Below, one piece after another: positions 1 to 39,865 of a stretch of 39,865 bases of DNA. Under the pieces are notes generated by a model. That model did no database searches. It was given only the letters and a program-made list of their open reading frames with translations, and was not told where the DNA came from. Within the stretch, counting starts at the first letter, position 1; each line of letters opens with the position of its first letter. Source of the DNA: a virus (lineage: Duplodnaviria; Caudoviricetes); IMG/VR virus record IMGVR_UViG_3300020460_000006, positions 1 to 39,865 of that record; one strand, given 5' to 3'. Both the position numbers and the translations under genes were made by a program.

Positions 1-77
1 GAGAGCTATCAGCCGTACTCGAAGCAGATGGAGTTCCATCAGACCGGAAGCACTAACCGTGAACGGTGCTTCATGGC
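1..77. repeat. Terminal direct repeat (77 bp), identical to 39789-39865; circular assembly overlap
   Basis: GAGAGCTATCAGCC...GGTGCTTCATGGC occurs at both ends. 77 is a common assembler k-mer, and TerL reads through the junction. Confidence 0.95.
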
Positions 78-1326
78 TGGAAACCAGCTAGGCAAGACTC
101 TTTCTGGCGGCATGGAAATGGCAATGCACCTGACGGGCAATTATCCCGATTGGTGGCAAGGACGCCGTTTTAACCATCCGATCCGCGCTTGGGCAGCGGG
201 AAACTCCTCCGAAACAACTCGGGATAACCCCCAGAGGGTACTGCTCGGAGACGCCCCCGAAATCTGGGGAACAGGTTCCCTACCAGCCTCCTCCATTGTC
301 GAAGTAAAGCGTGCTAAAGGCGTCAGTGACGCGGCGGATATTATCTCTGTCCGGCACTCCAGCGGAGGCATCTCGACCCTCAAGTTCAAAACCTATGATC
401 AGGGTCGGGAAAAATGGCAGGGCGTGCCTGTGCATGTCGTGTGGTTCGATGAGGAGCCGCCTGCGGACGTTTACTCCGAGGGCGTGACCCGAACCAATGC
501 GACCCAGGGAATCGCTTATATCACGGCTACGCCGCTCATGGGCATGACGCAGGTTGTCCGCCTGTTTTACCCGGAACCCGTGGACGAGGCCAAAAGCCTC
601 GTCACGATGACGATTTACGACGCTGGTCACTACACAACCGAACAAATCGACGAAATTGTTGCAAAAACACCACCCCATGAGGTCGAGGCACGAACTCAGG
701 GCAAACCTATGCTCGGAGAAGGTCTTGTCTTTCCAGTTCCCCATTCAGAGATATTGGTCGATCCGTTTGAAATTCCTAACCATTGGGCGCGAATTATTGG
801 AATGGATTTTGGATGGGATCACCCTACTGCTGCTGCTCTTTGTGCTTGGGATCGGGATACTGACTGTTTTTATGTTACTGCCACTTATAAGCAACGTAGA
901 GAAGTTATCGCAATACATGCTACGGCAATCAAAGGTTGGGGTTCCTACCCTGTAGCTTGGCCGCATGATGGTTATAAACATGATCAATCGTCAGGCGATC
1001 AGTTGGCGATGCTGTACAGACAACACGGATTAAAGATGCTGCCAGAACATGCGACAAATACGAGTGGCGGAATTGGTACTGAAGCCCCAATCCAAGAAAT
1101 GCTTGAAGCCATGCTTACGTCAAAGTTTAAAGTATTTACGACTGCGACTTTCCTTACCGATGAGCTTTCTCAATATCACCGTAAAGCAGGTAAGATTGTA
1201 AAAATCTACGATGATGTTATATCATCTGTTCGATATGCATGGATGATGAAGCGTTTTGCTTCTGTTTCTTCTAAAAGAATCATGCCTACAGACACGGGCA
1301 TGGACTACAACCCTATTTACCACTGA
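1..1326 (+). CDS. terL: Terminase large subunit (begins at about TTG 39714 and crosses the junction; about 466 aa)
   Basis: PYSKQMEFH Q-motif, AGNQLGKT Walker A, VVWFDEEPP Walker B, TATP coupling motif, GMDFGWDHP nuclease motif and C-terminal DD. Confidence 0.95.
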   Translation, partial: ESYQPYSKQMEFHQTGSTNRERCFMAGNQLGKTLSGGMEMAMHLTGNYPDWWQGRRFNHPIRAWAAGNSSETTRDNPQRVLLGDAPEIWGTGSLPASSIVEVKRAKGVSDAADIISVRHSSGGISTLKFKTYDQGREKWQGVPVHVVWFDEEPPADVYSEGVTRTNATQGIAYITATPLMGMTQVVRLFYPEPVDEAKSLVTMTIYDAGHYTTEQIDEIVAKTPPHEVEARTQGKPMLGEGLVFPVPHSEILVDPFEIPNHWARIIGMDFGWDHPTAAALCAWDRDTDCFYVTATYKQRREVIAIHATAIKGWGSYPVAWPHDGYKHDQSSGDQLAMLYRQHGLKMLPEHATNTSGGIGTEAPIQEMLEAMLTSKFKVFTTATFLTDELSQYHRKAGKIVKIYDDVISSVRYAWMMKRFASVSSKRIMPTDTGMDYNPIYH

Positions 1327-1335
1327 GGCTTTGAC

Positions 1336-1557
1336 ATGGCTGCAATGTTTTCTAAACCACCGAAGCCGAAAACCGACCAAAGAAGTGCGGCAGATTTAGA
1401 AGAAGAAAGAACGGCCAAAGCAAACGCTCAAAAAGCAATGGCGGGCCTTACTGGCGCAAAGCGTGAATCTACTTCCAACATCATGATGGCTCGTTCTTCT
1501 GCGCAGCCTAAAGCGTCTGCTCAATTCCAATCTGCTCCATCGGCCAAGTTAGGTTAG
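1336..1557 (+). CDS. Small basic virion-associated protein upstream of portal
   Basis: GAGG SD; 73-aa K/A-rich ORF (SKPPKPK) in the slot typical of BPP-1/T7-like pre-portal genes. Confidence 0.6.
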   Translation: MAAMFSKPPKPKTDQRSAADLEEERTAKANAQKAMAGLTGAKRESTSNIMMARSSAQPKASAQFQSAPSAKLG

Positions 1558-1559
1558 CC

Positions 1560-3182
1560 ATGTTCAAAACGGCCAAAGATTGCAGGCAACAATTCCAAAA
1601 CCTTCGCTCCAAGCGCGTGAATTGGGAAAGCAGATACCAAGCTATTTCTGATTATCAGCTTGCTAGATCTGATTTCCAAGAACAAAATAAAAACCAGTCT
1701 CCAAGAGATTCTAAGATTTATGATGGTACTGCTATGGACTCTTGGTTCATGCTTACCAACGCTATTCAAGCAATCCTTGTTAATACTGAAACGAACTGGA
1801 TTTACTTTGATACGGTTTTAGATTCTGAGTTGACTGACGAAGAAATACTTTGGTTTGATTACGCGAGCAAAACGCTTTTGTCTATTTTTAGATCAGATGC
1901 TTCTCGGTTTCCTACGCAGATGAACGAAGCACTTGGTGATTTGACTGCTTTTGGCTACTGCGCAATTCACAGCCATTATGATCCGGGGATGCACACTCTT
2001 TGCTTCAATACGAGGCCGATCCCTGAGATTTACATTGATCAAAATGAAAAAGGCGACATCAATAAAGTCATTAGAAGGTTTCAGTTAAAAAACGAAGACG
2101 CATTACGCTTATATGGAGAAGCAACTCCTGATATTGTTAAGAAAGCAGTTGCTGCTAATAAACATTCTGAAGAACGCTATTGGCTTCAAACTTTCTCGAA
2201 TCACCCGGATAAGCCTAAGAAATTTATTTCTTATACCTTGATGGAAGATGATGTCAGCGGTTTTGTAACTACTGATACTTATAACGAGATGCCAATTCAT
2301 GTTGCTAGATGGAGAACTGACGCTGGCGAAGTATACGGTCGAGGCCCCGGCGTAGTAGCTGATCCGTTTGCTCGAACGCTTAACGAAGTTGTAAAAACAT
2401 GGATTAAACAAGCTCAGAAGGCTGTTGATCCGCCGCTTCTTGTTTCTGACGACGGTGTAATCCAAGGGCCTAAAACGACCCCTGGATCTATCAACTTCGT
2501 TAGTTCTTATTCCCCCGGCTCAATGGAACCCATCCGTCCCCTTAACAATGGAGCTAATTTCAGCGTGGCAAACGCTGAAATTGAGCGTCTCCAGAATTCA
2601 ATCCGCAAAGCTTATCATCACGACATTCTTCAGATTACTGACAGCAAAGAACTGACTGCATTCCACGTTCAAGAGCTGACTCAGCGAGCCCAGCAGTGGA
2701 TCGCCCCTGTCTTTCAAAGAATTAAGGTTGAGCTTATTCAGCCGATGGTTCAAAGGGCGCTTAGGCTTGCAATTCAGCACAACATTATTGCTGCGCCCCC
2801 TGCAAGTTTGCAGCAAAAAGGCATCAAGACTGTTTATATTTCGCCTGCTCAAAGAGCTAATCAGGCTCAAGAAGCAGAAGCGACAATGCGTGCAGTAGAA
2901 AGAATTATTGCCTTATCTCAAGTCTATCCTGACATTCTTGATAATTATGACGCTGATAAACTGGCTCGTCAGATTCACACTGACTTTGCTGCCGATCCTT
3001 CTATATTGAAATCCAAAAAAGAAGTTCAAATGCTTAGAAAGAATCGAGAACAAGCTAGGCAGCAACAAATGCAAGCAGAACAACAAGGTGAAATGATAAA
3101 AGCTGCTGCGCCCGCAATGGCTACGCCAGAAGGTCAAGCGCAAGCTGCTGAAGTTCTTAATCAGCTAAGAGGATCTATGTGA
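1560..3182 (+). CDS. Portal (head-tail connector) protein, T7/BPP-1-like
   Basis: 540 aa; IYDGTA, ARW..GEVYGRGP, KAVDPPL, LTAFHV motifs and a Q-rich C-terminus. Confidence 0.93.
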   Translation: MFKTAKDCRQQFQNLRSKRVNWESRYQAISDYQLARSDFQEQNKNQSPRDSKIYDGTAMDSWFMLTNAIQAILVNTETNWIYFDTVLDSELTDEEILWFDYASKTLLSIFRSDASRFPTQMNEALGDLTAFGYCAIHSHYDPGMHTLCFNTRPIPEIYIDQNEKGDINKVIRRFQLKNEDALRLYGEATPDIVKKAVAANKHSEERYWLQTFSNHPDKPKKFISYTLMEDDVSGFVTTDTYNEMPIHVARWRTDAGEVYGRGPGVVADPFARTLNEVVKTWIKQAQKAVDPPLLVSDDGVIQGPKTTPGSINFVSSYSPGSMEPIRPLNNGANFSVANAEIERLQNSIRKAYHHDILQITDSKELTAFHVQELTQRAQQWIAPVFQRIKVELIQPMVQRALRLAIQHNIIAAPPASLQQKGIKTVYISPAQRANQAQEAEATMRAVERIIALSQVYPDILDNYDADKLARQIHTDFAADPSILKSKKEVQMLRKNREQARQQQMQAEQQGEMIKAAAPAMATPEGQAQAAEVLNQLRGSM

Positions 3183-3412
3183 GCGAAGATCAAAACGTAA
3201 ACAAAGAAAAAGCCAACTTGTATGGTTCGGTATTTAACAACAAGCATGGCAATGAAGTGTTAAATGATCTTTTGAATTTTTCTGGGTTTTACGCCGATAC
3301 TTTTGTACCCAATGATCCTTACAGCACTGCATATGCAGCGGGGCAACGAAGAGTATTGCTTCGCATCTTGAGTTTCCTCAACAAAAACAAAAAGGAATTT
3401 ATTAATGAGTGA
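3179..3412 (+). CDS. Bbp19-like small head-module protein
   Basis: Y..VF....G.EVL.DL...F..DPY.TAY..GQR.V.L.I pattern; lies between portal and scaffold. Confidence 0.75.
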   Translation: MSEDQNVNKEKANLYGSVFNNKHGNEVLNDLLNFSGFYADTFVPNDPYSTAYAAGQRRVLLRILSFLNKNKKEFINE

Positions 3413-4250
3413 AGAAAATGAAACTGCCTCTGCTACTGAAGTAAACGTTCAAGACGTTGCAAGCAGTTCGTTTTTGGATTCTGTTGACGATCAGTATAGA
3501 TCTGACCCTTCCATTTCTAAATTCAGCAATATTAACGACCTTGCAAAAGAGCATGTAAATCTTCAGTCTCTTTTAGGGCGAAAAGGCGTTGTTGTTCCTA
3601 ATGCAGAAGACACTGAAGAAACTTGGCAACGGTATCGTTCCGAAGTTGGCATTCCTGAAACCCATGATGGGTACAGCAAGTCTGATTTTCAACCTCCTGA
3701 GAACGTCGGATGGGATAGCGACTTTGAATCTTCTATTGCCGAAGCCGCTCATAAATTAAATATTACAGATGACCAATTTTCTGGACTTTTAAACGCATAT
3801 GCTAATGGCATTTCGGAATCTGTAAAAAAAGCTGATGCATTAAACGATGCTGCGCATGAAGAAAGCCAAGCTCTTTTAACTAAAGAGTGGGGCGCTTCGT
3901 ATGACGCAAAAGTACAAATGGCCGGAACGGCTTTGCATCATATTACGGAGGGTAAGCCTGAAAGCTTGGCCGAAATTCATCTTTCCGATGGCACGATGTT
4001 GGGCAATAACCCTAATTTCATCAGATTGATGGCTCAAGTTGGTTCCCAAATGCAGGAAAGAGGTCTTATTGATGGTGAGGCGGTTAACAGTCTTGCCATG
4101 ACGCCTGACGAGGCACAGCAGCGTCTTTCTCAGCTTATGGCTGATCCTGAAAAATCTGCAATACTCTTTAGTCAAGATTTCCACCCCGCTAAAGCGGAGT
4201 TGGTGAAAGAAAGAGAAAGATTGCTATCTTTTGCTTATCCGCAGGAGTAA
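3405..4250 (+). CDS. Capsid scaffolding/assembly protein
   Basis: Acidic, helical protein with L.KEWG..YD and GNNP.FIR motifs; precedes the major capsid gene. Confidence 0.85.
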   Translation: MSEENETASATEVNVQDVASSSFLDSVDDQYRSDPSISKFSNINDLAKEHVNLQSLLGRKGVVVPNAEDTEETWQRYRSEVGIPETHDGYSKSDFQPPENVGWDSDFESSIAEAAHKLNITDDQFSGLLNAYANGISESVKKADALNDAAHEESQALLTKEWGASYDAKVQMAGTALHHITEGKPESLAEIHLSDGTMLGNNPNFIRLMAQVGSQMQERGLIDGEAVNSLAMTPDEAQQRLSQLMADPEKSAILFSQDFHPAKAELVKERERLLSFAYPQE

Positions 4251-4259
4251 TTCTGCGTT

Positions 4260-4349
4260 CTGGGTAGCCGAAAGGTCCAGTGCTTGAGCAAAGTGCTTCG
4301 TCGCAGAGGCGTAAATTCTGTAGGGAAAGGGTCCGATTTCGGGTAGCCC
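4260..4349 (+). promoter_or_regulatory. Structured leader of the major capsid gene with a twice-repeated internal-loop motif
   Basis: CTGG-GTAG-CC-GAAA-GG-T-CCAG (4260-4280) and GGG-T-CCG-ATTT-CGG-GTAG-CCC (4329-4349). Confidence 0.6.
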
Positions 4350-4384
4350 CGTCCTGTTAAACCCTAAAGTCAATGGAGGTGGCT

Positions 4385-5302
4385 ATGTCTACCCAAATTA
4401 CGACTTCCTTTATTCAGGGGTTCAAGCAGGGAATTGATATTCTTTCCCAGCAGCGAGGCTCCAAGCTCCAGAACGCTGTCCGCAACGAGATGCAAAGCTC
4501 GAAGCAGGACCACTATGACCAGATTAGCCCGACTGCGGTCGTCCAACGGACGAGCCGACACGGCGATACGCCTCTGGTCAACACGCCGCATTCGCGACGC
4601 AATGTCACGCTCAACGATTACGAGTGGGCTGACCTCATCGACCGTCAGGACCGCCTGCGGCTGCTGAACGATCCGGGCAACGCTTATTCGACGAATGCTG
4701 CGTATGCGATGGGCCGCAAAAAGGATGAGCTTATCCTTGATGCGTTCACGAAGACGCAGACGACGGGTGAGCTTGGCGGTGGCGCTGATGCTCCTGACGT
4801 CAACGTTGTCTTTGGCTCGGCAGCGGCTTCTGACGATGGTCCGATTACTGTTGAGAAACTGATTGAGGCGCGAACGTATCTTCTTTCCGAGGATGACACG
4901 GACGAGGAAATGTTCTGCTGCTTAACGGCGTATCAGGTTGGTCAGCTTCTTGATGATTCTCGAATCAGCAGCTCTGACTACAACACGGTCAAGGCTCTTG
5001 TTGCGGGTCAGATTGATACGTTTGTTGGGTTCAAGTTTATTCAGGTTGCCAATAGCGTTAACCCCGTGAACCACGGCTCTGCTGGTAGTGCTACGTCGAA
5101 CCGCCCCGTCTTCTTCTGGAAAAAGAGCGGCATCGTTCTTTCGACGGGAGTTGGTGAGTCGGGATCGTCGGCTCGCATTACGGAGCGTGCAGACAAGAGC
5201 TACTCGACGCAGATTTACTACTCTGCTTCGTTTGGTTCGGCTCGCATGGAAGAGGCCAAGATGTGCATCGGCTACGCTGATGACTCGGCCCCGGCGGCTT
5301 AA
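4385..5302 (+). CDS. Major capsid protein
   Basis: GGAGGT SD before ATG 4385; QQRGSKL, RTSRHGDTP, AAYAMGRKKD, SSDYNTVKALV.G.IDTF.GFKF and RMEE motifs. Confidence 0.93.
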   Translation: MSTQITTSFIQGFKQGIDILSQQRGSKLQNAVRNEMQSSKQDHYDQISPTAVVQRTSRHGDTPLVNTPHSRRNVTLNDYEWADLIDRQDRLRLLNDPGNAYSTNAAYAMGRKKDELILDAFTKTQTTGELGGGADAPDVNVVFGSAAASDDGPITVEKLIEARTYLLSEDDTDEEMFCCLTAYQVGQLLDDSRISSSDYNTVKALVAGQIDTFVGFKFIQVANSVNPVNHGSAGSATSNRPVFFWKKSGIVLSTGVGESGSSARITERADKSYSTQIYYSASFGSARMEEAKMCIGYADDSAPAA

Positions 5303-5307
5303 TTAAA

Positions 5308-5353
5308 TAAGAGATTGTCCCCGGTGCGAAGTCGTGCCGGGGACAATCTCTTA
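5308..5353 (+). terminator. Long stem-loop after the major capsid gene (terminator or processing site)
   Basis: TAAGAGATTGTCCCCGG...CCGGGGACAATCTCTTA is a 17-bp perfect outer stem, extended by G-U pairs; the U tail is weak. Confidence 0.6.
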
Positions 5354-5394
5354 CCCTTTCTAGTGCGGGGACGTACTAGAGGAGAAATAGAAAA

Positions 5395-5925
5395 ATGGCT
5401 ACTTTTTACAGTGATACGATGAGTTCCAATCAGCTTACTTCTACTTGGGATTCCCAGTTTAGGGCTGACCAATCGTTAAGAGGAAGTCGTCTTCGGATTG
5501 CCAGTGGCAATTGGACTAATGGTTCGGATACCTCGACGGTAAACGCATCTGCCGTAATCGTTGCTTATATCCTCAGAGACACTGATCGCGTTTGGGATCT
5601 TTTTGCTTACGGCAACGGAGCAGAAAGTGACAGCATTACTGTCAATCTAGGCGTTTATCAGTGGTCTTCGCAGAGCGGCTTGGGCGCAGTGGCTGATGCT
5701 GATGAGTTTGCATCCGCTTTGACCATTGGTCAGACTGCCGCAGACGCAGTTTCTGTGTTTGATGAAGCTGCTGACACTGGTCGCCGACGAGGCCAAACGC
5801 TTGCTGAACTTACTGGTGTTGCTTGTGCTGGTAACGAATGGGCTGTTTGCCTTGTAACCAGTGGAGCAATTGATCAGGCTGATTACGAGATTGGTTCTTA
5901 CTGCTATTACACGGCTGGCGACTAA
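5395..5925 (+). CDS. Capsid cement/decoration protein (Bbp16-like)
   Basis: Directly follows the MCP; beta-rich 176 aa with VNLGVY...DADEFASAL pattern; strong GAGGAG SD. Confidence 0.65.
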   Translation: MATFYSDTMSSNQLTSTWDSQFRADQSLRGSRLRIASGNWTNGSDTSTVNASAVIVAYILRDTDRVWDLFAYGNGAESDSITVNLGVYQWSSQSGLGAVADADEFASALTIGQTAADAVSVFDEAADTGRRRGQTLAELTGVACAGNEWAVCLVTSGAIDQADYEIGSYCYYTAGD

Positions 5926-5933
5926 TTAAAAAA

Positions 5934-5974
5934 GCAGACCAAGGGGGGCGGCTCAAGCCGCCTCCCTTGTCTGC
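5934..5974 (+). terminator. GC-rich hairpin
   Basis: GCAGAC-C-AAGGGGGGCGGC-TCAA-GCCGCCTCCCTT-GTCTGC, intergenic. Confidence 0.5.
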
Positions 5975-5987
5975 AAGGAGTTCTTAA

Positions 5988-7031
5988 ATGGGTGATTGGA
6001 AATCGGGCGGCGGAAATATTATTAAAAGCTCTAATTTGTTCAGCATAAAACCTCCCTCAAGAAACTTTGAGGAAACTAGTGATCGTTATGCAAATCAAGT
6101 AATAAAAAATCCTCATACTAAATTTCTAAATAGAAATGAGCTTGAATTTTCGGATCTTTCTGATTCCCAGCCAGTTCATTTAAAAAGTCAAATGACGCGC
6201 GCCGTTCAATTTAGATCAAGTAATACTATAACCAGATTTACTGACACGCTTCTTTTAGGAAAAGTGAAAGGGTCGTCCGTACTTAGATCACTTACCATGT
6301 GGTCCGATGGAGGTTTTGCCAGTTTCGTCGGAAAAATGTTTTTATTTAGTTGTCTTCCAGAGAGCATGGTCCCTGACTTGTACGGAACTCAAACGATTAC
6401 TTCTGCAAATACTTTTGCTTATTCGGATGATGATTCCAACGATAGAACTCTATTTACGTTAACTGGAGATTTTGTCGATCTTATGATTTACAATGGATCT
6501 GTTCTTAGTTTTTCGGGAACTCCTGTTGCCGATTTGAACAACTCCACAAACTACACGGTAACTAATGTTGCAAGAGCAGATGCTAACACTGTCTCTTTCA
6601 ATTTAACGGTAGGTGCCGGTGGTTCTAATGTCGATTTCCACGATGGCGAAGATCCCGTAACTGGGCAAGCTGCAACTATCAGCTTAGTTACTACCAAAGC
6701 GGTAGCGACTCTTGCTTCTTTTGGAAGTCATTCTATGAATCATGGCTTTAACCCTGATTTAGTAGAAACGTGGACGCCTTCAGCTACGAATAATCCCGAG
6801 TTGCTGCAATGGAATCATGTAGGAAGAAACGTTGCTGAAATATCTTATGAGCAATATCACAATACTGTAAACAGGGTAAACAATAAAATTGCATCTCCTA
6901 GGTTTGCCCCGAGGCCGATACACCCAAATGATTGGGCTTACATAGGGATTCAGTTTTTAGAAAATCCCACTTATGATGGTGGTTCGACTCAGGCAAGGCT
7001 TTCTGCTTTTATCGACTATATGGATCTTTAA
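5988..7031 (+). CDS. Second cement-like structural protein with an inserted beta domain
   Basis: DTLLLGKV..SSVLRSLTM and C-terminal WAYIGI...FIDY resemble the cement fold; T/S/N-rich central insertion. Confidence 0.45.
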   Translation: MGDWKSGGGNIIKSSNLFSIKPPSRNFEETSDRYANQVIKNPHTKFLNRNELEFSDLSDSQPVHLKSQMTRAVQFRSSNTITRFTDTLLLGKVKGSSVLRSLTMWSDGGFASFVGKMFLFSCLPESMVPDLYGTQTITSANTFAYSDDDSNDRTLFTLTGDFVDLMIYNGSVLSFSGTPVADLNNSTNYTVTNVARADANTVSFNLTVGAGGSNVDFHDGEDPVTGQAATISLVTTKAVATLASFGSHSMNHGFNPDLVETWTPSATNNPELLQWNHVGRNVAEISYEQYHNTVNRVNNKIASPRFAPRPIHPNDWAYIGIQFLENPTYDGGSTQARLSAFIDYMDL

Positions 7032-7032
7032 T

Positions 7033-8058
7033 ATGGGACAAGCGCAATCCGAAGTTGATGTAGCAAACAGGGCTCTAGTCCGATTGGGGCTACAAACAAT
7101 CACTGCTGCCAGTGATGACCCTATGACTTTTGCTTCTGCTATTTCTAATGGAGATACCAAGAACAGTACAGCTCTTTTAAACACTCATTTTGACGAGTGG
7201 AAAAAGGAGTTACTGCGAAGTCATCCTTGGAATTTTGCGACTACTCGGATGACCTTAATTAATCCTATTGCCACTAATCCGGGCTCGATAACAATCAAAG
7301 AAATTAGTCATTCAAATCCGGTTGTTATTGACGTAACCCCTTCTGATAATCAAGATGGATTTGACCACAACTTTTGGGATTATGATGTTGTCGAAATACG
7401 AAATGCTTTGTACACAAATTTAAACAACAACAAATATTACGTATTTAGGGGCCATGATGATGGATCTGGAAGCAATAGAATAAATCCAACTAACCATATT
7501 ACGCTTTTTAAAAAGCTTCAAAATAATGGAACGCTTCCTGCTCACGGAGTGGCTTCTGCCGGAAATTCTGAAAGAACAGATCTTGAAAGTGCAATTACTT
7601 GGAATGATGACAATCGGTATAACACTGGAACAGTAAACACCTTTGAAAAGTCTCAGTTTGATTACGAATATAATATTCCAAGACGAGTTATTAGACTTTT
7701 AAATGTTAAAGAGATACCTGAAGGCGACGAATATAGGTTGCAGCGAAGAGACAGTGCTTCTGACACTTCTCTTGATAAGATTTTGCTTTGCAATGTTAAC
7801 GATATGATCAATATTGAATTTATTGAAGATTTCAATCTGGGCAATTTTGACTTAGATAGAAGTTTTATTGAATGTCTTTCGCTTAAAATTGCTCATAAAC
7901 TTTCAGAAATGCTTATCAAAACAAGCTCTGTGACTAACGAAATACAAAAAGAATTTCAGGTTGCCCTTTCTCAAGCTAAGTCAATTGATGCCCAAGAAAA
8001 CGGTTCTATTAATGATTTTCACTCTACTTGGGCAAATGAAATGGGACGAGAAACTTGA
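7033..8058 (+). CDS. Tail adaptor (tail tubular protein A-like) with an inserted domain
   Basis: SEVDVANRALVRLG, LLRSHPWNFA, F.ECLSLKIA and AKSIDAQE motifs; true start ATG 7033. Confidence 0.85.
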   Translation: MGQAQSEVDVANRALVRLGLQTITAASDDPMTFASAISNGDTKNSTALLNTHFDEWKKELLRSHPWNFATTRMTLINPIATNPGSITIKEISHSNPVVIDVTPSDNQDGFDHNFWDYDVVEIRNALYTNLNNNKYYVFRGHDDGSGSNRINPTNHITLFKKLQNNGTLPAHGVASAGNSERTDLESAITWNDDNRYNTGTVNTFEKSQFDYEYNIPRRVIRLLNVKEIPEGDEYRLQRRDSASDTSLDKILLCNVNDMINIEFIEDFNLGNFDLDRSFIECLSLKIAHKLSEMLIKTSSVTNEIQKEFQVALSQAKSIDAQENGSINDFHSTWANEMGRET

Positions 8059-11000
8059 CCCAGGTAAACATTTCACAAAAGAATTTTTCTGGTGGAGAGA
8101 TCAGTCCTGACCTAGAGGGAAGGTCTGATCTTCAAGTCTATTCTAAAGGTTTAAGCACTAGCTTAAACGTAATGTGTACTAATAAGGGCGACTTAATTCC
8201 TCGCCCTGGGACTGAGTACGTTTCTCTTACTTCAAATATTGATACGTTGGCAAATCGCTCGCCTAAAAAAGCAAGACTTATTGCTTTTAAGGTGTCTGAA
8301 GATTTGTCTTATATGCTTGAGTTTACTGACAAAAGACTTCGGATTTTTAAAGACGGAAAAGTCTTAGAAGGCGTTACTGATAGCATTCGTTTTCCTCAAG
8401 CAGCAGCGCCTGTACATTCTAATACTCTTGCAGACATGGGTGATGTTTTAGATACGCCAGAAGCAGGGTTTTTATTTTTACGACCAAACAGGACTACACT
8501 AGACGCTGGTGATGGACCTTTTTATTTTGAGTTTGATCAAATTGTTTATGATGGTCGAGCAACTGCAAACGTTCCTACTGTGGGCGTTACCAGCAGTATT
8601 AATCTACAAACAAAAGATACTTCTGCTCAAGGTAAAGGAAGCTCAACTGAATTTAATTCTTCTCACACAGTAACGTCTGGCAATAGATTTTGGGTTCATT
8701 CAGTCGAAAGAAACGTTACTGCTCCAGCCACAGATAGAGGCGCTTACGTTGCTAATCAGCTTTGCGACATTGTTTATATAACTGACGAATATCAAAACGT
8801 TGGTATTGAAGGTGCTCAGTTAAATGTTACTGCTACTTCTAACATGACAGATTTTAGTTGGGTATTTGAAAACAAATCAATCACTTACACAGGTGGAACC
8901 TCTACTGTAGCTAGCAGTTCTAATTTAGATTATTTTGTTACGCCTTATTTAGAAGATGATTTAGACGATATTCAATTTGCTTACTACGGCGACACTATGT
9001 ACTTTGCTCACAGAAACTACAGACCCACTAAACTTGTTAGAACAGGTGAGACTAATTTTAAATACAACAATTTCTACTTTAATGGTGGACCTTGGAGGGA
9101 AAGCTCTACTTACGGAGAATCTTGGCAAGGTCTTGCCAAATTTGCCGATCCGAGCGAACTCCACCCAATTCCATCCAGCGCTGTTGAGGGTCAAAAATTT
9201 CCATTAGCCACCACTGGGGAAGTTCAATGGGATGGGGGAAATGGTACTACTGGAAAAAACATAAACGAAAACGGAATCGACACACATATATTTTTGCATG
9301 AAAACTCTCCGTCTATAAAAACTTCTTTGTCTGGTTACGATGCTGACAGCTCATGGGCTGGCAGAGCAGTTCGCATTCGTTTTAATATTGGGCAAGGCAG
9401 CGGCAGAACAAATCTTGTTGCAGACACTTTTGGTAACCTCGATACTATGCAAAAAGCTGTTACGGGCGTTGCTTCTGAAGATATTAATAATAAAGAAGCT
9501 GCATTTGATGCTTTTACATCTTTTGACACATCTACGTTTTTGTGGGCAGAAGGAGTTGTTCAAGAACAACGACACACCGCTCCTTCCAGTCTCACTATTA
9601 CAGGGAAAGGTGCTTCTGACAGAGTATTTACTTCTGCAAGTCCCGGCCTTTTGTATGTTGGATCAAACTCGTTTCTTGCGCCTGGAGACATTGTAGAATT
9701 AAACGTCATGGGTGGCGCTGGCACTCTTCCTACGCATAGCGGTGTAAATAAAAGTGATACTGAGCCAAATGCTTTAAAGCCTAACCAGTTCTATGTCCAT
9801 AGCGTTTACGATGACACGCAAGTTTACCTTTGCGATTCATACGCAAAGGTAAACGTAGACTCTCAGCAATTTTCTGGAAGTTACACTTCTACTGACGAAA
9901 GCGCAGATACAGTTACTGTTGTTTTAAGAAAACATACTAATCCGACGCGACAATTAAGAATCAAAATAAACAAACCTTTTGCTTTTACTAATCTTATTGC
10001 TGAATCGAATAATGAAGTATGGGTTTGGCTCAAAGCAAGCAGTCAGACCAGAATTGGTCATTTATTTGAAGATCCCTTAGATGACGGAACAGGTGGTTGG
10101 CCTGGGGCTATATGCGTATTTGATAACCGATTGTTTTTTGCTTCAAACAACGAAAACCCAAGCATGATGGCTGCTTCTGTAAAAGGAGATTTTGAAAACT
10201 TTACTCCTGATGATGGTGGAAGTAATTCCGCTAACAATGTTGACGATCCAGATACAGACGTTTATTGGGCGCCTGGAGGCACTCAAAATCCAAGAACTTT
10301 TCCAACTGATTCTTTTACTTACAGCTTGCAAGAGGGTACTTCTGGGAAGATTTTATGGATGAAAAACATGCCACAAGGCTTAGCTGTTGCTACGGCTAAT
10401 GGCATATACATGAGCAACAAGCCTCAGCGAAATGAGACTTACGGTCCTGGCAACTGGAAAATGGATCTGATTTCAGAAGAAGGGGCTAATTCTACTTATC
10501 CTGAATATATTGATGGAAAACTTTATTACATAAACGCTCGCGGAGATAAGCTTTTAAGTCTTAAGTATTCTGTAGAAGCTGATGCTTTTAAGCCTACTGT
10601 AGAATCAATTATTAGCGAACATTTATTCAAAGACGGAATCGTGGATATGGCTTTTGCCAGATCTCCGATTCAGGTTCTTTGGCTTGTCTCTAAAAATGGC
10701 GATTTAATTTCTGGAGTAATTTTAGATTCCGAAGAACAAAAAGCTTTTTTTAATCACAGGATTGCTGGTCCTGCTTACCTTGCTCGCCCAAGATCTAAAG
10801 TAAATTCAATTGCAGTTATTCCATCTGTAAACAAAGATTTTGATCAACTTTGGTTAAGCGTTGAACGCAATGTTTCAATTACAATTGACACAGCAGACAC
10901 AGCAGATACGGCAGGGCCTTATAACACTTTAGAATGCTTAACTCAGTACAGCCCTTATTTATCTGACACAAAAGACTTTGTTGGTTTAGATTTGTCTATT

Positions 11001-11966
11001 ACTACTGCTTCTGAAAGACGAAGGACAGACGATACTTCCGATAAGATTGTAGATTTAGATATTGCAGGAAATGCATATCCATTTACAGGAGAATTAAAAA
11101 TTGAAACTGAAAGCAATCATGGAATTGTTGATGGTGGCAGTGGTTTAATTACAGGTCTTACTGGTGGTCTTTCGTATTTGAATTATGGAAATTTCCACAC
11201 TGCATTAAATGCAAGTGAAAACAACTTATTTTATACGATTCCTCGACCTGATCCTAGTCAAATTGAAAACTGGAATGGCAACGCAAGTACTCGTCAGTTT
11301 AGTTCTAAGCATCCTTGGAATAAAGATGGATTTTTATTGAATCGAACTGCGTCAGTCAATCTTATTGGAAATTCGACAATAGGCACTAATCCTGCTGACA
11401 CTGGCATATCGCAAAATTTTTACCTTCAATATAACGGAGCTTTTTTTGAAAGAGGCTTAAAGTATGCGGAAGTTAAATCGATCAGTGCTGAGTATTCGGA
11501 TGGAGAAGTCATCACTGATAGCATTTTGGCTACGTCAGGTGTGACTACGTTGTCAGGGTCTACTAGTTCTTACAGCTTTTCTTCTAATCAGGGCTTTTCT
11601 TACGTGATTGGTTACAAGCCGGAAATCTACTTCTCTACCCTCCCTCCTGTCCTGAACAATCAACTTGGTGACATGGATTTGAATTATACGTTTTTGACTT
11701 CGGCTACTCTTCAGATTAAAGATGCTCATCAGATAGGAGTTCGTCATTACGGCGAGTCAATTGCTAACGAAATTGATCTTGTTGATGACATTCCTGCAAT
11801 TTTGTCTAGGACTCAAGATGCCGTCCGGAGAGAAGGTAGGTATAAGGTTGAGTTAGACCAAAGGGAAGAAAACGAAACCTCTAAATTGACTTTCTACCCG
11901 GAAGCTGGGTATCCGTTTTTGATTCAGAAAATAAACCTTAGAGGGGAGCGCGGAACGAGACCGTGA
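8055..11966 (+). CDS. Tail nozzle (tail tubular protein B-like), enlarged by insertions
   Basis: NFSGGEISP.L.GRSD, RPGTEYV, Y.LEF, HRNYRP.KL.R and WP.A....DNRL.FA motifs; 1303 aa. Confidence 0.88.
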   Translation: MTQVNISQKNFSGGEISPDLEGRSDLQVYSKGLSTSLNVMCTNKGDLIPRPGTEYVSLTSNIDTLANRSPKKARLIAFKVSEDLSYMLEFTDKRLRIFKDGKVLEGVTDSIRFPQAAAPVHSNTLADMGDVLDTPEAGFLFLRPNRTTLDAGDGPFYFEFDQIVYDGRATANVPTVGVTSSINLQTKDTSAQGKGSSTEFNSSHTVTSGNRFWVHSVERNVTAPATDRGAYVANQLCDIVYITDEYQNVGIEGAQLNVTATSNMTDFSWVFENKSITYTGGTSTVASSSNLDYFVTPYLEDDLDDIQFAYYGDTMYFAHRNYRPTKLVRTGETNFKYNNFYFNGGPWRESSTYGESWQGLAKFADPSELHPIPSSAVEGQKFPLATTGEVQWDGGNGTTGKNINENGIDTHIFLHENSPSIKTSLSGYDADSSWAGRAVRIRFNIGQGSGRTNLVADTFGNLDTMQKAVTGVASEDINNKEAAFDAFTSFDTSTFLWAEGVVQEQRHTAPSSLTITGKGASDRVFTSASPGLLYVGSNSFLAPGDIVELNVMGGAGTLPTHSGVNKSDTEPNALKPNQFYVHSVYDDTQVYLCDSYAKVNVDSQQFSGSYTSTDESADTVTVVLRKHTNPTRQLRIKINKPFAFTNLIAESNNEVWVWLKASSQTRIGHLFEDPLDDGTGGWPGAICVFDNRLFFASNNENPSMMAASVKGDFENFTPDDGGSNSANNVDDPDTDVYWAPGGTQNPRTFPTDSFTYSLQEGTSGKILWMKNMPQGLAVATANGIYMSNKPQRNETYGPGNWKMDLISEEGANSTYPEYIDGKLYYINARGDKLLSLKYSVEADAFKPTVESIISEHLFKDGIVDMAFARSPIQVLWLVSKNGDLISGVILDSEEQKAFFNHRIAGPAYLARPRSKVNSIAVIPSVNKDFDQLWLSVERNVSITIDTADTADTAGPYNTLECLTQYSPYLSDTKDFVGLDLSITTASERRRTDDTSDKIVDLDIAGNAYPFTGELKIETESNHGIVDGGSGLITGLTGGLSYLNYGNFHTALNASENNLFYTIPRPDPSQIENWNGNASTRQFSSKHPWNKDGFLLNRTASVNLIGNSTIGTNPADTGISQNFYLQYNGAFFERGLKYAEVKSISAEYSDGEVITDSILATSGVTTLSGSTSSYSFSSNQGFSYVIGYKPEIYFSTLPPVLNNQLGDMDLNYTFLTSATLQIKDAHQIGVRHYGESIANEIDLVDDIPAILSRTQDAVRREGRYKVELDQREENETSKLTFYPEAGYPFLIQKINLRGERGTRP

Positions 11967-12391
11967 TTGACATTAGAAAGTCCAAGCTAGAGGATGCTAA
12001 ATTACTTGGATACGATTTATCCAATAATTTCAACCCTTTGGAATCTTCTAAATTCTGTTTTACACTTATAAAAGACGATCAGTATTTAGCCATGTTTGGA
12101 TCTATTGAGGTTAATAACGGGACTCACAGACTGTGGTTAATTCTAAACAAAGAAGGTAAACGCTACCCGCTGCTTTACACAAAAACGGTTAAAGCGGCTT
12201 TAGGAAACATACGGTTACTCGACCCCGCCACAAGGCGGGTCGAGCTAACCGTCCGAGATGACTTTAAAAGCGGAAAGGATTGGGCGGAGATGCTTGGGTT
12301 TGTAAAAGAAGGTCTTTTACATAACTATGATCCTGAAGATTCAATGGATCACGTTATTTACTATTTGCCAGAGGACAAATGGAATGGCTGA
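11963..12391 (+). CDS. GNAT-fold protein (T7 gp13-like position)
   Basis: RRVELTV......WAEMLGF.KEGLL..Y pattern; follows the nozzle gene. Confidence 0.7.
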   Translation: MIDIRKSKLEDAKLLGYDLSNNFNPLESSKFCFTLIKDDQYLAMFGSIEVNNGTHRLWLILNKEGKRYPLLYTKTVKAALGNIRLLDPATRRVELTVRDDFKSGKDWAEMLGFVKEGLLHNYDPEDSMDHVIYYLPEDKWNG

Positions 12392-12926
12392 TCCCGTTAC
12401 AGCGACAATAGTTCTCGGCGTTTTAGCTACAAGTGCTGCAACCGCTAGTGCTGCAAGCACCACTATTCAAGCTGAAGGCGCAAAAGAGATTGCAGAAGAA
12501 AAAACCCAAGCTGGCAGAAAGCAAGCTGGAATCGAAACTCACCAAGCTTTAAGCCGAGCTTTAGCTCAAGAAGGAACAACTTCGCAGTTTAAAACTACTG
12601 CTGTTGATCAGATTCTTGATGCTGAAAGGCAAGCCCAAGTTGACATTAAAAGAGACGAGCAGCTTGCAAAGCATGATGCTGATAATCAAATTGCAAATGC
12701 GTGGATTGATGTGGGGATAACGGCTGCAATGAGCGGGATGGCAATTGGTTCAGCTAAAGCTGAAGCAGCCAAGCTTGCAGGAACTGGGACTGGTGCTCAA
12801 GTTGGTCAAGCTGGAGGTCAAGCAGGAAGCGGAACGCTTTTGCTTCCTAAAGGATCTTTAACTCCTTCAGGAGCAGGTTCTACTGTACTTGATCCTAGTA
12901 TGCTTAGCGGCGCTGTAATTGGTTAA
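12384..12926 (+). CDS. Small internal virion (ejection) protein, gp14-like
   Basis: MADPVTATIVLGV hydrophobic N-terminus, A/G-rich; GAGG SD before 12384. Confidence 0.7.
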   Translation: MADPVTATIVLGVLATSAATASAASTTIQAEGAKEIAEEKTQAGRKQAGIETHQALSRALAQEGTTSQFKTTAVDQILDAERQAQVDIKRDEQLAKHDADNQIANAWIDVGITAAMSGMAIGSAKAEAAKLAGTGTGAQVGQAGGQAGSGTLLLPKGSLTPSGAGSTVLDPSMLSGAVIG

Positions 12927-12946
12927 TCGAGGAATCGAGGCTTTAA

Positions 12947-15900
12947 ATGGCTAACGCTTTTGACAACTTAACTAGATTGTTCCAGTCTGCTGCGCATGAG
13001 TATGGAACAAAGCCTCTTCAAGAACAGGCTAGGACCGCTCAGATTATTGATCAAAATAATCTGAGAGAGGCTACTACTAAAAGTGCGACTAAATACAATC
13101 TAGAGCTTAAAAGCATTCGTCAAAGAATGGATGCTGGTGAATTTGATGATGATTCTGGTTCTTTAAATCTTGAAGCAGTTCAGCAAGCTCGAATTACCGC
13201 TCGTGATGAATTCGAGCAGTCTTTGCCCGACTACACGTCCAGAGAGCACCTCAACTACAGGGATGAAAACTGGTCAAAGATTATTGAATCTAATAAACAA
13301 AATGTCATTAGCTCTGTCGTTTCACAAACAGAGCTTCAAGAAAATGATTTTGATATAAGATTCCAAGAACAAAGAATTATAAATAATGCTAACGAGGCTC
13401 TTACTGAAGCAATGTCTATTGCTTTCCAAGGTGGAAGCAGGGATCAGGTAGAAGCTGAACTCAATAGAGGGTATCGCTTTATAGAGCAGCCTACAGTTTC
13501 AATGGCTTTTGATGGCACCCTTACTCCTACGTCTGTAAACATAGGAGATGAAGTGCTAACAAGAGAGAAAGTTAGAAAAGGAATTCTATTACGCCCTGAT
13601 ACCGAAATGAGCCCAATTGCCAAATACAAATTAGCTTCACAATATGAAGCTAGTGAAATAGACATGACTGAGGACGAGCGCAATGCTTATTTAGCATCTG
13701 CTAAATCAGGTGCACAGAACAATTTTAAGCAAAATATTACTGATATAAATACTGCTATGAGCAACATAAGCCCTTTAGCTCCCAAAGAAGAACGAGTTAG
13801 GCTAACTGAATTTTATACAGAGAAATTGCAACAAGCTGTACAAGATGACCCTTGGCTAATGGATCGCCAAGACGTAAATAAAGCTTATAGAGATTTAAAT
13901 AGAACTTTAATTAAAATGCAAAAGCCAAGCTTAGAAAATATTGATAAAGCTTTTAATGAACAATTTGAAGGAAGATTAGAATTAGTACAAGATCAACTTG
14001 CTGCTCAGGAAATTACTCCTGAGCATATTTCTTATCCTTCTCATGTTTTAAAAAACATTACTTTGCTAGAAGATGGTACTCACTTTATTAATAAAAAAAC
14101 TGTTGAATACGTTAATGATTACTTTCAAAGCTTTTTGCAAAAAATAGAAAATAACACGGCGACCGAGGCCGACAGAAATCAAGCGTATGAGCTTTTAAAG
14201 AATTACGGAATTTTAATTGGCAACTCTCAAAGGTTTGAAGAGTTTAATGATGATATTTATTACAACTACGCGAATAAAACCTTTGGTCCTGCTTCGCAAA
14301 TATCTTATGAAAGCGGATTTAGCCCTGCTGGCATGTCGCCGACTCAAATCTTTGGCGAACTGCATGAAGAGGTTGCCAAGCAAGCTTTCTACTCCCCTAT
14401 TTCCGTAGGTGGAGGAGGTGCTTCTGGCTCGACTTCTAGAACTCCGTTAGTTGTAAACAATCAAGCTTCTTTGCAATCTTTGCACAATTCGACAGTTAAG
14501 TTTTTGCCTGACGAGCTTAAAGGTGAAGTTGGCGTTGATTTTGGAAATTTAAATAGAAGCTTTTCTAATCATCCTGACGCATTAGGGATTGTGTTTTTAA
14601 CTACACAATTAATGCCAAACACTTTTGGGTTTAGAGAATCTGATCACACATCGCCTATTGCTTTTGATAAGCCTGAGCAGGTTTTATCGTTTTTGAATAG
14701 TCGTGGTTACACTGAGTCTGACATTAGTCGCTTTAGTCGATTTTTGTCTGAAGGCGATACTGAAGTCAAGATGAGAGAAATTTTATCGGCAAGAAGATCT
14801 GGAGACTTCAATACTTCCGAAGCTGCTAAGAAGTACGGTTTATACGAAAGGGATGGCGTCATTGTAAGAGATACTGTCGTTGCTGATTTATACAATGGCG
14901 GATTAAATCACAATGGTAGAAGTGCAGAAATTGCAGGCAAACTAGTCATTGCAAGTCAGTTGAATTTAATTGATCCAGAACGATGGGCTCAATTTGATGA
15001 TGAACAAAGATTAAAATTTATAGAAAGCATTAGATTAGATAGCTTGGATGGTGATTCTTACAGAGTTTATCATTATGGATCATTTGTAGGCAGAGGAAAC
15101 GTTAGCGATCCTCAAAATCCATTTTTCCAATTAGATACTGCTTTGACTATTACTCAAGATGGATACAAATCTATTTTAGACAATCCAATTGCTTCTCAGT
15201 ACGAATTTCCTCGCGTTTATGACGATTGGTCATTTGGGGAAGTAGCTTTTAGTGCTTTTAGAATATTAGACACTATTGCGGATGCATCTACATACATTCC
15301 AGGACTCATAACTCAAGGCATTCGCCCTGAAGTAACTGAGTATTTTTTAGGGACAGGTCTTTTTAGCGAAGATCAAATTAATTATGTCTTTGATAAGCTT
15401 CCTGACACCGGAAGCTATAAAAGAACTAAATTGCCTGGATTTGGATACAGAGCTTATGGTCCGGCCAATTTTTCTTCTGAAGATCAAGAGGCTAATTTTT
15501 CTTTCAAGTCAGTTAAGGGTCCGCTAGGAGAAGCAACTGTTGCCGAGATAATTAATCCTGAATCTTCTACTCCATTTTTTGTTGAAATAATGAAAGAAGA
15601 AGGCCTTTCTTTAATAGAAGGTCGAGGGTTTATGGGTACTGATCAAACAGTTGGAATTACTGACGCTTTTGATGCTCTTTATACTGACCCTGGATTAAGA
15701 GCAAATGTTGGAAGCAAGCCTCAAGGAGCAAGATTTCTTGCTGCTATAGATCACTTATTTGGGAAACCTTTTATAAAAGGTAGGGCTTTGTTTAACCAAC
15801 AAAGCAAAGTAACAGTAGAATTTGCAAATTTATTTGTTGCTCAAAACCCAGAGTTGTTTGAGGGTTTGGATTCTCCTCCTTCTGTTTTAGATGTCCTTCG

Positions 15901-17734
15901 TGCTGCTGATAAAAAGAACAAAGAGCAATGGATTGCTGATGGAAAAGATATTGAATCTTTTCCATCAGAACTAGATATTTTGGCAGCTTTAGATGTTGAA
16001 GATTATCTAGGAGAAAACACTAGATCTCTTGCTGCTATTCCTTCTATTGCTCACACTCATTTAAGGCATTTCCTCTTAGGGTTACAAAGTCTTCCCCAGA
16101 CTCTTCCCGAAAATATGAGAACATTAAACAAAAGACTGCACCTTCAAAAAGATGCTCAATTTGTAAGTTTTGTTCCGCCCGTTTTAGCTGAAGCCGAATC
16201 TGCAAGATACCAAGCTGCTTTAAATGAAGTTACAAACGGCCTTGGCGTTTTTGGATCTGCAAATGAAATTAATGATATGATTCGAGAGAATGCCTTAATT
16301 GCAGAAAATTCATTAATTTTGCCGTACCGAGGTACTGAAACTGTACGAGAGACTATGGACTCTGCAATTGATGCCATGAGAGGAGTTGGGACTGGTACTC
16401 CAGTCAATGCGGCTTTGCCGTTAGATACACCTATTAACATGCGCGACGCACTTGGTCCGTTCTTAGACGGAGAGCTTGAAGAAGGCATAAAAGTAAACGT
16501 TACTACTGGAGACGGAAAAACGACTGGTGGAATGATCACTGTAGTTAAAGATGCTGATACGATTAACACTGTTGTTAACTACACTGACGCAAAAGGCAAT
16601 GATGTTTCTGTTGAGTTAACTGGTCGTTTAAAGGGATTAAAAGCCGCAGAGGTTTTTGATGAGCATTTCAGAAGAGGCAAAGGAGATAGGCCCTATTCTG
16701 AAGTAGGGGGCAAAGAAGCTACTCGTTTCTTTGCAGCCGTTCTCAATGCTTCAGGTGAACATACTACTGTTGTTTTAAGTGGAGAAAAAGGCACGTTTGG
16801 ACGTGAGTTAATTGACGTAAAGCTTGGTCCTAAAGGCATGGACTGGACTGAGCTGGCAACTAGCCTCGGCATTGGTCAGTTTGAAAGACGCTTTGCTGTC
16901 GAGCTTCCTGATTTTGCGAATCAAGAAGTAACGCCTGAGTCTGTTGAAGAAATGCGAAAGCAGTTTCTTGCTGAAGTTGACACTTGGCAAAACGCTCGCG
17001 TCTACAACGCTCCTCAGAGTGGAACTAAAATCTTCCCGACTAGCCATCCTTATGTGACCAACGAAGAGGGCGGCACTTCAAACGTCAGGCTTTCTACTTA
17101 CGAGCAAAACGACATTCATTATGTCGTGCCTGCGATGGTAGATGGCGAGATGATTGACGATCCGTTTGGTGTCGCTAGGCGAAAGGGGTTGCATAACTAC
17201 CCTAGCTTCAGAACAGCAGAAGAAGCATTGCGGTTCAGCAAAGAGCAGCACGGAAACATCACTCCAGATGGAATCTGGCTCCCTACCTCCAAACCCTCTC
17301 CTGAGAATGAAAGTGCTGTAATTGGTTCTATGTTTCGGACTAAAGCTTTTGTTGAAGAAAAGAAAGCTATGTCTAGAGATAAAGCATCGAAAAACAGAGA
17401 ACGTTTGTTGGCTGAATCTCAAGAAGTATTTATTAATCCTGCACTTTCTATTGCTATTGCTGAATCAGAATCTCCTTACGATTTAAGTCTCCCTGGGGGT
17501 CTTGATGAACTTGGAGAAAGTCTAGATAAGTACGGGAATAATCTCTTTGATGTATTGGCTTCTAGACATTTAGGGGAAAGTAATTTCTTGAGATTAAGGA
17601 GGTCTAACCAACCGTTGCCTGACAGCACTAAGGAATATGTCTCAGATGTTTTATTTAGAATGGACGAGTTAATACGAGAGCTGACAGCACAGAACTTCCG
17701 ATGGGACGAGGGGCAGTTTACCAGTGGTAGCTAA
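12947..17734 (+). CDS. Large internal virion (ejection) protein with C-terminal SNase-like and transglycosylase-like domains
   Basis: Position in the ejection cluster; helical N-terminus; VVKDADT/RLKGLKAAE/GKEAT.F/TFGREL motif order; PAL.IAIAESES...STKEYV.DV. Confidence 0.7.
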   Translation: MANAFDNLTRLFQSAAHEYGTKPLQEQARTAQIIDQNNLREATTKSATKYNLELKSIRQRMDAGEFDDDSGSLNLEAVQQARITARDEFEQSLPDYTSREHLNYRDENWSKIIESNKQNVISSVVSQTELQENDFDIRFQEQRIINNANEALTEAMSIAFQGGSRDQVEAELNRGYRFIEQPTVSMAFDGTLTPTSVNIGDEVLTREKVRKGILLRPDTEMSPIAKYKLASQYEASEIDMTEDERNAYLASAKSGAQNNFKQNITDINTAMSNISPLAPKEERVRLTEFYTEKLQQAVQDDPWLMDRQDVNKAYRDLNRTLIKMQKPSLENIDKAFNEQFEGRLELVQDQLAAQEITPEHISYPSHVLKNITLLEDGTHFINKKTVEYVNDYFQSFLQKIENNTATEADRNQAYELLKNYGILIGNSQRFEEFNDDIYYNYANKTFGPASQISYESGFSPAGMSPTQIFGELHEEVAKQAFYSPISVGGGGASGSTSRTPLVVNNQASLQSLHNSTVKFLPDELKGEVGVDFGNLNRSFSNHPDALGIVFLTTQLMPNTFGFRESDHTSPIAFDKPEQVLSFLNSRGYTESDISRFSRFLSEGDTEVKMREILSARRSGDFNTSEAAKKYGLYERDGVIVRDTVVADLYNGGLNHNGRSAEIAGKLVIASQLNLIDPERWAQFDDEQRLKFIESIRLDSLDGDSYRVYHYGSFVGRGNVSDPQNPFFQLDTALTITQDGYKSILDNPIASQYEFPRVYDDWSFGEVAFSAFRILDTIADASTYIPGLITQGIRPEVTEYFLGTGLFSEDQINYVFDKLPDTGSYKRTKLPGFGYRAYGPANFSSEDQEANFSFKSVKGPLGEATVAEIINPESSTPFFVEIMKEEGLSLIEGRGFMGTDQTVGITDAFDALYTDPGLRANVGSKPQGARFLAAIDHLFGKPFIKGRALFNQQSKVTVEFANLFVAQNPELFEGLDSPPSVLDVLRAADKKNKEQWIADGKDIESFPSELDILAALDVEDYLGENTRSLAAIPSIAHTHLRHFLLGLQSLPQTLPENMRTLNKRLHLQKDAQFVSFVPPVLAEAESARYQAALNEVTNGLGVFGSANEINDMIRENALIAENSLILPYRGTETVRETMDSAIDAMRGVGTGTPVNAALPLDTPINMRDALGPFLDGELEEGIKVNVTTGDGKTTGGMITVVKDADTINTVVNYTDAKGNDVSVELTGRLKGLKAAEVFDEHFRRGKGDRPYSEVGGKEATRFFAAVLNASGEHTTVVLSGEKGTFGRELIDVKLGPKGMDWTELATSLGIGQFERRFAVELPDFANQEVTPESVEEMRKQFLAEVDTWQNARVYNAPQSGTKIFPTSHPYVTNEEGGTSNVRLSTYEQNDIHYVVPAMVDGEMIDDPFGVARRKGLHNYPSFRTAEEALRFSKEQHGNITPDGIWLPTSKPSPENESAVIGSMFRTKAFVEEKKAMSRDKASKNRERLLAESQEVFINPALSIAIAESESPYDLSLPGGLDELGESLDKYGNNLFDVLASRHLGESNFLRLRRSNQPLPDSTKEYVSDVLFRMDELIRELTAQNFRWDEGQFTSGS

Positions 17735-20700
17735 ACCTACAGACAAGACGGCGAATCCCGCCGCAGCGCAAGCTGCGGTCGGGATCTCGCCTACGAATAC
17801 TTACGCACGCCCCAGAACGTATCAGGACGTTCCTGGGGGCGTTACGGACATCTTTGGCAATGACGTATTTATGCGTGAGCCGCACCCTTTAGAGACGATT
17901 AGGCAAGATCCTAGTTTTGTAGACATCATTCATGCTGGCGCTGGTCTTACTGCAACTGCTCACGTCTATAGAAACTTTAAATCAGTCAATCCAGAAGAGC
18001 TTCGTGATTTAGGATTTATGCCAAGACAAGATAATCAAGATTGGGAAGAAAACGTCCATCAAATTGCCAATGCAGATTTAGAAAAATTAGAAGATCAAGC
18101 AAGGTTTTTGGGTTACGCAAGTCCGACTTCGCACGAAATCTCTTATTTGCATAACGCAAAAACCCCTGATCAATACGCTAAACGCTTGCAAAATTTATTA
18201 GACAATCGAGAAATCAATAGAACATTAAGTGCTTCTCCAGGCTCTACGATTGCTGCAAGCTTTTTAATTTCTTTGTTTGAACCTCAAAACTTTGCATTAT
18301 TGCCTGTTGCTGGCATGGGCAAAATCAGCACCGCTGCTGCTGCTGCTCGCGGTGCTGGCTTTGGTGCTGGGTTAGCAGCAGTTGAAGAAGTTGCGTTTCA
18401 TCAAACAGATCCGAACAGAGAAGTCCGCGACTCATTAGCAAATATGGCATTTTCTTCTGTCATTTTTGCAGGCATTGGGACTGTTCTTGGACGCAAAGCT
18501 AATGCCCAGCGACAATTGCTAAATGACATTGATGGTTATCTATCAGAAGCTGATGCCATTAATAGGGTAATTCTGAACGTAGATGATTATTTACCTGAAG
18601 GTGGAGCAACAGTATTAAGAACGAGCGAAGTCACTGTAGAAAACCTTCTTGCAATGAATATTGTGGGCCTTGGTCGCAAACGTGCTGAAAAGCTTGTTCG
18701 CAACATTAGGGAGATGTTTGAGTCAACGCCTATGACGGCTGATGACTTTGATGCAATGAGCTTGGCGGGTCTTCCCGAAAGAGCCAAGAAAGAGCTTAAA
18801 GCTCGATTGTTTGTTGATGATGCTTTGGAGCTTTCAGATGAAGCTAATCGTATACACGGAGCGTTTGGAGCTTCTCATGTATTAGGAAAATCGGCTGCCG
18901 TTACTTCTGTTTTAAACAGTTTGATGGACAGTCCTTTTCCAGAAGTCAGAAAGCTCGCGTCAGAGATTTTTGAAAGTCCATATCTCACTACGAGCCAAGT
19001 CAAGTTTGGTCAAAGGGCTCCAGTGGCTCTTGAACAAGAAATCGCTACAAAGCGAATTAACTCTATTGAGCAATACCAAAGCGTACTTTACAGGTCTTAT
19101 CAAAAATACTTAGGCAGAGACGTTGAATCTATGGGTGAGCTTGGTCAGGGAAGAACTGGCGTATTCTTTAGAGGCATAGGGCAAGCTGCAAGAAATATCG
19201 TAACCGGTCAAAATCTTAATTACGCAAACATTGCAACTCCCAAGGGTTTTATGAACCTAGAGGAGTTTCAAGCTAAAGCAGTTATGTATAACCGAGGCTC
19301 TTTGACCAGAGCAGACTTGGGAGACGCTGCTGATTTCATTGAAGAACTATCTAATGAGATGAATAACTTTTACTCTCGATATAGAGATGACATTAAGAAA
19401 GTCTACAAGTTTTTACACGGAGAAAACGATGTAGACTGGAATGACGGTGCATACTTAACGCGAATATGGAATCGCCATCAAATTGAGCGTGACCCTAATC
19501 TTTTCAAGGATTTCTTGATCAATCAGTTGATCAAGAAATACGGTGATGATGCGGCTATTGAAGCTGCAACTGGTTACACCATTGAAAAATGGAAAAAATC
19601 CATAGATAAATCTATTCGTGGAATTCTTTCGAGTCCTGCTGATCGCCTCATACACGAACAGATACTTGATGTCGAAGAACGATTAGGCACTTTTGATCGT
19701 TTATGGAATTTTATTGACGAAGGCGATCTGTATTCCACAGATTTTGTAATTAAAAACTTTTCCTCTATTGCTCATCAATATGCAACCGCAGCTATTGCCG
19801 ACAGCGTTTTCTTTAGGAAATTTGGAACATTTGATTTAGATCAAATCATTGGTGACCTTCGTGAGAAAATGGTCAAAAGAATCGGCAATAGAGATCTTAC
19901 TACTATTGAAAAGCAAAGAATTGAAAAAGATCTTTTTAATGTCAGGAGATCTTTAGAGAGAGTAAGAGGCATTTATATGTCTAAGCACTCTCCTTTGCCT
20001 GGGTCTTTACCTCAGAGAGTAATAGATAGCTCTATGAAGTTTGCCAACATCACAATTGCTGATGGCTTTGGCATAGGCTCTCTCGTTGACATTGGAAGGC
20101 CCATTGTCTTTATGGGGTTATCAAAGGGTCTAGGTACGATATTTCGACAGTTTGCTTTTGGAAACGCAAAGCATTTAAAAGCTCTTGGAGCTGCAAACAG
20201 GCAGTTGCGTTCGTTTATGGTTGGTAACGAAATTAATCAACAGATTCTAATTTCTTCTATGACCAACGTTAACATGAACGAAAAAACTGGGACGATGCTT
20301 GAAACGATTATTTCAGATGCAAATAACGCCATGTTTATGGCTAACGGATTAAGCAACTGGAATCAATTTATAAAGCGAGCTGTTGGAGTAAGCGTTGTTG
20401 ATGTAATTATTGAAAACGCAAACTTAGCTGCGGCTGGCAAGTTGCCTAAAGCCAAGCGCGACCAAATGCTTAAGCTTCATTTAGACGAAAACGATTTAAA
20501 GCTTATTGCTTCAGAGTTCAAAAAGCATGGTTCTTCTTATAAAAAAATACACTTAATGAATTTTGAAAATTGGGATCTAAATGACGACAAGAAATTAGAT
20601 CTTTTCAACAGGCTAAGTGCTGGTATTAGAAAAGAAGTAGACACGATCATCATTACCCCTGGGATGGGCGACACCCCGCTTGTCATGGAAAATTCTTGGG

Positions 20701-21203
20701 TAAAGATGGTTGGTCAGTACAGGATCTTTCAGCTTGCCTCGATGAACAGAGGGCTAATTCCGCTAACTCAACAGGGCATTAACCCTGATGTTGCAATGGG
20801 TATTGTCATTAGTGCTGGGATTGGTCAGGCAATTGATCAATATCAAGCCTTTGTCGATGATCGCCCCTACGACGCAGGAAATTGGGCAGAGCAGCTTTGG
20901 AACGGCTTAGGAGACTCTGCTGCCCTTGGGTCATTTGGGATGTTTGTCAACTACGTTGATATGGCGGCAGAGGGCAATCCCAGCATTGCTGGAGCCGCCA
21001 TTACTGGCATTTTAGATATGGGCAAGGCAGTTCAGGGGCTGGGTGGAAACCCAACACCTTCTGAGCAAAGAGCTTTGATGCGAAGTATTCCTTTTGCTAA
21101 TTTAATGCAAAACTTTACGAGGCCAATGGAATACCTTGCTTCATCTGATTCATTTATCATGTCCGAAGCCAATGCGGTTTTAGACAGAAACCTTGGAGAT
21201 TAA
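17724..21203 (+). CDS. Large internal virion (ejection) protein, gp16-like
   Basis: 1159 aa; G/A-rich hydrophobic segment near the N-terminus; YLTRIWN, IITPG.GD.P, GQYR.F and R.IPF.N motifs. Confidence 0.75.
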   Translation: MVAKPTDKTANPAAAQAAVGISPTNTYARPRTYQDVPGGVTDIFGNDVFMREPHPLETIRQDPSFVDIIHAGAGLTATAHVYRNFKSVNPEELRDLGFMPRQDNQDWEENVHQIANADLEKLEDQARFLGYASPTSHEISYLHNAKTPDQYAKRLQNLLDNREINRTLSASPGSTIAASFLISLFEPQNFALLPVAGMGKISTAAAAARGAGFGAGLAAVEEVAFHQTDPNREVRDSLANMAFSSVIFAGIGTVLGRKANAQRQLLNDIDGYLSEADAINRVILNVDDYLPEGGATVLRTSEVTVENLLAMNIVGLGRKRAEKLVRNIREMFESTPMTADDFDAMSLAGLPERAKKELKARLFVDDALELSDEANRIHGAFGASHVLGKSAAVTSVLNSLMDSPFPEVRKLASEIFESPYLTTSQVKFGQRAPVALEQEIATKRINSIEQYQSVLYRSYQKYLGRDVESMGELGQGRTGVFFRGIGQAARNIVTGQNLNYANIATPKGFMNLEEFQAKAVMYNRGSLTRADLGDAADFIEELSNEMNNFYSRYRDDIKKVYKFLHGENDVDWNDGAYLTRIWNRHQIERDPNLFKDFLINQLIKKYGDDAAIEAATGYTIEKWKKSIDKSIRGILSSPADRLIHEQILDVEERLGTFDRLWNFIDEGDLYSTDFVIKNFSSIAHQYATAAIADSVFFRKFGTFDLDQIIGDLREKMVKRIGNRDLTTIEKQRIEKDLFNVRRSLERVRGIYMSKHSPLPGSLPQRVIDSSMKFANITIADGFGIGSLVDIGRPIVFMGLSKGLGTIFRQFAFGNAKHLKALGAANRQLRSFMVGNEINQQILISSMTNVNMNEKTGTMLETIISDANNAMFMANGLSNWNQFIKRAVGVSVVDVIIENANLAAAGKLPKAKRDQMLKLHLDENDLKLIASEFKKHGSSYKKIHLMNFENWDLNDDKKLDLFNRLSAGIRKEVDTIIITPGMGDTPLVMENSWVKMVGQYRIFQLASMNRGLIPLTQQGINPDVAMGIVISAGIGQAIDQYQAFVDDRPYDAGNWAEQLWNGLGDSAALGSFGMFVNYVDMAAEGNPSIAGAAITGILDMGKAVQGLGGNPTPSEQRALMRSIPFANLMQNFTRPMEYLASSDSFIMSEANAVLDRNLGD

Positions 21204-21209
21204 ATTAAA

Positions 21210-21506
21210 ATGGCTTCTAAAACTACCGAACTTGTTGAACATGTAAGGTATGAATCTTCCTTGAGAGACGGCGCTCGCGGCGTAGTCCAGGTCGATTTTG
21301 ACTCTACGAATGTCACTCTTTATGGTTCTTTAAATGGAACAACTTTTGTAAGAATTCAGCAGTTTACCGAGGCTGCCATCAAAGAGATTGCTCTTACTCC
21401 ATATCTTATGGTTGGAAGTGTTAATGAGCCAACAAGGACTTTGTCTGAGCTTCAGACTGGTCAAAACTTCGCAAACACAGAAGTTTACATTAACGAAACT
21501 AGATAA
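21210..21506 (+). CDS. Small beta-rich virion protein
   Basis: VTLYGSLNGTTF motif; coupled to the next gene by TAATG. Confidence 0.55.
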   Translation: MASKTTELVEHVRYESSLRDGARGVVQVDFDSTNVTLYGSLNGTTFVRIQQFTEAAIKEIALTPYLMVGSVNEPTRTLSELQTGQNFANTEVYINETR

Positions 21507-22096
21507 TGATTTCTTCTGTAGAAAAGCCTTTGAATAGTACTGCTATAGGGCAAGTCGGCAAACCTTTGTACGGCTCCAAGAGTGATTCTTTAGGGAATCC
21601 TCTTGGAGCAGGTCAGTTGATTTGTTCTAACGGACATGTTGAAAGAGATGCTGATACTAATTATATTCGTTTATCTTCTCATAATGATTTTGTTATTAAC
21701 GGTACAACTTACAATGAATCCAATTTTGGATGGTGGGCTTTTCTTATTTACAGAGCAAGAGATGGCGTTAGTGATTGGGACTATTTTAGATTCGGGCTCT
21801 TCACACACACTAACCCCCAAGCCTCAGATTTAATAAATGATTTAACTAATACAGATCTAATTAAAACAGCATCAATTAAAATCGAAGGGACTGGGGGTTC
21901 TAATTACTACAGACCTTACGATACCGGAGTAGGCGATAAACGAAGTTGGTATGATGATGGGCATCATGTTGGTTTAAGGACGCAAGCAGTCTCGCAATTG
22001 CCTGAATTTATTAGCGGAGCAGGCAATCCTTTTTCAAATGATGCAAGTCTTGTAGGTGAATCTGATAGCAATCTAAAAGTAACTCTTTACGTCTAG
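21506..22096 (+). CDS. Putative tail appendage/receptor-binding protein, paralogue 1
   Basis: N-terminus similar to 22345..22944; aromatic, G/N-rich C-terminus. Confidence 0.45.
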   Translation: MISSVEKPLNSTAIGQVGKPLYGSKSDSLGNPLGAGQLICSNGHVERDADTNYIRLSSHNDFVINGTTYNESNFGWWAFLIYRARDGVSDWDYFRFGLFTHTNPQASDLINDLTNTDLIKTASIKIEGTGGSNYYRPYDTGVGDKRSWYDDGHHVGLRTQAVSQLPEFISGAGNPFSNDASLVGESDSNLKVTLYV

Positions 22097-22105
22097 GTTT
22101 GAAGA

Positions 22106-22345
22106 ATGCCTATTAACAACGGAATTGAATATGAGGTTTTGGGAGAGTCTCCTGAACTCGGAATCGTTATTCATTCCGTAGGGGATAATCACAATGTTGA
22201 TCTGTTTTTGTCTGCGGTTTATGACAGAGATACTTTTTGTGACAATCTTATAGACTTCTCATTCCAGGGAGACTTTGTTTCTAACGCATTAAGCGAAAAA
22301 GAACTGGTTGTAAACTTATTCGATGTATATAAGGTTCTTTTGTAA
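22106..22345 (+). CDS. Small acidic hypothetical protein
   Basis: 79-aa ORF coupled to the next gene by TAATG. Confidence 0.55.
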   Translation: MPINNGIEYEVLGESPELGIVIHSVGDNHNVDLFLSAVYDRDTFCDNLIDFSFQGDFVSNALSEKELVVNLFDVYKVLL

Positions 22346-22944
22346 TGTTGAGAAACATATTTATTCAACTGCAAAGTTCTTGCATCGGTCCTTTGAAAAA
22401 AGATTTAATTGCAGATAACCATGACTTTATTGGAAATGCTTTAGGGCCAACGAGACAGCAAATACATGATGGATCTCATGGTGTCGTTATTTACATTGGT
22501 AATGTGCTTGTTCTTGGAAATTTAATTGGTGGATTTAGTGACTTTACATTAAGCGGTACGAATTATGTAATGAGTAGTTTACAAGTTGTTTATTATTCTA
22601 CTGCTTATGGTGGTTGGCCTTACGTTCTTTTAGCAACAAATACTTCATCTTCTGATAGTGCAACAATTTTGACTGACATTCAAAACTCTGGCTTAGACGA
22701 AACAATGGGGATTGAATTTACTGGATCAAGAGGTACCGAAACTTACTATGCTACTTCAGATAATAAATGGCAAGCTTCATCTGTATACGTTGATCGCATA
22801 GTTTTGCCTTTAAAAAATTCCAATACAACTTCTGGTCTTGACGACAACAGTTTTTTGGCATGGGAAGCTAACAGTGCGTACTGGGGTCGAACTGGCTCCC
22901 ACAACCAGACAGATACAGCTTCTGTTGCAACGTTGCTGACTTGA
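22345..22944 (+). CDS. Putative tail appendage/receptor-binding protein, paralogue 2
   Basis: Shares the L.S..IG...K.L.....D..GN.LG N-terminus; S/T-rich C-terminus. Confidence 0.45.
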   Translation: MLRNIFIQLQSSCIGPLKKDLIADNHDFIGNALGPTRQQIHDGSHGVVIYIGNVLVLGNLIGGFSDFTLSGTNYVMSSLQVVYYSTAYGGWPYVLLATNTSSSDSATILTDIQNSGLDETMGIEFTGSRGTETYYATSDNKWQASSVYVDRIVLPLKNSNTTSGLDDNSFLAWEANSAYWGRTGSHNQTDTASVATLLT

Positions 22945-22945
22945 T

Positions 22946-23194
22946 ATGGAAGGCAACGGTCATCAAAGGGAACTTGGTCAATTCTTTCAGGAAGTTAAAG
23001 AATTGAGACATGATTACCAAAATCTCAAGATGGTCGTTTCTGTGTTAGACGAAAATCAAAGGAATTTGGAAAGAGAGCTTATGGGTTTGCGTAGCGACTT
23101 GAAGGCTTTTCAAGCAAAAATTATGGCAATGGCTTCTGGCGCTGTTGCTGTCATTACTGCTGGCGCATGGGCGATTCAGTTGTTCTACGCATGA
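22946..23194 (+). CDS. Coiled-coil protein with a C-terminal TM helix (lysis-module membrane protein)
   Basis: Heptad region followed by MAMASGAVAVITAGAWAIQLF. Confidence 0.6.
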   Translation: MEGNGHQRELGQFFQEVKELRHDYQNLKMVVSVLDENQRNLERELMGLRSDLKAFQAKIMAMASGAVAVITAGAWAIQLFYA

Positions 23195-23559
23195 AAGCAA
23201 AGAATCGTTTTCAAAGAGCTACTCAGATAGTTAAATGGCTCAAGACCGAGTTTAAACTCGATTCACTCAAACGATTAGAGTGGGTCGATATTCTCGTTGA
23301 CGACGACGGCAAATCACAACTATGCGGTTGCATAGAAGAAGAAAGCAATGGTGATCTCACAATCACGCTTTCTAAGCGTGCTTGTTCGACCACTCAAGTC
23401 ACCATTGATACCGTGATACACGAAGCCGCTCACGCGGCTTTGTGGGACACGGGGCTGGGTATGCTTCACGGAGATAAGTTCTGGAAGCGGTATGGCAGAA
23501 TGATGGACGCTTACGAGCATCATGGTTACATGGACTCGAAAGCATTTGACCCGGAGTAG
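23191..23559 (+). CDS. SprT-like HExxH zinc metalloprotease
   Basis: TVIHEAAHA...HGDKFW; ATGA overlap at 23191. Confidence 0.75.
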   Translation: MKAKNRFQRATQIVKWLKTEFKLDSLKRLEWVDILVDDDGKSQLCGCIEEESNGDLTITLSKRACSTTQVTIDTVIHEAAHAALWDTGLGMLHGDKFWKRYGRMMDAYEHHGYMDSKAFDPE

Positions 23560-23568
23560 GGACCAAAA

Positions 23569-23964
23569 GTGTCAGAAATTAAAAGCAGACACGGTGCGAG
23601 AGTCATTTTTAAAAGAGATGAGGAATCGTCTGTTGGGCGTGGCGCGGTTTTGTACCGCGCTCACTTCCGCCCCGAGATCGCTCTCATACTTTATTGGGCT
23701 TCTTTTTATGCTCCTGAAGAACTTGGCAATGAAATGTGGGTCACTGAGGGATGGAGAAACATTAGGAATTCCAGGGACTTACACGAAGAATGCCGTGCGT
23801 TTGATTTTGATTGCACCAGAATAGAAGCGGACTCTCACAAAAACCGTTATGAAATAGCTCGTTTGTGGGGTAGGTTTTTACAGGAAGAACTCGGACCAGA
23901 TTATCAAGTAATTCTACATGGCGGCGAAGATAGTCTTCACCTTCATGTAGAGCTTGACCCTTGA
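23569..23964 (+). CDS. Peptidase M15-type endolysin
   Basis: VTEGWR, S.DLH...RAFDF and HLHVE zinc-ligand pattern. Confidence 0.8.
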   Translation: MSEIKSRHGARVIFKRDEESSVGRGAVLYRAHFRPEIALILYWASFYAPEELGNEMWVTEGWRNIRNSRDLHEECRAFDFDCTRIEADSHKNRYEIARLWGRFLQEELGPDYQVILHGGEDSLHLHVELDP

Positions 23965-23971
23965 GGCTTAA

Positions 23972-24148
23972 ATGGACTTTATTATTAACAACGTTGATAA
24001 CTTTTTTTCGATCGCCACTCAGATCATTGGCGTCTTTGCTGTAATTGCTTCGATGACTCCTAACGAAGTAGACAATCAAATCCTTGATAAAGTTGCAAAG
24101 CTTATTAACGTCTTTGGCTTTAACTTTGGAAAAGCAAAAAATGAGTAA
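23972..24148 (+). CDS. Holin-like protein, 58 aa (absent from the ORF track)
   Basis: Hand translation MDFIINNVDNFFSIATQIIGVFAVIASMTPNEVDNQILDKVAKLINVFGFNFGKAKNE; GAGG SD; TM segment followed by a TP..D motif. Confidence 0.75.
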   Translation: MDFIINNVDNFFSIATQIIGVFAVIASMTPNEVDNQILDKVAKLINVFGFNFGKAKNE

Positions 24149-24423
24149 TGGCTGATATTTTCGCGATCTTAATAGGAGTTTTTAGCATTGCCGTACTGGC
24201 TTTCGGTGTTGGGTATTTCAACACTAGAATGCATACGGCTGATAAAAAGCTAAGAAAGCTAAGGAAAGATCGTGAGAAAATCCTTAAACCTCTTATGTCT
24301 TCTAGTGAGTTGTCTTATCACGCTGCTCGTCTTATCAAGCTGCGTGAAAAGGCCCGCCGAATGCGGAATTCCAGCTCCACCCACTGCTGCTCTAACAGAA
24401 ATTGCAGAGGGGACTGTAGCTGA
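24148..24423 (+). CDS. Inner-membrane spanin (Rz-like)
   Basis: N-terminal TM helix, basic coiled coil and Cys-rich tail. Confidence 0.65.
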   Translation: MADIFAILIGVFSIAVLAFGVGYFNTRMHTADKKLRKLRKDREKILKPLMSSSELSYHAARLIKLREKARRMRNSSSTHCCSNRNCRGDCS

Positions 24424-24487
24424 ACAAGTTCCAGGCACCGAGCTTTGGCTTCGTGAAATATTCAGGGCTTGCGAATGGACGAACTAG
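24272..24487 (+). CDS. Outer-membrane spanin lipoprotein (Rz1-like), overlapping
   Basis: Signal peptide with LSSC lipobox and Pro-rich IPAPP; +1 frame, overlapping the Rz-like gene. Confidence 0.7.
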   Translation: MRKSLNLLCLLVSCLITLLVLSSCVKRPAECGIPAPPTAALTEIAEGTVAEQVPGTELWLREIFRACEWTN

Positions 24488-25509
24488 ACGGCAAAGAACT
24501 GATTGCTTTACGTTACCTCCAGAGGCAAAAGGATACTGTTGCAACTCTGAAGGCTGCTCTTTCTGAATCAGAAAAGGAAAATGAAGATCTCAGAAGACAA
24601 GTAGACTTGCTTGCTAAGCAAGGCAGCAAGAAAATAAAAACGAAAAAGCTCTCTGCCCCTAAAGGCAAGAGAGCTTTTATTTTGGGGCTTACTGACAATC
24701 ACTACACACAGCAGGTTGACCCGACGCTAAGCGGAGGGGGAAACCTGCACAATGAAGAAGTGGCTGTCAGCAGGGTCAATAGTGTTATTGATCAAGCAAA
24801 AGAAATCATTGATAACGCCAAGTCTAAATACGGAGTATCTGAGGTACTTGTTTGGCTTGGTGGTGACTCAATGGTCAATGCAGACTTGCATCCAAACTTC
24901 CAAAGGCTGACCCCCTATGAGCCACTGGAAGAGTTAGAGATCGTTTACAACATTAAGGTTGATTTGTTTAAAAGGTTACAGGATGGCCCGCTCCGCCGAG
25001 TACCCTTGCGGGTACACGGCTCGCTGTCCAACCACGGTAGGGATGGGAAGAAGGAGGAGGTTTCGGCTGAGATGGCGTACAGGAGAAGCTACGACGTAGC
25101 TCTGTACAATCAATTACAGCGTAGCCTCGGGTTGCCTTTCCACATTGAGAAGACCTACTTCGGGATCGAGACTGTGGGAGGCGTCAAAACGCTTCTCCAT
25201 CACGGTCACATGATCAACATGAAGGCCATGCCCAACACTAACTTCTACCAGCCAAATTGGACCCAGATCGGGAAGAGGCTCGTCCACCCCAAACACCAAG
25301 GTACGTCTTTGATGATGATTGGGCACTGGCATACAGCGGCTGAGTATCAGTCTGCTTACTTTACTTTTGTAAGCGCAGGCTGCACCGTAGGCCAAGATGG
25401 TTATGCCTACGGGCATGGCTTCTTGCCAGAAGCGCCTAGCCAGCCTCTTGTGGAAATCGACTCGGAGCACGGGAAAGTGGTCCAAGTGCATCGCATTTAC
25501 ACGGGTTGA
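24475..25509 (+). CDS. Calcineurin-like metallophosphoesterase with an N-terminal coiled coil
   Basis: TDNH, GGDSM, SNHGR, HHGH and GHWH motifs. Confidence 0.85.
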   Translation: MDELDGKELIALRYLQRQKDTVATLKAALSESEKENEDLRRQVDLLAKQGSKKIKTKKLSAPKGKRAFILGLTDNHYTQQVDPTLSGGGNLHNEEVAVSRVNSVIDQAKEIIDNAKSKYGVSEVLVWLGGDSMVNADLHPNFQRLTPYEPLEELEIVYNIKVDLFKRLQDGPLRRVPLRVHGSLSNHGRDGKKEEVSAEMAYRRSYDVALYNQLQRSLGLPFHIEKTYFGIETVGGVKTLLHHGHMINMKAMPNTNFYQPNWTQIGKRLVHPKHQGTSLMMIGHWHTAAEYQSAYFTFVSAGCTVGQDGYAYGHGFLPEAPSQPLVEIDSEHGKVVQVHRIYTG

Positions 25510-25521
25510 ACATCAGTAAAA

Positions 25522-25773
25522 TTACCAAGCTTTGCAAGACCAATAGCCAGCAGACAAAATATTTTTCTTATCTCCGCACTTGTGCCTTGCACGAAAAGAT
25601 TTTCGACGAGCAGGCTGGTCTTTTTTGATGCTCATGTTTGGATCACCAAAACGAACAAGCTTTACCTGACCGCTTTTATTTCTTGCTAAAACAGCAGATT
25701 TTTTCGCTTTTCCAGGCGTTCTTTTTGGTTTGTTGTAACCAGAAAACTTTTCGCCACGGTAAGTAATTGCCAC
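25522..25773 (-). CDS. Conserved small basic phage protein
   Basis: GYNKPKRTP, KLVRFGDPNM, RRKSFRARHKC, SAGYWSCK; a pattern I recognise from aquatic phages. Confidence 0.8.
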   Translation of the reverse strand: MAITYRGEKFSGYNKPKRTPGKAKKSAVLARNKSGQVKLVRFGDPNMSIKKDQPARRKSFRARHKCGDKKNILSAGYWSCKAW

Positions 25774-25809
25774 AACTGATTCCTTAACAAAAAATATTAA
25801 AGTTAAACA

Positions 25810-25935
25810 TTAAGAAACAATCGTCTTTTTCTTTTTCTTTTTCTTACCAAGAATAGCTTTGCCAGCAGGCCCTGCTTGGAAAGCTTTTTTAACTGGTTTG
25901 TAAACCGGAATATTTTTTGCAATTTTATTCAACAT
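25810..25935 (-). CDS. 41-aa lysine-rich peptide (absent from the ORF track)
   Basis: MLNKIAKNIPVYKPVKKAFQAGPAGKAILGKKKKKKKTIVS; fills the gap and overlaps the upstream stop. Confidence 0.5.
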   Translation of the reverse strand: MLNKIAKNIPVYKPVKKAFQAGPAGKAILGKKKKKKKTIVS

Positions 25936-26233
25936 GAATCTGATACCAAGTTTGAATTGTCGTTCTCAAGCCTTCTATTAAAGATTTTAACTCAATTGCA
26001 CTTTCTGTCAAAGTAGCTTGCTCGGAAGCAACTTCCCCAATAGTTGCACTAATCAGTCTTTCTGCGGCGTCTCCGACGTTTTCGAGTTCGTACCTTTGCC
26101 CCCGAACTTCCAGAAACCAGTGGGTCGGGTGTCCGTTCTGATACATCTGCACTGAAGGTGTGAACGAGATCAGGTTCCTCTTCATTCCATACCTGCAAAA
26201 ATCTGACCAGCACTTCAGCAGACTTGGGGCCAA
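25925..26233 (-). CDS. Hypothetical protein (start probably further downstream)
   Basis: ORF in the minus-strand run; overlaps its neighbour. Confidence 0.45.
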   Translation of the reverse strand: MAPSLLKCWSDFCRYGMKRNLISFTPSVQMYQNGHPTHWFLEVRGQRYELENVGDAAERLISATIGEVASEQATLTESAIELKSLIEGLRTTIQTWYQIHVE

Positions 26234-26345
26234 TTGTATTGGCAGTGTATTTATTTACTTCTTTTAAGTTCCATCTATTACAGATTTTTCCACTTTGTTT
26301 AAAATGAACAAAGTCGTCTGTAATTTCAATCAGCACCTTCTGCAT
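26049..26345 (-). CDS. Hypothetical protein with an Arg-rich tail
   Basis: Likely start MQKVLIEI; ends RTRKRRRRRRKTD. Confidence 0.45.
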   Translation of the reverse strand: MQKVLIEITDDFVHFKQSGKICNRWNLKEVNKYTANTIGPKSAEVLVRFLQVWNEEEPDLVHTFSADVSERTPDPLVSGSSGAKVRTRKRRRRRRKTD

Positions 26346-26643
26346 GGATATACCTAGCCAGAATCCTTTCTGAGATTGTGGCCTCGTCGAGAACTCGGAG
26401 GCGATACTTCCCGGCTGTGAGATATTCGAGATCTTCGACAATCAAGCGGGAGCCAAACGGTAGCCCCTGATTAATCGGAGAAACAGCCTTGAATTGTATT
26501 GAATTCTCGGTAATAGACAGAATTTCGATATGAATTTCAGTCTTTCTTCGATACTCGTTTCCGATGAGAATCATCAAAAACAGAGCTATTTCTTTTGAAA
26601 GCTCGGAGGGGTCCACCGCTTTCGTCAGCTTCAAAACTCTCAA
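26326..26643 (-). CDS. Hypothetical protein
   Basis: 105-aa ORF overlapping the RuvC 3' end; GGAG SD. Confidence 0.5.
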   Translation of the reverse strand: MRVLKLTKAVDPSELSKEIALFLMILIGNEYRRKTEIHIEILSITENSIQFKAVSPINQGLPFGSRLIVEDLEYLTAGKYRLRVLDEATISERILARYIHAEGAD

Positions 26644-27097
26644 AAGTCATCTCCCTGCCGAGATAAGCAATCCACATAGAGTCGGCTTCATTGTCAGTCA
26701 GCTCCCAATCTGGTTTAAACCGATTGGTAGCTGACTCAATCATTACGTCTTTTTTTGCAGCCCCTTTGCCGGTGGCAGCTTTCTTAATGGCTTGTACGGA
26801 AAGTTCTTTACAAGGGATGCCTCTGTCGTGGCACGCCATTAGCAAAATCATCCTATACGCACCGTAAGCATGTGCAGCTTTTGTGCCAAGGTGTCGAGCT
26901 ACATACTCATAAAAGACAATCGGTTTGTAAGTCTCGTAGGTGTCAAAGATTTCGCAGATGTGATCCCAAAACTTTTTATATTTGAGAGGCTCTTCTTTTC
27001 CACCAAACTTAGCTTCATGCGAAAGCATGATGTCTCCGTGAATGACAGAGATACCTGCTTTTGCACCAAGATCCATACCTATGAAAACATTATACAT
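26537..27097 (-). CDS. ruvC: RuvC-like Holliday junction resolvase
   Basis: IGMDLG, VFYE, IKKAATGKGAAKK and DNEADS motifs. Confidence 0.88.
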   Translation of the reverse strand: MYNVFIGMDLGAKAGISVIHGDIMLSHEAKFGGKEEPLKYKKFWDHICEIFDTYETYKPIVFYEYVARHLGTKAAHAYGAYRMILLMACHDRGIPCKELSVQAIKKAATGKGAAKKDVMIESATNRFKPDWELTDNEADSMWIAYLGREMTFESFEADESGGPLRAFKRNSSVFDDSHRKRVSKKD

Positions 27098-27378
27098 AGG
27101 ACTACCAGAATGATTGTTCGGATTAAACTACCAATCTCGTATCCTAAGAAGTCTCGGTAACTATCTTCAACTCGGTCAACTTGAGTTACTAGCTCTAAGG
27201 CTTCATCGCCAACAAATAGCTTTAATCTATTTTCATTAGGCTTTGCATAGTAAGGCCAACCGGGAGGCCACTGGGCATGTTCCCGTCCCCACCCAACAAA
27301 CGGGATGAGTCCTAAAAGGATGTGGCCTACGTCTTCGTACCACTTCTTATCTTGCATGAATCCGTAAAGATACTTCAA
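27079..27378 (-). CDS. Hypothetical membrane-associated protein
   Basis: AGGAG SD; hydrophobic C-terminus. Confidence 0.55.
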   Translation of the reverse strand: MKYLYGFMQDKKWYEDVGHILLGLIPFVGWGREHAQWPPGWPYYAKPNENRLKLFVGDEALELVTQVDRVEDSYRDFLGYEIGSLIRTIILVVLCIMFS

Positions 27379-27379
27379 T

Positions 27380-27736
27380 TCAAATCTCCTGTGTTGACAT
27401 TTGCTTTTGTTGTCTGTAAACCCGCTTGAGCGGGTTTACAGACAACAACAATGCAACGGCAATTGCTATACCTAATCCAAAGGAAGGCTCTGGAAGGTAC
27501 ACTGGCAACTCGTTTGACCAAACGCTTGGTATCTCATTACTAATAGATCTTGACCTTACTAGCAATGCGTTTGCAGGCAGTTCAATAACTGCTTGAAAAC
27601 AATCCAAACAATCGTCTACGGGTTCTACCCGAAGAACCCATTCCCATTCATTAGATGCGACTCTCTGGAACTGAAATTCCCAAGAGTCTACTAATTCATG
27701 TTCTTGTTGTTGCCAGTAGATTGTTTTAAGAGGCAT
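27380..27736 (-). CDS. Hypothetical protein with a PEP-CTERM-like C-terminus
   Basis: VYLPEPS, then hydrophobic FGLGIAIAVALLL, then a basic KR..R..K tail. Confidence 0.55.
   Translation of the reverse strand: MPLKTIYWQQQEHELVDSWEFQFQRVASNEWEWVLRVEPVDDCLDCFQAVIELPANALLVRSRSISNEIPSVWSNELPVYLPEPSFGLGIAIAVALLLSVNPLKRVYRQQKQMSTQEI
27407..27448. repeat. 19-bp perfect inverted repeat with a TTGA loop
   Basis: TTGTTGTCTGTAAACCCGC-TTGA-GCGGGTTTACAGACAACAA. Confidence 0.9.
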
Positions 27737-27744
27737 ACTAAACC

Positions 27745-28836
27745 CTAGTCCGGCAATAAGATTTTTGCGCCTCTACCCTTCTTGATTCTGGAAACTTTAT
27801 TAGACTGGTACCATTCAGTCATTAGATAGGATGCTACGACCCGTGCTCGGTCAAGGTTGGGGATGGGGTCAGGTACGAGTAGGGCTGCTATGTCGTCCTT
27901 ACTGTACTCAACCCCAGGGGTAAGCATTTCTTCAGGTTCTTTGCCATGCACTGATTCAATGTCAGATTTGTCTGGATCTGTGACTGGACGAAAGTAAAGA
28001 ATCTCGTCGCTGCCGTAGTGCTTGGGTCTGATCTCGAAAAACGTAGTAGGCATTCCGCTAGAAACGTTAGAGACGACTCTAAGTCTGCGAATGTTGCCGT
28101 GGTCAGGATCATCGAGCTGCTCGATCAAAGCGTTGCTTGATGCACTACCAGAAATTGCACCAGCACCACGAACGCTTGACCAAACTTCAGTCTCGGACTT
28201 GCCTTGAGTTGGCTTTGCAGTGTGATGAATTAGCAAGACTGCAACGTTGCAACGAGAAGCAATCTTTTGAATGTTGTTCATTACTTTAGCCATGCCAGCA
28301 TTATCATTTTCTGTAACATTGTCAGGCAAAGAAGCTGAAAGCGTATCAATGATAACTAAGCTTGTTCCTTCTGGAATGACTTCATCCATGAAACGAATAA
28401 CACCTTCGCTATCCATTGCGTAGATTCCTCGGGGAAGCAGTACCCCAGGGGCGTCACCTACAAGATAAATGTTGTCCCAATAAGAATCTTTGCGAACAAG
28501 ATCGGAACGCATGTTGTCGAGTTTCTTCAGACGCCGTGCAAGCTCCGAGGCGGGGAAGTCGGGAGACAGGTAGACGACCTTAGTGCCGGGGCACTCAAGG
28601 ACCGCTCCGGGCCAAGGAGCAGGTACACGCGCTTCATCGACAGAGGCTACTGCGCTGGCAATGTTAAGCGAAAACCAGCTCTTACCAGAGTACGGAGGAG
28701 CGCTTAACACAGTGATGTGACCACGATGCAGGAGTCCAGCGACGACTGCATCGGGAGGCGGGCTGGATGCGAGTTCCATAGCTCGCTCGCCGTTGTAGAT
28801 GTAGGGCTTGGTTTTGGTGCGAATACTTTCAGACAT
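27745..28836 (-). CDS. RepA/AAA_25-type replicative helicase
   Basis: SAPPYSGKS Walker A, LVIIDTL Walker B, ENDN, LLIHHTAK and VRGAGAI motifs. Confidence 0.88.
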   Translation of the reverse strand: MSESIRTKTKPYIYNGERAMELASSPPPDAVVAGLLHRGHITVLSAPPYSGKSWFSLNIASAVASVDEARVPAPWPGAVLECPGTKVVYLSPDFPASELARRLKKLDNMRSDLVRKDSYWDNIYLVGDAPGVLLPRGIYAMDSEGVIRFMDEVIPEGTSLVIIDTLSASLPDNVTENDNAGMAKVMNNIQKIASRCNVAVLLIHHTAKPTQGKSETEVWSSVRGAGAISGSASSNALIEQLDDPDHGNIRRLRVVSNVSSGMPTTFFEIRPKHYGSDEILYFRPVTDPDKSDIESVHGKEPEEMLTPGVEYSKDDIAALLVPDPIPNLDRARVVASYLMTEWYQSNKVSRIKKGRGAKILLPD

Positions 28837-28931
28837 TGAAGACCTTTTCGGTTGATACAGAGGTGCGGCACGCTAGTCTGGGTCTACGTCGATTGCAATA
28901 CAGCAAATCGAAAACATAGTGAGAAAAAATT

Positions 28932-29306
28932 TTGCTCAACGTGAATCGTGTAACTCTCCTCGGGAATGTGATCGAAGATCCGACCGTGCGAGAGACTAAG
29001 AATGGAACCAAAGTTGCGAACTTCCGTGTTGCTACTTCCAAGCGTTGGAAAGACAAAAGCGGAGAAAAAAAAGAAAGCAGGCAGTTTCATCGTTGCACTG
29101 TGTTTGGCGGCGTTGCCGACTGGGTCGGCACGCTCGCCAAGGGAGATGCAGTATACGTTGAAGGAGAACTGACCTACGGATCTTATGAGAAGGATGGTCA
29201 AAAGGTTTATACGACTGACATCAACATTGGATTTGATGGCAAGGTAATTGCACTTGATGAATACGAGGATGATGCAGATGGCAGCAGCAACGAAGCCCCT
29301 TTCTGA
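28932..29306 (+). CDS. ssb: Single-stranded DNA-binding protein
   Basis: NRVTLLGN, VANFRVAT, KGDAVYVEGEL and an acidic tail ending in PF. Confidence 0.95.
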   Translation: MLNVNRVTLLGNVIEDPTVRETKNGTKVANFRVATSKRWKDKSGEKKESRQFHRCTVFGGVADWVGTLAKGDAVYVEGELTYGSYEKDGQKVYTTDINIGFDGKVIALDEYEDDADGSSNEAPF

Positions 29307-29916
29307 GAACATTCATACAGCAATCTTTAACATCAGGCGTGATCTAGCGAATGTAAATAAGAGCAGGAAAGGATATAACTATAAATACGCTGATCTGAAA
29401 GATTGCCATGAAGCACTCGATCCTCTTCTCGAAAGAGAAGGTGTTGTCTGGATTACAGAACCCCAATGTACAGACGACGGTAGGGCTGGCGTTAGCTACT
29501 CTGCCATTCATCTTGAGTCCAACACTTCGCGTGAAGGCTCATTACTGTTGCCAATGGTTGACGGCGACCCCCAGAAGGCGGGAAGCGCTATTACATATAG
29601 CCGGAGGTATGCTCTCGCATTATTCGGACTCCTTACCGAAGGAGACGATGATGGGAAAGCAGCCACTAAAAAGCGCGTCACCACGAAGCAGAAAAAAGCC
29701 GACCTCCCCAACTACATCACAATGGAAGAGTCGCAAGAATTTCTGACTAAGTGCAGAAAGATTGCGGACGACCGTTTTGATGACAAGGAAAAAGCTGACG
29801 CCGAATACATGCGTATTGGCAAGGCTTTGGTCGCTCACCTTAACATCGAGAGACTTGGCGCTATGGAGCAATCTATGATTGCCAAGGCCAACAAGTTCCT
29901 TGAAGCATCTCCGTAA
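29278..29916 (+). CDS. erf: ERF-family single-strand annealing protein
   Basis: GYNYKYADL and DPQKAGSAITYSRRYAL...GDDDG. Confidence 0.92.
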   Translation: MAAATKPLSENIHTAIFNIRRDLANVNKSRKGYNYKYADLKDCHEALDPLLEREGVVWITEPQCTDDGRAGVSYSAIHLESNTSREGSLLLPMVDGDPQKAGSAITYSRRYALALFGLLTEGDDDGKAATKKRVTTKQKKADLPNYITMEESQEFLTKCRKIADDRFDDKEKADAEYMRIGKALVAHLNIERLGAMEQSMIAKANKFLEASP

Positions 29917-30178
29917 CGGAAAAGGTGAGATAATTGACTACAGCAATGCACGCATTGCGTGTTTTGAGCTGGCAGTCAATTATTACGGAGCAGCGGGGGG
30001 AGGCCCGTGGATTGGATTCCACGGGATTCCCTCCGCTCTCTCCGCGTTAGCCGCAGCAGGCAATACAATTGCACTGTGCATGAGCCAGAACATCATCACT
30101 GATGAAAGCGGTACCAGCGCCCTGAAGGCGCTGGAACGCGCTTACAACCAGATTGGACGTCAGGCAGATCCGTTCTAG
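29879..30178 (+). CDS. Hypothetical protein (start uncertain)
   Basis: Only ORF filling the gap after erf; its stop overlaps the convergent stop at CTAG. Confidence 0.45.
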   Translation: MPRPTSSLKHLRNGKGEIIDYSNARIACFELAVNYYGAAGGGPWIGFHGIPSALSALAAAGNTIALCMSQNIITDESGTSALKALERAYNQIGRQADPF

Positions 30179-30438
30179 CTCTTACGATGCCCAAACGTCT
30201 TGGTGGTTTCTCCGTCTAACAAGACTTGGAGAATCAAGCCAACACGATGCTCTGCTTCGTCGAGCGAGATCTTTTCTTCTCGAAAGTATTGACCATAAAG
30301 CTTAATTGCTTGAGTAAAGCCATTAGCGTAATGCCTACGTTGAGAAGGGCTACCGGCAAAGTTGACCGAGGCATCAACAGCTTTAAGGTATATTTCGTCA
30401 AATTCATCAGGATCAAGAACATTATCATTCCTCGGCAT
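30175..30438 (-). CDS. Hypothetical protein
   Basis: GAGG SD; 87 aa. Confidence 0.6.
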   Translation of the reverse strand: MPRNDNVLDPDEFDEIYLKAVDASVNFAGSPSQRRHYANGFTQAIKLYGQYFREEKISLDEAEHRVGLILQVLLDGETTKTFGHRKS

Positions 30439-30441
30439 TAG

Positions 30442-30630
30442 TTAGAACCTCTCGTCACAATGACGAAGTTCATCTTCAAACTTGTCTTCTTCTTTATTGA
30501 TAGCTTTTTCGATACGAATATCGGTGTATCGCTCGACAGCTTCTTCATCAAAATCGTCTGAGGTTTCGTGAATGTAGTCTTCCTCAAACAAGGAAGGCTC
30601 AAGGCTAAGATCGTCACCAATTCTAGGCAT
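30442..30630 (-). CDS. Small, highly acidic protein
   Basis: About 23 of 62 residues are D/E; GGAG SD. Confidence 0.6.
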   Translation of the reverse strand: MPRIGDDLSLEPSLFEEDYIHETSDDFDEEAVERYTDIRIEKAINKEEDKFEDELRHCDERF

Positions 30631-30787
30631 TGTTGATAGGCTCCACTGTAACGTTGATAAGTCCTTCTACAGAAAGCACTTCTTTCTGCAAAAGCATGAT
30701 TGCATCAGCGATGTACTGCTTCTCCTCCTTGTATTCAACCTTTACTCCGTCTTCTTCTACAAACCAAGTAATTAACCAATCGTTCAT
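30623..30787 (-). CDS. 54-aa hypothetical protein (absent from the ORF track)
   Basis: AAGGAG SD; MNDWLITWFVEEDGVKVEYKEEKQYIADAIMLLQKEVLSVEGLINVTVEPINNA. Confidence 0.65.
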   Translation of the reverse strand: MNDWLITWFVEEDGVKVEYKEEKQYIADAIMLLQKEVLSVEGLINVTVEPINNA

Positions 30788-30804
30788 TTCTTCTCCTTGT
30801 TAAA

Positions 30805-30880
30805 TGGATGCTGGGGCGGGGATCGAACCCGCAACCTACAGGTTCAAAGCCTGTCGCTCTACCAATTGAGCTACCCAGCA
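30805..30880 (-). tRNA. tRNA-Gln(TTG)
   Basis: TGCTGGG/CCCAGCA acceptor, ACAGG-CTTTGAA-CCTGT anticodon arm, TTCGATC T-loop, encoded CCA. Confidence 0.95.
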
Positions 30881-30881
30881 A

Positions 30882-30958
30882 TGGCGCACTCGGCAGGACT
30901 CGAACCTGCGACCCGTTGCTTAGAAGGCAACCGCTCTATCCAACTGAGCTACGAGTGC
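30882..30958 (-). tRNA. tRNA-Arg(TCT)
   Basis: GCACTCG/CGAGTGC acceptor, GTTGC-CTTCTAA-GCAAC anticodon arm, CCA. Confidence 0.95.
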
Positions 30959-30965
30959 GTAAGAA

Positions 30966-31106
30966 TGGAGTCTCCGCCCCCCGTCACGGGGGCGGTGTCT
31001 CCTGAAGGCAGGGCCTCGCGCTACATCGCCCTAACTGCTTGTCGTGACGGACTCACAGGACTGGCGCAGCCGGTATGACTACCTGCACAGATGGTTGCAC
31101 TTTCCC
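30966..31106. ncRNA. Candidate structured RNA in the tRNA cluster
   Basis: GC-rich multi-stem intergenic block; the minus strand ends GACTCCA just before tRNA-Arg. Confidence 0.4.
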
Positions 31107-31424
31107 TTAGAGTGAATTAACCAATTCAGGAATATGGATACCGTCCATATCTTCGGTTACGACCATCATGGCAAGAGGTGTCGGCCTCTTGCTTTTATTA
31201 TCAAAAAGTGCGTAAACTGGATAACTTCCGTCTCCCCACCTTGTAGCAGCAGTTACTCCGGTGCCGTTATTCCACTCGCTGCCAAAGTCAGCACCATCTT
31301 TAAGCAAATGATTTTTACAAAAATCATTCCATTCAGGGGTCTTTACCCCGATTGTGTAACAAGGATCTGAGATCATCAGAGTTCCTGAATCTACACCTAC
31401 AAATCCGATTCGCTTCCATTCCAT
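31107..31424 (-). CDS. DUF4241-like protein
   Basis: GVDSGTLMISDPCY and WGDGSYPVY motifs. Confidence 0.8.
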   Translation of the reverse strand: MEWKRIGFVGVDSGTLMISDPCYTIGVKTPEWNDFCKNHLLKDGADFGSEWNNGTGVTAATRWGDGSYPVYALFDNKSKRPTPLAMMVVTEDMDGIHIPELVNSL

Positions 31425-31449
31425 TATTAACTGTGTCCTTTAATAAAAG

Positions 31450-31525
31450 TGGTGAACCCCCTCGGACTCGAACCGAGAACCCACGGGTTAAAAGCCCGTT
31501 GCTCTACCAATTGAGCTAGGGGTCC
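31450..31525 (-). tRNA. tRNA-Lys(TTT)
   Basis: GGACCCC/GGGGTTC acceptor, ACGGG-CTTTTAA-CCCGT anticodon arm, CCA. Confidence 0.95.
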
Positions 31526-31630
31526 AATGAGAGGGAGAGGAACACCCCCTCCCTCTCTGAACCGTAGACATAAGGTTGGATAAAACTCCCCAGTACCACC
31601 CAGCCTTACTTTCTGTCTACGGAACGCTTG

Positions 31631-31903
31631 TCAATGTATGTCGAGCGCGACACCACGTTCAGCGAACTCTTCAATTAAGTATTGAAGAGTTGTTCGCTGA
31701 GGCTTTGTGATGCCACGCTCGACGTTTCTGATCGTGACATGGGATACGCCGATAGCATCCGCAAGCTGCTGTCTTGTGAGGCCGCATTGCTCTCGGGCAT
31801 CCTGAATGGTTTTACCACGAACAGAGATCGAACCTGTGCCCATGCAAAATGGGCACAGTGTTCGCTCTTCAGTATCGGAAATGGACATAAGAAGGTTGTC
31901 CAT
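31631..31903 (-). CDS. XRE-family HTH regulator with an N-terminal CxxC
   Basis: CPFCMGTG, then REQCGLTRQQLADAIGVSHVTIRNVERG. Confidence 0.85.
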   Translation of the reverse strand: MDNLLMSISDTEERTLCPFCMGTGSISVRGKTIQDAREQCGLTRQQLADAIGVSHVTIRNVERGITKPQRTTLQYLIEEFAERGVALDIH

Positions 31904-32099
31904 TGGTTAGAAATTGCACTAAACGATCAATTGCATTTGCGACGTCTTCTAAATCTTTATAATTGCAAGGCTCACTACCAGACCTAAAGCCTGTTGCTTG
32001 ACCGCTAATAAAGCCTTCTTTGTGGAAATAGACTTGAATACTAGGAGCTTCTTCTTCTGGCTGACAGCAACCAGCTCTTCCGCAATGTTTGCAATGCAT
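31869..32099 (-). CDS. Small Cys-rich hypothetical protein
   Basis: Start MHCKHCGRAGCC just after tRNA-Ile; AGGT SD. Confidence 0.55.
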   Translation of the reverse strand: MHCKHCGRAGCCQPEEEAPSIQVYFHKEGFISGQATGFRSGSEPCNYKDLEDVANAIDRLVQFLTNGQPSYVHFRY

Positions 32100-32111
32100 T
32101 TTATACCTATG

Positions 32112-32188
32112 TGGTTGGCCTACCGGGACTCGAACCCGGAACCGCACGCTTATAAGACGTGTGCTCTAACCAGTTGAGCTATAGGCCA
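32112..32188 (-). tRNA. tRNA-Ile(TAT)
   Basis: TGGCCTA/TAGGCCA acceptor, CACGT-CTTATAA-GCGTG anticodon arm, CCA. Confidence 0.93.
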
Positions 32189-32189
32189 G

Positions 32190-32265
32190 TGGTAGGGATG
32201 GTGGGAGTCGAACCCACACTGGAGGGATTTTAAGTCCCCTGCCTCTGCCGTTGGGCTACATCCCC
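32190..32265 (-). tRNA. tRNA-Leu(TAA) with a short variable arm
   Basis: GGGGATG/CATCCCT acceptor, GGGGA-CTTAAAA-TCCCT anticodon arm, A73, CCA. Confidence 0.92.
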
Positions 32266-32367
32266 ATTTTTCTTTTCTTTCTTGGCATCACGCTTGCGCT
32301 TCACGTTGGCCTTGTGACGCGCTTTCTTTGCCATTTTCTTCGTCTTTGCTTTTCCGCTTCCAGGCAT
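32230..32367 (-). CDS. 45-aa basic peptide overlapping tRNA-Leu
   Basis: MPGSGKAKTKKMAKKARHKANVKRKRDAKKEKKNGDVAQRQRQGT; ATG lies 1 nt after the upstream stop. Confidence 0.5.
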   Translation of the reverse strand: MPGSGKAKTKKMAKKARHKANVKRKRDAKKEKKNGDVAQRQRQGT

Positions 32368-32368
32368 G

Positions 32369-32716
32369 TTACCACCAGCACCTATAGACGATGTTCCATC
32401 CCATATTTGCATATGATGCTGCTTCATCAAAGATAAGGAGATCACGTTGAGCTTCTGCATCGTCTCCATAAGACGCTCCGAAAAAGAATCCATTTGTTTG
32501 AGGAAGGTCTTTCAGAACAATTGCAGCAACAACTCTTGAAATGTCATCAAGATTAAGAGGAAGGTCTACGCAATTAAAATCGTCAACGTTCTTTACGATC
32601 TTTTTCTCTACGGCTAGGTTTTGCATAAAACCTTGGAGATTTGCGTGCTTGCGCCAAATGCCAAGCTGTTCAGTATTTTCGTTCTTTTTGGCAACTAAGT
32701 ATTGATCAAGACCCAA
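32369..32716 (-). CDS. Conserved phage early protein (MGLDQY...WRK...GFFFG...WW family)
   Basis: TTG start at 32716 with an AGGAG SD; recognisable motif set. Confidence 0.75.
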   Translation of the reverse strand: MGLDQYLVAKKNENTEQLGIWRKHANLQGFMQNLAVEKKIVKNVDDFNCVDLPLNLDDISRVVAAIVLKDLPQTNGFFFGASYGDDAEAQRDLLIFDEAASYANMGWNIVYRCWW

Positions 32717-32847
32717 AGTGGTTCTCCTAGTGTGAGGGAAGTGCGGGGGTGAGATAGATTTAGTGGACGAGTATGACATTACCGATGTAGCCACTAGCGC
32801 ATCTATCCCGATCGAGGAACTGCCCCCGCTCAGTACCTTAGTAGGAT

Positions 32848-33039
32848 CTACATCGGCAAATCGGAATTTTCCTGGTTGGCGTGAACCTTTTCCATGAGCT
32901 TGTTCAAGCCACTTTCAAAATCGGCGACATTCTTATTGAGTTCAAACACAAAAGTGCCAATCAAATCAAGAACGTCACGCGGATTTAAATCAGAAATCAA
33001 TCGGTCAAGTTTAATCTGTTCGTCGGAAACCTTGCTCAT
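32848..33039 (-). CDS. Hypothetical protein
   Basis: 63-aa helical ORF. Confidence 0.55.
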   Translation of the reverse strand: MSKVSDEQIKLDRLISDLNPRDVLDLIGTFVFELNKNVADFESGLNKLMEKVHANQENSDLPM

Positions 33040-33487
33040 CTAGATACTCATTTGCATATCGAATGCGATTGTACAAAGCATGAATAGCTTGAAGTATTTC
33101 TTCAGCTTCATTATTTGCAATTGTACGCTTTGCTTGAGCTACGACTGTGTAGTTATACAAGTCAGCAAGCTCTTCTAATGAGTCTTTGTAGGGCTCGCCT
33201 ACAAAATCATTAACGTTGGGAGGCCAAGCATCGCTATTGCCATGCTCTTGTGCTCCTCTTGTCCATTTCTCCCTAGCTAAGTCTTTTAAAGACTTAGCTT
33301 GAGGGAGAAACACTTTTACCAACTCGCCGTCGTGTTTCCACACAAACTCAGGGAACTTCTTCGCTAGTTGGTAAACTGTGGACTTTGCAGACGCAGGGTT
33401 ACCCACTTTTTGGACAAGCTCATAGACTCCGAATTCTTCTGCGTTTTGTACGAAGTGTTGAAGTCTGTCTGTCCATCGGTCACTCAT
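33011..33487 (-). CDS. Hypothetical protein; C-terminus resembles an all-alpha NTP pyrophosphatase
   Basis: KWTRGAQEHG...SLEELADLYNY (EE..D) pattern; AGGAG SD. Confidence 0.5.
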   Translation of the reverse strand: MSDRWTDRLQHFVQNAEEFGVYELVQKVGNPASAKSTVYQLAKKFPEFVWKHDGELVKVFLPQAKSLKDLAREKWTRGAQEHGNSDAWPPNVNDFVGEPYKDSLEELADLYNYTVVAQAKRTIANNEAEEILQAIHALYNRIRYANEYLDEQGFRRTD

Positions 33488-33496
33488 TAAAAGCTC

Positions 33497-33727
33497 CTAG
33501 TACCGCTCGTCAATCTTAACCTCGATGAACGAACGATAGGGGTTAAAGTCTTCAGAAGAATTTGAAATCTTGCTGTCCTTGTCAATATGCTTCCAAGAAG
33601 TATGGACAGTGTAACCCTTATCAGGGTCAACCATATCCTCAACTCCCAGGGTAGCAGCAGCTTCTCGCGCCTTGGTAACAAGCATTCGTTCGATCTGAGT
33701 AGCAGTAAACTTAATCGTGGGCATCAT
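33497..33727 (-). CDS. Hypothetical protein
   Basis: AGGAG SD; 76 aa. Confidence 0.6.
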   Translation of the reverse strand: MMPTIKFTATQIERMLVTKAREAAATLGVEDMVDPDKGYTVHTSWKHIDKDSKISNSSEDFNPYRSFIEVKIDERY

Positions 33728-33739
33728 TTTCTCCTAGTA

Positions 33740-33804
33740 AAAATAAAAGGTAGGGACATGGCTTCTGACAAGAAGGAGGAACTCGACTCCACCATGCCCC
33801 TACC
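33740..33804 (-). terminator. Branched stem followed by a U-tract after the DUF932 gene
   Basis: Minus strand GGTAGGGGCATGG...CCATGTCCCTACC-TTTTATTTTT. Confidence 0.5.
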
Positions 33805-33813
33805 CAAACTGTA

Positions 33814-34881
33814 TTACGACAGAACCTTAACTCGCTTGGCGAGCTTCTTGTATGCAAGGTTCTTCTTGGCAGCACCGTCACCCATCCAGCTATTGCGGAC
33901 GGCCTTGGCAGCTCGCTTACCCTTCTCAACCTGATCACGAACGTGATTGAGGTCGAAGTGGTCGAAGTATTCCGTAAACGCCTGAAGTGCGTCGTATGAG
34001 GAATTACCTTCGTTTCCGTAACCACTGTGGAAGAGGTCAGTGACCTTAGCGACCTTGTTGGTCATAATGACCTTGCTGCGCTGGGGTGCGTTCTCGTAAA
34101 AGAACTTGACATCATCCTTGATCTTGGCCTTCGGCCCATCGAGGTTCAGGAAAACCTCAAGAGCAAAGTCCATGAACTCGTCCTGAGTCATGCTGTTTTG
34201 AGCAAACTCCTGAAGAATGCGACGACGCTCGTCACTTTCTCCACGCATGACATCAATTGCAGTGGCTGCAAGCTCAAGCTTCTCAAGAACTGCACCCTTG
34301 TGAGGAATGCGGAACATGAGATTCTCTCGCTTGGCAATGTCTTCTGCGAAGCCAACCGTGTTTGCACACTCTGCGCGAACGTCAGTAGGCATCATGTTGA
34401 TCGAAGACTTGCCGTCGTGACCAATAGCAACAAGCAAGAATGCATGGTGCGTATTGTTAGCGCCAGACTTGCGACTGATCTGCCAAGAGTCTGGAGTCTG
34501 TGCAAGAATCCAGACTCGTCTCCCCTCTTCGAGAGAACCAGCAGTGTGATAAAGCAAGTCACCATTAGTGACTAGGTTATCAAGGAAAGTAAAAGCTTCA
34601 CGATTCTGAAAGAGTTCATAAGCGTCAGTACAGCGACCAAGTACAGAATTATCGCTTGTGCGAATAAGGAACTTTTCATTATCAGCTTCTTGATAGTCGT
34701 CAGCAACCTTGTAATAAGCAGGTGTCTTAGCGACTTCCCAATCAAGTCCAGCAGCAGCAATTGCTTCTGCGGAAGTGACTGCGCCTTCGCCCAGGTCAAC
34801 GCCTACTGCGTTTCCCTGTGCTGAGTTGCCATACCACCAAGGCTTTTTACCAGTGAACATCATCTTTTCTACAGCGTGCAT
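33814..34881 (-). CDS. DUF932 family protein (phage/plasmid-like)
   Basis: AAGLDWEV, QNREAF.FLD, TAGSLEEGRRVWI, HDG and VRAECANT motifs. Confidence 0.9.
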   Translation of the reverse strand: MHAVEKMMFTGKKPWWYGNSAQGNAVGVDLGEGAVTSAEAIAAAGLDWEVAKTPAYYKVADDYQEADNEKFLIRTSDNSVLGRCTDAYELFQNREAFTFLDNLVTNGDLLYHTAGSLEEGRRVWILAQTPDSWQISRKSGANNTHHAFLLVAIGHDGKSSINMMPTDVRAECANTVGFAEDIAKRENLMFRIPHKGAVLEKLELAATAIDVMRGESDERRRILQEFAQNSMTQDEFMDFALEVFLNLDGPKAKIKDDVKFFYENAPQRSKVIMTNKVAKVTDLFHSGYGNEGNSSYDALQAFTEYFDHFDLNHVRDQVEKGKRAAKAVRNSWMGDGAAKKNLAYKKLAKRVKVLS

Positions 34882-34891
34882 AATTTACCTC

Positions 34892-35128
34892 TTAATGAAT
34901 AGAAGACTTTGCTTCTGTTCCAGTTATCTCAATAGCTTTATTGAGAATATTGTCGCAACCAGTCTTGTTAGTTTCAAATCCGTAAAACACTATAGACACT
35001 CCAAGCGTAAAAGCTTGGAGGGGAGTCAACTGATTTACGGCTTCAATCGAAAGTGTTTCTTTTTTGTTTGCATTATCAATTATGTTTTCTCCTAAGCTAA
35101 TAAAGAAATCGTATTCTTCTTCGTCCAT
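34892..35128 (-). CDS. Small acidic hypothetical protein
   Basis: AGGAG SD; 78 aa. Confidence 0.65.
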   Translation of the reverse strand: MDEEEYDFFISLGENIIDNANKKETLSIEAVNQLTPLQAFTLGVSIVFYGFETNKTGCDNILNKAIEITGTEAKSSIH

Positions 35129-35136
35129 AATGCTCC

Positions 35137-35173
35137 TGTACCGATTTGAGACTCATGTACCAATTTGAGACTC
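35137..35173. repeat. Tandem 18-bp direct repeat (putative operator)
   Basis: TGTACCGATTTGAGACTC-A-TGTACCAATTTGAGACTC. Confidence 0.85.
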
Positions 35174-35293
35174 GGGCTCTGGTTAAAATAAGGCAATGTG
35201 TGTAAAGTGGCATACTTACACTGCGCAGTACGCCATTCCTGCGCAGTGTATTTGGCGTCCCCGGTATGCCAGCGGGGTTTTTAATGCATCGAA

Positions 35294-35377
35294 TTAGTCA
35301 TGCATTTGTCTCCATAGGGCGATGATTGTGATAATGCACATGAATGGGAATGTGAAAGTTAGAAGGAAGGTTTTCAT
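35294..35377 (-). CDS. 27-aa membrane peptide (absent from the ORF track)
   Basis: MKTFLLTFTFPFMCIITIIALWRQMHD; ATGA overlap. Confidence 0.55.
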   Translation of the reverse strand: MKTFLLTFTFPFMCIITIIALWRQMHD

Positions 35378-35505
35378 TGAGTTGCTGTTTGTTTTGTTTT
35401 AGCGATTAATGCTCCGATGTAGAAGCTGCTCGCGAAGATTGCGATGATTGGGAAATTTAATCCTACTGTGAATGCTGCGAGATAGATAAGTAGTTTTTGA
35501 ATCAT
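35374..35505 (-). CDS. 43-aa membrane peptide (absent from the ORF track)
   Basis: MIQKLLIYLAAFTVGLNFPIIAIFASSFYIGALIAKTKQTATQ; ATGA overlap. Confidence 0.6.
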   Translation of the reverse strand: MIQKLLIYLAAFTVGLNFPIIAIFASSFYIGALIAKTKQTATQ

Positions 35506-35819
35506 CTGTGTGATACCTCAGCTAAGAGTTTGCGTGACAATCTTTTAGCTTGTGCGTTTGTCAAGTCGAATTGACTTAGAACGTTTTGCGCTTGAGGATG
35601 TGCAAGCATTGATGAAATCAGTAGGAATTCTGCTGCATTGCAGAAGTCTTGTGGATTTCTTTTTTTGTTGAGGTTTTGTTGCGATTCAACGAGGGATCGG
35701 TCAATGCTGTTTATTGTATTTCTAACGCCTTGTGTGAGGTTTGTGCTAGATCCGGTGAGTTTTTGAAATGCAACTATGCAGACCATGATGATTACTGCAT
35801 TGCCGATAAGTACAGCCAC
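35502..35819 (-). CDS. Membrane-anchored hypothetical protein
   Basis: N-terminal TM helix; TAGTG overlap with the upstream gene. Confidence 0.6.
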   Translation of the reverse strand: MAVLIGNAVIIMVCIVAFQKLTGSSTNLTQGVRNTINSIDRSLVESQQNLNKKRNPQDFCNAAEFLLISSMLAHPQAQNVLSQFDLTNAQAKRLSRKLLAEVSHR

Positions 35820-36016
35820 TACTTAGTGGGTCGCCTGCTGTTTACGTTTTTGAACGTGTTTCCGTCCCAGATACTTTTTAGATCTTCTGTGACTTCTGAT
35901 GCTTTGATGCTGATAAGTACTACGGCTGCTACAGGCGATACCATAATTGCTTGAGTCTTGCCGCGTAGGGACCACGAGGCTGCTGAGTTTGCAATTTGCT
36001 TGAGTGATTTTGTCAT
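35819..36016 (-). CDS. Small membrane protein
   Basis: AAGGAG SD; central hydrophobic AIMVSPVAAVVLISI. Confidence 0.65.
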   Translation of the reverse strand: MTKSLKQIANSAASWSLRGKTQAIMVSPVAAVVLISIKASEVTEDLKSIWDGNTFKNVNSRRPTK

Positions 36017-36049
36017 TTGGTTCTCCTTCTAGGGTTTATTTGAGACTTT

Positions 36050-36350
36050 CCCTGCGCTCTGCGAGCCCAAAGGTGGGGGTGCCCCGGCTTTCGGGAGGCA
36101 GGAGCCTTCGGGCTGGGCGCTGGGTGGGGTGAAATCGAGCGTAGCGATGATGAGGGGCTTGCCCCTAAGGTGAATGCTTAGACGCTCATATCCTTGAGCG
36201 TGCATTTCACCTTGGGGTGAAATTTGGGTGAATATCCTTTCACTCAAATGAGGGGCTTGCCCCTCCAGAATGGATGCGCTTGCGCATTCCTTATCAAGGC
36301 GCGAAATTGCAGCCCCGGAGCGCGGTGCGTGCGCCCCGGAGCTGCAATCC
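36050..36350 (+). ncRNA. Candidate structured ncRNA or ssDNA element
   Basis: Continuous hairpins, C(TTCG)G and G(CTTG)C loops, a duplicated 17-mer and + strand G-T pairs. Confidence 0.5.
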
Positions 36351-36370
36351 GGATCTGGGCCTACGTCTCT

Positions 36371-36847
36371 CTACTTGGCCGGGGTGTCGAAGGTCGGGAT
36401 CGACTTCGCCATGTGGATCGCGAACTCGTTCTTCCAGCCCTCGGCGTCCGTATACGAGGCGTTCGGGTCATCCTTGATGCGAAGAAGGTTGACGACGACG
36501 CGCTTCCCCTTCAAGCACTGAAGCTTCCCGGCCGGGAGTCCGGATGCCCCGGCCTCCTTGCTGGCCTTCGACAGCGGAGCCTTGCCCATCGTCGCGTTCC
36601 AGAGCGCGGCGAACTTCGCGAGTTCGAGCTTGGTAACGCCTGCGTTGATCTTCAGGGGTCCGTGCTCCTGCCCGGTCTCGTCAACGAAGTGGATCAGAGC
36701 ATACTGATACCGCCCGTGCTTGGAGTGCGACGCCTCGTTCATCTGGGCACGAGTGATCGTAACCATGTGGCGTCCTTCGTCGAGGGCACGGGGGTTTTCG
36801 GTCGCGCTCATCAGTTCGTTAATCGAAAGCATTTCGGTCATTCTCAT
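36371..36847 (-). CDS. Possible DUF669-like OB-fold ssDNA-binding protein
   Basis: LDEGRH.VTI..A and LKGKRVVV patterns; GC-rich codons. Confidence 0.45.
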   Translation of the reverse strand: MRMTEMLSINELMSATENPRALDEGRHMVTITRAQMNEASHSKHGRYQYALIHFVDETGQEHGPLKINAGVTKLELAKFAALWNATMGKAPLSKASKEAGASGLPAGKLQCLKGKRVVVNLLRIKDDPNASYTDAEGWKNEFAIHMAKSIPTFDTPAK

Positions 36848-36940
36848 TCTCCAATTTGTGGACCACTGCGGTCCTTTTCTGAATTTGTGAGAGGGGCCGT
36901 CCCCCCCGCCGCGGAGGGGGGGCGCCCCGTTTGAGCATCG

Positions 36941-37564
36941 CTACTCGGGATTCTCCGCCTTTCGGAGCAGCGCGATGTAGTTCGACTCGTCTACGAGTTC
37001 GGGCTTTCCGAAGTCGTCAAAGACGGTCGCTCCGTGGTCGTCGAGCTTGCTGAAGCGGTAGTCCCAACTGAAGCCTGCGGACTCCGCATAGAGCTGGTTG
37101 GGCGAGTCATAGCCCTCGGACTCAAACTCGAACGTCCGCTCGTGGAATGCTTGGCCGCAGTCGTGGCAGAGGACTCGCGTTTCGTCGAAGAGGTGCGTCT
37201 TGCAGACCTGACAGCATCGAGCCTCCTGCTCCCGGAGCCAAGCATCGTGGAGCGATCGAGCGATGGCACGGAGCAACGCTTGCTGCTCGTCCGGCTCGCG
37301 GTCCCAAGCCTCGGCCTCGCGAAGAAGGTCGCCGAGGCGTTCGGTCACATCCTCGAACTTGCGGGTCCATGCGACGGCTGCTCGGTCAGAGCGTTCGTGC
37401 TGGGCGTCAGGGTCAACTGGGATGTCGGACATCCAGAACGTCCGGCCCGCGAGGTCGCGGACCCACTTGTTGTCTGCACCCCGGTCCCGCTTGGACTGGG
37501 CCTCCATCGATGCCAGCATGGCATCCTTGATGGCTTCGAGGCGCTCGTAGTAACGATCTTGCAT
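36941..37564 (-). CDS. Early hypothetical protein with a CxxC-CxxC zinc finger
   Basis: AGGAG SD; CQVC...CHDC. Confidence 0.7.
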   Translation of the reverse strand: MQDRYYERLEAIKDAMLASMEAQSKRDRGADNKWVRDLAGRTFWMSDIPVDPDAQHERSDRAAVAWTRKFEDVTERLGDLLREAEAWDREPDEQQALLRAIARSLHDAWLREQEARCCQVCKTHLFDETRVLCHDCGQAFHERTFEFESEGYDSPNQLYAESAGFSWDYRFSKLDDHGATVFDDFGKPELVDESNYIALLRKAENPE

Positions 37565-37592
37565 TGCTATCTCCTATTATAAGCTTAACGGT

Positions 37593-37802
37593 CTATGAAG
37601 TGAACTTCGTCAATTGCGCAAACGTCTCTTCTGCGACGGCAAGGCGGTCGTCTGCTTCTGCGATATACGGAATCTCCCAGTAGTCGTCGGAGTCGGCTTC
37701 GAGGTAGCTACCCCCTTCGTAATATTGATCGGAATACCGCTGAACCTCAGCATACGCCCGATCAAGCTCTCGCTCCCAAATTTTAATCAGTCCTTCGATC
37801 AT
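37593..37802 (-). CDS. Small acidic, Tyr-rich early protein
   Basis: AAGGAG SD; 69 aa. Confidence 0.7.
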   Translation of the reverse strand: MIEGLIKIWERELDRAYAEVQRYSDQYYEGGSYLEADSDDYWEIPYIAEADDRLAVAEETFAQLTKFTS

Positions 37803-37829
37803 GCTCGTCTCCTTCTTGCGCCCGCCCTA

Positions 37830-38505
37830 CTGCGTGCACCACGGGGGACCCACTGGTAGCAAAGGCCGGAGGTTTTGTGGCTGGAGGAAAAGTTCTCGCA
37901 GCGATCTGATCCTATCCTGGGGCGCCCGTCCACGAAGTGGACAAAAGTGGGCGCGAAAATTGTCCTCAATTTTCTCAGTCGCGAGGACAGTTTTCTGGAA
38001 GCCACAAAATTGCTCTTACCCGCATGGCTTTGCTTTGGATTGAACTGGGCAAAACTCCCAGCGGGGAAGGCAACCTTTGCTATTGGTGGGTAACCCGTGT
38101 GTGTATCTGCGTCGTTTCAATGGATTTGCATGGGGGAGTCCGCGAACCCCATGCAAATAGGCGGTCTCGCCCGCCGTCCAATTGAAACGCGTTGAGTGTA
38201 GACACCCTCGATGGGTGTCGGAGCGACTCCGGAGGGCGCTATTTACGTAAAGCGAATCTGTCAGCAGAGAACGAGGTTCGACGCCGATGCGTTGGTTTTT
38301 TCTCAGCGTTACTTGTTTTGCGCCCGCATGCCGCTCCGTAGTCCTCGGAGGACGGCCAGTACAGTGGTGCAGCGGCGTTACGCTGCTTCCGTTAGGGCGT
38401 TGGAGTAGGCGAGCACGCCCCCCGCCGGGGAAGGGCGGGTGAGCTTGAGCATTCTAATGCCGCGGGAAGAGCCACGCAGAAACCAGCCGGTTTCTCGTGT
38501 TCCCA
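37830..38505 (+). ncRNA. Candidate giant structured ncRNA or ssDNA fold-back element (about 680 nt)
   Basis: Long nested and branched helices with many + strand G-T pairs; no credible ORF. Confidence 0.55.
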
Positions 38506-38512
38506 GCCCAAT

Positions 38513-38878
38513 TCATGCATCAGAGTCAGGGAGAACAGCAGCAATGTGGTCTGGCACGAAAGAAAGCGCAGAACGTCGAGCGTCGAGGTAATTGGAACGA
38601 GCAATGGCTGCATTCCGGTCACGAGAGCGTTGGCTGGAGCGTCGTGAGGCGTAGATGTGGGTCAGGCCACGCAGGGCAACTGGCATGACGCTTGGGATGC
38701 GAATGACGCCGCGCTCCCATCGCGAGATGGTGGAGCGCGTGACGCCAAGGTCTTGGGCAAGCTGGGTCTGGGTTTTGCTATAGCGTTCGCGGAATTGCTT
38801 GATGTCCGAGGGTGTGGCGCGTTGGTGCTTCACGAGGAAGTTGTCCCGGTTGTGCAATAAAGACGTGCTTTGATGCAC
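38513..38878 (-). CDS. XRE-family HTH regulator (start uncertain)
   Basis: IKQFRERYSKTQTQLAQDLGVTRSTISRWERG. Confidence 0.85.
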   Translation of the reverse strand: MHQSTSLLHNRDNFLVKHQRATPSDIKQFRERYSKTQTQLAQDLGVTRSTISRWERGVIRIPSVMPVALRGLTHIYASRRSSQRSRDRNAAIARSNYLDARRSALSFVPDHIAAVLPDSDA

Positions 38879-39090
38879 ACCGTACCGAAAATAGATCTAT
38901 GGGTCTACGATGCACTGCGTTTGTGGGTGAGTGTGGTGTCCCAGCGCATTCGTTCGTGTTCTGCGCAAGCGCAACGAGGGTGGGGGGTACCCCCGCCTTT
39001 GGGCTCGTAGAGTGCAGGTAAAATCTCGATTCTCAGTCTGGACTCATTTTTATCTCTTACAATACAAGTATAGTATTGAAGCAATTTTAG

Positions 39091-39120
39091 TTGACAAGGC
39101 TATAAAAAAGCTCTTAAAAT
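39091..39120 (+). promoter_or_regulatory. Sigma70-type promoter for the packaging/virion operon
   Basis: TTGACA-18 nt-TAAAAT in an AT-rich island upstream of terS. Confidence 0.65.
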
Positions 39121-39244
39121 GTTAAGGGACGCAACGTAAAGTTAACGTAATGACAGTCTGCCTTTCCCCGCTTGAGCGGGGACGGCAGACAACGTAGTGT
39201 TGTTACATTGGGGTTTAAGTACCCTTGCGTCTTGAGGTTGATTC

Positions 39245-39844
39245 TTGATCGACGAGATATTAGAAGAGTACGAGAACCTGACTGATCAGGAGAAGCTCGG
39301 AAAGCCTCTGGACAATATGCGACATGAGATCTTTGCGGTCCATGTCGCTACGGGCAGAAGCCTTCAGGATTCGTACCGCGCAGCGTTCGGTATCCCCGAG
39401 GGTGGGACGGTAGGGAGTCGGCCCGGAGCCTTAGTCAAGAAATCCCCCGTTCGGATACGGATCGGCCACCTTGCCACGCAGCGGGCAGAGATGGTCATCA
39501 ACCGTTCCCTACTGACCGAAAAAAACATCCTAGACGAGTACGCTTGGGGTGTCCGAAATGCCCGTGACCAACTGAGGTTCAAAGAACACAAAGGATACCT
39601 AGATAGCCTTTCTAAGATCTTTGGATTATTTTCGGAATCTGACTCTAAGAACGAGATGGCAAACAAGTCCATCGAAGAGCTTCGACAAGAAGTAAAGATG
39701 TTGGAGGAAGAGTTTGGATCAGTCGGAGGAGTACAAGAATCTCCAGCGCAAGGCCCGGATTTTGCGCGAGATGTCACGCCGGAAGCTGGAGAGCTATCAG
39801 CCGTACTCGAAGCAGATGGAGTTCCATCAGACCGGAAGCACTAA
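39245..39844 (+). CDS. terS: Terminase small subunit
   Basis: RHEIFA..VATG.S..DSYRAAF helix-turn-helix-like N-terminus and LSKIFGLF; directly upstream of terL; GAGGT SD. Confidence 0.8.
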   Translation: MIDEILEEYENLTDQEKLGKPLDNMRHEIFAVHVATGRSLQDSYRAAFGIPEGGTVGSRPGALVKKSPVRIRIGHLATQRAEMVINRSLLTEKNILDEYAWGVRNARDQLRFKEHKGYLDSLSKIFGLFSESDSKNEMANKSIEELRQEVKMLEEEFGSVGGVQESPAQGPDFARDVTPEAGELSAVLEADGVPSDRKH

Positions 39845-39865
39845 CCGTGAACGGTGCTTCATGGC
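39714..39865 (+). CDS. terL: 5' part of terminase large subunit (continues at position 78)
   Basis: GGAGG (39703-39707) then TTG 39714: MDQSEEYKNLQRKARILREMSRRKLESYQPYSKQMEF, in frame with 28..1326. Confidence 0.8.
   Translation, partial: MDQSEEYKNLQRKARILREMSRRKLESYQPYSKQMEFHQTGSTNRERCFM

What the first reader, a model, noticed from the sequence alone, without database searches (positions are those of the whole stretch)
37830..38505. About 680-nt ornate multi-domain structure: possible new giant phage ncRNA
Seen nested helices on the + strand: CACGGG 37840/CCCGTG 38094; ACCCACTGGTAGCAAAGG 37848/CCTTTGCTATTGGTGGGT 38074 (18 bp, 3 G-U); GTTTTGTGGCT 37872/AGCCACAAAAT 38000; TTCTCGC/GCGAGGA; GCGCCC/GGGCGC enclosing GTCCAC-GAA-GTGGAC; GAAAATTG-TCCT-CAATTTTC. 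A second domain has CGTTTCAAT 38113/ATTGAAACG 38181 enclosing ATTTGCATGGGG/CCCCATGCAAAT and GGCGG/CCGCC. Further stems follow: GACACCC/GGGTGTC, CGAATCT/AGGTTCG, GTCCTC/GAGGAC, GCAGCG/CGCTGC, GGGAA-CACG-AGAAACC/GGTTTCT-CGTG-TTCCC. Size and complexity recall the phage-borne GOLLD and ROOL RNAs, but I recognise no known class.
Basis: partly seen in the sequence, partly recalled or inferred. Interest (0 to 1): 0.8.

Follow-up and report, generated by a model that had tools for sequence, protein, structure and literature searches.

The report
Folded single-strand DNA block in phage
The folded 680-base stretch is real, but it is one swappable piece of a hairpin cluster in the GC-rich early-gene block of a marine phage, and it likely folds as single-stranded DNA that would give start signals for copying, not as one giant RNA.

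Summary
The helices are real (z -8.8, no Rfam match) and the + strand is the one that folds. The 676 nt are not a conserved unit: none of 5 relatives spanning the site keeps it whole, two strains delete 161 nt of it, and modules are swapped. It lies in a 2.2-3.9 kb GC-rich block, present in all 6 genomes between two conserved motifs just upstream of the putative terminase small subunit. The block holds host-codon-adapted early genes ending in a DUF669-like OB-fold (SSB-like) gene. In the non-coding islands, DNA-type mini-hairpin loops (C-GAA-G 9 vs 0.6 expected) and a TCYT loop (21 vs 0.9) are enriched on the + strand; RNA tetraloops (GNRA, UUCG) are not. In 2 of 6 genomes long-range inverted repeats of largely different sequence close the whole block, with G.T wobbles on +. 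Best reading (0.45): transiently single-stranded template-strand DNA carrying priming-type signals, like plasmid sso/ssi sites. A + strand RNA is not excluded (0.2; no RNA data). Frpo-type -35/-10 boxes were not found, and an unbiased wobble count over all local hairpins showed no strand bias.

The parts
37830..38505 (+). The reported fold: right-hand hairpin island of the block, a mosaic of modules
37840..38104 (+). Domain 1, long multibranch stem, shared with L003 (85% over 37619-38104) and strains X6/X7
37928..37942 (+). Hairpin whose loop is C-GAA-G here and a G-TCYT-C loop in L003, X6, X7
38233..38393 (+). Dispensable module, absent in X6 and X7, bounded by a short direct repeat; similar module in L004
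36039..39031 (.). GC-rich block (59% against 44% in the 2 kb to its left), 2.2-3.9 kb in 6 of 6 genomes
36039..36046 (+). Left boundary motif TTTGRGAC; one orientation only (15 on +, 0 on - in four sequences), mostly just upstream of minus-strand genes
36040..36085 (+). Left arm of long-range inverted repeat
38984..39029 (+). Right arm of long-range inverted repeat, including the G-run/C-run palindrome
39032..39041 (+). Right boundary motif CTCAGTCTGG about 40 nt after a G-run/C-run palindrome; in 11 of 15 loci examined, the other 4 begin too close to the terminase gene to reach it
36126..36350 (+). Left hairpin island (TATCCT loops, C-TT-G loops); its last hairpin 36306-36348 favours the - strand and is likely the terminator of the SSB-like gene
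36371..36847 (-). DUF669-like OB-fold, likely ssDNA-binding protein; a divergent relative sits at this place in all 6 genomes
36941..37802 (-). Two early ORFs of unknown function (207 and 69 aa), directly downstream of the fold
38513..38878 (-). HTH_3 regulator (start uncertain); inside the block here and in L004, outside it in most relatives

Best explanation
The 676-nt fold is one interchangeable part of a hairpin cluster on the template (+) strand of this phage's GC-rich early block, and it likely acts as folded single-stranded DNA whose hairpins would serve as start signals for host priming enzymes. Shown: the fold, the strand for domain 1 and for the long-range repeat, the block and its boundary motifs, module swapping, loop statistics, codon use. 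Inferred: that the block is expressed first; that the + strand is exposed for a time (strand displacement from a nick or end at the conserved right boundary, driven by the phage AAA_25 helicase) and is coated by the DUF669-like protein except at the hairpins; that host primase or RNA polymerase starts the complementary strand there, as at plasmid sso/ssi sites. In the window and L004 the paired block ends would also let a 3' end near 39030 fold back. No polymerase or primase was recognised among the phage proteins scanned, so host priming would be needed.
For: Loops in 14 hand-picked non-redundant non-coding segments (6,671 nt, 7 genomes; 300 dinucleotide shuffles, stem of 3 or more): C-GAA-G 9 on + and 2 on - (expected 0.6), C-GNA-G 18/7 (2.2), word GCGAAGC 10/2 (1.0), TCYT 21/1 (0.9); GNRA 6/6 (3.6-3.9, 53 and 63 of 300 shuffles reach it), UUCG 1/1. 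Across 9 loci C-GAA-G is 0.77/kb inside blocks and 0.08/kb outside; GNRA 0.88 and 0.89. GCGNAGC/GCGNNAGC hairpins are far more stable as DNA than RNA and occur at ssDNA priming sites (PMC13037366, passages). Block ends pair in the window (39 WC, 5 G.T, 1 A.C) and in L004 (54 WC, 5 G.T, 1 A.C) with largely different sequence; duplex energies -66 and -73 against controls of -38 and -30. Strain changes at 13 predicted pairs: 5 to G.T, 2 to WC, 1 double, 5 broken, 0 to A.C. SSB-like gene in the block. Block genes avoid the five codons read by the phage's own tRNAs (11 of 162 against 695 of 1782 in late genes).
Against: No direct sign of single-stranded DNA; contig depths inside and outside the block are alike. 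The closing repeat is missing in 4 of 6 genomes. An unbiased count over 71 local hairpins gave 46 G.T against 43 A.C and a second count 44 against 34, within shuffle range, so strand bias rests on domain 1, domain 2 and the long-range repeat. C-GNA-G is also enriched on - (7 against 2.1). The finding itself has only one C-GAA-G loop. Related genomes share hairpins by descent, so counts are not independent events. High GC3 in the block is explained by early expression without any ssDNA. No nicking or Rep protein was identified.
Confidence: 0.45

Rival explanations
1. A + strand non-coding RNA (or several small ones), antisense to the early operon, lineage-specific and modular; this is the first reader's idea in reduced form.
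For: + strand fold with G-U pairs and compensatory changes; a terminator-like hairpin with T-run at 38278-38295; sequence alone cannot reliably separate ssDNA from RNA motifs (PMC5737381, passage).
Against: No + strand sigma-70 promoter in or before it, although the phage has clear ones at 39091 and 37604; no conserved ends or core; the terminator lies in the module deleted in X6/X7; GNRA and UUCG loops not enriched.
Confidence: 0.2
2. Hairpins extruded from supercoiled double-stranded DNA after entry and read on the template strand by a phage or host protein, as N4 early promoters are; TCYT loops are the binding sites.
For: Repeated short hairpins with a constant loop and fully changed stems (30 on +, 1 on - in 9 loci), upstream of early genes on the template strand; N4 uses C-GNA-G template hairpins.
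Against: No RNA polymerase domain in the 1595-aa or 1159-aa virion proteins; G.T-rich long helices and a 3-kb-range repeat would not extrude from duplex DNA.
Confidence: 0.15
3. Structured leader or intercistronic RNA on the - strand early transcript; the loops read AGGA/AAGA there and could bind CsrA/RsmA or the phage SSB (autoregulation).
For: The - strand also folds (z -9.2); in the window and L004 the island lies between co-oriented genes; some hairpins in the block do favour the - strand.
Against: One-sided changes give G.T on + and so A.C mismatches on -; 9 of the 30 loops read AGA, not the GGA that CsrA needs (requirement recalled, not from a call; loops).
Confidence: 0.1
4. Packaging or end-processing signal: the block is the genome end, staggered nicks at the two boundary motifs expose the strand during concatemer cutting, and the fold protects or primes the end.
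For: Right motif is conserved at fixed spacing just upstream of the putative terminase small subunit; sharp GC step there; the repeat ends 3 nt before the motif in the window.
Against: No doubling of contig depth over the block; contigs of several runs and IMG/VR records cross the site; the left motif recurs at other early genes.
Confidence: 0.1

Closest known systems
Single-strand initiation signals and origins (RSF1010 ssiA, G4/St-1/alpha3 complementary-strand origins, rolling-circle plasmid sso; GEBRO motif)
   Same: GC-rich folded strand, mini-hairpins of the CCGAAGG/GCGAAGC kind, host priming needed (PMC13037366 and PMC5737381, passages).
   Different: Here in a tailed dsDNA phage, spread over two islands in a 2-4 kb gene-bearing block; no sequence match to plasmids or cultured phages; no Rep or primase found.
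Plasmid leading region with Frpo ssDNA promoters
   Same: GC-rich, host-codon-adapted early region with an ssb gene and folds on the template strand upstream of genes (PMC11541004 and 10.1101/2025.04.03.647016, passages).
   Different: No -35/-10 boxes in the fold; no relaxase or oriT; tailed phage DNA is expected to enter double-stranded.
GOLLD and ROOL RNAs
   Same: Size, multibranch fold, phage genome that carries tRNAs.
   Different: No Rfam match, no conserved core or ends, opposite strand to and 5.5 kb from the tRNAs, modules deleted or swapped.
N4 virion RNA polymerase hairpin promoters
   Same: C-GNA-G loops on the template strand in the early region.
   Different: No virion RNA polymerase recognised; the commonest loop is TCYT.
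Nick motifs of phage tf, Rembedalsseter, phiKMV, T5
   Same: A short motif repeated on one strand only and clustered in one part of the genome (PMC11780129, passages), like TTTGRGAC here.
   Different: Different sequence, 3-5 copies, mostly beside start codons; nicking untested.

Membership tests
GOLLD/ROOL/OLE/HEARO large RNAs | Match to the covariance model | tested here: not met
   No hit at gathering score in the window or 6 relatives; nothing better than E 1.6 over the finding
GOLLD/ROOL/OLE/HEARO large RNAs | Whole secondary structure conserved among homologues | tested here: not met
   0 of 5 relatives keep the whole; 161-nt deletion in X6/X7
GOLLD/ROOL/OLE/HEARO large RNAs | Transcribed as a discrete RNA | not testable with these tools
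   No RNA run listed
Frpo ssDNA promoter | -35/-10 boxes in the stem on the folded strand | tested here: not met
   0 sites at 8 of 12 in 37803-38512; 9 on + in 15 segments against 15.5 in shuffles
Frpo ssDNA promoter | Fold on the template strand upstream of early genes including ssb | tested here: met
sso/ssi single-strand origin | Strand-specific fold with DNA mini-hairpins | tested here: met
   overall wobble bias not seen
sso/ssi single-strand origin | Sequence similarity to known plasmid or phage signals | tested here: not met
sso/ssi single-strand origin | Primes complementary-strand synthesis | not testable with these tools
   needs an in vitro or plasmid rescue assay
N4-type hairpin promoter | Phage-encoded virion RNA polymerase | tested here: inconclusive
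   No RNAP family hit for the two large virion proteins; they were not folded
DUF669 phage SSB (gene 36371-36847) | OB fold and DUF669 likeness | tested here: inconclusive
   No Pfam hit; Atlas features 0.95 to a cluster with 16% DUF669; model pLDDT 69 matches OB folds only, best Foldseek E 1.7e-3 to PrgE, best Z 6.9

The most novel reading that the evidence does not exclude
A tailed double-stranded DNA phage whose first-used 2-4 kb end works as a folded single strand, a phage counterpart of the plasmid leading region: closed by a long-range stem, studded with TCYT-loop protein sites and priming signals, and able to self-prime or express its SSB before becoming duplex.
Probability: 0.25. Interest if true: 0.88.

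Novelty: new variant of a known kind. Interest (0 to 1): 0.55.

Why it matters
Long functional single-stranded DNA folds are known from plasmids and ssDNA phages. Four literature searches on this point listed no such block in a tailed phage; these cover only open-access text. If the block is single-stranded during entry or replication, it points to an unrecognised way for podoviruses to start infection. It is also a caution for ncRNA mining: a large ornate fold in a phage need not be an RNA.

Tried and rejected
Rfam by gathering score and E-value: nothing. Cultured phages and plasmids by blastn: nothing useful. Short ORFs in the finding: 3 scanned, no PHROG match. No RNA holder listed among sequencing runs. 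Host search in GTDB with terminase small subunit and capsid: none. The 80 best terminase-large-subunit loci added no new relative with the block. A 16-nt hairpin scan gave 119 loci that look like coding-region coincidences, with almost none of the companion motifs. Two further motif scans returned only contigs already held. Contig ends near 38850-39050 in some runs are not consistent and prove nothing about a terminus. An invertible segment was considered: all 6 genomes have one orientation and no joint showed inversion. Whole-block folds put the terminal helix on both strands and favour + by 40 and 18 kcal/mol, without shuffles. In one search my structure string was out of register in the outermost helix, so its 14 unpaired rows there are partly artefact. 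Earlier-findings look-ups returned nothing. The Fremin et al. catalogue (PMC10690425, passages) holds candidates of at most 151 nt; 3 of its 6 listed supplements were searched without a hit, the other 3 and its large files could not be read, so single hairpins may be listed there.

Full report
Context. The window is a whole 39,865-nt circularly assembled genome (77-nt end overlap) of a marine podovirus-like phage: structural genes on +, early and replication genes mostly on - (AAA_25 helicase, RuvC-like, HTH; Erf on +), five tRNAs. The finding lies between the early gene starting at 37802 and an HTH gene, about 750 nt upstream of the putative terminase small subunit (39245; named by position, no family hit).

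Observation. All quoted arms are present. The fold is far beyond chance on both strands (z -8.8 and -9.2). No Rfam family matches. The + strand is favoured: 28 G-U of 246 pairs against 7 of 220. Against L003, three pairs change on both sides and three change on one side, all to G-U (two sequences only, 61 of 500 shuffles reach it). For strains X6/X7 I classified 21 of the 40 differences shown (21 more were not shown): 7 unpaired; of 13 pairs, 5 became G.T, 2 WC, 1 double change, 5 broke (4 in one weak arm), none A.C.

Not a unit. Terminase-based searches gave 5 distinct relatives that span the site (L003, L004, L005, L089, L095; 81-94% identical protein) plus partial loci. By blastn L003 shares domain 1 and 24 nt more, L004 two short modules, and L005, L089, L095 nothing of the finding. 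X6 and X7, from two studies, skip 38233-38393. One hairpin carries a GAA loop here and a TCYT loop in L003, X6 and X7. This is unlike GOLLD and ROOL, whose stems are conserved across members (PMC5737381 and 10.1101/2024.12.08.627333, passages).

The larger feature. In 6 of 6 genomes a 2.2-3.9 kb block of 53-60% GC, against 36-44% to its left, runs from TTTGRGAC to a G-run/C-run palindrome followed by CTCAGTCTGG. The left motif occurs 15 times on + and never on - in four sequences. The block's last gene models as an OB fold like DUF669 proteins, which are proposed phage SSBs (PMC4889955, passage). Block genes have GC3 0.57-0.82; the HTH gene has 0.60-0.61 inside the block and 0.39 outside it in L003. 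They avoid codons served by the phage tRNAs (11 of 162, against 108 of 445 in other minus genes and 695 of 1782 in late genes), which marks them as likely first expressed and explains the GC3 without ssDNA. In the window and L004 the two ends of the block pair over 46 and 28+33 bp with 10 G.T and 2 A.C in all; in L003, L005, L089 and L095 they do not.

DNA or RNA. In 14 non-redundant non-coding segments that I chose by hand (shared parts of L003/L089 and L005/L095 dropped), DNA mini-hairpin loops and TCYT loops are enriched on +, RNA tetraloops are not (numbers under Best explanation). Such mini-hairpins are much more stable as DNA and occur at G4, St-1, alpha3 and RSF1010 priming sites and N4 promoters (PMC13037366, passages). 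Against: two unbiased wobble counts over local helices show no clear strand bias, partly because some hairpins are mRNA terminators on -; and counts are not independent. Frpo-type boxes are absent, so I favour priming signals over promoters. Contig depth is neither doubled nor lowered over the block, which argues against a long terminal repeat or a permanently single strand in those samples, though the sample type is unknown.

Verdict. The best reading is a modular single-stranded DNA signal region in the early block of a small marine phage clade (0.45), with + strand RNA (0.2), extruded hairpins (0.15), - strand leader RNA (0.1) and packaging end signal (0.1) as rivals. How the strand becomes single is inferred, not shown. 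Papers PMC13687109, PMC3517423 and the others not named above were seen as listings only; PMC11780129, PMC11541004, PMC10690425 and 10.1101/2025.04.03.647016 as passages. The CsrA GGA requirement is recalled.

Noticed in passing
window 39091-39200 (+): Sigma-70 promoter (TTGACA-18-TAAAAT, with a conserved GCTCTT before the -10) followed by a long hairpin whose sequence changes while pairing is kept, in most of the 11 loci folded; a good candidate small RNA or attenuator ahead of the terminase operon.
   Followed up: partly
window 5934-5974, 27407-27448, 39156-39190: Three long hairpins share a GCTTGAGC/GCTCAAGC cap and GCAGAC/CAGAC feet; possible shared processing or protein site.
   Followed up: no
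window 35145-35171, 36039-36046; L004 4373-4416: TTTGRGAC motif on one strand only, in tandem at 18-19 nt spacing and mostly just upstream of early start codons; nick site, operator or start signal untested.
   Followed up: partly
window 30805-32265 (-): All five tRNAs read A-ending codons (Gln, Arg, Lys, Ile, Leu) that late genes use heavily and block genes avoid, pointing to a GC-richer host.
   Followed up: partly
window 12947-17734 (+): 1595-aa virion protein with no PHROG or Pfam match and one other homologue found (53% identity); Atlas lead to glucosaminidase-bearing proteins is weak (0.76).
   Followed up: partly
L003 6187-6243 and 6783-6837; L089 2310-2360 and 2903-2957; L005 5890-5920: A hairpin with a GAGGNACGAGGG core is duplicated beside copies of the left motif, also outside the GC block.
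   Followed up: no
window 33814-34881 (-): DUF932 gene just downstream of the block, conserved in relatives.
   Followed up: no
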